Positions 1 to 64,000 of a stretch of 64,000 nt of DNA are shown piece by piece. This stretch comes from Candidatus Kapaibacterium sp. (GTDB lineage Bacteria > Bacteroidota > Ignavibacteria > Kapaibacteriales > UBA2268). Within the stretch, counting starts at the first letter, position 1. Each line of letters starts with the position of its first letter. The notes below the pieces were generated by a model. That model was given only the letters and a program-made list of their open reading frames with translations, was not told the DNA's origin and did no database searches. The stretch lies in the NCBI GenBank assembly GCA_963665665.1, contig OY762428.1, forward strand, positions 2,688,001 through 2,752,000. Reading direction: 5' to 3'. A program made the position numbers and the translations under genes.

Positions 1-1
1 G

Positions 2-571
2 GATGTTGAGATAAATCTTGCTGATTGGTCTAACGCTTTGAGTAAATTGAAATTTACGCCAAATATGGCTTTGTTCAGCACCGCAAGAACTGTTGAACGC
101 GAAGATCTTTTCCACTGGATAGGCCCGATTTGCCGCAAGCATTACCAGTTTTTTACTCTCACGTCATCAGGAATTGATCTGAATGATCTGGAAGATGCAA
201 AAGGGCTTGGTACTGTTGCAACAATGACAGGCTGGGCAACAGTTACGATGCTTGAGGACGAAGGTTTTGATAATATTGTAACCTTGCCAACCGTTCACGA
301 GGTTTTCGCTAAACTGATGGCCGGCGAAGTTGATGCGATTGTAATCAATGATATTGCACTGAAATCAATATGCGACAATTATGGTTGCCTGGTAAATGAA
401 ATAACGGCAGGCCCTAAATTGAGCGAAACGCTGACTTATATTGCCCTTTCGAAGGGTAGCGATAATGAATATATACTAAAATGGACTGATGCTTATAATG
501 AAATGAAACAGGACGGTACACTTCAGCAAATAATTGACGAGTGGTATCCCGGGCTGAATATGGAATTATAA
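2..571 (+). CDS. Periplasmic substrate-binding protein (family 3-like), 5'-truncated by window edge
   Basis: Frame is open from position 2. Motifs STARTVERE..FHWIGPI, GEVDAIV and MKQDGTLQQIIDEW are typical of SBP_bac_3. Confidence 0.75.
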   Translation, partial: DVEINLADWSNALSKLKFTPNMALFSTARTVEREDLFHWIGPICRKHYQFFTLTSSGIDLNDLEDAKGLGTVATMTGWATVTMLEDEGFDNIVTLPTVHEVFAKLMAGEVDAIVINDIALKSICDNYGCLVNEITAGPKLSETLTYIALSKGSDNEYILKWTDAYNEMKQDGTLQQIIDEWYPGLNMEL

Positions 572-727
572 TTATGATGTTGTTTTTGGGATAATGATTG
601 TTAACGGAAAAAGAAGATGTATTGCGCTGAAATATGTGCCGTTAATACATTTTATCGGTTGATTTACTGAATATGGACAAAATATACTTAACAGTTTTTT
701 AAAAAATACTTTTTAAAAGGATTTATA

Positions 728-1441
728 ATGAAATTTACTAACAGGCTTTTGTTGCTTTTCGTATTTTTGTTTGCTTTTACTTTTTGTAGTGATGATTCTA
801 CCAGCCCGGATAACGGAGATTTTGTTGATTATTTCCCCCTGGCAAACGGGGCAGTATGGGAATACGAGTCATTTGAAATAATTGATGGTGAGAAAACAGG
901 AGAATCAGTTACTTATACCATAGAATGTACTTCAGGCTTCAACTTTGCCGGTAAAGATTGCTTTATGTTGTTCAGCAGCGACGATTATGATACAACTTAT
1001 GCCAGAACAGAAGGTTCGCAATTTCTTGCGCTTAATGATTTCGATCCTTCAAACCTGAACTGGGTTGCCTTTGCCGATTTGAACAAATCAAAATGGACTC
1101 CGGTTGAGTTAACTGTTGATAATGAGGAAATTGAAACCGGAACCTTTTTTACGGGTACGATTAAATATGAAGTCACGAGAACTGGAACAGGCAGCTTTGA
1201 TTTCGACGGACAAACCTATGAAACTTATGAATTTTATTTTGAAGTATGGTTTACCGGTGAATATGTGACAGAATTTGGCAGCGGTTCTTACGAAGTAAAT
1301 TCAAAAGTTAAGCAGTCTTATGCAAAAGGCCTCGGCCTGGTAAAAACAGAATTTGTTGACGGAGAAATGAGGCTTGGGGGGGATGTTTATCCGTCTGATG
1401 ATTACGAGGATGTACTAATATCCTATACTCCGGGCGAATAA
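728..1441 (+). CDS. Hypothetical lipoprotein
   Basis: Signal peptide with lipobox-like FTFC; DYFPL..G..W.Y start and YAKGLGLVK end typical of FCB-group lipoproteins. Confidence 0.7.
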   Translation: MKFTNRLLLLFVFLFAFTFCSDDSTSPDNGDFVDYFPLANGAVWEYESFEIIDGEKTGESVTYTIECTSGFNFAGKDCFMLFSSDDYDTTYARTEGSQFLALNDFDPSNLNWVAFADLNKSKWTPVELTVDNEEIETGTFFTGTIKYEVTRTGTGSFDFDGQTYETYEFYFEVWFTGEYVTEFGSGSYEVNSKVKQSYAKGLGLVKTEFVDGEMRLGGDVYPSDDYEDVLISYTPGE

Positions 1442-1460
1442 TATAAAGATGATTTTTATA

Positions 1461-1490
1461 GAAGGGATACTTTTTCAGGTATCCCTTTAT
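1461..1490 (+). terminator. Intrinsic terminator
   Basis: Hairpin aagggatac/gtatccctt followed by T-rich bases, just after the ORF. Confidence 0.55.
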
Positions 1491-1546
1491 TGAAACTACT
1501 CAGCATAAAGGAAAAATATGTAAAATGTTTTAACAATATCAGAAAA

Positions 1547-1635
1547 TGTCACTCTGAACGAAGTGAAGAGCCTATTCTTCATGATTTTATACTAAAAAAG
1601 TGGATTCTTCAGTCACAAGCTCCTTCAGAATGACA
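1547..1635. repeat. Palindromic doublet, GTCATTCTG..GAAGAATC / GATTCTTC..CAGAATGAC family
   Basis: Ends tgtcactctg...cagaatgaca; related copies at 3218-3348, 14460-14590 and 21570-21680. Confidence 0.8.
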
Positions 1636-1748
1636 ATTTTGCAATTATTCCTTTCAAAACAAAATAATATCATATTTGCTGAGTAGCAACCTTTTTTTTG
1701 TTATTTTTCATTTTTTGAATTGATATTAAAATTAATAGCAGGTAAGAT

Positions 1749-2192
1749 ATGAAAGTAATGATCAGCAGGATAAATGAAGAGTTCAACCATTTGCCACTTC
1801 CTGAATATGCAACCGAAGGCTCAGCCGGTATGGACGTTTACGCCGCTATAAATGAAGAAATGCCGGTGGCTCCGGGGTCGGTGGTTATGGTTCCCACTTC
1901 GCTTGCCATTGCCCTTGAACCCGGTTTCGAATGCCAGGTACGCAGCCGCAGCGGGCTTGCCGCAAAGCATGGCATTTTCGCACTGAACGCTCCGGGCACG
2001 GTGGACAGTGATTACCGTGGAGAGATTAAAGTAATTCTTGCTAATTTTTCAAAGGAAGAATACAATATAAAACCCGGCGAAAGGATTGCCCAACTCGTGA
2101 TAGCAAGTTATGAGCATATACAGTGGGACGTGGTTTCCGAACTTCCAGAAACAGATCGTGGTGTAGGCGGATTCGGCAGCACTGGAAAATGA
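1749..2192 (+). CDS. dut: dUTP diphosphatase
   Basis: AGMD, RSRSGLA, GTVDSDYRGEI, RIAQL and RGVGGFGSTG motifs. Confidence 0.97.
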   Translation: MKVMISRINEEFNHLPLPEYATEGSAGMDVYAAINEEMPVAPGSVVMVPTSLAIALEPGFECQVRSRSGLAAKHGIFALNAPGTVDSDYRGEIKVILANFSKEEYNIKPGERIAQLVIASYEHIQWDVVSELPETDRGVGGFGSTGK

Positions 2193-2258
2193 TTTGCTTT
2201 TTTTCATCATCCGGTCACTTCGTGATCGGATGATTCACAACAATTTATATATTTATTC

Positions 2259-2867
2259 TCAGGGCTTGTCGAAGTGGTGGTTATCGTCGTACTTACTGAA
2301 GTTGCCGCCCCAGCGCCAGCCCATCTTTTTGAAAGCCTTTACTATCGGGTGTTCTTCGCTGAATGTACCCGGCTTATCCGGATTATAAACAGCACCCTTT
2401 GGGCTTACTTTACCGCTTTTGTAAACCACGGGGTTGTTGAATGGATTGATATCCACTGCCCTGCCGAAGGAGTGATTCGACAGCCTTTTGGTTCCGGCAA
2501 TAAAGCGGTAGCAGAAAGCCGAGGTATTGTTGTCTGCCATTGATGCATCGTCGCTCCAGTTATATTTTACAATCGGGATGGCCTTATTCACGGGGAATTT
2601 CGATTCTCGTATCATCAGGAATATCTTTTTCACATCGCTTTCGCATTCTTTATGAATTACTAGCTGCCCTCGGTGAAGCCTGCCGTCGAATGAATAATAA
2701 TCAACGTTTAGCAGCATAAGATTGTCAATAACATCCTGCGGGGCTTTCGTTCCTTTTATCGCCTCTTCAAAAGTCATTGCCGAATCAATAACAACATCGT
2801 TTTTAGCGGCGCCGATAAATAATAACCCGCAGATAATGATTATTGTGGAAAGGATATTTCTCTTCAT
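2259..2867 (-). CDS. M15-family secreted zinc peptidase (cell-wall peptidase)
   Basis: Signal peptide; SNHSFGRAVDINP and WRWGG..DNHHF motifs. Confidence 0.85.
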   Translation of the reverse strand: MKRNILSTIIIICGLLFIGAAKNDVVIDSAMTFEEAIKGTKAPQDVIDNLMLLNVDYYSFDGRLHRGQLVIHKECESDVKKIFLMIRESKFPVNKAIPIVKYNWSDDASMADNNTSAFCYRFIAGTKRLSNHSFGRAVDINPFNNPVVYKSGKVSPKGAVYNPDKPGTFSEEHPIVKAFKKMGWRWGGNFSKYDDNHHFDKP

Positions 2868-3034
2868 TTCATTTCCTTATAAATGTGTAATCAAATCAAT
2901 GTACTAAAATATAGATAATATTTGCAATATCAGTCTTCAACTATGCTGAAAGATGAAATAATTTCAACCAGCCTTTCCCAATAATGTCACCTGTAAATTT
3001 CCCCTACCGCTGTTTTGAATGACAACAACACCTG

Positions 3035-3348
3035 TTCCCCCGCCGGCGCCGACGTATCGGGTAAGGGCGGGGTGGACTTCTTAAATAATTCCCCTCGTTG
3101 AGGGGTGGCGAGCGCAGCGAGACGGGGTGGATTCTTTTTCTTTGCCTTCGCACCTTGCACATTTATCCACGCGCTAAAGCACGTGGCTATTGAATTTGAC
3201 GATGATAAGGCCGGAAGGTCATTCTGAGCGCCAGCGAAGAATCCATTCTTAATACCTAATCTGCAAAGAAAGATGGATTCTTCGGTCGCAAGCTCCGGAA
3301 GCCTGCCCCTGCTTGCACCGATTTATCGGTGACGTGTCGGGGAATGAC
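3035..3348. repeat. Cluster of several palindromic repeat families
   Basis: cccctc..gaggggtgg..cggggtgg (3092-3131), ccacgcgctaaagcacgtgg (~3168-3186), and a GTCATTCTG doublet (3218-3348) with a nested insert. Confidence 0.7.
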
Positions 3349-3554
3349 AACATAACACCTCATTCTTTTGCTCAGTTTACCTGTTCTTCCACCCAAATGA
3401 ACAGGCCGTCGGCCTTAATTCCACATCCTGTAGTTTCAATGAACCGGATAATTTCCTTATTTCAACGCTGTTTTGAACCAGAATCCTGATGTTTGGGCTA
3501 ATCGCTTTGTTGGCGTGGTTTTAAACTGACATGTCCGGAGGTATTGAAGCATTC

Positions 3555-3953
3555 TATGGCCTTATTGTAGTGAAATTTGGCCTCATTCCACGCTTGTTTG
3601 ACCTTATCCCACGCTTGTTTGACCTTATCCCACGCTTGTTTGACTTTATCCCACGCTTGTTTGACTTTATTCCACGCTTGTTTGACTTTATTCCACGCTT
3701 GTTTGGCCTCATCCCACGCTTGTTTGACTTTATTCCACGCTTGTTTGACCTCATCCCACGCTTGTTTGACTTTATCCCACGCTTGTTTGACTTTATCCCA
3801 CGCTTGTTTGGCCTTATTGAACATGTTCTTTGCCTCCGAACAAGAGTTCAATGCCTTCAAACAAGGCAGCAATGACTTCGAACAAGGGGTCAATAACTTC
3901 GAACATCAGTACAATGATTTGAAACAGGGCAGCAATGAAGCAAAACATTGCTG
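3555..3953. repeat. 21-bp tandem repeat array with two consensus blocks
   Basis: 11 units of tttgactttatcccacgcttg (3576-3806), then in-register caatgacttcgaacaaggcag-like units to ~3953. Confidence 0.9.
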
Positions 3954-4114
3954 CAATATTCCTGACCCCTCCCAAACCCTCCCCGAAGGGGAGGGCTTTG
4001 AAGAAGAATAAGGCAACAACAGAATAAAACATCAGTACTTTGCTTTGGGACAAGGCAGCAATGACTTCGACTAAGGTAGTAATAACTTAGAACATCGGTT
4101 CTTTGCTTTCGGCC

Positions 4115-4420
4115 CTTCCTACCTCCCCCCGGCCCCCTCCTTCAAAAGGAGGGGGAGTTAATTCTATGATATTTAACTTCTTATCCCCTCCTAAAGTAGG
4201 AGGGGAATACAGGGGTGGTTTTCTTTCTTTGCTTACGACCAAGGCGTCAATTGAATAAAACATCAGTGCAATAGCGTCAACCATTGGTACATAGCTTTCG
4301 ACACTTCCTACCTCCCCCCGGCCCCCTCCTTCGGAAGGAGGGGGAGTTAATTCTATGATATTTAACTTCTTATCCCCTCCTCACGGAGGAGGGGATTAAA
4401 GGGGAGGTTTTCTTTCTTTG
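4115..4420. repeat. Two ~115-bp near-identical palindrome doublets (CCCCTCC..GGAGGGG family)
   Basis: Copies at 4115-4230 and 4306-4420 share acctccccccggccccctcc..ggagggggag-ttaattctatgatatttaacttcttat-cccctcct..aggagggga. Confidence 0.85.
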
Positions 4421-4575
4421 ATTTGGACCAAGGCAGCAATAACTCCTAACATCAGTACTTTGCTTCCGGACAAGACGGCATTATCTCTGAATAATTCCCA
4501 AGCAGAACTGAGGAAGCAAAAGAATCAGAAATTGAGGCAAGAAAAGATTGCTGTTGTTCGAATTTATATCTGCTT

Positions 4576-6021
4576 TCAGGCCGGGCCTTTTCCTCTTCCC
4601 CACAAACTGACAACAATTATTGCCAGGAATGCCAGAACAAAGGAGATGAAACGTACCGAAATAAATGCATCCAGTTCATCGAAAGTTATCCAGATAACTG
4701 TGGATATTGTTCCCGTGATCATTCCGGCAAGAACACCGGCAGCTGTAACTTTTTTCCATTTTAATATCAGCAGTAGCGCCGGGCCGAATGACGATCCAAG
4801 CCCTGCCCATGCATAAGATACAAGCGTGTAAATATATTTTTCGGAACTGTATGCCATGAGAAATCCAATCAAACCAACCAGCAGTGTAATTGCACGACTC
4901 ATTTTCAGCAGGCCTTTTTCGTTAACATTTCTCTTTAGCGTTTTATGATAAAAATCCTCGATAATCGAAGATGATATTACAAGAAGCTGGCTGTCGGCAG
5001 TACTCATCATTGCAGCAATAGCACCACTGATAATAATACCCGCAATCCATGCCGGTAAAAGCTGTGTAGCCATGAAGGGCATAACATGTTCAATATCCGA
5101 AAACTCTCCCCTGCCGTATATAGCCAGCCCGATAATTCCAATCATCATGGCACCAAAGAATGCCGGTATGGCCCATGCAATAGCTATTCTTCGGCCCTGT
5201 TTGATTTCTCCGGGTGTTCGTATAGCCATAAACTTTGTTACCAGGTGGGGCTGCCCCATGTAGCCAAGGCCCCAGCTAAGCCCCCCAACAATCAGGGCTG
5301 CTGCTGCCCATCCGGTTTTGCCGCCACTCAGGCTCATAAAACCATCCCCTGCCGATTCCAGTGCCGCCGCAAGGCTTAGCCCCTGGTCGTTCAGTTCTAT
5401 CAATCCGACAATCGGCAGCACTATCAGGGCAATTATCATAATCAGCCCCTGCACCAGGTCGGTCCATACCACAGCCAGGAACCCGCCCATCATAGTATAT
5501 AGAATAATAATCGAAGCGCCGATGATCATGCCAATTCCGGCAGGTATACCAAATGTTGCAAAAAGTACTTTTCCGGCTGCAAGAAACTGAGCTGCAAGAT
5601 AGAATGTAAAAAAGAAAATTATTATCAATATCGATAAAATTCTTATCGCAGATGAGTATTTATCATCAGCGGAACGGCTGAATTTACTGGCAATAAAATT
5701 CGGCAATGTGATAGAATCATACTTTTCAGTTTGTATCCTCAGGTCCTTTGCTATAACAAACCAGGAGAAAATTATTCCGCCAACGCAGCCAAGAACCGTC
5801 CATCCCTCGGCAAAACCCACAGACAGGGCAGCGCCGGGAAGCCCAAGCAGCAGCCAGGCAGATTCTCCGGAAGTACGTTCAGAAAATGCCACGAGCAGAG
5901 GGTTCAGCTTTCTGCTTCCCAGGAAATAATCCTCGTGTGATTTGTTTTTCCTGTATGTTGCAAGGCCAAATACAAGCATTAAAGTAAGATATAGAATAAA
6001 TCCGAGCAGAGTAAAATCCAT
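4576..6021 (-). CDS. putP: Sodium/proline symporter
   Basis: DYFLGSR, SGESAWLLLGLPG, GGFLAVVWTD, LGYMGQPH and AAMMSTADSQLL motifs. Start placed at MDFTLLG. Confidence 0.88.
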   Translation of the reverse strand: MDFTLLGFILYLTLMLVFGLATYRKNKSHEDYFLGSRKLNPLLVAFSERTSGESAWLLLGLPGAALSVGFAEGWTVLGCVGGIIFSWFVIAKDLRIQTEKYDSITLPNFIASKFSRSADDKYSSAIRILSILIIIFFFTFYLAAQFLAAGKVLFATFGIPAGIGMIIGASIIILYTMMGGFLAVVWTDLVQGLIMIIALIVLPIVGLIELNDQGLSLAAALESAGDGFMSLSGGKTGWAAAALIVGGLSWGLGYMGQPHLVTKFMAIRTPGEIKQGRRIAIAWAIPAFFGAMMIGIIGLAIYGRGEFSDIEHVMPFMATQLLPAWIAGIIISGAIAAMMSTADSQLLVISSSIIEDFYHKTLKRNVNEKGLLKMSRAITLLVGLIGFLMAYSSEKYIYTLVSYAWAGLGSSFGPALLLILKWKKVTAAGVLAGMITGTISTVIWITFDELDAFISVRFISFVLAFLAIIVVSLWGRGKGPA

Positions 6022-6448
6022 AATATCAGAAATAAATTGATCAACAATAATGTCTTCTGCAGTTTTATAAAAGCGTATCAAATAAAATATTGAATTTCAA
6101 AATATTGATAATATGAAATCCAATACCATCATAGGGCAAGTTATAAAAAATGCTTATAATATCAATCAATTAATATTATCAGTTTATGAAAATCGGGATT
6201 TTTTTCACTTAATAAATAAGTTTGCTTTCAAAATCGATTAAGTATTAATTTGTTATATCTGATATATCAATTCACCCAGGCATGAAGGAAGGAAAATCAA
6301 TTCGATAATAACTTTACAGCCTGAACACTACACATTATTGTTAGAAACAAAATTTAATTGATTCTTATCAGGTAACAAATAATTTCAAATCATACAAGCA
6401 TCAAGCAATTCTCGCAAAAATACTTTTTAGCTTTTCCATATCATGTAT

Positions 6449-6474
6449 GTAACTTTTCCCGATTTTCCGTGTAT
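6449..6474 (+). promoter_or_regulatory. Candidate ECF-sigma promoter
   Basis: GTAAC-N17-GTAT about 45 nt before ORF 6518. Confidence 0.35.
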
Positions 6475-6517
6475 ATCTTATTGAGTACAGGAAGAATAAT
6501 ATTGGAAATAGATTAAA

Positions 6518-6850
6518 ATGATAAAGATCAAGGAAATAAATGATTTAGGGTTTGAATCCGCAGAATGGGGGAAGGAACCATCAAAACTGCCGGTAATATT
6601 CAAGCAGGGAATTTTGAAAATCACAATGCCGCTTTGGTTGTTTTACCTGATTGCCAAGGCAATTAATGAGTTGATTGTAAGTGGCGGGATTTCAAAATTC
6701 TTTGATTTTTCAAATATACTATTCTATATTTCTCTGCTTTTTATTCTTTGTATACCGGGATTTATTGCCGGTTTGAATAGTTATAAAAAGCAAAAGGAAA
6801 AGTATGAAGCCAAAAAAACTTTCAGCCAATACATGACTTCTCTCAATTAA
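6518..6850 (+). CDS. Small two-TM hypothetical membrane protein
   Basis: ATG start and two hydrophobic segments. Confidence 0.6.
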   Translation: MIKIKEINDLGFESAEWGKEPSKLPVIFKQGILKITMPLWLFYLIAKAINELIVSGGISKFFDFSNILFYISLLFILCIPGFIAGLNSYKKQKEKYEAKKTFSQYMTSLN

Positions 6851-6944
6851 GCAAAAATGCCGGCCTTTTTTTTTCAACTATTGCAATAATTATTTATTAG
6901 TTTTGTAATTCATAATGTAGATAATAATTTGTGTACTTTTTGAT

Positions 6945-8081
6945 ATGATTATGAAAAACAAACAATTCTTACTGATATTCAGCATATTTACATTTACACT
7001 TTTTGTATTCAGTTCATGCAAAGACTTTGACGAACCGCCCGAAACAGGCCAAAGCGAAGATGAGGAAATTATTGAACCCGGTTATATTTCTGCATTGGAA
7101 CCTGATAACGGCTCTATATGGGATACACTTACTATTCGCGGGGAAAATTTCGGAGAATACACCGAAAACTACGATTACGTGATGATAGATACAATTATGA
7201 TCGATGAGTTTATTAAGTGGGAAGGTGATGTTATTCAGCTTATCGTGCCGGAATTTATCCGCTTCGGCGCTAATAATGTAAGCGTGGTAATTGAAGACAC
7301 TACAAGTAATATTGCCGTATATACTTTGAATCAGACTCAATGGCCCGGATCAATTGAGATGATCGAAATACCTGCCGGCAGTTTTAAAATGGGTGATATA
7401 AATGGTTCCGGTTTTGTAAATGAACTGCCAGTGCATGATGTTACTATCAGCAAAGCATTTTATATTAGTAAATTTGAAGTAAGCCAGGCACATTGGAAAG
7501 CATTGGTAGCAACAAATCCGTCAACTGTCAGGGCTGATTCTCTTCCGGTAAACGGTATTAGCTGGCACGAAGCCGTTGCATTCTGCAATGCGCTATCAAA
7601 GCTTGAAGGACTGACTCCGGCTTATAGCGGCTCGGGCAATGATTTTAAGTGGGATATGGAAGCTGACGGCTACAGGCTGCCGACAGAAGCTGAATGGGAA
7701 TACGCCTGCCGCGCCGGAACGGAAACTGATTTCTACACCGGGAATACTGAAGCCGACCTGGCAAATGCAGCATGGTATTACGGAAATATTGATTTTGATG
7801 AAGTATCAACAACTCATCCCATGGGATTGAAAGACAATAACTCTTTCGGACTTTACGATATGCACGGCAATGTGGCTGAATGGTGCTGGGACTGGTGGGC
7901 TGAATATTCCGCCACCGCACAGACCGATCCAACAGGGCCCGAAACCGGCTGGGGCAGAGTTATACGCGGCGGAGCCTGGAACAGCAAACCGGATTACTGC
8001 CGTTCATCCTTCAGGTTCTATTACCGTCCGCCGGCAGACAGAATTGAATTTGCCGGCCTGAGGCTGGCAAGAAACAAATAA
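6945..8081 (+). CDS. Lipoprotein with IPT/TIG-like and formylglycine-generating-enzyme (SUMF1)-family domains
   Basis: Lipobox FSSC; IPAGSFKMG, YRLPTEAEWEYACRAG, GLYDMHGNVAEWC and RVIRGGAW motifs. Confidence 0.9.
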   Translation: MIMKNKQFLLIFSIFTFTLFVFSSCKDFDEPPETGQSEDEEIIEPGYISALEPDNGSIWDTLTIRGENFGEYTENYDYVMIDTIMIDEFIKWEGDVIQLIVPEFIRFGANNVSVVIEDTTSNIAVYTLNQTQWPGSIEMIEIPAGSFKMGDINGSGFVNELPVHDVTISKAFYISKFEVSQAHWKALVATNPSTVRADSLPVNGISWHEAVAFCNALSKLEGLTPAYSGSGNDFKWDMEADGYRLPTEAEWEYACRAGTETDFYTGNTEADLANAAWYYGNIDFDEVSTTHPMGLKDNNSFGLYDMHGNVAEWCWDWWAEYSATAQTDPTGPETGWGRVIRGGAWNSKPDYCRSSFRFYYRPPADRIEFAGLRLARNK

Positions 8082-8105
8082 TCACTGAAATTATTATTGA
8101 TATGA

Positions 8106-8140
8106 TCATCCGCTGACTTAAGTTGACGGATGATTTTTTT
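8106..8140 (+). terminator. Intrinsic terminator
   Basis: tcatccg..cggatga hairpin followed by a T-tract. Confidence 0.6.
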
Positions 8141-8218
8141 ATTATCTTATGATTGAAAATAAATGAAAATCAGAATAAAATTAATAATACAGAATGTTTA
8201 GTGAAAATGTAAATTAAA

Positions 8219-8512
8219 TTATTCCCATTTTTTTTCAGGGCTTTGTCTTGTATCAAAGAATTTAAGTATTATTATAGTTTCTTTGTTTTTTAATCGATAA
8301 AATACTGTTGTATTCCTTGAAATAACAAAACTTCTAAGATCGTCTTTAACAATCTCAGGTTTGCCTATCCGAGGATGATCTTTGATGGTATCAAGGAATT
8401 TGTTGACATTTCTAACAAATTTAATTGCAGATTTTATGCCCTGATTATCTTCAATAAAATCAACAGTTTTATCAAATGATTGATGTGCCTTTGGGGTCCA
8501 TTTTATTATCAC
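8219..8512 (-). CDS. RelE/ParE-family toxin
   Basis: 97 aa; WTPKA..F, HPRIG, VFYR and FFDTRQSP motifs; overlaps the upstream small gene by 4 nt. Confidence 0.85.
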   Translation of the reverse strand: MIIKWTPKAHQSFDKTVDFIEDNQGIKSAIKFVRNVNKFLDTIKDHPRIGKPEIVKDDLRSFVISRNTTVFYRLKNKETIIILKFFDTRQSPEKKWE

Positions 8513-8751
8513 AGCCAGTCTGCATATTTCTTCAAAACGGTATCATTATCTTTTAAATTCTTCTCAGATTCGCTCTCTTCATAGGATTGCAGCAATTCAT
8601 CTTTTTCAACATCCGATAAAGTTTCCCACAGATCAGATTTTGATCTGTCAAGGATGTATTTCATTTCAGTATAATATTCTTCAAGAAGATTCTTGTTCTC
8701 AATCTTATCTATAAGATCATGCAGGTTTGATTTTAATAGCGCCTTTTCCAT
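8509..8751 (-). CDS. Putative cognate antitoxin
   Basis: 80-aa acidic protein translationally coupled upstream of the ParE-like toxin. Confidence 0.75.
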   Translation of the reverse strand: MEKALLKSNLHDLIDKIENKNLLEEYYTEMKYILDRSKSDLWETLSDVEKDELLQSYEESESEKNLKDNDTVLKKYADWL

Positions 8752-9061
8752 ATCCTATCCTAAATAAACATGATCAATTTTTTTAAATTTTTTTTTCAGT
8801 CCAAAATATTACATCAATATAAAGATAGAAAATAAATCCGTTATATCAAATGAAAATACGAGAAAGAAAACGATTCGACTAGTTATTTAGTATTATCAAC
8901 CAGCCAGGCATCTTCGAATATATCAGCCTTCTTCAAATTTTTTTTCAATTCTTCCCTGTTCCAATCAAGGTCATAATATTCATACCTTTCATAAAGCAGG
9001 ATGTAAGCAGAGTGATGAAACTTTTTCCATAGTTTCCAGGTTTTGGGTGTAGCCTGATTAT

Positions 9062-9646
9062 CTATTGCTTAATGAACCCCATTAATTTTCTAACCTTTTC
9101 GGAATTCTCTTTCGATGTCAGATTCTCAAGTAGCAGGAAAGCAACATCAACAGCCGTTGAAGGATTCCATGAAGTAATTATATTGTCATCAACAACTATT
9201 GACTGATCCAACACATCTACGCCGAATCCTTTCAAAGCCTCTCTGCGGATATCGCTGTGATAAGTTGTGCCGGTCTTGCCCTGCAAAGTTCCGCTTTTTG
9301 CTATAGGTAATGCTCCGACACAAATTGATGCAATCATTTTATTTTCATTTCTAAATTTACGTATTAAATCAAGAAATTTATTATCATAAGCATCATTGTA
9401 AAAACCGTACACCTCGAAACCTCCGGGAATAGCTAAAGCATCAAATGAATTTATATCAATTTCATCAATTGTGTAATCCACAATAAATTTTTGATTGAAT
9501 GTACTTGTAATCTCTTTGCTCAGGCCACAAGTGAACAATTGAGTGGAGCAATCCCCCTCAACATGATTCCAACCAATCACATCGATAAAGGCGCTGGCTT
9601 CAAGTATTTCAAATCCATCAGCTAATAGTAGCAGAACTTTTTTCAT
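9062..9646 (-). CDS. DJ-1/PfpI-family protein
   Basis: GFEILE, DALAIPGG and ASICVGA motifs. Start placed at MKKVLLL. Confidence 0.9.
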   Translation of the reverse strand: MKKVLLLLADGFEILEASAFIDVIGWNHVEGDCSTQLFTCGLSKEITSTFNQKFIVDYTIDEIDINSFDALAIPGGFEVYGFYNDAYDNKFLDLIRKFRNENKMIASICVGALPIAKSGTLQGKTGTTYHSDIRREALKGFGVDVLDQSIVVDDNIITSWNPSTAVDVAFLLLENLTSKENSEKVRKLMGFIKQ

Positions 9647-9831
9647 AATTTTTCTTTCATGTGTTTGGTATTTCCCAAAAAAATAAAATAACACAAATTT
9701 GAATACATATCATAAATTTTTGAATATACCTTGGATGAGATCATAAATATTGAATAATCAAAAATGACATTCGCACCTTCGTTTTCGTGAATAATTGCTA
9801 ACTTGCAATTGAAACAATTTGGAATTAGGAT

Positions 9832-10842
9832 ATGAGAATTTATAAAAACCACTCGCTGAAAAAACTGAATACATTTAATATTGACATCAAAGCTGATACT
9901 TTTATTGAGATCAGCTCGGAAAGGGATTTGCAGGAATTGCAGGATCGGGGTATTTTTAACGAAAATTTTCTGATCCTCGGGGGTGGATCAAATATACTCT
10001 TCACTGATGATTATCGCGGTACGGTTATTCATCCGGCATTCCGGGGTATGGCCATGAGCAAAATTACCGATGAATATATTATAATGAAATGCGGAGCCGG
10101 AGAAAACTGGCACAACTTTGTGGAAACCTGCGTGAAAAGTAATTATTACGGCCTGGAAAATCTTGCTTTAATACCGGGAAATGTCGGCTCAGCGCCGGTT
10201 CAGAATATCGGGGCTTACGGCACAGAGCAGGGCGATTTTATTTATTCAGTAAAATACTGGGATGTTTTTGATGGCAGATTTGTTACTCTGGGCAGTGAAG
10301 AATGCAATTTTTCGTATAGGAATTCCATTTTTAAAAATGAACTAAAAGGCAGGGCTATAATCACCGAGGTCAGCTACAAACTAAGCAAAACTGAAAAACT
10401 GAACCTTAGCTATAAGGAACTGGCAGACGAGGTAAATAAATTCGTTGTAGTGATACCTGATGCGCGATATATTTTCAACGCTGTTTGCAGGATAAGGAAA
10501 CGAAAACTGCCCGACCATGAAATACTTGGCAATGCAGGTTCTTTCTTTAAAAATCCTGTTGTGAGCAGCAAAGAATTCGAAAAGATTAAATCAATTATTC
10601 CCGGCTTCAAAGCTTTCGAAACCAACAGTGGTTATAAATGCAGCGCTGCAAGGCTTATAGACCACTGCGGCTGGAAAGGCCGACGTGAAATCGATGCCGG
10701 AGTATCCGAAAAGCATGCCCTGATACTTGTTAACCACGGGAACGCCTCAGGAATGGATATATTTAATTTGTCGGAGAAAATCATCAATTCTGTGAAGGAA
10801 ATATTCGGAGTTCGGCTGGAAAGAGAAGTAAATATTATTTAA
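9832..10842 (+). CDS. murB: UDP-N-acetylenolpyruvoylglucosamine reductase
   Basis: LGGGSNIL, GLENLALIPG, APVQNIGAYG, GNAGSFFKNP and KHALILVN motifs. Confidence 0.97.
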   Translation: MRIYKNHSLKKLNTFNIDIKADTFIEISSERDLQELQDRGIFNENFLILGGGSNILFTDDYRGTVIHPAFRGMAMSKITDEYIIMKCGAGENWHNFVETCVKSNYYGLENLALIPGNVGSAPVQNIGAYGTEQGDFIYSVKYWDVFDGRFVTLGSEECNFSYRNSIFKNELKGRAIITEVSYKLSKTEKLNLSYKELADEVNKFVVVIPDARYIFNAVCRIRKRKLPDHEILGNAGSFFKNPVVSSKEFEKIKSIIPGFKAFETNSGYKCSAARLIDHCGWKGRREIDAGVSEKHALILVNHGNASGMDIFNLSEKIINSVKEIFGVRLEREVNII

Positions 10843-11101
10843 CACAGCTTATCTTCTATCAATTTTTTTCAATAGATTTCATTCCTGTCAGTATCTATTG
10901 GTTACTCCTTGCTATTTCATAATAATAGCATACAACCCCTTTTGCTATGCCCCGCCTGTTAGCGGAGGCAAGGCTCTCTTGACAATTGCAAAATTTACTT
11001 CGAAATATAATTACCCTTTGGAGCTGTGCTTTCTGATTCTATAATTCATCTTTGCAGGAAATCATAGTGCCAGAAACAAGCACGGAAGAATGGCAATTAA
11101 T

Positions 11102-11548
11102 TCAGAACAATTCCTTCAAAACCTTTTGCCTGTATTCAAATATGCCGCTTAGTTTCTTCCTGACAAGGGGAAGCGCCATATTGCCTATCAGCCCGAAAGG
11201 AAGAATATAACTGACAATATCCTTCATAAGGACGCCGTTAGCAGTTTCCATAAATATATGCTGATGATGCCAGAATTTGTAAGGCCCGAACCTCTGCTCG
11301 TCGATAAAGAAGTATGGCTCATTCACTGAGGTGATTTCGGTTACCCATGATGAATTGATGCCGCTGAAAGGGCTTACTTTATATTCGATAATAAGTCCGG
11401 TATAAATTTTATCAGGAAGCTCGGTTAATATTCTGAAATTCATTTCCCCGGGAGTGATCTTTGACAAATTGGCCGGATTCGAGAAAAATTCCCATGCCTT
11501 TTCAATTGATATTGGCAGTTCCTGTTTTTTTTTCAATACATTCAGCAA
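11102..11548 (-). CDS. SRPBCC-family protein
   Basis: AWEFFSNPANLSKITP and FIDEQRFGPYKFWHHQH motifs. Confidence 0.88.
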   Translation of the reverse strand: MLNVLKKKQELPISIEKAWEFFSNPANLSKITPGEMNFRILTELPDKIYTGLIIEYKVSPFSGINSSWVTEITSVNEPYFFIDEQRFGPYKFWHHQHIFMETANGVLMKDIVSYILPFGLIGNMALPLVRKKLSGIFEYRQKVLKELF

Positions 11549-11635
11549 ATTTACTCTCCATAAAAATAATAACTATTAAATGATTTAGTCTCGACGAAAC
11601 TTCCTGTTCTAAACCACGTATCCACCTTTAAAATA

Positions 11636-12577
11636 TTGATTATCAATTATGGAACAATGATGCAGACAATACTTGGTTCCGGCGGCGTTATAGGAATAGA
11701 ACTCGCGGGATATTTGCAGAAATATACTGACAGGATAAGGCTGGTAAGCCGAACTCCGAAAAAAGTGAATTCCGGGGACGAGACTTTTTCAGCTGACCTT
11801 CTGGACAGACAGCAGGTAATGAAAGCCGTGGAAGGTTCCGGGATTGTATATCTTACTGCCGGCCTGCCTTATGATTCAAAAATATGGGCTGAGAACTGGC
11901 CGGTAATAATGACCAATGTTATAGAAGCCTGCAAAAAGTACGACTCCAAACTTGTATTCTTTGACAATGTTTACATGTATGGAAAAGTTGACGGAAAAAT
12001 GACCGAGGAAACGCCCGTTAACCCTTGCAGCAGAAAAGGGGAAGTAAGGGCAAAAATTGCAGGCCTGCTTCTTGACGAAATGAAAATCGGCAATATCAGA
12101 GGCCTTATAGCAAGGTCGGCAGATTTTTACGGTCCGGGGGCGACAAATACTGCTGTACATCTGTTGATATGCGAGAAATTCAGGAACGGAAAAAAATCAA
12201 ACTGGCCGGGGAATGATAAGCTGGCGCATTCATTCACATACACACCCGATGCCGGAAAAGCTACAGCCCTTCTCGGGAATACCGAAGAAGCATACAACCA
12301 GGTTTGGCATCTGCCAACAAGTCCGGAAAAAATAACCGGGGAAGAAATGATAAATATGTTTGCAAAGGAGTTCTCGGTTCCCGCAAGATATTCCAGGCTT
12401 AGACCGCTTATGATGAAAATGGCGGGAATGTTTAACAAAACAGTAAAGGAAATGCTGGAAATGATGTACCAGATGGAATACGATTATATATTCGACAGCT
12501 CGAAATTCAATAATAAATTTTTTAAGCCAACAAACTATCTGCAGGGAATAAAGGATACTGCTAAAATATATAAATAA
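11636..12577 (+). CDS. NAD-dependent epimerase/dehydratase family protein
   Basis: ILGSGGVIG Rossmann motif; FFDNVYMYG and ARSADFYGPG. True start may be the ATG near 11658. Confidence 0.88.
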   Translation: MIINYGTMMQTILGSGGVIGIELAGYLQKYTDRIRLVSRTPKKVNSGDETFSADLLDRQQVMKAVEGSGIVYLTAGLPYDSKIWAENWPVIMTNVIEACKKYDSKLVFFDNVYMYGKVDGKMTEETPVNPCSRKGEVRAKIAGLLLDEMKIGNIRGLIARSADFYGPGATNTAVHLLICEKFRNGKKSNWPGNDKLAHSFTYTPDAGKATALLGNTEEAYNQVWHLPTSPEKITGEEMINMFAKEFSVPARYSRLRPLMMKMAGMFNKTVKEMLEMMYQMEYDYIFDSSKFNNKFFKPTNYLQGIKDTAKIYK

Positions 12578-12706
12578 CCTGCTGAATATTTGCGATACCC
12601 GGTATTTTTGAAACAAAAAAATCAAACTATGCCGGGATTTTTATTATCTTGAAATAATAATTATTTTCATTGAAATCAATTTACAAACACAATACAAGGA
12701 GCGATT

Positions 12707-13078
12707 ATGAAATTAGGAGCTTTTTCCGTTAGCCTCAGCGTTCAAGACCTTAAGAAATCCAAAGAATTTTATGAAAATATGGGCTTTTCGGCATTTGGCG
12801 GCGATATGAACAGCAACTACCTGATAATGAAGAATGGCGACGCAATAATCGGCCTGTTCCAGGGAATGTTCGAAGGCAATATCCTTACTTTTAATCCCGG
12901 CTGGGATTCTAATGCTCAAAAGCTGGAAAATTATGATGATATTCGTGAAATCAGGAAGCAGTTGAAAGACAAAGATATCAAATTTGAAAATGAATCTATC
13001 GAAAACTCAGCCGGTCCGGGCAGTTTTGTTATATTGGATCCGGACGGAAATGTAATTCTTGTCGATCAGCATGTGTAA
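12707..13078 (+). CDS. VOC/glyoxalase-family protein
   Basis: SVQDLKKSKEFYE and DPDGNVILVDQH motifs; preceded by AGGAG ribosome-binding site. Confidence 0.9.
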   Translation: MKLGAFSVSLSVQDLKKSKEFYENMGFSAFGGDMNSNYLIMKNGDAIIGLFQGMFEGNILTFNPGWDSNAQKLENYDDIREIRKQLKDKDIKFENESIENSAGPGSFVILDPDGNVILVDQHV

Positions 13079-13110
13079 AATTTAAGAACATATTTTTGAG
13101 AAAATAAGAA

Positions 13111-14301
13111 TTGGTTAATAATTCATATCAAAAAATATTTGCCCGGAAATTTACTGAAAAAGTGAAAGAACTGCCGGAAGCCATCGGGCTGGCTGTTGGC
13201 GGTTCATGGATCAGCGATGAAATTGACGAGTACTCTGACCTTGATTTTATCCTGATAACGGAAAACAGGATAAATGACAGCAGAGAGAAAATGATTGAAA
13301 CTGCTGCAAAGCTCGGCAAACTGATAAATGCCTTTACAGGAGAACATGTAGGCGAACCCCGCCTTTTGATCTGCATGTATGACAATCCGCTGATTCATGT
13401 TGATATAAAGTTCCTGACACTCGAAGAGTTCAGGGACAGGGTGGAAGAACCTGTTGTCCTGTGGGAGAAGGACAATGCTTTGACAAATGTAATTAATGAA
13501 ACTGAAGCAAGTTGGCCGGAAGTTGATTGCCAGTGGATTGAAGACAGGTTCTGGGCCTGGATTCACTATGCCGCACTGAAAGTCGGGCGCGGAGAAATAT
13601 TCGAAGCGATTGATTTTATCTCCGCCATTCGCCAAATGGTTATTGCCCCGCTAATGCAAATAAGAAACGGGCAGCTCCCCAGAGGCTTGCGAAAAGTTGA
13701 AACTAATTTTTTAGAGGACGACCTTGAAAACCTTAAAGAAACGATAGCCGCCTACGATAATTACTCAATTATCTCCGCAATTGATACTGTTATCTATATT
13801 TACCGCTTTCTTCGGGAAGAATTATTTCCCGAAGATATTCTTGGCCGCGAATTAGTTGAAGAAAGGGTTATCGGCTATTGGAATAAAATTAAAATGCAGA
13901 AATGTGACAATACCGATGAAGCCCTGAAAATTAACGGTTTCAGAAATAAGAAATTCGATCTGTCGGTGGCAATAAACAGCCTGAAAATATTTTTCAATAA
14001 TAATCCTAAATCCGAATACATCTGGATTGATCCGCCATGGGTTTTGGCCAAAGGCGACGAAGTAATAACAACCTACATGGAGCATCCGGATAGTTCCAGC
14101 CCCCGATATAATATTCTGTTCAAAAAGTGGTTGGAAAATTTCCGGGGATTACGCGATTCCGAGTTTATTGATTATAAATATGAGAACCCGGTTCTTTACC
14201 TGAACTTCTCAAACGGGTACAGGCTAATTATTGATTCCGGGGATTGCAACGTAAAACCCGGTTGGTGGTATTTCCACTGGTATGTTAGAACCGAAGGCTG
14301 A
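13111..14301 (+). CDS. Nucleotidyltransferase (aminoglycoside/lincosamide adenylyltransferase-like) with C-terminal extension
   Basis: GGSW...DEYSDLDF pol-beta-type motif, FTGEHVGEPRLLI and WIEDRFWAWIHY; about 130 extra C-terminal residues. Confidence 0.7.
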   Translation: MVNNSYQKIFARKFTEKVKELPEAIGLAVGGSWISDEIDEYSDLDFILITENRINDSREKMIETAAKLGKLINAFTGEHVGEPRLLICMYDNPLIHVDIKFLTLEEFRDRVEEPVVLWEKDNALTNVINETEASWPEVDCQWIEDRFWAWIHYAALKVGRGEIFEAIDFISAIRQMVIAPLMQIRNGQLPRGLRKVETNFLEDDLENLKETIAAYDNYSIISAIDTVIYIYRFLREELFPEDILGRELVEERVIGYWNKIKMQKCDNTDEALKINGFRNKKFDLSVAINSLKIFFNNNPKSEYIWIDPPWVLAKGDEVITTYMEHPDSSSPRYNILFKKWLENFRGLRDSEFIDYKYENPVLYLNFSNGYRLIIDSGDCNVKPGWWYFHWYVRTEG

Positions 14302-14394
14302 ATAAAGGGCTTTTATTTGTGGTTTTTACTATTTTTGATAGGATTTTTAAATTGACACACTCATTGCCATGTACAGGCGGCTTTTTGTTCCCCG

Positions 14395-14665
14395 CTGGCC
14401 CCGAGGTGTCGGACCAGGTGATTAAACCGTAGGGGCAACCCTTGTGGTTGACCGAAAAAGAATCCATCTTCCTTAACGGATAAAGTATGAAGAATGTATA
14501 CTTCGCTCCGCTCAGTATGAAATTCCAGGCGCCGGCGGGGGACGGGTAACGTTGTCATTTTGAAGGAGCTTACGACTGAAGAATCCATCTTCGTTTGCCT
14601 ATAATGTATGAAGAAACCACCCCGCCATTCGGGCACCCCCAGCCTGCCCCGATATATCGGGGCCA
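14395..14665. repeat. Intergenic cluster of palindromic repeats
   Basis: GTAG-type REP gtaggggcaacccttgtggttgacc (14429-14453), GTCATT-family halves, ccaccccgcc..gggcacccc, and cctgccccgatatatcgggg. Confidence 0.7.
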
Positions 14666-14756
14666 GGAAGTGACATGGAAATACTAACAAAAATGTCCGC
14701 CACTTTTAGGGTGACGGACATCTGAGACTTATCTCTGCTTTTCTAAATCTAGCCTG

Positions 14757-16367
14757 CTAAAGATTCTTTTTAGATACTTTACGTCCTTTCATTGTGTAAA
14801 GCACCGGCCGCAATTCCTTCTTTGCTGTCCCATTGGGTGTTGCAGGACGCTTGAGAACAATCTCCGTCGTTTCCAGGCTAACCTCTGCTCCCCATAAGTA
14901 TTCAATACCCATCAGCACATCCGGAACAAAATCTTTGATAAGTTGCTTGCCTTCAAACTGGTGCTTCAGATAAAGTTTCTCGCCGCCTGATTTACTTTCG
15001 TCAACTTCAATTACAGGCGGATGATAGAGAGAGTCTATCAGCATTTTCTTGTAGTCTTCGGCTTTGCGGCTTTTTACATAATACTCAACTGTCTGTCGCT
15101 GCTGGTTATAGCGCTGCCCCACAACAAACAGGTTGTACATATCCACGAAGTCCTGATCCACGAAAGTGTTAATCAGCATGAAATCAGTAAAACTGCTCCT
15201 GATATCAAAAATTGCATCTTTCCCAAGGCCGGCATTGGTATTATAATTATCACGTTTCTCTGAATTTCTGAGAATCTGGTAACGATAGTTCAGTTTGCCT
15301 TTGTCAGCAAGATCCTCAATATACTGCAGGAGCCGCAGCCCTATTGCATAAGGGTTAAGCCCTACTCGGGAAATTGACGTTACTCCGGCGTTAAGCCTTG
15401 CATATCCAACTTCGTGGCCTTTAATCCTGTCGTCCATACGGAAAAGTTTGTCATGCCAATAGCTTGCCCAGCCCTCATTGCATATCTTTGACCTGATCTG
15501 GGGTGCAAAGTACAGGGAAGTATTGCGAACAACTGCCATAACTGATTTCATCCAGGCATTTTTGCGAAAGTTCAGGATTGGAGAATTGTCCAAAAGAAAT
15601 TGCATCAGATCGATATACTCTTTCTTTTCGCTTTTCCTTGACTCGGTATAAAGCGCTTCAAACTCCGGGTATTTATTCTTCACATCGGAAAAGAACATGC
15701 TTCCTGCCATATCAGGATTTTGATCGTGAAGTGCGTTATACCTTGATATTTCTTTATAAATATTATTCGTGCTGAGTTTTTTCTCCTCCTGGAGAAAAAC
15801 GTCAAAATAGTAAGAAAGCTTGTCTTCCGGCATCTTTTCGGCAGGGATATTATTCCTGCTCAGCCCGTGGAAATAGCCCGTTATATTATCAATTGAACGC
15901 GCGAATTCCAGGCTGTAATCAACCCAGCGTCCGTGCCTGGAGCGCAGGCTTTCTATCAGTCTTTTATCCGCCAGAGCCTGGCCTGCAAAGTCATCGTTCC
16001 AGGTATGCTCGAAGAGAATACTGTTCTGGAAAAAATCTATATGCCCAAGCACGTGATAGAAGATCATAATATTCATCCAGTCCGGGTTATTATCATTATA
16101 AAATGAAATTGCCGGACGGGTATTGATCACGGTTTCATAAGGATTGTTCGGATAAAGTTTGTACTTACCGTACTGCTTCAATACCTCAACGTCGTGAACC
16201 CAGTAATCATACAAAGTAGGTATCATTACCTTTGGCGAAAGGTCGAGCATATCCTTGTTGGTAACAATATATTCAAGCGTTTCATTATCGAAGCTCAGCC
16301 CGGCGTCTCTTGCACGGACCTTGCATTCTTCCATGATCGCTTTCGTTTTTTGATCTATAAGCTTCAT
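14757..16367 (-). CDS. spoVR: SpoVR/YcgB-family protein
   Basis: YETVINTRP, HVLGHIDFF, KICNEGWASYWH and NPYAIG motifs; follows the DUF444 and PrkA genes. Confidence 0.9.
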   Translation of the reverse strand: MKLIDQKTKAIMEECKVRARDAGLSFDNETLEYIVTNKDMLDLSPKVMIPTLYDYWVHDVEVLKQYGKYKLYPNNPYETVINTRPAISFYNDNNPDWMNIMIFYHVLGHIDFFQNSILFEHTWNDDFAGQALADKRLIESLRSRHGRWVDYSLEFARSIDNITGYFHGLSRNNIPAEKMPEDKLSYYFDVFLQEEKKLSTNNIYKEISRYNALHDQNPDMAGSMFFSDVKNKYPEFEALYTESRKSEKKEYIDLMQFLLDNSPILNFRKNAWMKSVMAVVRNTSLYFAPQIRSKICNEGWASYWHDKLFRMDDRIKGHEVGYARLNAGVTSISRVGLNPYAIGLRLLQYIEDLADKGKLNYRYQILRNSEKRDNYNTNAGLGKDAIFDIRSSFTDFMLINTFVDQDFVDMYNLFVVGQRYNQQRQTVEYYVKSRKAEDYKKMLIDSLYHPPVIEVDESKSGGEKLYLKHQFEGKQLIKDFVPDVLMGIEYLWGAEVSLETTEIVLKRPATPNGTAKKELRPVLYTMKGRKVSKKNL

Positions 16368-16403
16368 TGCTTTTCCGGTCGTATAATTATTAATTCGATG
16401 TCA

Positions 16404-17789
16404 TCAGGAAATCAGGTTCCTGATTCCTTCAACTATCCTGCTTTCGGATACTCCGGTTGAGTGGAAGGCATCAAGACGCAGAAGTTCCTGCATAGATTTC
16501 AGAAGTCCGGATGCATCCATGTATTTTTCCACCGTTGTCGGAGATGATCCGGCCCATGAATTTTTAGCTACAGTTATTCCCACCCTGTTCGAGTATTTCA
16601 GGATTTCCTTCAGCTCTTTCAGCATTTCCTTGCCGCTTGAATCCCAGTCGTCACCGTCAGTACCATAAAACACGTAGATATTATAATGCGCGGCAAAACC
16701 GCCTTCCTCCACAATTTTATTAACTAAGTTGAATGCCGGGGCAATCTTTGTGCCGCCTGCCACCTGCGAACGGTAGTAGGTGTCAAAATCAGGAACTTCC
16801 TTTGCTTCGGTGTCGTGAACGATAAACTTGGTTTCGACGTTGCCCTGGTACTGGAACATCAGCCAGGAATAAAGCAGCAGGTGCTGCTGAGCGATAACTT
16901 TTGTAGGGTCGCCCTGCATGGAACCGGAATAGTCCCTCAGGAAGAATACCATCGCCTGCGATTCAAAATCCTTCTCTTTGGACAGTATCCTGAAAACCTG
17001 ATCGTTAGGATTTATCAGCAGATCCTGAGTATCAATTGGCTCGCCTGCTTTTACCCTGCCGAGCTGGATATTAGTCTGTACAATTTTCTTAATAGTTTCT
17101 TTTTTCTCGAGTATCTGCCCGAATCCGCGGTTACGGTCTGTCAGGTCGTAGATATACTTTGTCATCGAGCGCTTGGTTCCTTTTTGCTTCAGGTTGGGCA
17201 GCTTGAATTTTTCGGTTATTACCCTGCCGAGATCGAAAGCGTCCTGGCTAACGTCGTGATCGCTGCCGTCTCCCTGGCCTGCGCCGGTACCTTCGCCCTC
17301 GCCCTGCTGAGGCTGTGCCGGCTGCTCGCCGATAACTTCGCCTTCGTCGCCTTCACCGGAACCGCCAGTTTCACCTTCGCCTTCACCATCACTTTCTTCA
17401 GTAACGGAATCATCATGGTAAAACTTTGGTTCCGTAGTGCTGGGAACGATAATTACTTTATTATCCTTTCCCTGTCCGGGCTTAATCAATTTTCCGATTT
17501 TTATCCTTCTCGGGAAACCGTCTTCCTCCCTTTTATTATCCTGGTCGAGCAGTTCATCCAGTGTTTTCAGGTCCATCACAGCGGAATGCGGTGGCCTGAA
17601 ATATCCGGGAAGGATATCGAAATCGCTCTTGTCATAAAGTCCCTGAGTCGGCGGTAAAACCGGGTCGTTCTCTTCGGGCCTGACTCCGGCAATCTCCCGG
17701 AGCATCATACTTCCATGCTCGGGAGAGTCATCTTCCAGAAGGTATTTTCTGTATAATTTATATAATTCTTCTTCTTTTTTCGATTTCAT
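16404..17789 (-). CDS. yeaH: YeaH/YhbH (DUF444) vWA-like protein
   Basis: Gly/Glu-rich linker; RDYSGSM, GGTK and GTDGDDW motifs; operon context. Confidence 0.88.
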   Translation of the reverse strand: MKSKKEEELYKLYRKYLLEDDSPEHGSMMLREIAGVRPEENDPVLPPTQGLYDKSDFDILPGYFRPPHSAVMDLKTLDELLDQDNKREEDGFPRRIKIGKLIKPGQGKDNKVIIVPSTTEPKFYHDDSVTEESDGEGEGETGGSGEGDEGEVIGEQPAQPQQGEGEGTGAGQGDGSDHDVSQDAFDLGRVITEKFKLPNLKQKGTKRSMTKYIYDLTDRNRGFGQILEKKETIKKIVQTNIQLGRVKAGEPIDTQDLLINPNDQVFRILSKEKDFESQAMVFFLRDYSGSMQGDPTKVIAQQHLLLYSWLMFQYQGNVETKFIVHDTEAKEVPDFDTYYRSQVAGGTKIAPAFNLVNKIVEEGGFAAHYNIYVFYGTDGDDWDSSGKEMLKELKEILKYSNRVGITVAKNSWAGSSPTTVEKYMDASGLLKSMQELLRLDAFHSTGVSESRIVEGIRNLIS

Positions 17790-17823
17790 TTTCAGCCATT
17801 ATATTTTTTTCTTAATGTACGGC

Positions 17824-19908
17824 TTAATTACTGTCGTCCTGAGAGCAGAAATACTCAATTGTCTTTTCAGAGCAAGTTCTGCAATAGCCCAGCTTGTTCA
17901 TCATTGTATCAATCATCCTGTTGTATAATTTCTGATTTTCCTCGTTAGTTCTGTTCGACAGGGCACCAACAAGGCTTCCTGCCCCGGCAACATCGGATTT
18001 CAGCCTGACATCTGTAACAGCTTTCACCAGGTCGTTGTTGTCCATGAAATTATAATTTGGTTCGCGGATCATCTTCTGTCCGTATATTTTTGCAATAGTT
18101 GTGCGGAAGCTCTGTTTCTGTTCCTTGTTTTTAAGGCCCATGCGGTCTTCCACGCTGTTGATGAAAGTTTCGTCGATTTTCATTGAAACCAGTTTACCGG
18201 TTTGTGGATCGCGATATGTCCACATTTTATCGGTACCAAGGTTTTTAGCGTCGATGCCGATGATCATATTCACATAGTTCATAACGTCTTTTTCAATTGC
18301 GTCCGGTTCGTCCATGTAGGCGTTGAAAATAGTCGTCATTACATTTTTGCGGTGAAGTCCGCGGGCTATTTTCGCATCGTTCAGATATTTTGCCCTGTCG
18401 TTGGAATCCTGTACGTAATCAAGTATTACACTTTCGAGCGCGGGGAAAATATCTCCGGCATACATGCATTTGCCTTCCTGTGTTTCCGAGCGTTCCAGCA
18501 GCACCTGGATGGCGCGGCCAAGATTCCTGTGGCCAAGCCCTTTCTGACCGAAACGTTTAGTTACGTCAGGATCGTTGTTCAGGTCGCTGATAACTTCGCT
18601 CAGAGTTTTAATACTCTTTTCTCCGGCCACTTCTCCGGCGCTTAGTTTCATCATTTCGATTGATGTAAGCTTATCGGATTTTGGCATTCTTGTAAGGGTA
18701 ATAGCTACCGAAACTGCATAATTCAAATTTGGGTCGATATGCATCTGGTCGCCGCTGAAAGTAGTTTTCTTGCGTCCGCCGATGGCATATCTTGTCAGTT
18801 GTTTCTGCAACAGGTAATTTGTATTGTGCGACATGTAGCAGAGCCGGCAGCGGTCAACAATCGGAGCCTGTTCTTTTTCTTCAAGGAAGCGGGCAAATTC
18901 CGAGTTGTTGGATGTTGCAATGATAAGTGTATCCAAAGGCCATTTGAATCCTTCGATATCAATTGTCCGGTTCTGGATAACGCCAAGGTAAACCTGCACC
19001 AGGTCGCGCTTGTTCTTGAATATCTCATCCGAGAAATGGATACCGCCGCCAGCCACGCGGGCAAGAGCGCCACGCCTGAGGTCGAAACGGTAAGGGTTGT
19101 TTGTATCTGTAATATTAAGAATCCTTGAAATCGATTCCTCACCGAGAAGATCCACTGCCGAAGATGTAATCTTATCTTTAGCGGCATATTTACCGGTTAC
19201 GGTTCCCCTTGATTCGCTTATCGGAACGGGAACAATTTCAATCATATCCAGCATGGCATTCATATCACCGCCGGTAAATTCCCGTACCTGTTCCCATATA
19301 TAATCAGTACAGGCACCAAGCGGACGATAGGCATTGTAAATTTCTTCAATTTTTTCTTCGCTGCCACCGTTTTTTATCATGAAGTTGATATTGTCTTCTT
19401 TTGACTCGAAAAGGTTCATGGCAAGAACCATCGGATCTTCGAAAGTCTGCGACTCGATAAATTTGATTTTTCCGTAATCGCCAAGATTGTCAAGACCATT
19501 GAAGCGGAAAGTATAGCGTTTGTTTTCCGGACGTGATATAAAATTCCTGTACAGGTAGGACAGGTGATCGACGAAGAAAGTTTTACCGTTGCCGGGTTCG
19601 CCGATCAGGACAAATGCCATTTCGGAAGAAGAGCCGCCCTCGGCAGCGTCCTTCACATAGGATACGAAGCTGTTAATTTCATCGTACATGCCGATGATAT
19701 GTTTTTTCCCCTGGCGGAAAATCTTAAAATCATAGGTGGAACGACCGTTAACGGTCACTTTCTCGATCATTGACTGATCTTCAAGAATCATTCTTGAAAC
19801 AGATTTAAAAACGTTTTCAAATCTTCTTTTTCCATTTAATACATTTTGCACGTGAAAGGCGAGCGAGTTTTCAGCTGCCTTGGGTACTGCCGTTGTTCTC
19901 TTTGCCAT
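17824..19908 (-). CDS. prkA: PrkA/YeaG-family AAA+ serine kinase
   Basis: Walker A GEPGNGKT, DEIFKN, and LGYCRTCSEKTIEYF C-terminus; precedes yeaH and spoVR. Confidence 0.88.
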   Translation of the reverse strand: MAKRTTAVPKAAENSLAFHVQNVLNGKRRFENVFKSVSRMILEDQSMIEKVTVNGRSTYDFKIFRQGKKHIIGMYDEINSFVSYVKDAAEGGSSSEMAFVLIGEPGNGKTFFVDHLSYLYRNFISRPENKRYTFRFNGLDNLGDYGKIKFIESQTFEDPMVLAMNLFESKEDNINFMIKNGGSEEKIEEIYNAYRPLGACTDYIWEQVREFTGGDMNAMLDMIEIVPVPISESRGTVTGKYAAKDKITSSAVDLLGEESISRILNITDTNNPYRFDLRRGALARVAGGGIHFSDEIFKNKRDLVQVYLGVIQNRTIDIEGFKWPLDTLIIATSNNSEFARFLEEKEQAPIVDRCRLCYMSHNTNYLLQKQLTRYAIGGRKKTTFSGDQMHIDPNLNYAVSVAITLTRMPKSDKLTSIEMMKLSAGEVAGEKSIKTLSEVISDLNNDPDVTKRFGQKGLGHRNLGRAIQVLLERSETQEGKCMYAGDIFPALESVILDYVQDSNDRAKYLNDAKIARGLHRKNVMTTIFNAYMDEPDAIEKDVMNYVNMIIGIDAKNLGTDKMWTYRDPQTGKLVSMKIDETFINSVEDRMGLKNKEQKQSFRTTIAKIYGQKMIREPNYNFMDNNDLVKAVTDVRLKSDVAGAGSLVGALSNRTNEENQKLYNRMIDTMMNKLGYCRTCSEKTIEYFCSQDDSN

Positions 19909-19974
19909 AATGGGCCTCCGGTAAAAAAATTAAATTATTATTTCAAATTCTAAGTAAAAATCTTATTTAGTTTT

Positions 19975-21370
19975 GACCTTCCCAAACCCGCCTTATCGGG
20001 ATCCGAAGGAGGGGCTTTGAATCTTAGCCCTCCCCTTCGGGGAGGGTTTGGGAGGGGTCGGAAAATCCGTTATATATTTTCAATTCAAACATTATCTATA
20101 AAGCTTTTTATTTTCAATCTCTCTTTTTCAGGAGATTTTATTACTTCGGAATTTATATTATAATCTTCTGAATCCCCAAAATATGTTTATAATTGTAAAA
20201 TTGTCAAATATCCGGTAACTGACCTCCCCAAACCCCTCCGAAGGAGGGGCTTTGAATCTTAGCCCTCCCCTTCGGGGAGGGTTTGGGAGGGGTCGGAAAA
20301 TCCGATATATATTTTCAAATCAAACATTATCTATAAAGCTTTTAATTTTCAATGCAATTTCCACAGGAGATTTTATTACTTCGGAATTTCTGAATCGGAT
20401 AACTTGATACCCTAATTCGATTAAATTTTTCTCCCTGTTTCTATCATATTCTTTTTGCTTCAAATGAATCTTACCATCTATTTCAATTATAACTTTCTTT
20501 TTTAGACAAACAAAATCAACAATAAATCTGTCAATAACATGTTGTCTTCTAATTTTGTATCCAATTTTCTTGTTTTTTAAATAATTCCATAATTTTTCTT
20601 CTTCAACAGTCTTATTATCCTTCATTCTTTTACGAGTATCTTTTACTATTTTATACACGAATGGGTTCGCTGTTATATATTTTGGTTGTTCGCCATATTT
20701 ATTCCTACCATCCATTTTTAAACTCGTAAAAATCTTAAATATTATCAAATAGTATCATATGCTGAAACTGACCTCCCCAAACCCCTCCGAAGGAGGGGCT
20801 TTGAATCTTAGCCCTCCCCTTCGGGGAGGGTTTGGGAGGGGTCGGAAAATCCGATATATATTTTCAAATCAAACATTATCTATAAAGCTTATAATTTTCA
20901 ATGTAATTTCCTCAGGAGATTTTATTACTTCGGAATTTATATTATAATCTTCTGAATCTCCAAAATATGTTTATCATTTTAAAATTGTCAAACATTCAGT
21001 TACTGACCTCCCCAAACCCGCCTTGTCCCGGCTTGTCGGGATCCGAAGGAGGGGCTTTGAATCTTAGCCCTCCCCTTCGGGGAGGGTTTGGGAGGGGTCG
21101 GAAAATCCGATATATATTTTCAAATCAAACATTATCAATAAAGCTTTTAATTTTCAATGCAATTTCCTCAGGAGATTTTATTACTTCGGAATTTATATTA
21201 TAATCTTCTGAATCCCCAAAATATGTTTATCATTTTAAAATTGTCAAACATTCAGTTACTGACCTCCCCAAACCCGTCTTGTCCCGGCTTGTCGGGATCC
21301 GAAGGAGGGGCTTACTGCAAAGCTCTCCCCTTCGGGGAAGTTGCCACACCTCGTGTGTTGGGAGGGGTCA
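19975..21370. repeat. Tandem array of five palindrome doublets with homologous spacers, one spacer carrying a nuclease gene
   Basis: gacctccccaaaccc..tccgaaggaggggct..agccctccccttcggggagggtttgggaggggtc starts at 19975, 20221, 20770, 21005 and 21261. Confidence 0.92.
20320..20748 (-). CDS. DUF559 / Vsr-like endonuclease-domain protein
   Basis: T.EE.KLW.YLK, KIRRQHVI..FIVDFVC, IIEIDGKIH, YDRNRE..L..LGYQVIRF.N motifs. Confidence 0.9.
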   Translation of the reverse strand: MIIFKIFTSLKMDGRNKYGEQPKYITANPFVYKIVKDTRKRMKDNKTVEEEKLWNYLKNKKIGYKIRRQHVIDRFIVDFVCLKKKVIIEIDGKIHLKQKEYDRNREKNLIELGYQVIRFRNSEVIKSPVEIALKIKSFIDNV

Positions 21371-21442
21371 AAGAATCAGTTCTATTTTCAAAGTTACATT
21401 TCTCTTGTAGCGAAGCTCTGCTTCGTATTGAATTATCAGCAA

Positions 21443-21680
21443 ATTCCCCTCCTGTGGAGGGGTGCCCGAAGGGCGGGGTGGTTAAAATAAAAAATACAGG
21501 ATTGCAAAAAAATTCAATAACAAAGAAACCACCCTTTCGAAGATACCTTTCTTCTGAATTTTTGCAATTTGTCATTCTGGTGGAGCGAAGCGACTGAAGA
21601 ATCCGGATTTCTTATCAGATATTGGTGAAGAATTGATTCTTCGCTACGCTCAGCCTGCCCTCGATTTATCGGGGAATGAC
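21443..21680. repeat. Two further palindromic elements
   Basis: cccctcctgtggaggggtgcccgaagggcggggtgg (~21446-21482), and a GTCATTCTG doublet (21570-21680) with a cctgccctcgatttatcgggg insert. Confidence 0.75.
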
Positions 21681-21940
21681 TGCCTGTGTAATTCAAATTA
21701 CCTATTTCAATGTACGGCTAAGATTATATCTATATCTAACGAAAAAGACTGTCGGGGGTTTTAAATTATTTTTTTTCCCGCCTGAAGACAAACATGAGTC
21801 ATCAGGCTATAATTTAATAAAAAATAATTTCAAATACACTTATAAAATGGATGAAGCGAAAATATTTATTGTAACCAATTATTGAATTGCCGTGTTGAAA
21901 TTAACATAAAAAGGTTTGCCGGAATATGAAGGAGTAAAAA

Positions 21941-22885
21941 ATGCTGAAACTACTACTCATAGCAATAATATTTATTTCATCAATTGCCGATTGTATTGGC
22001 GGGATTTACGGCCAGCTTACCTGCTTGGTAGTTGATGAGGATGGTAAAGAAATTTTAAGAAATGATTTTAAAGTTGATAACAAAGTATATTATCCAAGAG
22101 ATATTGTTAAACCTGATACATTATTTTTCCTTGATTCATTGTCGCCGGGATTCCATACAATCATTTCATCTCCGTTTATTAGCCCTTACAGTTCCTGTGA
22201 AACTGAAGTAAGAATAGCTGTGGATTCCGTTACTATTGTTTACTTTTATCCCGGGATACGCCATTCTGTTTTCGGAACATATCAAGATTATTCTACCGAA
22301 ATGGTTGTTATTGAAAATTCATCCATTCAGGGAGTAAAGTCAGGTGAATGGGATCGTTTATATAATACAGGTAGGCGAGAGTATTATGTTGGGCCAACCG
22401 AGCATAGCTGCCAAAGCGAAGTTTACGGCCCTTTCCCGATATATGATCTTCCAGAAAACACAAGCGATTCTACCACTACCGGCAGTACCAAAAATGATAC
22501 TAACCAAACCACCCGGCCTGATACAACAACAAAGCAGGACTTCGGTGTTCTGAAAGGAAAAGTTATGGATGAGAATGGTAAGCCGGTAATTGGCGCAACT
22601 GTCAGGGTAGTTGGTACAAAACGAGGGACTTATGTCAAGAATAAGGATGGATCGTTTAAAATTGTAAAGATTCCGGCAGGAACTTATACTGTAAAAGTTA
22701 GCAGCGTTGGTTTTCATAACACTGAGGAAGATGTACAAATAATTGCCGGATCGATGGTGCCTTTTTCCTGTGTCCTTCATAAAAATGTGTTTAAAGGAGG
22801 TCAATATAATTGTTTCTTTAAACCACTAGTCCGAAACGATGATATCGGCACTATACGCAGTATTTCCCCAGAGGAATTGCGTTAG
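21941..22885 (+). CDS. Secreted protein with carboxypeptidase-regulatory-like domain(s)
   Basis: Signal peptide; GVLKGKVMDENGKPVIGATVRV..GT..G, IPAGTYTVKVSSVGF. Confidence 0.75.
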   Translation: MLKLLLIAIIFISSIADCIGGIYGQLTCLVVDEDGKEILRNDFKVDNKVYYPRDIVKPDTLFFLDSLSPGFHTIISSPFISPYSSCETEVRIAVDSVTIVYFYPGIRHSVFGTYQDYSTEMVVIENSSIQGVKSGEWDRLYNTGRREYYVGPTEHSCQSEVYGPFPIYDLPENTSDSTTTGSTKNDTNQTTRPDTTTKQDFGVLKGKVMDENGKPVIGATVRVVGTKRGTYVKNKDGSFKIVKIPAGTYTVKVSSVGFHNTEEDVQIIAGSMVPFSCVLHKNVFKGGQYNCFFKPLVRNDDIGTIRSISPEELR

Positions 22886-22907
22886 TTTATTTTTTTAAAA
22901 TATCCAC

Positions 22908-22955
22908 AAAAAAACAGCCCCGTTTGATCATCGTGAAAAAAACGGGGCTTGTTTG
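22908..22955. terminator. Bidirectional terminator between convergent genes
   Basis: agccccgttt..aaacggggct hairpin with flanking A/T tracts. Confidence 0.6.
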
Positions 22956-22972
22956 ACGTAAATATGTTTGTT

Positions 22973-23833
22973 TTAAGGCTGGTTCTTAATCAGGAAGAAT
23001 GTATCCCTGATAGCGTGTGCCGAGCCAAATGTACCTATACCGCCTTCAATATTTCCGAGATTGTCGTCATACTGGTTGGCCTGGAAATGCTGAAGGAACC
23101 ACATTGTGTAATTGAAATCAGGAACATATACAGTAACTTCTGTTTTACCAAACCATTTGAATATATTCCATACAACACTTGATTTGTTATTGGCAATAAA
23201 TGCCCAGTTGGTTATCTCATAAAAATCTTCTTCATCGCTCCAGTCCCTCCATATACGCCTGTTCATTTCATCTGTCGGGGGATCAAGGTATTTTCCGTAT
23301 TCCAATGTATCAAGGCATTTTACAGATAATGGAAAGAAGTTATACCCGGGGACACTCTGCCATGAAATTTCGCGCCTGTCCGGGAAGTTTATCGTATCTT
23401 TCGGGAACTGTAGCTGGTCTTCAATATCAGTAGTCCAGGCTGTTCTGCCGGGAGTTTCTGTCCATGCGTAAAGTTCTTCATCACCGATTGTTATGAACAG
23501 TTCATATTTGGTTTCAGGTTTTACTAAATATTCCTGGTCTTCGGCATAATATCCATTTTCACCTTCAGGATCTATTATCAGTTCAAATTCTTTGCCATCG
23601 CCTTTTATTACAACCCTTGCATCCCTGATAAGAGCATCTTCGTAGTTGAATGTACTGTTTATCGGCTGAGTTTTCGTTACGGCTATATTCTGAATTGGTT
23701 CGTCAATTAGCAATACAGCCTGAACAAAATTCTGTTCGATGTAGTCTGTAGGCGGTTCATCTTCACATGATGAAAGAACGATAAGTAAAAGCGGTAAAAG
23801 TATTACTATTATTTTATTTTTAAATGTTTTCAT
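22973..23833 (-). CDS. DUF4249-like lipoprotein
   Basis: Lipobox LSSCE; C-terminal NIEGGIGTFGS; directly downstream of the TonB receptor. Confidence 0.8.
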   Translation of the reverse strand: MKTFKNKIIVILLPLLLIVLSSCEDEPPTDYIEQNFVQAVLLIDEPIQNIAVTKTQPINSTFNYEDALIRDARVVIKGDGKEFELIIDPEGENGYYAEDQEYLVKPETKYELFITIGDEELYAWTETPGRTAWTTDIEDQLQFPKDTINFPDRREISWQSVPGYNFFPLSVKCLDTLEYGKYLDPPTDEMNRRIWRDWSDEEDFYEITNWAFIANNKSSVVWNIFKWFGKTEVTVYVPDFNYTMWFLQHFQANQYDDNLGNIEGGIGTFGSAHAIRDTFFLIKNQP

Positions 23834-23850
23834 TGTTATTCCATCCCTGA

Positions 23851-26154
23851 TTAAAATTTCACTTCATAAGATATTGTAGGTATTATCGGCAGAAGAGATA
23901 TATCTTCAACTGTAGTTTCGTTGTTTTCTGTATTATAATATCTTATCCAGATATCTTTATGATTATAAACGTTATATACATCAAGTATTAATCGTGCAGG
24001 CAATCCGAAGAAACTCATTTTTTTACTGACATTAATATTCAGCTGGTGAGACTCCGGTTTTCTGAGTCCGTACCTTTGCGACGGCACAACCTTGCCGTTA
24101 CCGTAATTCATACCCGGCATTCTCGACTGGAATCTCGAACTTGCACCGGTATAGGACTGTCCGGACTGGAATACAAAGTTCGCGCCGACTTCCCAGTTCT
24201 CATCTATTTTATATTGGGCAACGATTTTGAAATCATGACGCCTGTCGTATTTTGGCCTGAATTCCTTACCCTTGTTCACACTGTCGAATTTTGCATTAAT
24301 AAAGCCCAATGCATAGCCTGCCCAACCGGTGAAGTTACCAATTTTTTTCTGAACAAAAAATTCAATTCCGTAAGCGTTTGCATCGCCTATAAAGAATACA
24401 TCCGCTACCTTATCGCCTTCAATAGCGTTCTGGTTTATTTCACTGATATTATACATTTTCTTATAATATGCATCGAAATTAAAATCAAATCCGTCTGCCG
24501 GTTTTGTTTCAATACTAAGAATCAAGTGATCCGAGCGGCTGGGTTTAACTGATTCGTCCGTTGGCATCCATGTGTCAAAGAAAGAGAAGTCCTGCATGGA
24601 AGCAAGCCGCAGGCTCTGATAAAATCTTCCGGTAGCGATTTTTGCAGCTATATTGCCATTGAACTGATAGCGCATTGCAAATCTCGGTGATAACAGGTAT
24701 TCATCCGATGCATCCCAGTAATGGCCACGCAGGCCGGCCTGGATAGAAAACTGATCATTCACCTGCCAATTCATCTGTCCGTATATGGAATAGTTCCAGT
24801 CGTGTTCTTTCAGGTTGATTTCTCCGCCTTCGCTGCCGGAATCAGTTGAATCAGTATTACCGGTAAAATTCTGAAGCAATTCGAATGTATATCTTGTCAT
24901 TTCGAAACCGAATTTTGTAGTCAGTGACTGCGAATTAAACCATTCGAGCTGGCTTTTCAATGTATAGTCCCGGATTTGGTTGTTTATCAGGATTTCATAT
25001 CCCTGCTGATCAACGAAGAATTTGTTGAAATAATGGCTGGCGCTAAGGTTTGTTGAAAGAAACATATTATCGCCGAATATATGCTGCCAGCGCAAGGTGC
25101 CAAGATTATTTCCTATCTCAAGGTTCATATCCATACCCATATTACCATATTCAAGGTTGTCCGAACTCATGAAACCACTAAGGCTGATCTTATCATTGTC
25201 GCCTATTTCCTGGGTATATTTACCATTCAGGTCGTAAAAATTAAAGTCCGGGAGCGGGTCTTCAGGATCTTCATCTAAAAGCGATTTTATCAATTCAAAG
25301 TATGTTCTTCTGCCACTTACAAACCAGGAACTTCCTTCCAGGAGTCCCGGGCCCTCAAGGCTCAGCCTTGATGAAATTGCACCTACAGCTGCTATACCTT
25401 CAACTTCTTCCTTATTACCATCTTTCTGGGTTACGTTCAGAACAGCCGAAAGCCTGTTCCCGAATTCAGCCGGGAAGCCGCCTTTCAGAAGTTCAACGTC
25501 TTTAATGGCATCGGAATTAAAGGTTGAGATAAACCCAAACAAGTGAGTCGGGTTATAAACTGTTGTCCCGTCTAATAATACAAGGTTCTGGTCGGGGCTG
25601 CCGCCGCGAACAAACAACCCGCTTGATATTTGTGAAGAAGTAAGGATACCCGGCAGCATCTGAAGAGATCGGAACAGATCAGATTCACCACCAATCCTGA
25701 TTTCCTTGATCTGTTTGATAGGTATATTAACTTTACTTACTGTTATCTGTCTTTTTTCCACTTCTTTGTCTGCCTGGACAGTTACGCCTTCAGACATAAC
25801 CGACCCGGATTTCAGGGAAAAGTCCTTCCTCACAGATTGCCCGGCTTTGAATGTAATTTTTTCCTCATGCTTTTCGTATCCTATCGAGCTGATGACAACT
25901 GTATAAGAGCCGGGTTTTATACCTGCTATTGAAAAGAAACCACTCTTATTTGTATAAGCGCCTGATTTGGTTCCCTTAATAAAGATTGTTGCACCGATAA
26001 GTGCTTCTTTAGTATGAGAATCCTTAACGAAACCGTTCAAAGTTGCTGTATTTTCGTCTGCCGGCATAGCCGATGCAGTTTTTTTCATTGAATACATTTC
26101 ATATTGAAATGCTATAAAGAAAATTAGTACGATCGATAATAGAAATTTTTTCAT
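23851..26154 (-). CDS. TonB-dependent receptor
   Basis: N-terminal CarbopepD_reg domain; plug motifs VRGGSPDQNLVLLDG and KGGFPAEFGNRLS; terminal Phe. Start placed at MKKFLL. Confidence 0.92.
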   Translation of the reverse strand: MKKFLLSIVLIFFIAFQYEMYSMKKTASAMPADENTATLNGFVKDSHTKEALIGATIFIKGTKSGAYTNKSGFFSIAGIKPGSYTVVISSIGYEKHEEKITFKAGQSVRKDFSLKSGSVMSEGVTVQADKEVEKRQITVSKVNIPIKQIKEIRIGGESDLFRSLQMLPGILTSSQISSGLFVRGGSPDQNLVLLDGTTVYNPTHLFGFISTFNSDAIKDVELLKGGFPAEFGNRLSAVLNVTQKDGNKEEVEGIAAVGAISSRLSLEGPGLLEGSSWFVSGRRTYFELIKSLLDEDPEDPLPDFNFYDLNGKYTQEIGDNDKISLSGFMSSDNLEYGNMGMDMNLEIGNNLGTLRWQHIFGDNMFLSTNLSASHYFNKFFVDQQGYEILINNQIRDYTLKSQLEWFNSQSLTTKFGFEMTRYTFELLQNFTGNTDSTDSGSEGGEINLKEHDWNYSIYGQMNWQVNDQFSIQAGLRGHYWDASDEYLLSPRFAMRYQFNGNIAAKIATGRFYQSLRLASMQDFSFFDTWMPTDESVKPSRSDHLILSIETKPADGFDFNFDAYYKKMYNISEINQNAIEGDKVADVFFIGDANAYGIEFFVQKKIGNFTGWAGYALGFINAKFDSVNKGKEFRPKYDRRHDFKIVAQYKIDENWEVGANFVFQSGQSYTGASSRFQSRMPGMNYGNGKVVPSQRYGLRKPESHQLNINVSKKMSFFGLPARLILDVYNVYNHKDIWIRYYNTENNETTVEDISLLPIIPTISYEVKF

Positions 26155-26213
26155 TGCGGATAATTCCATTATTAAATAATAATTATTTTCGAATCTATTA
26201 TTCACTCATTCAC

Positions 26214-26239
26214 AACGTGGAAACTATTACAAAGTTTCA
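26214..26239 (-). promoter_or_regulatory. Candidate ECF-sigma promoter
   Basis: TGAAAC-N16-CGTT on the minus strand upstream of the TonB receptor. Confidence 0.5.
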
Positions 26240-26589
26240 GTTTCCTGATTTAAAGCAACACATTGGTGTTTAATTTTTTATTCGAATTATTTTTCTGCCG
26301 TATATAGCCGTAATCTTTTGATACAACAAGTACGTCATTGCCTTTTTTTTGCTTTAAAACATAGAGAACCCCTGTCTTCTTCCAGAAAACCATTTTAATA
26401 TCCTTCAATTATTTTGAAATATTTTCATTAATTCCTTTTTCTGATAGTAAGAGTCATGAAAAAGAAATCGGATGCATGGAGTTTACTTTTTTTTTTACAA
26501 AAACAAAAAAATATTACAATAGATGAAACCTTTGGGAAAGCACGACGTATTTTAAGCAGAGACGGGTAATAATTGATAAGTCCTTTTGG

Positions 26590-26707
26590 AAAAGAAGGCA
26601 AATTTTCGGCGCACAGCGCCGGCAAAAACGGGTGCAGCGGACGTTACAAAAGGGATGGGTTAACGACCGCTGCTGAGAACCGGGGGCAAATTCAGCCCCC
26701 GTTTTTT
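26590..26707 (+). ncRNA. Candidate small structured RNA
   Basis: Three consecutive GC-rich hairpins ending in a T6 terminator, with no plus-strand gene upstream. Confidence 0.35.
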
Positions 26708-26740
26708 AATATAATCAATTATTCTGAAATAAGCAAATTC

Positions 26741-27679
26741 CTATTTACCAAGCCTCTTTCTGAAATCTGCAATTGTTTTATCCAACCCTTCGCGCCTGCC
26801 TACTTTTGGCTCCCAGTTTAATATTTCTATAGCCTTACTGATATTTGGCTGGCGTACCTTGGGGTCGTCCGACGGAAGTTCTTTATGAACGATTTCGCTT
26901 CCTGAGCCGAGAATATCAATAATTTCCTTTGCCAGGTCGAAGATTGACAGCTCGCCGGGATTACCAATGTTCACGGGTTCTTCCTCGTCCGAAAGAAGCA
27001 GTCTGTAGATACCTTCCACTAAGTCGTCAACATAACAAACCGAACGCGTCTGCGACCCGTCGCCGAATACTGTTACCGGCTGATTTTCAAGAGCCTGGGA
27101 AATAAATGCAGGAATAGCGCGGCCGTCGTTAATTCTCATCCTGGGGCCGTAAGTATTGAATATCCTGACAATCCTGGTTTCAACATTGTGGTAACGGTTG
27201 TAAGCCATCGTCATCGCCTCGGAAAAACGCTTGGCTTCGTCATAAACACCACGGAATCCTACGGGATTTACATTTCCCCAGTAGTCTTCAGTCTGCGGAT
27301 GGATAAGCGGATCGCCATAAACTTCGCTGGTGCTGGCCAGCAGGAACCTTGCATTCTTTGCTTTTGCCAGCCCGAGAGCCTTATGAGTGCCAAGAGATCC
27401 AACTTTAAGTGTCTGAATCGGAAGTTTCAGGTAATCAATAGGGGAGGCCGGCGATGCAAAATGAAGAATATAATCCAGATCGCCTTCCACGTATATATAA
27501 TTTGTAACATCATGGTGAATAAATTGAAACTTGTCGTTGCCAATCAGGTGGGCAATATTGTCCGGCGAACCGGTAATAAAATTATCTATACAAATTACTT
27601 CGTCGCCTTCGGCAATAAATCGGTCGCAAAGATGAGACCCTAAAAATCCAGCTCCTCCGGTTATCAGTACTCTTGCCAT
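26741..27679 (-). CDS. UDP-glucuronate decarboxylase (SDR family)
   Basis: [34 protein letters not shown] and [10 protein letters not shown] motifs. Confidence 0.92.
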
Positions 27680-27813
27680 CCTAATCCCTGTATGTTAATA
27701 TTATTTAAAACTTTTCAATTAATACAAAATTAAGAAATAAATATTATTATCGAATGGAAATAATAATTAATTTGGATCGTATTTAAGGTATATAATATAA
27801 TATTACATTAATA

Positions 27814-28419
27814 ATGATCAATATTATGATAACTAAAATAATAGACCACTTTGAAAGTAACAACGGATATGGAAAGCTCAAGGAAATGAAAAGCGAACAT
27901 ATTCATACCAGAGCCATATCAAAAGCTGTCGAAAACGGAGAAATAATAAAAATTAAACCAGGACTTTATAAACTTATAGATTATAGATGGGATGACCTTA
28001 GTTCGTTCAGGGATATTTGTATGGCTAATAACAAGGCTGTAATATGCCTTACATCGGCTGCTGCCTATCACGGTCTTACTACTTTTCTTCCTTCTCGAAT
28101 AAATATCGCAACGCCTCATAACAGCATAAAATTCAAACTGGAATATCCAGTGCTAAAACAATTCTATTTTTCGCCAATACAATATAATACCGGAATAGAA
28201 ATCATAGAAACATCTTCCGGAAATTTTAAAATTTATTCAAAGGAAAAAACTATTGTTGATCTTTTTAGATACAGAAATAAAATCGGGGAAGATATCTTTT
28301 ACGAATCTCTAAAAAATTATATGAATGGTAAAAACAACATTAATGAATTTATTGAAATCTCTACAAAATTGCGAGTAAAAAATAAAATCCTTCCATTAAT
28401 AAAAGTATTGGCAATATGA
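27814..28419 (+). CDS. abiEi: Type IV TA antitoxin, AbiEi family
   Basis: Winged-HTH N-terminus (GEIIKIKPGLY); AVICLTSAAAYHGLT and IYSKEKTIVDLFRYR; overlaps abiEii. Confidence 0.85.
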   Translation: MINIMITKIIDHFESNNGYGKLKEMKSEHIHTRAISKAVENGEIIKIKPGLYKLIDYRWDDLSSFRDICMANNKAVICLTSAAAYHGLTTFLPSRINIATPHNSIKFKLEYPVLKQFYFSPIQYNTGIEIIETSSGNFKIYSKEKTIVDLFRYRNKIGEDIFYESLKNYMNGKNNINEFIEISTKLRVKNKILPLIKVLAI

Positions 28420-29330
28420 CTGACTATCTCAAAAACAAACCTGCCTCCATAAGGCAAAAACTACTTAATCATGCGAGAAGTAATAATATCGACTTCAACA
28501 TGATTTTGATTCACTACTTTAATGAGAGAATTCTATACAGGCTTTCGAAATCGAAATATTTTGATAATTTTATTTTGAAAGGAGCATTATTACTTCTTGC
28601 AAGCGATATTAGCCTGATTCGGCCCACAAAAGATATTGATTTTCTTGGAATAAATATAAATAATGATATCGAAGCAATTGCAAAAATATTTGCTGAAATT
28701 ATTAATATTGAATGTGATGACGGAATTGTTTTTTATCCGGATAAAGTTGATGGAGAATCGATAAATGATTTTGACCAATACAATGGCGTTAGAATTAAGA
28801 TTGAAGGTTTTCTTGATACTGCCAGGCAAAGGATACAAATTGATATTGGTTTCGGCGACACAATTTTTCCTGATCCTGTAATTATAGATTTTCCAACCAT
28901 TTTGGAATTTGATTCTCCAATTATCAGAGCGTATTCTTATGAAACGGTTATCTCTGAGAAATTCGAGGCAATTGTATCGTTAGGCCTTTCTAACAGCTGT
29001 ATGAAGGATTTTTATGATATTCTTTATCTTGCGTCCAAACATAAATTTAATTCGAGAATATTGAAACTTTCTATTAACGAAACTTTTATAAGAAGGAAAT
29101 CAAACATAGCCGATTTTAAATATGTTTTCAATTCGTCTTTTAAAAATGATCCGGAAAAACAAATATTATGGAAAGTATTTATGACCAGGACGAATTTGCA
29201 AATTGAACAGGATTTTAGTCAAATCATTAATAAAATAGAAATGTTTTTGAAACCAATTTTTAACTTTTCTAATGACATGTACTGGGATTCGGATTCTTTC
29301 AAATGGGTTAATCAAAGAATTACCGAATGA
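28416..29330 (+). CDS. abiEii: Type IV TA toxin, AbiEii nucleotidyltransferase
   Basis: FILKGA, RPTKDIDF, IDIGFGD, EKFEAI and KDFYD motifs. Confidence 0.88.
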   Translation: MTDYLKNKPASIRQKLLNHARSNNIDFNMILIHYFNERILYRLSKSKYFDNFILKGALLLLASDISLIRPTKDIDFLGININNDIEAIAKIFAEIINIECDDGIVFYPDKVDGESINDFDQYNGVRIKIEGFLDTARQRIQIDIGFGDTIFPDPVIIDFPTILEFDSPIIRAYSYETVISEKFEAIVSLGLSNSCMKDFYDILYLASKHKFNSRILKLSINETFIRRKSNIADFKYVFNSSFKNDPEKQILWKVFMTRTNLQIEQDFSQIINKIEMFLKPIFNFSNDMYWDSDSFKWVNQRITE

Positions 29331-29375
29331 CATGCTGCCATCCGGTAATTATAAGATAGACTATATTCTTTCCTA

Positions 29376-31703
29376 TCAGAACTTCTTTACAAGGTCCCTG
29401 TCAATAACATATAATGCAATCTGTACTGCACCTTCTTCGGTATAATTGAATTTTTCTACAAGCTGGCTGATCATTCTTTCCGTATCACGGCGCAAACGGG
29501 AATCATAAGCTTTGAAATTATCAGTTCGGTAGTCCTGAAGTGCCCGGCGGAAATTACTGTTCTGAACATAAGGAGCAAGAGCGTTCTCTTTTATCAGCCT
29601 TGTAAATTTCTCAAACATGTTCCGGAATTGGCTTGTGTCACTGATGTCTTTGCCCTTTACGCGAATTTCCTCGGCAAGGGTTCTGGAAACATATTCGGAC
29701 CTGGTTTCCTCGCGGAATTGTTTTCTTCTAACGTCAGAGCTGGTAGTCCCGAGGAACATTGCCTCGAAATTCTTAAAGAAATCTTCGGTTATCTCCAGTT
29801 TTTCCCCGGTGAATTCGCACCTGACTTTGTCTCCTATTTCGAAATTAACGCCATAGATATAATTCAGGATATCCTCTGATATTTGTTCTTCGTTATAATA
29901 GTAAATAGCTTCCTTAACCTGTTGCAGAACGTCATAATCATATTTTCTTACAAGAGAATCAATAAAACCGTCGGGTACTTCTTCAAAATCCTTATCCTTT
30001 TTCTCTTTAAAGAATTCGCTGACGTTATCCATTGTTATCATCTTATCAGATTTGGAATACTTATTAAAGAAAGAACCGAAAACATTAATAGACTGCCTGC
30101 CGGAAAAGCCTTTTCTTCCTTCTGTTCCGGCGCTGTTGATAATCTGCTTGCGTGTATCACGGTCAAATTTCTTTACATCATCCTCAGAAAGCCAGTCAGG
30201 AATAATACCGGTGTAAATATCCATTTTCAGCAGCATGAAATATCTGTCGCAATACTTCGAGTATTTGTCCGGGCTGCCAAGCCATTTCCTGATTGATGGT
30301 GTTTCACGGTCAAGGCGTGAAGAAATAATCACCCGGGCGAAGTTAATAAGTACTCCGGGAAGGAATTTCTCGGGCATATCCTTGCGGAATTTGTTTTTAT
30401 AAATTTTTACTTCCGTATTGTAATCCAGCACATAAGGTATGCAAACAGTAATTATTCTGTCGCGGAAGGATTTAACGTTTTCATAGTGAACCTTATCCTC
30501 GGGGTTTACAAGCCCCATGAATATTGACTTGATCCTTTCCTCGATAAGCTCAACTTTATGCACACCGTCGCTGATAATACCGTGCAGGGATCTAAGTCTT
30601 TCAATATTGTTCTCTTTAATATCCATCAGGGCAAGAACGCCGTTGTTTGTTTTTGAAAGTGCGGAATAAATAAAATTAACATCATCAGTACGCAGAAGAT
30701 TGTTTATCATCCCTTCCAGGTTAGGATTGGTAATAGGCTTCCTGAATATCGGATCCCCCGGATTGAATACGCTGATTCCTTCTCCGAACTGCCTGTTAAA
30801 ACTGAACATTCTGGCATTGATCATTGAAAATACTTCAAGAGGATCCTCAAGAATATCAAGCAAGGTATTGTATATCGAATGGCAGATATTACATGGATTA
30901 TCCCTGAGAACCCATTGATATTCCTTGCTTTGGAATAGTTTTGTTTTAAATTCGCCATCGGGTATAAGTTCGTCAAGGAACTGTGCTCTGAAGCTTTTGG
31001 GAATCTGCAAAATCGGATGGTCATGCCTTGGGCATGAGAACTGAATATACTTCTGATGGTTCAACGGTGATTCAGGATCATCTTTATTAACCACTTCGGT
31101 AATTTCTTCGGCTACTTCCTTATTAGCATGCCTGCCCAGTTTATCGGTAAAATTCCTGAAACCGCCAAGGCGTTCAATATCCAGCCGCCAGTAAGTTTTA
31201 AAAATTGCACCCTCGCGTGTTTTGGTATAGTCTTCCAGTTTTTGAAGAAAATTATTGAGGAATGTACTTTTTCCGCTGCCGGGAGGGCCTTCGAAAAGAA
31301 AAATATGATTATGCAATGACACGGCACGGAACCTGTTTATAAGATTCATCAGCCTGTTTGCAAACAACCTGTCTGCAAAAAAAGGAGAATCACATTCATC
31401 CTCGAAAAGTGCTGATGTGTTGTAATTTTTAAATCCAATATTTTCCGAATGGTCCGGATATTCCTGAATACCTTCCGGAATATAGTGGTGTACCATATCG
31501 TAAAACAATTTAAAAATATCCCTTAGTACATACCCGGGCCGGGTGGAAGTTAAATACAAAAAATCATTGAATGGTATTGGCTGGCGGCGTTCCTTGTCGC
31601 GAAGGTTATTACTTAGGTGAATCAAAGCTTCAAGGCGTCTGCCCCGTTCTTCAAGTTCTTTATAATTCTGAACTCTGATTCTTCTTGTTCCAGACTTTTT
31701 CAT
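29376..31703 (-). CDS. Second PrkA-family AAA+ serine kinase
   Basis: Walker A GPPGSGKST, SCPRHDHP, IPYVLDY.TEVKIY and EGRKGFSGR motifs. Confidence 0.82.
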   Translation of the reverse strand: MKKSGTRRIRVQNYKELEERGRRLEALIHLSNNLRDKERRQPIPFNDFLYLTSTRPGYVLRDIFKLFYDMVHHYIPEGIQEYPDHSENIGFKNYNTSALFEDECDSPFFADRLFANRLMNLINRFRAVSLHNHIFLFEGPPGSGKSTFLNNFLQKLEDYTKTREGAIFKTYWRLDIERLGGFRNFTDKLGRHANKEVAEEITEVVNKDDPESPLNHQKYIQFSCPRHDHPILQIPKSFRAQFLDELIPDGEFKTKLFQSKEYQWVLRDNPCNICHSIYNTLLDILEDPLEVFSMINARMFSFNRQFGEGISVFNPGDPIFRKPITNPNLEGMINNLLRTDDVNFIYSALSKTNNGVLALMDIKENNIERLRSLHGIISDGVHKVELIEERIKSIFMGLVNPEDKVHYENVKSFRDRIITVCIPYVLDYNTEVKIYKNKFRKDMPEKFLPGVLINFARVIISSRLDRETPSIRKWLGSPDKYSKYCDRYFMLLKMDIYTGIIPDWLSEDDVKKFDRDTRKQIINSAGTEGRKGFSGRQSINVFGSFFNKYSKSDKMITMDNVSEFFKEKKDKDFEEVPDGFIDSLVRKYDYDVLQQVKEAIYYYNEEQISEDILNYIYGVNFEIGDKVRCEFTGEKLEITEDFFKNFEAMFLGTTSSDVRRKQFREETRSEYVSRTLAEEIRVKGKDISDTSQFRNMFEKFTRLIKENALAPYVQNSNFRRALQDYRTDNFKAYDSRLRRDTERMISQLVEKFNYTEEGAVQIALYVIDRDLVKKF

Positions 31704-31755
31704 GATATTATCTCTTAAGATTATTTTTTTCAGTTCATAATATTTCTGTATTAGA

Positions 31756-31779
31756 AACGAAAAGAACAGCTAAAAGTTA
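31756..31779 (-). promoter_or_regulatory. Candidate ECF-sigma promoter
   Basis: TAAC-N16-CGTT on the minus strand about 55 nt before the PrkA-like start. Confidence 0.45.
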
Positions 31780-31934
31780 TTTCGGCTAATCAGATATATT
31801 CATTTATTGAAAATACAAATTCTTTTAAATATTTAAAACAATAAAAGAAATAAATTTGTTGAATTTCTAATATTCAGACATCCGGAATCCACTTGATTTA
31901 TAAAGTCGTTATTTTTGATTATTCCAATTCACTC

Positions 31935-32183
31935 CCCGCAGCCCTCGCAGACAATGGCGGGCCTACGCAAACGTTGGCCATCACTGCGGGAAGCTTTGCC
32001 ATCGGCGCCGGATTTCCTGACCTTACAACTGATCAGAGGAATTATCAGAGATTAAATCCTCCAACCATCGGTGCTTATGAATACGGCGCAATTATCCCCA
32101 CGCTCGGCGAATGGGGCGTCATTGCCTTAAGCGTTTTGATGCTTGGCATGGGCGGCTGGTTTGTTTGGAGAAGAATTGTGTAG
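31935..32183 (+). pseudogene. 3' remnant of a choice-of-anchor-Q / IPTL-CTERM surface protein gene
   Basis: LADNGGPTQTLAI..GS.AI..G..TDQR..IGAYE, then IPTLGEWG, a TM helix and RR; no signal peptide or N-terminal body. Confidence 0.75.
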
Positions 32184-32711
32184 TACAATAGCAACTTTAT
32201 TATTATTACAATTGCCACGGCTTTAAGTCGTGGTTTTTTTATCCTTCTACTGTACATTAGTAAGCTAATATCTTTCCTTTTAATAGCATATATTAGAAAA
32301 TTATTTTTAATAACTCAACTTCCCGAGTTAAGTAAACCTATGGATAATAACATGCTAAGTATTAACAAATAATCGTATTTAAAGTTGCCCCACCCCTTTT
32401 TATTTCGTATATGGCAAATAGTGTCTATTTCGCTCAAAGTCCCACATTCTGTCGCGGCAAAGCGCCCGGGGCATTTCCGCCCCCGTCCGATGGAAATTAT
32501 GTGCCTTTGGAGTCTCAAACATGCCGGGCATAGCAAACCCTAATATTTAAAAACCAAATATTCACCCGGCAAAAGCAAACAGAGGCCCTTTCGGATCAAA
32601 ACATTGATTGAATATAGGGATCGAACGGACTAATAGAACGAAATTCTATATCAAAAAAGTGAAACTCTGTCTTTTCTGAGTAAAATTTTACCTGAAAAAA
32701 TGTTTTTGGAA

Positions 32712-33131
32712 GCACAAACCAACGCTAAAATGACACAAACCAAGGCTAAGACGACACGAACCAAGGCTAAGATGACACGAACCAACGCTAAGACGACACA
32801 AACCAAGGCTAAGACGTAACATGCCAAGACTAAGACGACACATACCAAGGCTAAGATAACACAAACCAAGGCTAAGATGACACGAACCAACGTTAAGACG
32901 GCACATCCCAACGCTAAGATGACATATATCAGCGATAATCAGGCTCTGGAGAAAGCTCGGGAAACACGAGGGAACGCTCGGAAAGCTTGGGGGAACGCTC
33001 GGGAAGCTCGGGGGAACGCTCGGAAAGCACGAGGGAACGCTCGGAAAGCTTGAGGGAAAGCTCGGAAAGCATGAGGGAACGCTCGGCAGGCACGGGGTAA
33101 TGCTCGGGAAGCTCGGGGGAACGCTCGGGAA
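32712..33131. repeat. 21-bp tandem repeat array with two consensus blocks
   Basis: 10 units of acacaaaccaaggctaagayg, one transitional unit, then 9 units of gcacgagggaacgctcggaaa-like sequence; 420 bp = 20 x 21. Confidence 0.9.
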
Positions 33132-33626
33132 GCATAAAACAGCGGGTTTCCGGCGCAGAAAATTGTTTCCAAAGAACATACAAACGGTATTAATGCCAAT
33201 AATATCATACATTTACATCAACAAAATCCTGTTTAGCAGAATTCCTATAGGGTGATGGCCCGCACCGCCGAAATATAATTACATCAGGGCGCTGATTTCT
33301 CCAAATTTGTTTGTTTTAAAGGCCCGGAGAATTATATAATTATTCTGCCGGATGGGGCAGGAATGATGAAATTTAAAAAAACACCCGCCAAATTAATTAT
33401 TCAATAGATATTGTGAGCTATTGAAAATTATATTAATTTGGCGAAAAGAATAATTTGGACGCTCTATAATGATCTATGATACTATCCAAAATATTGATCA
33501 CGGGGATGAACCCCAAAGGAAACTTTGGAAATTAATTCCCCAGCAATCGGCAGTGTATTTACTCTCAGGATTAGTCGGCATTGTTCTGCTTGCAAATGAA
33601 ATACAGAAACAGCTCGAGGGTGAAAT

Positions 33627-34118
33627 ATGAGTAATGAGATTATTTTCTATCAACCGGAAAAGGACTTTACAAAATTAGAAGTCATTATTGAAGATGAAAC
33701 CGTTTGGCTTTCACAGGCACAAATGTCAGATTTGTTTCAAACAACAAGAAACAATATTACACTGCATATATCAAACATTTTCAAAGAAGGCGAATTAAAA
33801 AAAGATATGGTATGTAAGGATTCCTTACTAACCACTCAACACGGTGCCATCAAAGGGAAATTACAGACCCGGAAAATAAAGATTTACAATCTTGATGCTG
33901 TATTATTTCGATGGGAATTTTTAGAAGAGGTGTTAAGCATTATTAGCAATATACACTCCCTTCAATATAATTATGATGATCTAAGTTATGAGCAATGGGA
34001 AGAACTGCGCCAATTTTTAGTTACTGGTGGAACAACTATTAAAAAGGAAACCCCTCATGAAAAAACTACTCTTAATCTTAATACTACCCCTCCTCTTCTC
34101 CTGTTCGGAGGAGGATGA
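33627..34118 (+). pseudogene. Truncated RhuM-family protein fused to unrelated sequence
   Basis: EIIFYQ, ETVWLSQAQMSDLF, ITLHISNIFKEGEL and YNLD match RhuM; similarity stops near 33900, where ISVGYRV is expected. Confidence 0.7.
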
Positions 34119-34836
34119 CGGACCATGGACACCATGCAAACCGATTTCAGACCTCGAAATTCCAAAGATAAAAGACTCAGACGTGATAATTCGCCACCTT
34201 GGATACACCCTATCCTATAACGAGCAACATGAACAGGCAAACTGGGTAGCCTACGTACTGACAAAGGAGGAACTCCAGGGGACAGTAGAAAGAACTGATG
34301 ACTTCCGTCCTGATCCGGATTGCCCGGAGGGATCTGCCGATGATGATGACTATGCGGGTTCTGGATATGACCGGGGACATCTTGCTCCTGCAGCCGATAT
34401 GGCTTGGAGCGAAACTGCGATGTCGGAATCTTTCTTCTATTCAAATATGTCGCCACAGGATCCCAGTTTCAAACGGGGAATATGGAAGAGGGTAGAGGAG
34501 GAGGTGAGAGGTATGCTTGATTACTGTGATAGCGTTTACGTCATCACTGGCCCTGTCCTGCGTGACGGACTACCAACTATAGGCCCTAATAATGTTAGTG
34601 TTCCGGAATATTATTTCAAAGTATTATGGATGTTCCGAGATTGTGAGTATTTAGAAATGGGGGTATTTCTGCTTAAGAACGAGAAAAACGACAGAGACGA
34701 ATGGCGCTATGTAAAAACTGTGGATTCTATCGAGGCTTTGACCGGAATTGATTTCTTCTATAAGCTTCCGGATGATATTGAAGACAAGATGGAAAGTGAA
34801 ACCTGGCAGGTGCCGGTAGATAGGATTGGGAAGTAG
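34057..34836 (+). CDS. Lipoprotein DNA/RNA non-specific endonuclease (NucA family)
   Basis: Lipobox LFSC; ANWVAY, YDRGHLAPAAD, SNMSPQ and VPEYYFKV motifs. Confidence 0.9.
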   Translation: MKKLLLILILPLLFSCSEEDDGPWTPCKPISDLEIPKIKDSDVIIRHLGYTLSYNEQHEQANWVAYVLTKEELQGTVERTDDFRPDPDCPEGSADDDDYAGSGYDRGHLAPAADMAWSETAMSESFFYSNMSPQDPSFKRGIWKRVEEEVRGMLDYCDSVYVITGPVLRDGLPTIGPNNVSVPEYYFKVLWMFRDCEYLEMGVFLLKNEKNDRDEWRYVKTVDSIEALTGIDFFYKLPDDIEDKMESETWQVPVDRIGK

Positions 34837-34933
34837 GAGCTAACGTCGGTATTACCGAGGTTAGGTAAGGGGTGAACGAAATGGGAACCCCTTTAATTAG
34901 GATAAAAATTATACTTTGAATATTGGAGTAAAG

Positions 34934-35125
34934 ATGTACGAATACAAGACAGAAATTGTTAAAAGAAAAAACTACAATTTTGAAAATCGTAGTATGAAAG
35001 AAAACAATCTTGAAGTAATCTTAAACAGAGAAGCCAAAGATGGCTTTGAATTCGACAAATCAATAAATATTTCCGAGAAAGAATGGATACTGATATTCAG
35101 GAAAGAAGTTAAAGAAGAAATTTAA
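34934..35125 (+). CDS. DUF4177-like small protein
   Basis: MYEYK...LEVILN.EAKDGFE...LIFRKE pattern. Confidence 0.65.
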   Translation: MYEYKTEIVKRKNYNFENRSMKENNLEVILNREAKDGFEFDKSINISEKEWILIFRKEVKEEI

Positions 35126-35168
35126 AGACAGTATTGACCACTACTCCCCGGCCACGCCGGGGATATTT

Positions 35169-38100
35169 CTACTCTTCCCCCTCAACAATTTTAATCTCTT
35201 CTTCCGTCAGGCCGTAGAGTTCATAGACCATCTGATCGATTTCTTTGTCGGTGCGGTCAATGATTTCTTTGATTGCCATGGCTTCTTTTTTTTTGGTTTT
35301 AAAAATTTCCATCCATTCCATTTCATCTAATTTGGAAAGTTTATTTCCAGAAGATTTTTTAACAGATTTATTTAATTCTTTAATGAAGTCTGAAAATTCT
35401 AATTTGTCCCAGTTTTTAAGTTTTTCCGATAATTTTATGTTAGTAAATGAACTCATTAAAAAAATTGTCAATATTTCAATTTTGCTGATATACTTACTTT
35501 GTAAATCTTGATATTGTTCTGATAATTTTGTGATTTTTGTATCAATATTTTTCGGCAAAGGTATTTTCTCTAAAAATTTATTTAAATATGAATAGTATCC
35601 GCCTTGTTTTTTTGTACTTATGGAATGCATGAAAAATTCAACAACTTTAGAATTTAAAAGTGCCAGAAGATAATTACTATCAATTTTATTTTGAACTAAT
35701 CCAAATACTCCAGCCCCTCCACATAAATATGTCATGCCTTTTTTATCTATAGCAAATCTATTCTCTTTACTAATACCAGGTGTCAATATTTTCATCGATC
35801 TAAATAAATCAAGTTTACCTTTTCTTATAAGTTTGTACCAATCAGATGAATTTGATAAGTTCTTTCGTGAATCCTTTCGCTTTTCCAGACTTTCCTTATA
35901 CTTCAGTAGGTAGGAATATGCATTAGGGAATTTTATTCTAAATTGATCTTCTGAAATCAATCTTGTTTCATTTTCAATAAGTTCATAAGGATAAATAACA
36001 TAATCTAAATTATCACTTACATATCCTCTTTTTAAATTTCGTCCTCTTACTACTGGTAATGTTATTCCCTTTTCAATATTATTATCAATATAATCTTGTT
36101 CAGTTAGAATAAATACTGAATCTAAACCAGATGTTAAACCAGTACAAGGATTTGCTATTTCTTTAAGTCTAATACAATTAGACTGTATCTTTGCTAATAT
36201 ATCTCGTTTTTTGGTATTTGAAAACACCCAAACATCATCTGATAATTCAGAAGGATCCATAAGTGTTGGTTTACTTGAATAAAGTTGCTCGGCACCAACT
36301 TTTGATAGCAGCCTATAATTAAATTGTTTAGCTTTCGAATTTTCAATAAGAATTACACCGGGGTAAGTTGTAGCTCCTTCAAACACTGCCAATCCATTAT
36401 AGTCAATAAATTCTATAATTCTTTTTGTTAAAAGAAAACCTCTAATTTTTCTACCATATTCAGCATTTAAAAATTGAATAGTAGTTATGTATGAAAGTAA
36501 GCCATTCTCTTTTAATTCCTTAATACCCTTTTCAAAAAACAATAAAGATATATCAATTCTTTTATGTGCAACAGAATAATTAGTTTTATAATAATCTATT
36601 TCTGAATAGTTTAAATTCTGTACCCTTACATACGGCGGATTACCAATAACAACATCAAAACCGCCCTTGTATTGGGGGCGAAATGCATTTTCCGGCAGGG
36701 TAAGAAATTCTTTTTTAATTTTATCTATCTCCCTGTTTTCCGGCATATTATGCTTAATACGGTTATCGCGTATATATTTAATAGTATTATATAAATGCTC
36801 TTCGCCGCTTATCTCGTTCTTTCCGTACTTCTGCGTCCACAGCTTGGTCTGCGTTACTCCTCTCGCCGTGGCCTTAGTTCCCTCCGAAGCTTCCGAACGG
36901 GAAGAAGATAGGGACGACGACCCGGGGGCGGACAGGGGACTATAGGAAGGGCTACTACCGGCGGGAAGATTCTCGGAGGAGAGACTACTCTCGGGTAGGG
37001 GATTCTCGGATAGAGGATTCTCGGAGAGAGGGTTCTCGGATAGAGGATTCTCGGAGAGAGGGTTCTCGGAGGTACTACCGGCGGGGAGACTACCCTCGGA
37101 TAGAGGACTTCCGGATAGGGGATTCTCGGAAGGGAGGGGATTCTCGGATAGAGGACTTCCGGATAGGGGATTCTCGGAAGGGAGGGGATTCTCGGATAGA
37201 CAAGGGGGCATGCCCCCTTGTCTACTATTAGATAGAGAGGAGAAAGAAGAAGAAAAAGAAGAGGAGGAAGTAGTAGTAGAAGAAGTACTACTCTTACTCG
37301 TTCCCGTCTCTTCCCCGCGTCTTTCGGCCTCCGTTCCGCTCGCGCGTTTTCCCGTCTCTTCTCCGCGTCTTTCGCTTCGGCTTTTCGGTATAGTATATCC
37401 TCTATCTATATTTCTTGCCCTCGAGCTTACGGATTTTATCTTTCCGACTATTTTCGATGTTTCTTCTGCCTCGCAAACTAATAGTAAATGGAGATGATCG
37501 CCGCATATATTATATTCTATTACTGTCAGGCCGTCTTCCTTAACGATTTTGGATATTGCCTTAGTTATTATTATCTCGTCTTCTTCGTCAATCCATTCTG
37601 CTTCCCCTGTTGCCACTTTATAATCGCGCATTCGTTCCGAATAACGGGAATTATGCGTTGCCGTGGTAATATGCCAGGCTTTCATATTTTTTTTAACGAA
37701 TACATCCGGGAACTCCTTCTCCCATTTAAAAGCTTTCTCTCCTGCAACTTCCGGATCATCAATAAGGGAATTACCACATTTAATCTTTGTATTCAGGGCA
37801 GACAGCTTCCTGCCTTTCTTCGCCGTCCTCAGCCAAAGAGACAACTTAGCGATCTCTACGGCTTCCTCGTTAATATCAACGCCATAGAGATTGTTTTCGA
37901 GAATATTGTTTTCAATTTCAGTGAAGACAATACCTTCGTTGAGCATAGATGATCTAAGTTTATCTATGTAGTGATGTTCCTCAATCAGGAATTCCAGTGC
38001 CTGATTTAAGAAAGCGCCGCTGCCACATGCAGGATCGCAAATAGTAACCCCGAGAAGCCATTCCCTGTATTCCTTCAGTTTATCATCAAGCTTTACAAGA

Positions 38101-39353
38101 GTTTCGCGCCTCCGGCCTTTTCGGTCACGCTCATATTCTTCATCAATAATACCCAGTTCTTCCTTCTTTTCAGCACAGAGCTTGCCGACAGTATTATCGA
38201 CAATGTATTTTGTAATATACTTGGGCGTATAATAAACCCCGTCCTTTTTCCTTTTGCTCGTTTGAGATTTAAAGTCCTCTCCCTTTATCTCGGCCTGCAA
38301 TTCCTCAATCTCATTAAGGCTATGCTCAAATATATGGCCGAGAATATTAACGTCAACATCAGTGTCGAAATCGTAAGAAGAAAGATTCACGGTATCTTTT
38401 AGCAATATTTCATCGTCAATTATCAGTCTTTCCAATATCTCATCCGGTTTGAAAAGCTCCCCGTTATAACCATTGAAGTTAACTCTCGGGCTTTTATACC
38501 CAACATCGATATAATTGAAGAATTTTATAAAGATATTGAATAATGGCTGATAGGCATCCAGTTCCTTCAGCTGATTATAATCCTCAACAATCCTTGATAT
38601 AATATTCGGCGGAATCAGCCCCTTATCCTCGGCAAAGAAAATAAACAGCAGCCTGTCGAGTATTTTTTGTGATTTCTTCAGGAGCAAAAGTTTGTCATGC
38701 TCCGGATTGTTTTTTACAAGGTTGTTGAATATCTTTTTCTTGAATTCAGAATAATCCTTATAAAGTTTCTTAGATATATTCTCTTCATGGAGCTTGGAAT
38801 CCTGCTTTATCTTCAATGGTATATCAGAGAGGATGTTTTCCCTGCAAAGATACAAATAGAAAAGCCTGAAACGCTCCTCGGTCATTTCGAAAAGGTTAAA
38901 CTCTTCATGTTCTGTAGCATCTTCAATATAGAACCAAAGCCTTTCGAAATTGGATGTAATTACATATTTACAGCCCGGCTGATGGTTCTTGTAGTTGAAT
39001 GCCTGAGTTTTAACATCATCAAGATTCTTTGTTTTCGTTGATTTCAGTTCGATTACACCAATAGCTGTTCCATCTTTCAAGATAGCGCCGTCGGCTTTCT
39101 TGGCATCATCAAGGTTTTTATACTCTGTAGTCAGGTTATAATTCGGATCGGGATTGATTGTGTAGCCAAGAATATTTACAAATATATCCCGCAGGAATCC
39201 TTCCTGATATTGCTCCTCCTTGGACTGAATAATATTCTGGATACGTTCTGAATTAGAATAATGATCCTTGAAAGCCTGATATTTTTCTTTAACAATTGTA
39301 TCATCGATATTCGAAAGATACTTATTTACAACAGATTTCTGGTAAAGAGCCAT
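35169..39353 (-). CDS. Type IIG (Eco57I-like) restriction-modification enzyme with in-frame HUH transposase-domain insertion
   Basis: N-terminal PD-(D/E)xK (ADG..IELK); GVYYTP; DPACGSG (aa ~440); NPPY (aa ~905); TaqI-C-like TRD; IDQMVYELYGLTEEEI tail. Confidence 0.92.
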   Translation of the reverse strand: MALYQKSVVNKYLSNIDDTIVKEKYQAFKDHYSNSERIQNIIQSKEEQYQEGFLRDIFVNILGYTINPDPNYNLTTEYKNLDDAKKADGAILKDGTAIGVIELKSTKTKNLDDVKTQAFNYKNHQPGCKYVITSNFERLWFYIEDATEHEEFNLFEMTEERFRLFYLYLCRENILSDIPLKIKQDSKLHEENISKKLYKDYSEFKKKIFNNLVKNNPEHDKLLLLKKSQKILDRLLFIFFAEDKGLIPPNIISRIVEDYNQLKELDAYQPLFNIFIKFFNYIDVGYKSPRVNFNGYNGELFKPDEILERLIIDDEILLKDTVNLSSYDFDTDVDVNILGHIFEHSLNEIEELQAEIKGEDFKSQTSKRKKDGVYYTPKYITKYIVDNTVGKLCAEKKEELGIIDEEYERDRKGRRRETLVKLDDKLKEYREWLLGVTICDPACGSGAFLNQALEFLIEEHHYIDKLRSSMLNEGIVFTEIENNILENNLYGVDINEEAVEIAKLSLWLRTAKKGRKLSALNTKIKCGNSLIDDPEVAGEKAFKWEKEFPDVFVKKNMKAWHITTATHNSRYSERMRDYKVATGEAEWIDEEDEIIITKAISKIVKEDGLTVIEYNICGDHLHLLLVCEAEETSKIVGKIKSVSSRARNIDRGYTIPKSRSERRGEETGKRASGTEAERRGEETGTSKSSTSSTTTSSSSFSSSFSSLSNSRQGGMPPCLSENPLPSENPLSGSPLSENPLPSENPLSGSPLSEGSLPAGSTSENPLSENPLSENPLSENPLSENPLPESSLSSENLPAGSSPSYSPLSAPGSSSLSSSRSEASEGTKATARGVTQTKLWTQKYGKNEISGEEHLYNTIKYIRDNRIKHNMPENREIDKIKKEFLTLPENAFRPQYKGGFDVVIGNPPYVRVQNLNYSEIDYYKTNYSVAHKRIDISLLFFEKGIKELKENGLLSYITTIQFLNAEYGRKIRGFLLTKRIIEFIDYNGLAVFEGATTYPGVILIENSKAKQFNYRLLSKVGAEQLYSSKPTLMDPSELSDDVWVFSNTKKRDILAKIQSNCIRLKEIANPCTGLTSGLDSVFILTEQDYIDNNIEKGITLPVVRGRNLKRGYVSDNLDYVIYPYELIENETRLISEDQFRIKFPNAYSYLLKYKESLEKRKDSRKNLSNSSDWYKLIRKGKLDLFRSMKILTPGISKENRFAIDKKGMTYLCGGAGVFGLVQNKIDSNYLLALLNSKVVEFFMHSISTKKQGGYYSYLNKFLEKIPLPKNIDTKITKLSEQYQDLQSKYISKIEILTIFLMSSFTNIKLSEKLKNWDKLEFSDFIKELNKSVKKSSGNKLSKLDEMEWMEIFKTKKKEAMAIKEIIDRTDKEIDQMVYELYGLTEEEIKIVEGEE
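36669..37697 (-). mobile_element. In-frame RAYT/IS200-like Y1 transposase domain with internal palindrome
   Basis: WHITTAT, YNICGDHLHLLL (HUH) and LWTQKY..I.GEEHLYNTIKYIRDNRIKH, lying between EFPDVF and KGGFDVVIGNPPY. Confidence 0.82.
37197..37224. repeat. Perfect 28-bp palindrome (GTAG-type REP-like)
   Basis: tagacaagggggcatgcccccttgtcta equals its own reverse complement; the minus strand reads GTAG from 37225. Confidence 0.85.
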
Positions 39354-39856
39354 AGTAGTAATACTTAATTATTGTTCAACCAACGAACCGTAATATACAC
39401 ACAAAATAGAATTATTTAAAGTGTTTAAAAAGGATTTTTTTTGAAATTAAGAGATAGAATCAATATCAAAATCCCCCCCTACCCCATCTCCTTTTTCAGC
39501 TGTTCTGCTATTTCGCGCCAGAGATATTCGCCTTCGATATTCTTATCGATGAATTCACGGCAGAAATAATACCTCGCACCAGCGGATGTCGTACATGTAA
39601 AAGTAGTATTGCTTTGTCCATTTGCCCTTTGGTGTAGATAAATATTTTGCCATATATTGGAAAAGCTCCCGGTCGCTGACAGAAAACTTTTTACCGAAAA
39701 TATCCGAAAAATTCCTGAAAAGCCGCTACCTGGAATCAAATTTGTCCGAAGAAAAAGAGCAACCCGTTTCTTTGCATCCCGACATTAAAAACGGCAGGCT
39801 GAAGATTGCTTAGGAAGGGGGGATTATCATGGGGATGAAAAGAAGTTTTTCCGGCA

Positions 39857-40726
39857 ATGGGAGTAAGGCCGCTTAAAACAACTTTCGTAAACCTGATAGA
39901 ATCCAATTTTTCAGAAATTCTCTGCAACCTGCAAATCGAACATGATAACATTGACGAGATAGACTGGGCATTCAGCAAAGAGCGGCAGACATTTATAATT
40001 AACGTCCGGAATAAAGATAGAGCAAATATTGTTTTGGAACATCCTGTTTCACTGACGATAGAAAATAATCTGACAACAGTGTTCTCAGAAAACAAACCCG
40101 GCCTTGTTTACGTATCAGGGCAAAATATCGACCGACTTGTTTCCATTTACAAAGCCAGTCAGAAGGCAGGAAAAACTCTGGTCGTTGATGTTTATATAGC
40201 AAAAATTCTGAAGACGCTTTCTGAGTACAACAAATTTCCTTTCCCGAATAATTCGTATAATATCAAGGTTTGGTTTACGAAGTACGTTTGCGACCGCCTG
40301 GCCAGAATTAAAAGAAAAGATATACTCTATGAGTTCGCCGGATACAAGATCAGCAAATATGAAATTAACATGCAGCCGTCTGAATATGTTATCCTTACAC
40401 GCCCGTCACAGATAGTTGATATGGAGAAAATACCAAATCTGAAGCTTGGTAATTTCATATATTCATTATGGGAAGGCTATAAAAACAATCCCGACACAAT
40501 AAAATTGCTGGACTGGATACGGAAAAGGAAATTCACCGAACACAATATCCACACCAGCGGACATGCCGATCAGGAATCACTTTTGTGTTTTGTTAATGCT
40601 TTCAATCCCAGATATATCATTCCAATCCATACCTTGCAGAAAAATAAGTACAGCAGTATTTTCACGCAGAATGTTATAAATCTTCAGGATGGAGAGAGTC
40701 TGGAGTTGTCGGATTTTTTGGGTTGA
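39857..40726 (+). pseudogene. C-terminal half of an MBL/beta-CASP (RNase J-like) hydrolase
   Basis: QNIDRLVSIYKA, YSLWEGY, IHTSGHAD and IIPIHT are present; the N-terminal HxHxDH motif is absent. Confidence 0.7.
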
Positions 40727-40874
40727 TAATGTAAAACGGTACGAGACCATTAGCATTGTTGAAATTTGAAATGCCAAAAATTGATTTATTAATATTAATT
40801 GTTTAAATTGTTATTAATAATGAACAGATTAGTTTTTTGATAAATTCGACTCATTTCCATAAGGAATATTTTAT

Positions 40875-41786
40875 ATGAATGAAATTGAATACCAGGAATA
40901 TAAATATGAAAACGGTAAACTTTCTAATCAACCATCTTTGATAAGTTCAATGGAATATGATACATATCAGATTTTAAATAAATTTGAAGACGAAAAAGCT
41001 ACTGTTTATTATCCAAAATCAAATATTAAAGTCCAGAAATTCTATTTTCCGAGTGGCCAACCGGCATATTTTATTGTATTAACATTCAACGAACAAGGAA
41101 ATGTTATTAGCAGTATAAAATATGATGGTCAATTAGTTTCTGATAATGAAATTGATTTCGAAAATCCTGATTATTATTTTTCAAAACCCGAAAATCAGTT
41201 TGAAAAAATTGATGTAAGCAAAAAAAATTCAAAAGGAGAACCATATTACCAGGTATTTAAAAGTTTCAAGGAGATATATCATAGTTGCTATAATATTGAA
41301 GAAAAGAAAGTTATTGAAAAAGAGGAAAATGGTAAACCAAAAATTGAAATATGGTACGATGATAATATTTTTGATAGGTTGGTGTGTTATTCCTATTTTG
41401 AAGACAAGCTTGTAAAAGAAGAACATTATAATATTGATATGCAACTATTTGAATCAATTATTTATAGTTACAACTCTAAAGGCTTTATTTCCTGCGTAAA
41501 TATCTATAGTGAATTCAACAGAGAGAAATATCTCCTAAAATATCATTCTTCAAAATATCTTAAAAAAATTATTAGTTTAAGCGATAATCAACCTTCATAT
41601 GATACTCAATATAAATTTAATTCAGAGAATCAAATAATAGCACGATCTGTTCAAAATATTGATAAAATTATAATTGAAAAGCAACTATTCGAATATAACG
41701 ATCGCTATCAATTAATAAAAATGATTGAATTTGATGAATTTAATGAACCTTATAAAACGACTATTTTTGATGTAGAATATTTGTAG
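40875..41786 (+). CDS. Very AT-rich hypothetical protein with YD/RHS-like beta repeats
   Basis: Recurrent Y.Y..(N/D)G motifs; 303-aa open frame. Confidence 0.6.
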   Translation: MNEIEYQEYKYENGKLSNQPSLISSMEYDTYQILNKFEDEKATVYYPKSNIKVQKFYFPSGQPAYFIVLTFNEQGNVISSIKYDGQLVSDNEIDFENPDYYFSKPENQFEKIDVSKKNSKGEPYYQVFKSFKEIYHSCYNIEEKKVIEKEENGKPKIEIWYDDNIFDRLVCYSYFEDKLVKEEHYNIDMQLFESIIYSYNSKGFISCVNIYSEFNREKYLLKYHSSKYLKKIISLSDNQPSYDTQYKFNSENQIIARSVQNIDKIIIEKQLFEYNDRYQLIKMIEFDEFNEPYKTTIFDVEYL

Positions 41787-42136
41787 GTATGCAAAAAGAA
41801 ATCTGCAAAACTCTCACTTTTCCCACCAAAACAATCCCCAAACCATCAATTTTCTTACCATTTTGGTTGGAAAACTTAGAATTTTGGTGTCGTCAACTTG
41901 TTTTTTGAACTTTTTCAAACATTTCTGACACTGTGAGGCTTTCATTTCGTTTGACCTCGTAAAATTTCGTAAAATTTCGTAACTATACATTACTGTACAA
42001 ATATATAAAGTATCATCTGAATGCAGTCGTAAAAAATAAGCTTACAGGCAGTTCTATGATGGGAAAAATCAGCCATATTATTATGTTTTGGGACATTTTC
42101 CTGACCTGGAAGTGATATTTTACTGCCCAATCCTTG

Positions 42137-42949
42137 CTAAAGAAGCTTGTCAATTTCTCTTTTATCTATCAAAACCTTCCTGCCAACTTTAGTTGCCCGT
42201 AATTCACCTCTTTTTCGCCTGGCATATATGGTTTGCGGGGTAACTTTCAGCAATTGGGCTGCTTCTGCAACGGTAAGGAATTCTGTCGGGCCTGCCTCCT
42301 TGGTTTTCTGTTCTGGTTCGGGAGTTTCCCGGTTGGCTTCCATCAGGGATTTCTTGAAGTCAGACATAAAATGTGTATCTGTTCTATTTTGCAGCATATT
42401 CGTAAAGTTCAATTCTTCGATCAGCAACTGAAAATTTGACTTGCCGTGCAGAGGTATCATCATATTCCGCAGGTTGGGCCTTTCCTTAATGCTATTGTAC
42501 ATGCCGCGCAAAACAGCAATAATAATATTCGGATCATTCTTCATTATCCGGTTCATCAGGTTTTCGAATTTGTCCTTCACGATATTCTCGTAGTTCTGGT
42601 ACTCCCGGACTACATAGCTAAGGTAGGCGCTCCTGTGCGCGATATTATCAATTCTGCGACAGTATTTCAGGATTTCCGGAACGTCCCAGTCAGAAACAGG
42701 GAATTCATATCTTGTTTTAGACACCTGCGTCCTGATCTGCCGCCTGAAGGATGTGAAAAATGCCACGAACTTCTCCGCTGCTTCGTCAAATGTGAGTGAT
42801 TCAATACCATCGTCAGGCACAATTGTTTGAGCAAAATCATTTGCTCCAGTCACAAACTCCCCAAAAAATCCGAAGCTCCGGAAAGCATCCCTCATGAATG
42901 AAAATGAAAACAGAAAATCGAAATTATCCTGTAGCTGCTTGTCAGACAT
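42137..42949 (-). CDS. Protein with C-terminal excisionase-like HTH (HTH_17)
   Basis: FLTVAEAAQLLKVTPQTIYARRKRGELRATKVGRKVLIDKREIDKLL. Confidence 0.82.
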   Translation of the reverse strand: MSDKQLQDNFDFLFSFSFMRDAFRSFGFFGEFVTGANDFAQTIVPDDGIESLTFDEAAEKFVAFFTSFRRQIRTQVSKTRYEFPVSDWDVPEILKYCRRIDNIAHRSAYLSYVVREYQNYENIVKDKFENLMNRIMKNDPNIIIAVLRGMYNSIKERPNLRNMMIPLHGKSNFQLLIEELNFTNMLQNRTDTHFMSDFKKSLMEANRETPEPEQKTKEAGPTEFLTVAEAAQLLKVTPQTIYARRKRGELRATKVGRKVLIDKREIDKLL

Positions 42950-43175
42950 ACATTTTCCTCTATTTGATATTTTGCAATATTTATTCCTGCTAATTTAAGT
43001 TTCCCGGCCATACCGGAAAAGGAAAAAGTGATGTTTTTGGTGCATAGCAGATTGTTATCTGATATTCAACATTGATTTTGCCTGCTGATTTTTGATCGTT
43101 TACAGCTTCTTACATACTTTTGCACTGCCTGTTTTCTGATATGCAATACGGATTGCAGTAATTGTTGATTGATAG

Positions 43176-43292
43176 TTACATACCATTACATAGCCAGTGC
43201 AATACATGTTAAATATGTTTTACATACCATTACATAGCCAGTATTTTTCATTTCAACACCAGAACTTAGCTATTACATAACCATTACAGGCC
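43176..43292. repeat. Direct repeats, possible integrase arm-type sites
   Basis: ttacataccattacatagccagt is identical at 43176-43198 and 43220-43242, with a variant near 43273. Confidence 0.65.
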
Positions 43293-43773
43293 GGAACATA
43301 GCCAAAACAGGCCAGCTAAAAGCCGAGGCAATACTAAATACATACCAGAATAATTGATACTGAGCCAAACTTCGTTTGGAAAGGGAGGGTTTATGAAACC
43401 AAAAAAAGGACCTGATGTAGAAGTTGTTGCGATCAATTAGGAAAAATTTGGATAATGGAGATTTTTCTAATGATGAAATCAATTTGAAACCCTAAAATAA
43501 TAATGCGGGTTGATTCCTATCTTTTCCGGAATCTTTTTGGCCTTCTCCTTTATTCCAAAATTTTTAGAATTAGGGACTTTTTGGATTTCTTCATGGAAAA
43601 TTGTATTATTGGAAAATCATTACGAAAATATTTCCAAAATCAAGGCAATTTTTAACGAAAACGGAGCTATTAGCAACCGCAAATTCATCCAAAAGTGTTT
43701 AAAAAACTGTTTAAGACAAAAAGTAAAGCCCCTGCAATTTATTATATTACAAGGACTTAGAGTGATATATTTG

Positions 43774-43847
43774 TGATCCGGACAGGATTCGAACCTGTGG
43801 CCCCAAGTTTAGGAAACTTGTGCTCTATCCAGCTGAGCTACCGGACC
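43774..43847 (-). tRNA. tRNA-Arg(CCT)
   Basis: GGTCCGGTAGCTCAGCTGGATAGAGCACAAGTTTCCTAAACTTGGGGCCACAGGTTCGAATCCTGTCCGGATCA folds as a cloverleaf with anticodon CCT; CCA is not encoded. Confidence 0.96.
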
Positions 43848-43851
43848 ATCA

Positions 43852-44328
43852 TTAATTTATGCTGTCATTCCCATTTAGAAGTAATCTGCTGCCTGGAATA
43901 TCATCCCCGACGTGGAGAATACTAAGGGCAATGAAAGATTTCAATTGCTCTGAATCCAGCTGACGAATACCCATTGATATGGCTTTATCTATAATGGATT
44001 CGATGTTTTCGTTGTCAATTAATCCGAGCGCCTGCATCTGTATAAGCTCGCCCAGAGCGTCTTTAGTGAACATGTCTCTTTCAACGTCATGCAATATACG
44101 GAAAGAATTTATATTTGAAAAATTTTCCGAGAAAAAAATTTCTTCGGAAAATTCGATCCTGTCGGCAAGCCAACTGAAAGCAGTTGATATCTCGGAATGG
44201 GTATACCCACGGCTCCTTAGTTCCATTATATCAATATCCGAGAAATTCTTGTTGGATTTCAACTCGGAAATCAGATATACAATAATTTCAACTATTCTCT
44301 GGTAACTGTTTTTCGAATATTCACTCAT
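43852..44328 (-). CDS. DUF494/Smg-family protein
   Basis: IVEIIVYL, GYTHSEISTAFSWL, SFRILHDVE and LGLID motifs. Confidence 0.8.
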   Translation of the reverse strand: MSEYSKNSYQRIVEIIVYLISELKSNKNFSDIDIMELRSRGYTHSEISTAFSWLADRIEFSEEIFFSENFSNINSFRILHDVERDMFTKDALGELIQMQALGLIDNENIESIIDKAISMGIRQLDSEQLKSFIALSILHVGDDIPGSRLLLNGNDSIN

Positions 44329-44331
44329 TAA

Positions 44332-44742
44332 CTATTCTTTGATATATTTATTTTCAAGTTCCCGCATCTTCAGGCGTTCTTCATCGCTTGCATCATCGTA
44401 GCCAATTAAATGAAGCGCCCCGTGTACCGACAGCCTTTTTATCTCGTTTGTTAATGAAACATTATATTCATTTGCCTGACGTTTCGCTGTTTCCGCACCT
44501 ATGTATATTTCCCCGGTTAGTTCATCCTCGTCGAAATTAAAACTAATCACATCAGTAGGATAATCATGCCTGAGAAATTTATTATTCATTTCCCTGATCT
44601 CATTATCATCAAGGAAAATTATATTGATCGAAGCCGTATTTATATTTTCTTCTTTTAAAACTCTTTTTACCGCTTCCGTTACTTTCTTTTTCGGTAAGAA
44701 ACGCAAAGAACTTGAATTGAAAATCCTGATTTCTGCTGCCAT
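44332..44742 (-). CDS. ybeY: rRNA maturation RNase YbeY
   Basis: HDYPTDVISF, GEIYI and HGALHLIGYDD motifs. Start placed at MAAEIRI. Confidence 0.92.
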   Translation of the reverse strand: MAAEIRIFNSSSLRFLPKKKVTEAVKRVLKEENINTASINIIFLDDNEIREMNNKFLRHDYPTDVISFNFDEDELTGEIYIGAETAKRQANEYNVSLTNEIKRLSVHGALHLIGYDDASDEERLKMRELENKYIKE

Positions 44743-44761
44743 GTGGAAAAGTTCCTTAATT

Positions 44762-45193
44762 TCAGGGTAATGCTGTTTCTGTAAGGGAAAGCTGCATTGC
44801 AGATAACAATACTGCCGGATCCAGGCTGGCAAAATCAGCGCTGAGGATATCCCTGCTGATATTCGAGTACAGGGAGCATGTACTTCCGCGCCCGACAATC
44901 AGGCATGATACCAGGTCATCATTAGCATTTATAAAAATCACTTCGTCAGGTTCGAAGATTACATAGCTCATGCAGTCGTGCAATTCATAATAGCCCTGCT
45001 TAGTTTGAATGGATATCAGGGGGCCGTTAATATTTCTTCCAAGATCAACCCCGTTGTACAGTGACAGTACAAGAGACTGGCCGGTTTCCTCGTTTTTCAA
45101 CTTCCAGGAAAAACTATCGTCAAGTTTATCAGCTTCAGCGCCCAGAATCTCGGAAATCGCCTTTATGTCATTATCTGTAAAAGAAAAGCCCAT
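44762..45193 (-). CDS. Hypothetical protein
   Basis: ATG with ribosome-binding site; first gene of the ybeY-smg-tRNA run. Confidence 0.7.
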   Translation of the reverse strand: MGFSFTDNDIKAISEILGAEADKLDDSFSWKLKNEETGQSLVLSLYNGVDLGRNINGPLISIQTKQGYYELHDCMSYVIFEPDEVIFINANDDLVSCLIVGRGSTCSLYSNISRDILSADFASLDPAVLLSAMQLSLTETALP

Positions 45194-45310
45194 TCATCCC
45201 TCTTTATCAATATGTTATCTAATTCACCAAGTTTATTTCTTCATCAATGTAATTTAGAAAATTTTCAAGCCAAAAAAAAGAATTAATAATAATTTAATTT
45301 ATTAAAAATC

Positions 45311-45350
45311 AAAAAAAGCCCCTTGTCAATTATTTTGACACAGGGGCTAA
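45311..45350 (-). terminator. Intrinsic terminator
   Basis: agcccc..tgtc/gaca..ggggct hairpin with an A7 tract on the plus strand (U-tract on the minus strand). Confidence 0.65.
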
Positions 45351-45369
45351 ATTTGTGACGCTTCTGAAA

Positions 45370-45855
45370 TTATTCTATTTTACTGGAAATAATTACATTC
45401 ATTCCCTGAACTTTTTTAAATTTTCCGTAAACAGATACTTCACGTCCTGCTTTCTTTGCAAGTTTTTTACCTGCAAATGAACCATCTGTATTATAAATTA
45501 TAAATATCTTACCTCCGGAAAGAAGTCCTACCGGCCATCCCTTTTCAACTTCTTTGCTTGCTGAAACAGGGCTCAGATCAGGATTCCCGCCTGCTACCAT
45601 TTTTGTAATGCTTACTACTTTGCCTTTAAGCGGAGTTTTTGAGTAATCTTTTACTTCCGCCTCTTTTTGTTCCACCGCCTGTTCTTCGGCAACCTGTTCC
45701 TCTGTTACTTCGGTTACTTCCTGTTCTGTGGTTTCTGTAACAGCTTCCTCAACTGTCTGAGGTTCTGGCGTATCTGCTTTTTTGTCACCACCACAGCTTT
45801 CCAGCATGAATGAAGTGATGAAGATAATTGCGAAAAGAGCTACTAATTTTTTCAT
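45370..45855 (-). CDS. Hypothetical lipoprotein, paralog of the next ORF
   Basis: Lipobox LESC; Glu/Thr-rich linker; GKVVS..NTDGSFAGKKLAKKAG domain. Confidence 0.75.
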   Translation of the reverse strand: MKKLVALFAIIFITSFMLESCGGDKKADTPEPQTVEEAVTETTEQEVTEVTEEQVAEEQAVEQKEAEVKDYSKTPLKGKVVSITKMVAGGNPDLSPVSASKEVEKGWPVGLLSGGKIFIIYNTDGSFAGKKLAKKAGREVSVYGKFKKVQGMNVIISSKIE

Positions 45856-45895
45856 TTTATTTTCTCTGAATTATTTTCTGAACCGTATAATTTTC

Positions 45896-46387
45896 TTATA
45901 AAGCTACAATTTTGGCCGCTATGATAACTCTAAGGCCATTAATTGCTTTTACTTTACCAATTATTCCAATCTTGGAACCGGCTTTTTTTGCAAGATTTTT
46001 ACCAGCATAACTACCGTCAGTGTTAAATACCCAGTAAACTTTTCCGTTATCCGCTTTTAACACCAATGGTTGAGCACGTTCAAAAAGGCTTGCTGCATCT
46101 TTGGCACTAACTTCTGCATTACCACCAACAATCATGCCGTTCAGGCTTACCACTTTTCCTGTCAGAGTAAAATCAGTATTTGCTGCCTGGGTAGCTGTTT
46201 TTTTAGTTTCTTCTGTTTGAACTTTCGCAGCCTTAAGGCTTACTTTACCGGTATTCCCGGCCTGAAGTTTAACTTCTTTAACGGCTTCCTGCTTCTTCTC
46301 AGCTCCGCCAAGGCTTACTTTCTGAGCCATGGCTGCCATGCTGAATATCAGAGCCATTACCACAAAAATCGATAATGTTCTTTTCAT
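45896..46387 (-). CDS. Hypothetical secreted protein, paralog of the previous ORF
   Basis: Signal peptide MKRTLSIF..AMA; GKVVS..NTDGSYAGKNLAKKAG domain. Confidence 0.75.
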   Translation of the reverse strand: MKRTLSIFVVMALIFSMAAMAQKVSLGGAEKKQEAVKEVKLQAGNTGKVSLKAAKVQTEETKKTATQAANTDFTLTGKVVSLNGMIVGGNAEVSAKDAASLFERAQPLVLKADNGKVYWVFNTDGSYAGKNLAKKAGSKIGIIGKVKAINGLRVIIAAKIVAL

Positions 46388-46503
46388 GAATTTTACCTTT
46401 AAATAATTTTTTTTACTTAATTCATGTTTTAAATTTAAATATCCGGATACCGCCCGAAAGCGGATCCGAATATATTTAAATAAAATCAATAACCTGCCCG
46501 TTA

Positions 46504-47706
46504 TTATTTGGCATAAGGAACGCCCGGTGTATTCTGGTATGAAATCACCAATTCGATAAATGCATCAGAACCTTCGCCCTGCAGGAATTTACCATCAACA
46601 AGCTTAACCATAACTTTTGCATAATTGTATTCGTTATTTCCAGGTTCTTTTGCTCGTACAACGAAAATGACGTTTGTACCATTTCCTTCAAGCTGTGTTA
46701 ACTCGTAAGCTGCCTTGGAAAAATCAACCGGCATACCATCTTTTGTGGCAAGATCCTCTGAATCAAATGCTTCGTCAAGGTCATCATAGAAATATGCTTC
46801 AGTTGACATTTCTGCTGAATTTGAAGGTACAATAGGATAATTCAATTCAGAAGCTGAACCAAATAATACCTGTCCGTCTCTTGTTGAAAGGCCAAGATTC
46901 CAGTCATTACCTAATGCGACTGTAACTACTGCCGGACCTTCGTCGTCAGAATCATAAAGATCAAGGCCGCTGCCAAAAGTATCATTACTTGTTGAGTAAA
47001 GCTTGATTTCAACTTCATTCGGAGTCATATTCCAGCGTGATGCCGGTGACCACATGATTTCTGCCGGAGTAAGGCTGACGTAGTTATTTGTGTAGCGGGC
47101 ATAAAGCTTGAATGTATATATCATACCTTCAGTAAGGCCTGTTACAGCATGGGGTTTGGCTGTTTTTGTTACCAGAGCAGTGTCAACCAGGTTCATCTGG
47201 TCATCGTAAACTTTCACGAGGTATTTGTCAAATACTTCCCAGTATTCAACATCGTGACTGTTCCATGTAAGTTTGTCCCAGGTAAGGGAAACAGTTTCAT
47301 TGTCGATAGAAGTAGCTTTAAGGCCGATTGGTGTGGCAGGAGCCATCGGGGCAACATAGAAAGTTTCTGCGGCACTGCTTACGCCGTCATTAGTTACTAT
47401 CAGGTTGCCTTCGCCTTCGGTAGCGCCGGTAGGTACCACAACAGTTATACTGTTTTCAGACCAGTTTGTATACCCGCTTGCCGAAACCATCTGCCCGTTG
47501 ATTGTAACAGAACCTTCGTCGTCTGCATCGCCGAAGTTTGAACCTGTAATTGTAAATTCATAGCCAATGGGTGCAATTTTTGTAGATAGAGCTGTAATTA
47601 TCGGCGCATCGCCATTTACGGGATCGTCGTCTTCGCTACAGGATGTAAATCCGATAGCAACGATTGCAAGAATAGCAAAAAGACTGCTAAGTTTGAAAAT
47701 TTTCAT
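46504..47706 (-). CDS. Lipoprotein with IPT/TIG and fibronectin type III domains
   Basis: Lipobox FTSC; FTITGSNFG..WSENSITVVVP; VSLTW..VTGLTEG..YTF. Confidence 0.82.
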   Translation of the reverse strand: MKIFKLSSLFAILAIVAIGFTSCSEDDDPVNGDAPIITALSTKIAPIGYEFTITGSNFGDADDEGSVTINGQMVSASGYTNWSENSITVVVPTGATEGEGNLIVTNDGVSSAAETFYVAPMAPATPIGLKATSIDNETVSLTWDKLTWNSHDVEYWEVFDKYLVKVYDDQMNLVDTALVTKTAKPHAVTGLTEGMIYTFKLYARYTNNYVSLTPAEIMWSPASRWNMTPNEVEIKLYSTSNDTFGSGLDLYDSDDEGPAVVTVALGNDWNLGLSTRDGQVLFGSASELNYPIVPSNSAEMSTEAYFYDDLDEAFDSEDLATKDGMPVDFSKAAYELTQLEGNGTNVIFVVRAKEPGNNEYNYAKVMVKLVDGKFLQGEGSDAFIELVISYQNTPGVPYAK

Positions 47707-48217
47707 CGAAAAACCTCCATTAAAAAAAATAAATTATGATCAGTTTAATTTCAAGTATGTCCTGTGTTAAATTTTGTTTTAACCCATCCCAATTATCAAT
47801 CATGTCAAATTAAAAAATATACCTATAAAAGGCAATTTTTTTGTTTAACGAATCCTCATCCTTTTTGTTTTAAAAAATTTCTCGCTTATGAAGTTTCGTC
47901 AATAATTAAATCTGCACCGAAGAATCATACAATTGCTGATAGTATTATTTAATTTTATCTCCCTTTCAAAAATATTTACAATCAAATTGCTGCTAAACTT
48001 TGTTTCAGTATCAACAGCCTTAGCTTTCCGGAAAATTAGAAATGCAAAATATTGATTAAAATAATTTGTTATTACTGCTGACAGGCAATCCTGACTGCTG
48101 CAAAAAAAAATTTGGAAAAATGCCTTGATTTTATAATTTATATATTGTGTTCGGGTTTTGAAAATGTTTAAAATTCAGCAAATTGCATTAACATTTATCC
48201 ATGTCTCCCGGAATACT

Positions 48218-50647
48218 ATGAAAAATAAAACACTGATAATTGTTTTGTTCATTGATTTTCTGCTTGTTGTGGCAGCTTCTCTGAATTTCTGGTCTCTTTA
48301 TGTAAAGTCAACGATACCCGGAACAATTGACAATGGTACGGAAGTAACTGTTGCAGCCCAGAATTTGCTTGCCGGGGACATTATAGTTGAAGTTGGAGGA
48401 TTTGATTGCTATAACTGGAGAGAAATTGAATTTGCCTGCGATCATTATAATATTGGAGATAAAGTTGATGTTGTAGTTGCAAGGAACGATACTCATTTCG
48501 AAGTTCCTGTAAGCCTGGTTCCATATTATGACTGGACATATTTGCTTGTTCTGATAATTGTAGGAATAATTTTTATCGGCCCCGGTATTTATGTATTTGT
48601 TCGCAACCCTTATGACAAAGCCGGAAAGTTATTCCACTGGCTTCTTGTTTCGGCAGGGCTGATGATAGTACTTACCAGCGGCAGCCTTACTCCTTATCCC
48701 TTTTGGATTAATTTCCTGATCAGGGTACTTTATACTGCATCGCTAATATTCACACCAATAACATTTCTTCACTTCAGCTTTTACATACCAAAACGAAAAT
48801 GGGAAAAATCCGACCGTTTTTTTTATGTTCTTTATTTTCTTGGGCTGACGGCTACGATATTTTTGAGTATCATCAATTTCGATATACTGAAAATTCCAAA
48901 TCTTATTGTTGTCAGAATTTTTTTCAATTATCACCTGATTATTGCCGAAATGCTGTTTCTTTATTCTTTTGTATTTATATTAGGCAACTTCATACATTCA
49001 TATATTGTATTCAAAGAGGAATCAGCGCGCAGGCAGCTTTTATGGTTCTTTGTGGGCATTTCATTCGGCCCGGCGGTTTATATTCTGCTTTACCTGCTGC
49101 CCAGAATTATTTTTGGCAGCACATTGGTTTCGGAAACTGTAATGCTAATGGCTACAGCTGTTGCCCCAATATCATTTTTTATTGCCGTGGTCAGTTACCG
49201 CTTTGTTGATATTAATTTCATCATAAACCGCAGCGTTGTTTATTCCATGTTTCTGATATTAGTACTTGGAGTTTATACCGGCATATTAGTTCTTTTCACT
49301 CATGTTTTACACGAAAGTGCAGCAAATTATTCTCAATATGCCGCCTTAACCGCAGCGTTGATAACTTCCCTCGGGCTTCAAAAATCCAAGTCATTCCTTC
49401 AGAAAAATGTTGACAAAATATTCTTCAGTATAAAATTCAACCTGAATCTGCTTAGAAATCAATTTGACAAAAAACTAAAATCATGTATTAGTCCGCGGGA
49501 TGTTCTGGAACTGATAAATGAGACTTTGAAGAAAGCAGTTGAAACTGAAAAAATTTTAATTATATCGAATTATAATTCAGAAACACAGGAAATTATTAAC
49601 GATGGATTTACTTATAACACAAAAGAGCAATCCATAATTCAAAACTTTATTGATAATAAATTAAGCGGCCTTATCGGCAATAAAACAATATTTGAGGCCG
49701 GAATAAATTTTGAACCTGTAGAAAATGGGCTTTTCGGCGAACTTGCACCTTTTTTGTATATTCACAGATCTGAAAAATCAACAACAATCAATATTCTTGC
49801 TCTTGATGAGAAAAAATCATTTCAGAAATATTCCCACGAGGATATCGGATTGATAAGCTACCTAATGCTGAAATCATCTGTTGCTATTGAGAAACTTGAG
49901 CTGCAAAGGGAACTTATACTGAAAAATGAAGAAGCCGAAAAACTTCAGGAATTGAACAAACTAAAATCATATTTTGTATCGAGTGTTTCCCACGATCTGA
50001 AAACTCCATTGACATCCATCAGGCTTTTTGCCGAGATAATGGAGAAAAAGTCTCAGTTACCCTATGAAAAAAAACAGGATTACCTGAGAATAATTCAGAC
50101 TGAATGTGACAGGCTGAACAGGCTTATCAACAATGTTCTGAACTTTTCGAAAATTGAAAAAGGGAGCAAGCAGTATAATTTTGAAATGTTCGACCTTAAA
50201 AATAATCTTGAACATGTTATAAAGACCCTGGAAGACCAGCTTGTCCGCCAGAAATTTGATACTATTGTAGATTTACAGCCTGGTGAATATGAGCTTTTCG
50301 GAGATCCTGATTCTATTACTGAAGTATTTATAAATCTGATATCAAATTCAATGAAGTATTCAATGGATAACAAAAAAATTAAAATAAAATTATACAGGTC
50401 AAAATATTATATTGTTACTGAAATTATTGACAGCGGAATTGGAATTTCTGATGCGGATAAAGAAAAGATATTCGAAGCCTTTTATCGTTCAGGAAACGAA
50501 AATGCTCAAAGAGCAGGCGGGGCTGGTATCGGGCTTTCGATTGTAAAAAATATTATAGAAGCACATGATGGCAAAATTGAGATTGAAAGCAAACTGGGCA
50601 GCGGTAGCAAGTTTTCAGTTTATCTACCAATAAATGGTGAATTATGA
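48218..50647 (+). CDS. Multi-TM sensor histidine kinase (PDZ-like N-terminus)
   Basis: SHDLKTPLTSI H-box; NLISNSMKYS, DSGIGI and GAGIGLSIV boxes; about 10 TM segments. Confidence 0.92.
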   Translation: MKNKTLIIVLFIDFLLVVAASLNFWSLYVKSTIPGTIDNGTEVTVAAQNLLAGDIIVEVGGFDCYNWREIEFACDHYNIGDKVDVVVARNDTHFEVPVSLVPYYDWTYLLVLIIVGIIFIGPGIYVFVRNPYDKAGKLFHWLLVSAGLMIVLTSGSLTPYPFWINFLIRVLYTASLIFTPITFLHFSFYIPKRKWEKSDRFFYVLYFLGLTATIFLSIINFDILKIPNLIVVRIFFNYHLIIAEMLFLYSFVFILGNFIHSYIVFKEESARRQLLWFFVGISFGPAVYILLYLLPRIIFGSTLVSETVMLMATAVAPISFFIAVVSYRFVDINFIINRSVVYSMFLILVLGVYTGILVLFTHVLHESAANYSQYAALTAALITSLGLQKSKSFLQKNVDKIFFSIKFNLNLLRNQFDKKLKSCISPRDVLELINETLKKAVETEKILIISNYNSETQEIINDGFTYNTKEQSIIQNFIDNKLSGLIGNKTIFEAGINFEPVENGLFGELAPFLYIHRSEKSTTINILALDEKKSFQKYSHEDIGLISYLMLKSSVAIEKLELQRELILKNEEAEKLQELNKLKSYFVSSVSHDLKTPLTSIRLFAEIMEKKSQLPYEKKQDYLRIIQTECDRLNRLINNVLNFSKIEKGSKQYNFEMFDLKNNLEHVIKTLEDQLVRQKFDTIVDLQPGEYELFGDPDSITEVFINLISNSMKYSMDNKKIKIKLYRSKYYIVTEIIDSGIGISDADKEKIFEAFYRSGNENAQRAGGAGIGLSIVKNIIEAHDGKIEIESKLGSGSKFSVYLPINGEL

Positions 50648-51324
50648 ACAGAGTATTGATAATAGAAGACGACCCCAATATACTTCTTGGGATTGAAGTT
50701 GCACTCGAGGAAGAAGGATTCGAAATATTGACTGCTTCCGACGGAATGGTTGGATATGCTCTTGCTAAAAAGAAACAGCCGGACCTGATAATTCTTGACA
50801 TCATGCTTCCTAATAAAAACGGGCTTAATATTTGTAAGGATCTTAGGGAACAGAACTTTAACATGCCAATTCTTATGCTTACAAGCAAAAAGGAAGAATC
50901 CGACAGAATTGAAGGTTTTGTTTGCGGAGCGGATGACTATGTTACCAAGCCATTCAGTATCAAAGAATTGATAATGAGAGTCAGAGCATTGATGCGCAGG
51001 GCTGCTCCTGCTGAAGAAGATAATGAACTTTATCAATTCGAGGATATTGTAGTTGAGTTTAAGAAGTTGGATGCATTCAGGGATGGCAAATCTTTGGGGC
51101 TTACAGCGAGGGAATTCCAGATTTTGAAATATTTTACTGAGCACGAAGGAGAAGTTATCTCTAGAAACCAGCTTCTGGATGATATCTGGGGATATGATGC
51201 ATACCCGACAACCAGGACTGTAGATAATTACATATTATCCCTGAGGAAAAAGTTAGAAATATCGCCGGCCAAACCAAGGCATATTATTACTGTTCCTACA
51301 GTGGGATATAAATTTTTGAAATGA
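50644..51324 (+). CDS. OmpR-family response regulator
   Basis: IIEDD, LDIMLP, GADDYVTKPF and RTVDNYILSLRKKLE motifs; overlaps the kinase stop codon. Confidence 0.95.
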   Translation: MNRVLIIEDDPNILLGIEVALEEEGFEILTASDGMVGYALAKKKQPDLIILDIMLPNKNGLNICKDLREQNFNMPILMLTSKKEESDRIEGFVCGADDYVTKPFSIKELIMRVRALMRRAAPAEEDNELYQFEDIVVEFKKLDAFRDGKSLGLTAREFQILKYFTEHEGEVISRNQLLDDIWGYDAYPTTRTVDNYILSLRKKLEISPAKPRHIITVPTVGYKFLK

Positions 51325-51690
51325 AATAGTGAATTATTTATTCCCTTGAATCACTTTTATTGCCAAATGAATATATGTTGTAAATATATATTAAATAGAA
51401 TCTTATAGAATTATTGCTTTTTTCATATTTTTTTAATTAATAATATATAAATAATTATTTATAATTTTTTTGTTGCCCCTTAATAAATCTTTTTCTATCT
51501 TCCGCTAATTAATAATTGTGCTTTTAATTTCTTTGTTCTTATGATGTTATCAATTCAATAAAAAAATGATTATCTTCAATGCAGGAAATTTCAGAAGGGA
51601 TATTTCTGTAATTATTTGAAAATAACAGGTGTTATAAAATTAAATATACAAATGAATGCACTATTTACTCAATTCTCATGGAGTACATTA

Positions 51691-53067
51691 ATGAAGAAAC
51701 TCATTACTTTCTTTTGCATGATGCTGATTTTCAGCAGCTATAATGCATTTTCAAATGGATTAAGCCTTAACAGCCCCGGGCCGAAAGGCCTTGGTATGGG
51801 TGGCGCCATGGTGGGGCTTGCCGATGACTATACAGCTGTTTACTGGAATCCTGCCGGGATAACAAATATAAACAATGCACAAATTGGATTATTTGTAACT
51901 GACATTATACCTATCGGTACTTATAAAACAACATTTCCTGCCCAAATGGGTGCACTTGTAGTAGATGCCACAACGAAAACAAATCATTACATAGCACCAA
52001 ATATAATGGGTTATGTGCCTTTAATGAGCGGTGATCTTACTATTGGTTTAAGCGCTTATGTTCCTTCCGGGCTCGGTGCAGAGTGGGACGGAGCTGACCT
52101 TATTGCTTTCAGCGCTGGCAAGGAATTAAAATGGAGCAACGAAGTTGGTGTTGTAAATATATCTCCGACAATTGCCTACAAGATTTCTGATAAGTTCAGT
52201 GTAGGGGCAGCCATGAATATTTATTATGGTATGCTTGATATGGAACGCCCTCTTGATATGTTCCAGGTCGATTTGGCAACAGGAAACATCACAGGCATAG
52301 GTGAAGATGGCATTTATGATACTCAATACACTGAATCAAGTACCGGAATGGGGTATGGGCTTAGTCTTGGATTGCTTTACAAACCCGTTGATATGATTTC
52401 AATAGGAGTTTCATTTAAAACAAAAACAACCGTGAAAATGGAAGGTGATGCAGATAATATGGCCATGGAAACCATTGGCGGAATGATGGGTGCAACTTTG
52501 AGTAACGAGAGTGAATTTGAAAGAGACCTGTCCTGGCCAACATGGATTGGCGGCGGTATTGCAGTTAAACCAATTGATAAATTAACACTTTGCCTTGATT
52601 TTCAATACAGTTTATGGTCTGATGCTATTGATATAATGACAACAACATATTCAGCATGGCCTGATATGAATGCACAGCCACCAGCACCACCACTGGAAGA
52701 AGAAATGCCTCTTAAATGGGAAGACTGTCTGCAAATTAGATTTGGAGCAGAATATGAATTGGCAAACAATTTTGATTTGAGATTTGGCCTTTATCATGAT
52801 CCCGCTCCTGCACCGGATGAAACACTTACAATAATTTTCCCGAGTATATCATATAATGGATTATCTCTTGGCTGTGGATACCAGATAACCGAATGCCTCG
52901 GTATGGATTTTGGTATTGAATATCTTATTGGAACAGAAAGAGAGATTACTTGGGAAAGAGTAGCGGAAGCACAACAGAAAAATGAAGAATTTAGCGGTAT
53001 GCCGGGCCTTCACAATATGAATATTATTGCTGCAAGCCTTGGTTTCAGCTATACTTTCAAAAAATAG
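51691..53067 (+). CDS. FadL/OmpP1-family outer-membrane transporter
   Basis: Signal peptide; GMGGA..ADDYTAVYWNPAG; C-terminal FSYTF. Confidence 0.88.
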   Translation: MKKLITFFCMMLIFSSYNAFSNGLSLNSPGPKGLGMGGAMVGLADDYTAVYWNPAGITNINNAQIGLFVTDIIPIGTYKTTFPAQMGALVVDATTKTNHYIAPNIMGYVPLMSGDLTIGLSAYVPSGLGAEWDGADLIAFSAGKELKWSNEVGVVNISPTIAYKISDKFSVGAAMNIYYGMLDMERPLDMFQVDLATGNITGIGEDGIYDTQYTESSTGMGYGLSLGLLYKPVDMISIGVSFKTKTTVKMEGDADNMAMETIGGMMGATLSNESEFERDLSWPTWIGGGIAVKPIDKLTLCLDFQYSLWSDAIDIMTTTYSAWPDMNAQPPAPPLEEEMPLKWEDCLQIRFGAEYELANNFDLRFGLYHDPAPAPDETLTIIFPSISYNGLSLGCGYQITECLGMDFGIEYLIGTEREITWERVAEAQQKNEEFSGMPGLHNMNIIAASLGFSYTFKK

Positions 53068-53486
53068 TGATACAACATCCGGATTTAATGGCATTAGTTT
53101 TAATGAAATGAATTAAATATTATTATCGGAAATTATCCGGATTCTCCCAAACGTCATCCTGAAGGAAGGGGCTTACTTCAGCCTTTTCCTTCGGGGATAT
53201 GGCTAAATCAACGGGGTACAGCTTATACAATAGTCAGGATTGTTACTGCAGTGGAACAGATTTATTAGAGTAGTAGAATTATCAAAGGATGCTTTTCAGT
53301 AATCTGCCAATTAATAATTTAGAGTAAGCCGATTTGCCCTGCTTTTATGAATGAAATAATATTACCCGGAAAGTTTGATTATAAGCAAAGTTCAATTTTT
53401 TTGAAATAAATTTGTTAATAAACTGTTGATATATTGTAAAGATTTTCGTATTTTAAATTGATTTGGCAGAATTTTGATAATGTAAT

Positions 53487-54260
53487 ATGATAATTAAATT
53501 GAAAATATCTACTTTTACATCCATTCTTTCCCTCCTGGGAGTAATTTTACTTAATTCATGTAATTATTATGACAATCCTGTTGGTATAGACCCTTCCCTG
53601 ATTGAAATTAAGTCTATTACTAAATGGAAGTCTGACCCTGCTACTCAGGCCAGGCTTTATCAGCAAAGTTATAAAGAATATGATGAAAATGGAAATCTGA
53701 TCGTCTGGACGAAATTTGATGATAACGGAATGATCGTAAAAAAATCAGTCTATTCATATTCCGGCCAGAATTCTACCGAACAGGTCAGCTATTACGATAA
53801 AACCGGAAATATCGATTCTGTAAATATTATAAATTATTCTTTCAACAGCTCCGGTGATATTATTGAAAGATGTGTTTTTTCACACCAGGGTGATCTGCTT
53901 AGCAAAGAAAATTTTGATTATGACAACCGGGGCAACGTAACAAGAAAAATTGAATCAGGAATTCCCGGTTCTTCAAATATTGAAACTAATTACCACTATT
54001 CTTATAATGATATGGGGAATGTGGTTGAAAAAATTACTAATCAGCAGCCCGACGGATCATATCAAAAAAGAGACAGCCTGAATTACCAGATTGAAAGCAA
54101 TATTGTTCAGGTGATCAGTTTTGGTTCCTTAGGTGAGGTTATTGAAATTAAACAATTGGAATATAATCAGTACGGCAGAGTATCAAAAGAAACAATCAGA
54201 AATTCAGATGGTAAAATAGTGGAATTATATATTTACGAATATGAATATTACAATATCTGA
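53487..54260 (+). CDS. Lipoprotein with YD/RHS-like repeats
   Basis: Lipobox LNSC; repeated YDENGN / YDNRGN / YNDMGN units. Confidence 0.72.
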   Translation: MIIKLKISTFTSILSLLGVILLNSCNYYDNPVGIDPSLIEIKSITKWKSDPATQARLYQQSYKEYDENGNLIVWTKFDDNGMIVKKSVYSYSGQNSTEQVSYYDKTGNIDSVNIINYSFNSSGDIIERCVFSHQGDLLSKENFDYDNRGNVTRKIESGIPGSSNIETNYHYSYNDMGNVVEKITNQQPDGSYQKRDSLNYQIESNIVQVISFGSLGEVIEIKQLEYNQYGRVSKETIRNSDGKIVELYIYEYEYYNI

Positions 54261-54281
54261 TTAAACAATCTTTTTTTTTCG

Positions 54282-54310
54282 AAGGCAGTTCACTCACTGC
54301 CTTTTTTTGT
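54282..54310 (+). terminator. Intrinsic terminator
   Basis: aaggcagt..actgcctt hairpin followed by a T-tract. Confidence 0.7.
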
Positions 54311-54725
54311 TAACCCCAATTTTAATTCCCGAAATTATTTTGAAATATAGTTCCTGAATTAACGGGAAGTAATAAACTCAACATACCGTGCAATCGATTA
54401 TAATCCGGATTTCGGAAATTCTAAAAATAACAGTAATATTAGTACTCCTTAGCCCGAACTAAAATCAAAAAGTTTTAAAAACAACGTCGTAAATTAATAT
54501 GTCGTATTTGTCAACCATTTTACCATATCAATTGATCTGAACTATAAAATATTATCATGTTTGACCTCCCCAATGTGGCTGTCTTAAGAGGTACTGTGTT
54601 AAATTGCAAGTTTTTTTTCAAAAAATCATTTATTTGTAACATAAGGAAGCAATACATTGTATTGCTATCCCGTGTAACATGCTGTTTCAGGAAAAACGTA
54701 TAATTGTATTTGCACGGTAAATATT

Positions 54726-57700
54726 CTATTTTGCCCCAATAATTAGCTTGGCCTTAAGAATATCTTTTCCATTATTAATTACCACCTGGTAAACTCCGGC
54801 CGGTATTCCGGGGAAGTTAACCCGGTAAGTCTGTCTTCCGGAATTAAGGATTGCTGTGTTGATTGTAAATACATTGCTTCCCAGCATATCGAAAATGCCG
54901 ATTTGTACGCTGCCTGTCCTGCTGTTATAGAACTCAACCGCAAAATAATCTTTCGCCGGATTCGGAAAGATTTGAACTTCCGAAAGATCAAGGACAGGGT
55001 TGCTGTATAAAGAGGCAAGACTGTCGTGAACTGAATTTTTATAGCCCGGAGTACCGTTGTTTTTCGAAGCCCTCCACGACGAAGCTTTTGAATTATCAAG
55101 TTCGGGATGCCTAAGCTCAAGTGTCGGTCCGTTACCGTCAGCTTCTTCAGGCCAGGGCAGTTCATCCATATAAGTCAGCGAGTCTATCAGTGCGCCGCCA
55201 GAATTAAACAGGCGTACAAGCTCACCTGATCCGCTTAGGCCAAAGTCCATTTCACCGATATAATTATTTACATCGGGGAAAACTCCCGTGAAGGCAGCAA
55301 TATCTTTAACCAATACAATATATGAATCCGGCTGAAGCACGGTTCCGTTTTCAATAACAAATTTATGGGTGTTATCGCCGTCGCTGAAATACCATCCGGA
55401 TATATCTACCGGTTTGTTTTCTGCATTATATAATTCCACCCAGTCTTCAGGATTCAGGCTGTCAGGTGAGTTGTAATTAATCTCGTTAATTACAATTTTC
55501 AGCAGGCTCCTGCTGTCAAATGGGAAAGCGCCGATATCATTTCTTGTGCCGTCAGGATCGGTTTCGGAAGCTGGATCGCCTGTATTTATACATGGTGAAT
55601 CCGGTTTAAGAGAGAAGTCTCTGATTGGAATATCTTTATATCCCGGATCTGCTTTTATATTGTTTTCTCCGGGCATAGCATCCGTATCCGAAAGTGAATA
55701 AGATATAAAAATTTCCGATGCTTCGTCTTTGTTAATAACATTTTTGCTGCAAGCCGAAAAGATACAGTTGCTTGTATGAGCTATCGGTCCGGACTGCCCG
55801 CTGCCATCTTTTACATAGCAGTGAACACCCGTGGCATTGCCGTGAAATGTATTATTTGCAAACCAGGCTTCCGAACCGCTTTTAACAGAAATGGCAGTTC
55901 CGCAGTTAACAATCAGGTTACGAAATACCTGAATATTTTCGCTCGGTGCTACTCTGTCCCAGCCAAGAGAAATTCCTTTATCAGCACAATCCGAAAGATA
56001 ATTATTCCTGATTGTAAGGTTCTTTACACCGTTGCAATCAATGGCATCATCACCAGAGTTTGTTATACGGCAGTTTGAAATTGTACCGTTTTCATCGCCA
56101 ATAAATTCGATAGCATCCGGGAAATTATCTATAAAGCAATTATCAACAACGCCCCTGCCGAAATAGCTGTGAACTCCCTGGCCCGTACCGATCCCGAAGA
56201 AAGTTGAATTCGTCAGGTCAAGATTGCAGTACTGGCTTTCGAATATCATGAAATTTTCCATTTCTTCAGAAGTAATTTCCATTTTAATATTATCTGCTGC
56301 AAAACTGCCGGGCCGGCCTTCGGGAAATTGTAGGTTTATGCAGGCATTTAAAAATTCAGCATGGCTGATACTGCTTTCTTTGGCCGGATTTTCAATATTC
56401 AGCCCTCCCCAGTAGTCAACCCCTGTTTCTGGATAAAATCTTACAGGGTTTGCTGCCGAACCATTTACCTTCAGGCCGCCATAAATATTTATGGTCTTAT
56501 TCGCTGCAATAATCAGGTCAACTCCTTCCTGAATTGTAAGAGTAGCGTTGGCATTAACATTAACGTCGCAATCCACATAATAAGGAGAATTTTCTTTTGT
56601 CAGGGTTTTGTCAGAATTGATTGTACATTCCAGATCAGTATAATTCGCAATAACAATTTCCTGCAGATTATCGGTAGCCTCGGTTTCCCACGAACCGTTA
56701 TATGCTATTAAAACCCACCAGTATCTTCCGGGCTCGGGGAGATCAGTAACTGTGAGAGCAGTATCTTCAATATCATCATACCATTTGAAAGTACCAGCAT
56801 CGTAATTGGACTGATTGCTAAGCCCAAGTTTATATTTTACATTGTCACCCGAAGGGCAAACTGTTGATTCCCATTCGAACCTTACAGATTTTCCATATAC
56901 GTAAGGAGTTCTTTTCACGCGGAATACCCTGGGGCATTTTTTAAACTGCTGTTCCAGGTTGTCGTATCTTTTCTCTATATAATCGTTCTTATTGCCCCAA
57001 AGATTAGCTATCCACTGATTAAGATTTTCTAAATTATCTGTCTGGTCTTCTTCAACGGATGTTTTCAGAACAGATTCCAGGCTGTCAATTATAGGGTAAA
57101 GATAATCTTTATTGAAAAGTGTTTCTGCCAGTTCTTTTGTTCTAAGCTTTATGTCTTCGAATATCGGATCGCACATCAGTGCGCGTTCCACGAAGGGATT
57201 GTCATGAGACCAGTATTTACTGCTGGTTGAATAGGAATAATCATACCCGAAATGAAGAAAAGTTTTATCGAGATCCCAGGGAAACATCGTCCATTTGCCT
57301 GTTCGGTTGATATCATGGAACATATAATAGTTATGGTAATAAGTACTCTTGTTGCCAATCAGAATATTCATCGAAATGATGTTAACCATGGCATCGTAAT
57401 CAAATGTTCTTCGTGCAAATTCATAATATCTTTCGTCGGGAACATTTTCAAGCGAATCAATCAAAGCCCTCAGATCATTCCAGTCAGCTGTTTCGTTGCT
57501 TTTCTTTTCCCAAAGGGCATCCACATCGTCGAATATTGTCAGGCTTGCGTTATCGACTGTGGCCTTGTACATATTTGCTTTCGGGTCAAGGCCTCTTTTC
57601 ATAAGAAAATCTTCGTCCATATTCTCGATTTCAAGGTAAAGGCCAAAATATTCGCCATTCAGGTAAACCCTTACATGTTCGGCATTGAAGCAGGGCTGCC

Positions 57701-58058
57701 CGGACTCACGAAATAGTCTGGCTGAGAGATACTGGTGAAAATAAGTCGGGTCATCCCACTCGGCATTCAGGTTGATCTTTTCAACGTTGCCAACAAACCT
57801 GTCTTTATCAAAAACAATCTTCAGGGATTTCTTCGGCTTTGCCCTGGAGCCGTCGCCACGAATTCTCAGGCTGCATCCGTCCCAGGTTTGGGTCTGGTAG
57901 GTAACAGTAGCGTCTATATAAATGTCCTGTGAGTAATTGTCGTATATATTCTGGAATTCAACCGGATCGCATGTAATAAAATATTCTTTAACCTCTGACC
58001 TTGCAGAGTATAATATAGCCATGAATAATAATGCTTTTACCAAAAATCTCATTTTCAA
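54726..58058 (-). CDS. CotH-family kinase with beta-helix, lamin-tail and T9SS sorting domains
   Basis: RIRGD..KKSLK, YYHNYYM and PWDLD motifs; INEINYN..DWVELYN; FPNP C-terminal domain. Confidence 0.88.
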   Translation of the reverse strand: MKMRFLVKALLFMAILYSARSEVKEYFITCDPVEFQNIYDNYSQDIYIDATVTYQTQTWDGCSLRIRGDGSRAKPKKSLKIVFDKDRFVGNVEKINLNAEWDDPTYFHQYLSARLFRESGQPCFNAEHVRVYLNGEYFGLYLEIENMDEDFLMKRGLDPKANMYKATVDNASLTIFDDVDALWEKKSNETADWNDLRALIDSLENVPDERYYEFARRTFDYDAMVNIISMNILIGNKSTYYHNYYMFHDINRTGKWTMFPWDLDKTFLHFGYDYSYSTSSKYWSHDNPFVERALMCDPIFEDIKLRTKELAETLFNKDYLYPIIDSLESVLKTSVEEDQTDNLENLNQWIANLWGNKNDYIEKRYDNLEQQFKKCPRVFRVKRTPYVYGKSVRFEWESTVCPSGDNVKYKLGLSNQSNYDAGTFKWYDDIEDTALTVTDLPEPGRYWWVLIAYNGSWETEATDNLQEIVIANYTDLECTINSDKTLTKENSPYYVDCDVNVNANATLTIQEGVDLIIAANKTINIYGGLKVNGSAANPVRFYPETGVDYWGGLNIENPAKESSISHAEFLNACINLQFPEGRPGSFAADNIKMEITSEEMENFMIFESQYCNLDLTNSTFFGIGTGQGVHSYFGRGVVDNCFIDNFPDAIEFIGDENGTISNCRITNSGDDAIDCNGVKNLTIRNNYLSDCADKGISLGWDRVAPSENIQVFRNLIVNCGTAISVKSGSEAWFANNTFHGNATGVHCYVKDGSGQSGPIAHTSNCIFSACSKNVINKDEASEIFISYSLSDTDAMPGENNIKADPGYKDIPIRDFSLKPDSPCINTGDPASETDPDGTRNDIGAFPFDSRSLLKIVINEINYNSPDSLNPEDWVELYNAENKPVDISGWYFSDGDNTHKFVIENGTVLQPDSYIVLVKDIAAFTGVFPDVNNYIGEMDFGLSGSGELVRLFNSGGALIDSLTYMDELPWPEEADGNGPTLELRHPELDNSKASSWRASKNNGTPGYKNSVHDSLASLYSNPVLDLSEVQIFPNPAKDYFAVEFYNSRTGSVQIGIFDMLGSNVFTINTAILNSGRQTYRVNFPGIPAGVYQVVINNGKDILKAKLIIGAK

Positions 58059-58136
58059 TATATCCTTAATTTCTTATATATACCGTTACACATTCCATAC
58101 ACATAATTCAACAATACACGGCTGAGTGTATGATGT

Positions 58137-60752
58137 TTAATTGTAATAAATAAAAGTTTTTGTCCCGTATATTTTACCGTCAAGTATCAGCCTGTAGAAA
58201 TAGGCTCCGCTCGCTAATCCAGCCGGCGACCATTGATATTGGCAGACTTTGTTCCCGCCCGGCTGAAAAACGATTTCATCAACATCATGCCCCTGCATAT
58301 CCATTATTTTGATTCTTATGTCGCTGTACTCTTCATTCAGTTGAAATACAAAAACAGTACTTCTGTAAAATGGATTCGGATAATTTTGCAGCAACAGGGT
58401 GCTTGCAACCGAGTCGATATTTGCAAGCCTGCTGTTTACAAATCCCGGCGTTCCTTTGCCCACGGAAGCAGCCCATGACCCGGCAAGTTTGTTATCCATA
58501 TCCGGGTTGATAAGTTCCAGTGAATGCCCCATACCGTCAGCGCCTGAAGGCCAGGGGTGTTTATCGTCATATTTCACTTCATCAACAATTTCATTGAATG
58601 AGTTGAAAAGTATTACTTCTTCGCCGCCGCCATTCAGCCCGAAATCAAAACATCCGATATTTGCCACACCATTGAATTCAGTGGAAAATGCCGCACTGTC
58701 ATTGACAATAACTAAGTAAGAACCCGGCTGTATTATTGTACCTGAAGGTATTATAAACCTGTGAGATTCCTCAGAATCACGAAAATAAAAACCGGACAGA
58801 TCGGCTTCTTCCCCGGAATTATTATAAAGCTCAATCCAGTCACCGGATTCAGAATTATTAGCGGAATTATAATTAATTTCATTGATAACTATATTGTAAT
58901 CCCGTTCCGGCAACGGAGAAGGCTCGGGGCAAACCCGGGAAAAGAATTTTTGAAAAAACGAATTTTTCATCCTGAGGCTGTCGCCGGTTTTAAAATCAAA
59001 GAAAATATTGGCATGATAAACCGGGAAATCAAAAATATTTTCTGCCAGCATATAATCATTGGAAAGCAGCAGCTTAGCTCCGGGAAATATTCTTGTGTTT
59101 TCCGTTATCAAAAGGTTTTGCCAGTAATCGCCGGAATTAAAATATGTATATGAAAGGTCAATTGTATCATTCGAGATATTCTTCAGTTCAATACATTTTA
59201 GCCCGCCCTTGCTATAATATTTACCAAAACTGAGTTTATCCTTCAAATTGCGGGATTGCGGCATTAGGTTTACGGCATAGGAATAGTGGCGGAAAGAATT
59301 TATTAAATGCAGGCCGTTCCCGGGATAGTCATAGCCGTCGTCACCCGAAAAGCAAATCATCATCAGGCTGTCGCTAACGCCGCTGAAACTAACTTTTGCA
59401 GCGTAAAGGCCGTCGTCCTTTTCCCCATCATCATGCTCTCCATCGTCATATAACAGGAATGATTCCAGGTCGTATGAATCATAAAGAACAGTGAAATCCA
59501 GCCCGCTGCTTCTATTTACAAATACTTCTTTTCCGGGAAGGCTTCTAACGCTGAATAAAACTTCCGAACCAAGTTCAGGATTGGGATTGCTGCAGGTAAA
59601 ATCTGTGATTCCCTGTGCCTGGCGAACATTGTACCCGGCAAGAAGTTCGGCGCGCTCCAGAATAAAACCTTTCAGATCATTTACAGCTCTTTCGTAGGCT
59701 TCATCATCTCCCTGGCGCGTTATATCTTCTTCAATTTCTTCTTCTATTTCCTTATCAAGTGAATCAATTGTTCTGATTATGAAAGGAACAGCTTCTGATG
59801 CTATTTGCCGAACATAATTATCGAATTTCCCCCTGTACTCCGGTATTTCGATCAGCCGGCGATAGAGATTGTGGTAATTCAGATTACTGTTTTCAAGTTT
59901 TTCAACATAATTCTCGTGAAATGTTCCGGACCAGTCATTCCCGAATGTAGCGTCATTGTCCCAGGGGAGAATTTCATAAAGGCCCGTGGCAGGATTTTTA
60001 TATAGATAAAGGTTTACGCTGACATTGTCCGCCCCGAGATTGAATAGCACAATGGCAAAATATCTTATAGTTTTGTCCACATCAATCAGATTTTCAATAT
60101 TATTACGAAAATCCTTGTCTGTAAAAAACCAGAACTTACTGAACATAGACTGCAAATCTGAATAATTACCTGCCAATCCTTCCTTCATTTCCCATGCGGT
60201 GTGGTAATTATCAAAAACGGCTATAGGACTCATATCAGCACAATGGGACTTTGCTTTATAAAATGGCCCCTTTGGTATTCCCCTTTTATTGAAAAAAGCA
60301 TCGTCAACAACTTCAAGAGTATTAAAAACACCATTATATTTACCATTTATATCCATCCTGGCATAATCAATTACAGGTGCATGAAGCCCCATATAATCAT
60401 AAAGGCGCATTGATATATAATTTCTCATCAGTGAAGTATCCCTGTACTCGCAATTGAAGTTTATATCCTTTACGCCGAAGGGATTCAGTGTGTCCTCGAA
60501 CCTGATACGCCAGCTTTTCTTTTTCAGCCACCGGGCGGTTCCGCCCCTGTACCTTGCAGTGCATTCGTAATCAATTCCATTATGTTGGATTATTGCAGGG
60601 CAATAGACATCGGCAAGGACGTCTTCATTGAGTTTGTCAACCCAGGACTGTTCGATAAGAAGATTATAGACAGGCAATTCAACAGCAATAGCCAATGTAT
60701 ATATAAAGAAGATGAATATCGAATAAATTAAAGATCTTTTTATTAAAAACAC
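58137..60752 (-). CDS. CotH-family kinase with lamin-tail and T9SS sorting domains
   Basis: RYRGG..KKSWR, NLYLY and PWDND motifs; LYDDGEHDDGEKDDGLY; INEINYN; QNYPNPF. Confidence 0.88.
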   Translation of the reverse strand: MFLIKRSLIYSIFIFFIYTLAIAVELPVYNLLIEQSWVDKLNEDVLADVYCPAIIQHNGIDYECTARYRGGTARWLKKKSWRIRFEDTLNPFGVKDINFNCEYRDTSLMRNYISMRLYDYMGLHAPVIDYARMDINGKYNGVFNTLEVVDDAFFNKRGIPKGPFYKAKSHCADMSPIAVFDNYHTAWEMKEGLAGNYSDLQSMFSKFWFFTDKDFRNNIENLIDVDKTIRYFAIVLFNLGADNVSVNLYLYKNPATGLYEILPWDNDATFGNDWSGTFHENYVEKLENSNLNYHNLYRRLIEIPEYRGKFDNYVRQIASEAVPFIIRTIDSLDKEIEEEIEEDITRQGDDEAYERAVNDLKGFILERAELLAGYNVRQAQGITDFTCSNPNPELGSEVLFSVRSLPGKEVFVNRSSGLDFTVLYDSYDLESFLLYDDGEHDDGEKDDGLYAAKVSFSGVSDSLMMICFSGDDGYDYPGNGLHLINSFRHYSYAVNLMPQSRNLKDKLSFGKYYSKGGLKCIELKNISNDTIDLSYTYFNSGDYWQNLLITENTRIFPGAKLLLSNDYMLAENIFDFPVYHANIFFDFKTGDSLRMKNSFFQKFFSRVCPEPSPLPERDYNIVINEINYNSANNSESGDWIELYNNSGEEADLSGFYFRDSEESHRFIIPSGTIIQPGSYLVIVNDSAAFSTEFNGVANIGCFDFGLNGGGEEVILFNSFNEIVDEVKYDDKHPWPSGADGMGHSLELINPDMDNKLAGSWAASVGKGTPGFVNSRLANIDSVASTLLLQNYPNPFYRSTVFVFQLNEEYSDIRIKIMDMQGHDVDEIVFQPGGNKVCQYQWSPAGLASGAYFYRLILDGKIYGTKTFIYYN

Positions 60753-60793
60753 TTACTACTTCCGGATTATTCAATAATTACTAACATAAAAAT

Positions 60794-60818
60794 AACCTTT
60801 TTTTAACAAAAAAGTTCC
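60794..60818 (-). promoter_or_regulatory. Candidate ECF-sigma promoter
   Basis: GGAAC-N17-GTT on the minus strand about 40 nt upstream of the CotH pair. Confidence 0.45.
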
Positions 60819-61119
60819 GCTCAGAACTAAAAAACTACTTTGAATAACTTCAGAAATCCGGAATCCAGGTAATTTATAAAGTCGCTGTTATTGATTATTC
60901 CAATTCAATCTTCGCCCCTCCCAACACACACAGTGTGGAACCCTCGTAAGATGCCGCGCCTCCCCTAAAGGGTAAGGATTTGGGAATGTCAGGCATGATA
61001 ATATTTTATAGTTCAGATTTATTTATGCGGTAACAATTATTAATGAATGCGACATAATAATTTATGGCGTTGTGCATAAAACTTATTAATTATTCTTCCA
61101 CAGGTCCGGAGTTCTGAAT

Positions 61120-63999
61120 TTATTTCACAATTGCAATCGGGGCGCTAATACTTCCGCTATTTGTTTTTATAACGCAATAGTACATACCCGAAGGAAGGCC
61201 GTCAAGATCGACATTGAAGGAATATTCTCCCGATGTGCGGAAGGTGAAGTGTTGTACTTCCTTAACTATATTCCCGTGAATATCGTGAATCTGTATGCCG
61301 AAGTATGTATCCTGCCCGTGCAGGTATTTTATTTCAGTGTTTGCGCCCACCGGGTTGGGGGTGATGGAGATAGTGTTCTCAGAAGTTCCTTCTTTATCTT
61401 CTGCCGATAGATAAATATCAGGATCGAGGTTCCATACTTTAAGTCCGTGATAGATATCGCCGGACATCATCATAAGGCCGTCATCGCTGAATACTAAATC
61501 CGACGGGGTTTTACATTCCACAACTTCCACTTCATCGCCGCTCTGAATATTCCAGAAACGAATATATCCGTCGAATGAAGTTGACGCAATAAACTTTGAT
61601 GCAGGATGGAAACAGGGCGCATCAAGCCCCCAGGCGCCGCCCGGCAGGGACCTGAAGAACTGCCGGCTGTCAATATCCCAAATCTTGATATTATCTTCAA
61701 CTTTTGCAGCCATATATTTATTGTCCGGTGAGATAGCAAAAGCCCCTTTGCGATGGTTAAAACTATAGTCGTCATCGATAATAAAATCAAGTTCTCCGGT
61801 TTCGGGATTATAGAATTCATATCCATCCCATGTTGAAATAACAGCATACCTGCCGTCCGGAGACATTCCGACAAACTCATCCTGCTCGTCTCCGAAATCC
61901 CTTGATGTTTCTGTTTCGATATTATATATTTTCCTGCCGCTGATAAGTATATTTCCTGACGGATGAAGCCAGAGATTGTCTCCGGTTTCCATCTGTATCC
62001 TTTTCATGATATTAGCTGTATAAACATCATACAGGTTCACGGAACTTTTCTCTCTGCCTACGATATATTCAGCTCCTGATCGGAAGCTGATATCCGAAAC
62101 CCCTGCAATCGGCGCGTTAATCGCCATTGGTTCGTATGCTTCAATAATTGGTTTGGTTTCCAGTGTACCGTCGTTTCTTTTTATCTGGTAGGTCATGTTT
62201 TTGTCGTCAACCCTGCTTACATGCCCAAATCCAAAAGAAGGATGTTCGGCAATTTCGCTCAGATTGTTTGAATTAAGAAATATAGCAGAATAATAATTGC
62301 TGTAAAGGCAGATAATTTCGTGATTATCAGAAATTGTTAACATGCTCGGTTTGTTATCAAATATCTTTGTATCAGGTTCTAATTTTTTATCATTAAAATT
62401 GTAAATGTACAACTTGTAATCGTCGGCCATCAGATAAAGTTTTTCTCCGTTTTCGCTCCATGCAATTCCCCAAATATTATTACTACCGGTAATTTCACCT
62501 TTCTCGTATCTTGTTTGCGTATTAAGGTCCCAAATCTCAAAATCTTCAAGTGTAGCAACTGCTATCATATTATTATTTTTATCATAGTCGAACACTTCAT
62601 TAAAATTGCCGTTACTCTTCTTATATTTCAAGCTCCGGGTTGAAACATTCCAGATACTGAACACATTTTCGCCAACTACCAGCAGTTCTTCGTCATCATT
62701 GATAAACCTTGTGTGTGCGCCTTTGTAATCCAGCGTTTCAAATTCTTCATCCATCAGGTAATGCCCCTTTTCATCTTCAATTTTCCACAGGTAAACATGC
62801 CTTTTGTCCGAGGGGTATTCAATTCCTGCCGCAAGGTAATTACCGTTTTCGCTGATATTAATATCAAGAATTTTTCGGCTAAGCTCAACTTCTTTCAAAA
62901 CCGATTGCGTAGTAGTGTCAATTATCTTTAATATTTTGCCATCAGCGGCGGCATATCTTTCGCCGTCCGGCAGCCATCTGATTATATCAGGAGCATCTCC
63001 GCCGGGGAAATTGTAAATGCCTGATTCAATCTGTCCGTTTAATTTTTCAACTATAATATCTTTGCCATTATAGTATGAAATTTCAGAGCAGTCGGGGGAA
63101 AATTCGAAATCGTAGAACGCGGCTGAAATGTTTTTAATTGTATTTCCGCTATGAATATCAATAATATTCAGCTTACCTGCTATTTCATAAGCAAGTTTAC
63201 TGTTATCCCGGGATATATGTACTTCCTGCACATCTTTATCAGGATCAATTGTCAGGACTTCCGTGAGTTCGGGATATGAATACACTTTAATATAAGAATC
63301 ATCGTAATAAAAATATATTAGAGAACCGTCCGGCGACATACCCGCTTGTTTACAGTTTGCAATAACGGATTTACCTTTTTCACCTGTTTGAGCGTCAGCA
63401 ATTACAAAACCGTTGTACCTGCCAAGAAGGATATTGTTTCCATCAGGAAATATATCAACGGAATACAGCGAAGTATCGTAAGTAAAAGTACGGTCGAGTT
63501 TTCCGCTGCTCAGATCCCAGATATAAACTGAGTAATTGTCCCTGCTGTATGCATATTTTTCATCGGCGGTAATTTTTATATTATAGTCCCAGTTAGCAGT
63601 ATTTTCAAGCTCGGTTAGCAGCCTTTTGTTTTCCAGGTCAACATACCTGATATTTTCATACGCCGATTCAATAAGTATAGTATTTTTCTTTGGCCCAAGG
63701 CAGACATGCCCGATACCATTAGTAAACGCGCTCATAAAAGATTCCTGGATTCCGGTCTTCGAATTCCATACTTTTACCCTTGGCGTTGCCAGATCAACAG
63801 TAATAATACTGCTGCCGTCGTGATTATACCCCAGGAAAGAAAGATTTGCATGAATACCTGTAAACTCTTTCAACAGCCCGGCATTTTCAATATCCCGGTA
63901 TGCTATCAGCCCCTTGCTTGCTGTAATTATCTGTTTGTTTCCGGGAACAAAACTGTACAGGAACTCAAATGATGAATTTTGCCGGATATCAAAATTTCC
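61120..63999 (-). CDS. WD40-repeat protein with T9SS sorting domain, 5'-truncated by window edge
   Basis: Many SPDG..IWD repeats; ITPNP C-terminal domain; the frame stays open to the window end. Confidence 0.88.
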   Translation of the reverse strand, partial: GNFDIRQNSSFEFLYSFVPGNKQIITASKGLIAYRDIENAGLLKEFTGIHANLSFLGYNHDGSSIITVDLATPRVKVWNSKTGIQESFMSAFTNGIGHVCLGPKKNTILIESAYENIRYVDLENKRLLTELENTANWDYNIKITADEKYAYSRDNYSVYIWDLSSGKLDRTFTYDTSLYSVDIFPDGNNILLGRYNGFVIADAQTGEKGKSVIANCKQAGMSPDGSLIYFYYDDSYIKVYSYPELTEVLTIDPDKDVQEVHISRDNSKLAYEIAGKLNIIDIHSGNTIKNISAAFYDFEFSPDCSEISYYNGKDIIVEKLNGQIESGIYNFPGGDAPDIIRWLPDGERYAAADGKILKIIDTTTQSVLKEVELSRKILDINISENGNYLAAGIEYPSDKRHVYLWKIEDEKGHYLMDEEFETLDYKGAHTRFINDDEELLVVGENVFSIWNVSTRSLKYKKSNGNFNEVFDYDKNNNMIAVATLEDFEIWDLNTQTRYEKGEITGSNNIWGIAWSENGEKLYLMADDYKLYIYNFNDKKLEPDTKIFDNKPSMLTISDNHEIICLYSNYYSAIFLNSNNLSEIAEHPSFGFGHVSRVDDKNMTYQIKRNDGTLETKPIIEAYEPMAINAPIAGVSDISFRSGAEYIVGREKSSVNLYDVYTANIMKRIQMETGDNLWLHPSGNILISGRKIYNIETETSRDFGDEQDEFVGMSPDGRYAVISTWDGYEFYNPETGELDFIIDDDYSFNHRKGAFAISPDNKYMAAKVEDNIKIWDIDSRQFFRSLPGGAWGLDAPCFHPASKFIASTSFDGYIRFWNIQSGDEVEVVECKTPSDLVFSDDGLMMMSGDIYHGLKVWNLDPDIYLSAEDKEGTSENTISITPNPVGANTEIKYLHGQDTYFGIQIHDIHGNIVKEVQHFTFRTSGEYSFNVDLDGLPSGMYYCVIKTNSGSISAPIAIVK

Positions 64000-64000
64000 G

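Follow-up and report, generated by a model that had tools for sequence, protein, structure and literature searches.

Described systems closest to the locus

RAYT (TnpA-REP) genes and REP palindromes together form REPtrons, and in the classification of Quentin et al. (2018; PMC6006769) TnpAY1 subclass 2.4 corresponds to RAYT group 4 and has the Y motif YIxNNP. The window analysed here, a 64,000-nucleotide stretch of a Candidatus Kapaibacterium sp. genome, contains a restriction-modification (R-M) gene with an in-frame cassette that can be compared with these systems. The Y1 HUH fold is common to both, the E. coli TnpAREP structure (4er8) being the top Foldseek match; the cassette Y motif, YIRNN, resembles that of subclass 2.4, and the cassette, like the REPtrons described by Quentin et al., occurs in one copy per genome with a cognate palindrome tied to the gene. 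Unlike in REPtrons, the whole cassette transposase sits in frame within a second gene, without its own start, stop or promoter. Its HuH motif (DH[ML]H) and W motif (LW[TA]QK) are class-1-like by the table in the same paper, its Y motif ends in R-x-K-H rather than P, and it stays below the NCBIfam RAYT cut-off (44.1 versus 80 bits). The GT[AG]G REP tag was present in the 14-nt flanks of just 2 of the 10 cassette-family palindromes caught by our pattern, and the window's genome has no amplified REP family.

The IS200/IS605 TnpA proteins (IS608, ISDra2; 2a6m, 2vjv, 2xm3) share the fold, match the cassette best by sequence of all solved structures, and have the class-1 type of HUH and W motifs found in it. 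In contrast to IS200/IS605 elements, the cassette is without hairpins near both ends, without multiple copies and without tnpB; it misses the NCBIfam IS200 cut-off (28.8 versus 55 bits) and is translated within its host protein. Small hairpin repeats in tolerant loops are known from intragenic in-frame REPs (Di Nocera et al., 2013; PMC3733652) and from the Rickettsia palindromic elements, which are translated in frame in such loops of functional proteins, and this likeness covers the palindromes of the cassette linker and those in further loops of host genes that bear an insert. Those known cases are of short repeats alone, whereas here a presumed acting enzyme is in frame in the same gene too. 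The words ‘methyl’, ‘fused’ and ‘chimeric’ do not occur in the main text of PMC3733652, and we found no paper describing a Y1 cassette nested in an R-M enzyme.

Inteins and homing endonuclease genes resemble the cassette as selfish-looking in-frame modules at a fixed site by the host's most conserved catalytic motif, with presence or absence varying among close alleles. However, the cassette nuclease is a Y1 HUH enzyme and, unlike inteins, the cassette has no Hint domain and nothing suggests its removal from the protein. The host itself resembles MmeI/Eco57I-type type IIG (IIL) enzymes in being a single polypeptide with the order nuclease, spacer, gamma-type methyltransferase, recognition domain. 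It differs in bearing the Y1 cassette, in that the nearest solved chains by plain sequence search are M.BseCI and BrxX/PglX rather than MmeI, and in that its family naturally exchanges the C half wholesale at motif IV.

A type IIG gene with an in-frame Y1 cassette

The gene is a single open reading frame on the minus strand (35169..39353; P0001, 1394 aa) with no stop or frameshift, as the initial annotation had read it; all features below except the palindrome are on that strand. Judged from its sequence, the host is an intact single-chain Eco57I/MmeI-like type IIG enzyme, with a predicted PD-ExK nuclease, helical spacer, gamma-type N6-adenine methyltransferase and TaqI_C-type recognition domain (Pfam: Eco57I, 139 bits; N6_Mtase, 55; TaqI_C, 50; MmeI_Mtase, 47.2 against a cut-off of 27). 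The N-terminal PD-(D/E)XK region (aa 35–163; 38865..39251) matches MmeI_N (21.5 bits) and HSDR_N_2 (19.3 bits) below their cut-offs; D88...E102-L-K104 was read directly from ADGAILKDGTAIGVIELKS, and 65 homologs show conservation of 90% or more in the D..ELK columns. The methyltransferase N lobe (aa 423–552; 37698..38087; MmeI_Mtase, N6_Mtase) holds motif I, DPACGSG (38016–38036), and ends in EFPDVF (aa 547–552; 37698–37715), the left border of the cassette. The right border is motif IV, GGFDVVIGNPPY (aa 897–908; 36630..36665), whose DNA is unusually uniform among alleles, with a mean pairwise identity of 0.91 versus 0.78 and 0.76 at two other invariant motifs. The C-half module (35292..36629), defined by Pfam and allele comparison, comprises the methyltransferase C lobe and the TaqI_C-type recognition domain (aa 1100–1266; 35556–36056), and is followed by a conserved C-terminal tail (35169..35291). 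The gene's neighbours are of defence type: AbiEi/AbiEii, a PrkA-like protein and a non-specific endonuclease.

The cassette, delimited by motif read-out, Pfam and alignment, spans aa 553–896 (344 aa; 36666..37697); it had been located correctly from the outset, except that the boundary at 36669 was off by one ambiguous codon. It begins VKKNMK and stops at QYK ahead of GG, and therefore has no intein termini; splice-junction residues are absent from both ends, and no Hint or intein family is among the Pfam matches of the protein. The N-terminal part of the Y1 core (aa 553–664; 37362..37697) contains β1 with WHITTAT (37656–37676), a helix and the β-strands with the HUH motif, DHLH (aa 619–622; 37488–37499, of which HLH is 37488–37496), and its residues 586–646 align to Y1_Tnp positions 18–79. 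A disordered low-complexity linker (aa 665–832; 36858..37361) with 15/48-nt tandem units (36989–37200) and an AAG run (37244–37285) separates it from the C-terminal part (aa 833–896; 36666..36857; motif columns and model), which comprises LWTQKYG, the Tyr helix YIRDNRIKH and a tail ending AFRPQYK. The motif YIRDNR occupies aa 860–865, and Tyr860 is encoded at 36774–36776, the HUH and Tyr positions both agreeing with those first noted.

The assignment to the RAYT/IS200-like Y1 group, as well as the retention of the host motifs, was borne out. Pfam Y1_Tnp (PF01797) scores 42.1 bits for the cassette alone and 35.8 for the whole protein (cut-off 23), and a profile from 22 inserts matches the TnpA proteins of ISDra2 (2xm3; E = 6e-5) and IS608 (1e-3), while its match to 4er8 is not significant (E = 0.21). 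An AF2 model of the 167-aa homologous insert of locus L007 had a pLDDT of 92.8 and a pTM of 0.87, and all 30 of its Foldseek matches in the PDB (E ≤ 1e-3) are Y1 transposases (4er8, 2xm3, 2vjv, 2a6m, 2f4f and 2ec2). For the window protein, the 10-residue pLDDT block means of the two Y1 halves are mostly 83–97 (N-terminal part, 71–78 in two blocks; C-terminal part, 92–97 over the strand and Tyr helix, falling towards the tail), and the linker between them is below 50 (model residues 345–512). The HUH motif is kept in 123/123 inserts (122 by regular expression, while P0245 reads DHVHA), as is the Tyr motif, at a median identity among inserts of 57%. Sixteen columns, among them H, D-H-x-H, W, Y, N, K and H, are invariant in 22/22 aligned inserts, of which one row is 87% and nearly all others are 30–62% identical to the first. 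By sequence and model, the cassette is a self-contained, confidently folding Y1 domain with HUH and Tyr motifs intact, and the flexible loop between the HUH core and Tyr helix, which differs in length among close relatives, accommodates a palindrome along with a tandem repeat specific to the strain.

The Logan contigs of X1 and X3, two runs that may be the genome's own source sample, show 0 differences across both insert/host junctions (35100–37032 and 37171–39400), and these short-read assemblies break solely within the internal tandem repeat (37011–37200). That hundreds of proteins of other origin share the arrangement is the independent argument against a chimeric assembly.

An optional cassette in a mosaic gene

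A survey of other proteins found 532 of 766–2440 aa that match the arrangement at E ≤ 1e-3, with PF01797 present in 117 of 120 among the matches listed; in a phylum sample, 7/401 genomes carry the domain, always within open frames of 1197–1399 aa. Normal enzymes had been expected to join EFPxVF directly to motif IV, and such empty alleles exist: of 33 relatives parsed, drawn from two genome samples, 9 have an insert and 24 have an empty site with two residues between the motifs. The empty junction reads VF-xx-GGFD, occurs in equally close relatives and is seamless, and the insertion point, directly 5′ of the motif IV DNA, is identical to the codon throughout.

On a host tree of 207 proteins, insert state switches at least 26 times (mean of 65, range 55–76, when labels are shuffled), and it differs between hosts up to 93% identical and between 96%-identical N flanks. 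For host and insert, whose histories it had been proposed to compare, identities show no correlation (Pearson 0.16, Spearman −0.02, n = 123). P0074 and P0230, for example, have 91% identical hosts and 42.5% identical inserts, and six listed pairs with similar flanks (N, 0.85–0.94; C, 0.93–0.95) have inserts merely 0.43–0.52 identical. In a Y1 tree built from 85 representatives, stand-alone forms are intermixed with embedded ones, with 21 changes, at least 6 of them forced by well-supported branches; the stand-alone class is impure, since at least one such copy (L014) is a relic followed by decayed motif IV DNA. The cassette is an optional, exchangeable unit and not a fixed part of the enzyme, and its history follows neither half of the host gene, although such independence can come from recombination alone and is not proof of module activity.

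The host gene is itself mosaic, its C half being exchanged at the motif IV DNA and the conserved 3′ tail. P0001 and P0002 are 96–100% identical per 50-aa block over aa 1–900, the repeat linker excepted, then 8–40% identical from just past NPPY to about aa 1345, and 91% identical in the last block. In the contig of the closest relative (organism B), about 35292–36629 is swapped for 1208 unrelated nucleotides and the match resumes at 35174–35291, and the GC content is 0.268 in the C half versus 0.383 in the N half. The suggestion that the insert promotes swapping of the adjacent specificity half was not supported. The swap is real and falls exactly at motif IV, but in a sample gathered regardless of C half it was just as frequent without the insert: close pairs had swapped in 17/18 cases for empty-site alleles and in 2/3 for insert-bearing ones.

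The linker palindrome and the nature of the cassette

The linker contains a perfect 28-nt palindrome, TAGACAAGGGGGCATGCCCCCTTGTCTA (37197..37224), read as SRQGGMPPCL, with a folding energy as single-stranded DNA (ssDNA) of −12.7 kcal/mol (z = −6.3); it is the sole copy in the 5.46-Mb genome. Neither this palindrome nor the mosaicism of the host gene featured in the initial annotation. At least one perfect palindrome of the same ACAAGGGG...CCCCTTGT family, with arms of 10–15 nt, was present at 18/18 insert loci examined, where it is translated in all three frames; identical palindrome DNA is read TRGHVPLS at one locus and NKGTCPLV at another, and the arms show paired changes (e.g. ACAATGGGG...CCCCATTGT versus ACAAGGGGA...TCCCCTTGT). 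The commonest site is mid-cassette, 300–480 nt from either end, while in some cassettes it lies 50–80 nt from the right end; at the insert loci whose DNA was examined, none of the hairpins lay near the left end.

The palindrome family is found solely where there is a cassette: its pattern was found in 5/5 cassette genomes (33 copies in G064, 1–2 in the other four; reversed control pattern, 0) and in 0/5 genomes with an empty-site allele. It has also spread to other loops of insert-bearing host genes, as palindrome-type peptides are found in the host part of 37/123 insert-bearing versus 1/84 insert-free proteins, counted by peptide patterns in mutually related sequences from two different queries, and it is genome-wide in one genome, G064. 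There, the 19 copies fetched are intergenic, long palindromic repeats that share their tip with the cassette's hairpin, and the palindrome is missing from all 8 stand-alone Y1 gene regions examined. As G064 has 15 Y1_Tnp matches, of which these 8 regions were inspected, an enzyme other than the cassette may move its 33 repeats.

The reading we favour, with moderate confidence, is that the methyltransferase loop directly 5′ of motif IV houses, complete and in frame, a RAYT-like Y1 (HUH) hairpin endonuclease module with its cognate palindrome, and that the two form a selfish or semi-selfish unit of REPtron type, carried along by an R-M gene that is mosaic and recombines. Since the host gene would supply a promoter, ribosome-binding site and stop, the cassette would need none of its own, and its Y1 domain would be made as part of the R-M protein. 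From these sequences we infer that the domain may act on ssDNA hairpins of its palindrome, cutting and rejoining them via Tyr860. With one cassette copy and one palindrome, the window's genome shows no sign of recent activity.

A domesticated domain, recruited by the R-M enzyme for defence, seems unlikely to us. Its targets could be single-stranded or hairpin DNA of ssDNA phages, conjugating plasmids or rolling-circle replicons, which it would nick or trap covalently, or it could hold the enzyme at replication-fork hairpins; in either case the palindromes would be by-products or regulatory sites. The defence-type neighbourhood, the single cassette per genome, as expected for part of a host gene, and the widespread and always intact arrangement (in the 532 proteins and 7/7 genomes) are consistent with this, and invariant catalytic residues fit equally a domain that benefits the host and a selfish one. 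However, near-identical hosts, up to 93–96%, lack a cassette, so the host enzyme has no need of it, and different insert lineages in such hosts are the behaviour of a replaceable passenger. Moreover, what is conserved beside the catalytic residues is a palindromic DNA element, whichever frame it is read in, and this points towards a substrate that serves the element itself in cis.

We consider it still less probable that the cassette is a self-inserting, homing-like element, moved whole as ssDNA by its Y1 enzyme in the style of IS200/IS605, with the empty site beside motif IV DNA of type IIG genes as target, in-frame insertion, no target duplication and precise excision. The codon-exact insertion point beside the family's most uniform DNA, the seamless empty sites and the palindromes near some right ends speak for it, as does the interleaved Y1 tree, which would fit repeated entries, but the left end is without a hairpin, the palindrome is most often mid-cassette, the solo class of the tree is impure and no genome has a copy in a second gene. 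Recombination in the conserved flanks, where the host gene demonstrably recombines, accounts for all gains, losses and replacements seen. That the cassette is no more than a spacer or an inert relic, left from an old insertion in a tolerant surface loop, is very improbable: the loop does tolerate 168 disordered residues and repeat-length changes, and cassette and palindrome are single-copy in the window's genome, but the catalytic residues are kept throughout the divergent inserts and the palindromes hold their pairing via paired changes.

As to whether the insert is a passenger or a domesticated nickase, which was the alternative first posed, the evidence leans to an in-frame passenger that is optional, has its own history and its own hairpin, and keeps its catalytic residues; an added ssDNA-defence activity is possible. 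As the favoured RAYT/REP-like unit, the cassette would spread between genomes aboard a horizontally mobile, recombining R-M gene, and would enter and leave alleles when the conserved flanks recombine, not through transposition of its own.

The Y1 domain and its type IIG host

The window gene is a single uninterrupted open frame of 1394 residues on the minus strand (35169–39353), and by domain make-up its product, P0001, appears to be an Eco57I/MmeI-like single-chain type IIG enzyme, predicted to restrict and methylate DNA. Pfam searches returned Eco57I at 139.1 bits (cut-off 25.3), N6_Mtase at 55 bits (cut-off 20.4), MmeI_Mtase at 47.2 bits (cut-off 27) and, across residues 1100–1266, the TaqI_C recognition domain at 50.1 bits (cut-off 26.5). 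Matches at the N-terminus are weak (MmeI_N, 21.5 bits for a cut-off of 27; HSDR_N_2, 19.3 for a cut-off of 25; MmeI_hel, also sub-threshold). The initial annotation held that the host keeps its nuclease and methyltransferase motifs, and all of these were located: the nuclease motif D88...E102-L-K104, in columns at least 90% conserved across 65 homologs, motif I (DPACGSG) and motif IV (NPPY).

Identity as a BREX PglX protein was rejected, as the NCBIfam PglX models scored 108 bits against 500 and 106 against 400, far under their cut-offs, and no BREX genes were found among the neighbours scanned around the gene. Defence-type neighbours in 27814–29330, 29376–31703 and 34027–34836 comprise an AbiEi-like antitoxin (a weak match) paired with an AbiEii toxin, a kinase/AAA protein resembling PrkA, and a secreted-type DNA/RNA non-specific endonuclease with a possible lipoprotein-type signal. 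An RMMBL fragment is also present, with housekeeping genes farther out. Two adjacent 21-nt tandem arrays with a 63-nt super-period (32713–33135; 10.1 copies at 32713–32924 and 8.8 copies at 32951–33134) sit between the PrkA-like gene and an open reading frame at 33627. The arrays are open in three overlapping minus-strand frames, the longest of which has no Pfam match, and their sequence is unrelated to the repeats in the insert.

The insert comprises 344 residues (553–896; 36666–37697, minus strand) and is bordered by EFPDVF (residues 547–552) on one side and GGFDVVIGNPPY (residues 897–908) on the other. Y1_Tnp (PF01797) scores 42.1 bits on the insert alone and 35.8 bits on the whole protein, above the curated cut-off of 23 and in agreement with the Y1 assignment of the initial annotation, and the match is confined to profile positions 18–79 of 121 because a linker splits the domain. 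The positions first given for the HUH motif (37488–37496) and the tyrosine (36774–36776) are exact. The metal-binding HUH motif, on a beta strand, reads DHLHLLL (residues 619–625), and Tyr860, within YIRDNRIKH, falls on helix H531–542 of the window model, in blocks with a mean pLDDT of 92–97; it would be the single catalytic residue, carried on the C-terminal helix. Alignment of 22 inserts shows invariant H, T, R, N, D-H-x-H, C, K, L-W, N, Y, N and K-H columns. All 123 inserts from full-length proteins have the HUH motif (122 by pattern, with the last reading DHVHA) and all 123 have the Tyr motif.

A profile of the 22 inserts matched the solved structures of ISDra2 TnpA (2xm3, E = 6e-5) and IS608 TnpA (E = 1e-3), with no significant match in the same comparison to E. 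coli TnpAREP (4er8, E = 0.21). We modelled the homologous insert of locus L007 (167 residues, 40% identical to the insert of the window; pLDDT 92.8, pTM 0.87), and it is on this model, not one of the window's own insert, that the fold match rests: all 30 Foldseek PDB matches at E ≤ 1e-3 are Y1 transposases, headed by 4er8, 2xm3 and 2vjv, with a probability of 1.00 and target-normalised TM-scores of up to 0.69. The Y1/HUH fold expected from the motifs is thus borne out. In a model of residues 321–1008 of the window protein, the two Y1 halves (residues 553–664 and 833–896) have 10-residue block pLDDT means mostly of 83–97, and the 168 residues between them (665–832) fall below 50 and are disordered.

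Neither of the more specific transposase models was reached by the window insert, which scored 44.1 bits with the RAYT model (NCBIfam NF047646 REP_Tyr_transpos, cut-off 80) and 28.8 bits with the IS200/IS605 model (NCBIfam NF033573 transpos_IS200, cut-off 55). Set against the motifs tabulated by Quentin et al. 2018 (PMC6006769), the HuH motif DH[ML]H and W motif LWTQK are class-1-like, whereas the Y motif YIRNNRIKH resembles the YIxNNP of subclass 2.4. Given these mixed motifs and unreached models, we file the insert as a member of the Y1 HUH transposase superfamily, in no named subclass. As in the initial annotation, there is no sign of an intein: the window protein has no Hint-type Pfam family, and the insert, running from VKKNMK to RPQYK ahead of GG, lacks the Cys/Ser of an N junction and the His-Asn plus Cys/Ser/Thr of a C junction.

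Occupied and empty alleles of a mosaic gene

With residues 540–910 as the query, 532 proteins of 766–2440 residues were retrieved at E ≤ 1e-3, and 117 of the 120 matches listed carry PF01797 along with type IIG domains. Within a phylum sample, the Y1 insert domain occurs in 7 of 401 genomes (that of the window included), always in open frames of 1197–1399 residues. The upstream flank (residues 321–552) found relatives in 28 genomes of the same sample and in 19 of 216 genomes of a further one-family sample. The initial annotation had proposed defining the junctions with insert-free homologs and looking for empty alleles, and such alleles prove to be common: 33 loci could be parsed, nine occupied and 24 empty, the latter running ...EFPxVF-xx-GGFDVVIGNPPY. 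The empty alleles are 64–73% identical to the window enzyme in the flank, as close as the occupied ones. When the empty allele P0179 was used as the query, its second-best matches were occupied and 86% identical over the N half (the host part before the insert), compared with 75% for its nearest empty relative.

We built a host tree from 207 full-length proteins, of which 123 are occupied and 84 are empty, using their host parts only. Insert state requires at least 26 changes on this tree, compared with a mean of 65 (range 55–76) for shuffled labels, and differs between hosts up to 93% identical. There is no correlation between host and insert identity among the occupied proteins (n = 123; Pearson 0.16, Spearman −0.02). 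For example, host identity is 91% and insert identity 42.5% between P0074 and P0230, and the corresponding values for P0061 and P0062 are 51% and 80%. The insert, whose phylogeny it had been proposed to compare with that of the host, has a history independent of the host.

Correlations along the protein place further boundaries. The far N-terminus and the 200 residues before the insert co-vary (r = 0.85), the 140 residues after motif IV do not follow these N parts (r = 0.19), and the insert likewise follows neither N part. Pairs with near-identical inserts (> 0.85) have a near-identical N flank in 91% of 45 cases, with a C half (the methyltransferase C lobe and recognition domain after motif IV) that is often unrelated. 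In at least six of the pairs listed, both flanks are alike and the inserts are merely 43–52% identical. This pattern shows a host gene that, to judge from the alignments, splits into three modules. All of these histories can come from crossovers in the two conserved flanks, so what they show is that the cassette is exchangeable; self-movement does not follow from them.

The window gene and its nearest relative, P0002, illustrate the mosaic. The two proteins are 96–100% identical per 50-residue block up to residue 900, indels in the repeat linker excepted, fall to 8–40% directly after NPPY and return to 91% in the last 45 residues. A contig of organism B, a relative seen in the read-set contigs of runs X4 and X5, matches the window from 36629 onwards and at 35174–35291, and has 1208 unrelated letters in place of 35292–36628. 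GC content is 0.268 in the C half (35292–36629), compared with 0.383 in the N half and 0.389 over the whole window. With an unrelated module in so close a relative and this difference in composition, the specificity module of the window gene was exchanged recently. The linker repeats (36989–37285) comprise units of 15 and 48 nt that translate as SENPL..., together with an AAG run translated as a Ser/Phe-rich stretch. Their copy number differs between the window and the nearest relative, P0002 having different repeat blocks, and the linker of organism B differs from that of the window by a 78-nt gap and small indels.

The 36 nt of motif IV DNA encoding GGFDVVIGNPPY (36630–36665) were compared with the same motif in loci L029–L071. 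Across 25 related loci, this DNA has a mean pairwise identity of 0.91, compared with 0.78 and 0.76 for two other invariant motifs, and a third-position entropy of 0.68 bits, compared with 1.36 and 1.31. Alleles diverge at once 3′ of it, and it behaves as would be expected of a recombination joint.

It had been suggested that the insert promotes swapping of the adjacent specificity domain. In the first data set, at an N-flank identity of at least 0.90, C halves are unrelated in 54 of 79 insert-bearing pairs and in 2 of 52 insert-free pairs, the insert-free proteins here having been gathered with a full-length query, which biases them towards similar C halves. In the samples gathered by N flank alone (31 of the 33 parsed loci usable), 17 of 18 empty pairs with an N-flank identity of at least 0.85 had C halves less than 50% identical, as did 2 of 3 such insert pairs and 11 of 12 mixed ones. 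Empty alleles therefore swap their C halves too, and we rejected as unsupported the idea that the insert drives swapping.

Relatives also occur outside the host enzyme. An insert profile run against 1.84 billion representatives matched 1120 proteins at E ≤ 1e-3, of which 185 reached E ≤ 1e-30. From the 150 matches listed, 54 were dropped as the motif patterns failed to parse, and the remaining 96 comprise 40 embedded proteins, 11 unclear ones and 45 that look stand-alone (150–250 residues, the Met lying a few residues ahead of the first strand). In a tree of the 85 classed proteins, embedded and solo forms are interleaved (21 changes, compared with a shuffled mean of 28.5), and at least six state changes are forced by well-supported branches. 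Short frames were present at 2 of 15 insert loci examined. At L014 (5305–6546), the 181-residue P0130 has exactly the borders of the insert and is followed by decayed motif IV DNA; it is a relic Y1 cassette whose type IIG gene is gone, and we therefore rejected stand-alone copies as proof of an autonomous gene. This relic adjoins two small genes that are presumably a toxin-antitoxin pair of the Phd/YefM-YoeB type. Genuine-looking solo relatives do exist among the representatives, and the relics among the solo forms make the count of true transitions between embedded and solo states uncertain. In the genome of the window, the only other Y1_Tnp match is a single-copy, full-length IS200-type match of 75.7 bits in a 155-residue open frame (L003; C1:1821817–1822161, C1 being a contig of that genome).

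A palindrome family in the cassette

The linker of the window insert contains a perfect 28-nt palindrome, TAGACAAGGGGGCATGCCCCCTTGTCTA (37197–37224), found by sequence scan and calculated to fold as single-stranded DNA at −12.7 kcal/mol (z = −6.3). Palindromes of this family, ACAA(G/T)GGG...CCC(C/A)TTGT, with arms of 10–15 nt, are present in each of the 18 occupied loci with available DNA, one or more per locus. They lie in one of two places, the stretch linking the HUH core to the W motif or the part that follows the Tyr helix. Family members are read in all three frames, and paired changes preserve the pairing. Identical palindrome DNA is read as TRGHVPLS at one locus and as NKGTCPLV at another, so it is the nucleic acid, not the peptide, that is conserved.

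Of the 123 occupied proteins, 37 have palindrome-type peptides in further host loops too, compared with 1 of 84 empty ones, a pattern-based count over sequences that are related to one another. At locus L024, palindrome-derived TTRGHAPLS replaces the usual IDDPEVAGDKAF loop just upstream of EFPQVF, which is an example of the hairpin having spread into another loop of the host gene.

A degenerate family pattern matched five of five cassette genomes, with no matches to the reversed control pattern, and none of five genomes of the same family carrying an empty allele. Across these genomes, the link between palindrome and cassette is exclusive. Four of the cassette genomes have one or two copies, which in three of the four all lie inside the gene; in the genome G032, one copy is in the cassette and one is ~1.6 kb away on the same contig. 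The fifth, G064, has at least 33 palindromic repeats (for example L082–L100), of which the 19 copies fetched are intergenic and ~120 nt long, with extended stems, inverted outer arms and a tip identical to the hairpin of that genome's cassette. G064 also has 15 Y1_Tnp matches, and the palindrome is absent from all eight of the stand-alone Y1 regions fetched there.

Within the window genome, this gene alone contains the palindrome and the SENPL-type tandem repeat. The window palindrome is not a known RNA (Rfam gave no matches in 30000–42000), nor an intrinsic terminator, being uncalled by a terminator scan and followed by no T run, nor a genome-wide REP here, with one copy plus two unrelated matches to a looser pattern.

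With RAYTs and REPtrons, the cassettes share palindromes in the gene, present in 18 of 18; they differ in that the palindrome of the window is unamplified (one copy in the genome), amplification being seen in one other host, G064 (33 copies). The 5′ GT[AG]G tag of REPs lies within the 14-nt flanks of 2 of 10 palindromes caught by the pattern, and the foot reads ACAA...TTGT instead. IS200/IS605 elements differ in having hairpins near both ends, whereas the left end of the cassette has no family palindrome (that of the window lies 477 and 535 nt from the two ends), and in having several copies per genome, whereas the window genome has one cassette.

A proposed nested hairpin unit and its meaning

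Alongside the demonstrated fold, intact catalytic motifs, optional presence, host-independent history and mosaic host, the best-supported reading is that a tolerant loop immediately 5′ of motif IV houses, in frame, a REPtron-like unit, a Y1 hairpin enzyme together with its palindrome, and that the host carrying this unit is a mosaic, horizontally mobile R-M gene. The Y1 domain would cut the palindrome hairpins, and the cassette would be selfish rather than useful, changing alleles by recombination and not by transposition.

A reading that we consider unlikely makes the cassette a mobile element of a new kind, an in-frame 'homing' transposon that does not splice and that inserts and excises precisely at the conserved motif IV DNA of type IIG genes. 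Were this so, the whole cassette would be moved by a Y1 enzyme translated within the host protein, and a selfish mobile R-M gene would serve the transposon as both expression platform and vehicle.

RAYTs with hairpin repeats are already known, as are short repeats translated in frame within genes; PMC3733652 describes REPs read in frame inside other genes. Our literature search, judged largely by title and abstract, found no description of a Y1/HUH domain, or a whole Y1 gene, inside an R-M enzyme, and PMC6006769 reports having discarded unexpectedly long fusion proteins. The finding bears on annotation, as such fusion proteins are now named inconsistently, appearing in databases as 'N-6 DNA methylase', 'transposase' or 'RayT'.

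As a REPtron-like unit, the cassette would exemplify a distinct lifestyle for such an element, mobile or domesticated, in which a whole hairpin transposase sits in frame inside an enzyme, with the substrate hairpin in its own coding sequence. It would need no expression signals of its own and would travel with a gene class known for horizontal spread, and its loss by simple gene inactivation would kill the host gene too. To our knowledge, what RAYT-type enzymes do has been an open question since their first description, and the natural pairs of occupied and empty alleles, with 93–96% host identity, provide a test bed for their role. The R-M family itself emerges as a mosaic of three modules that meet at the motif IV DNA, a point that matters for predicting specificity from sequence and for engineering type IIG enzymes.
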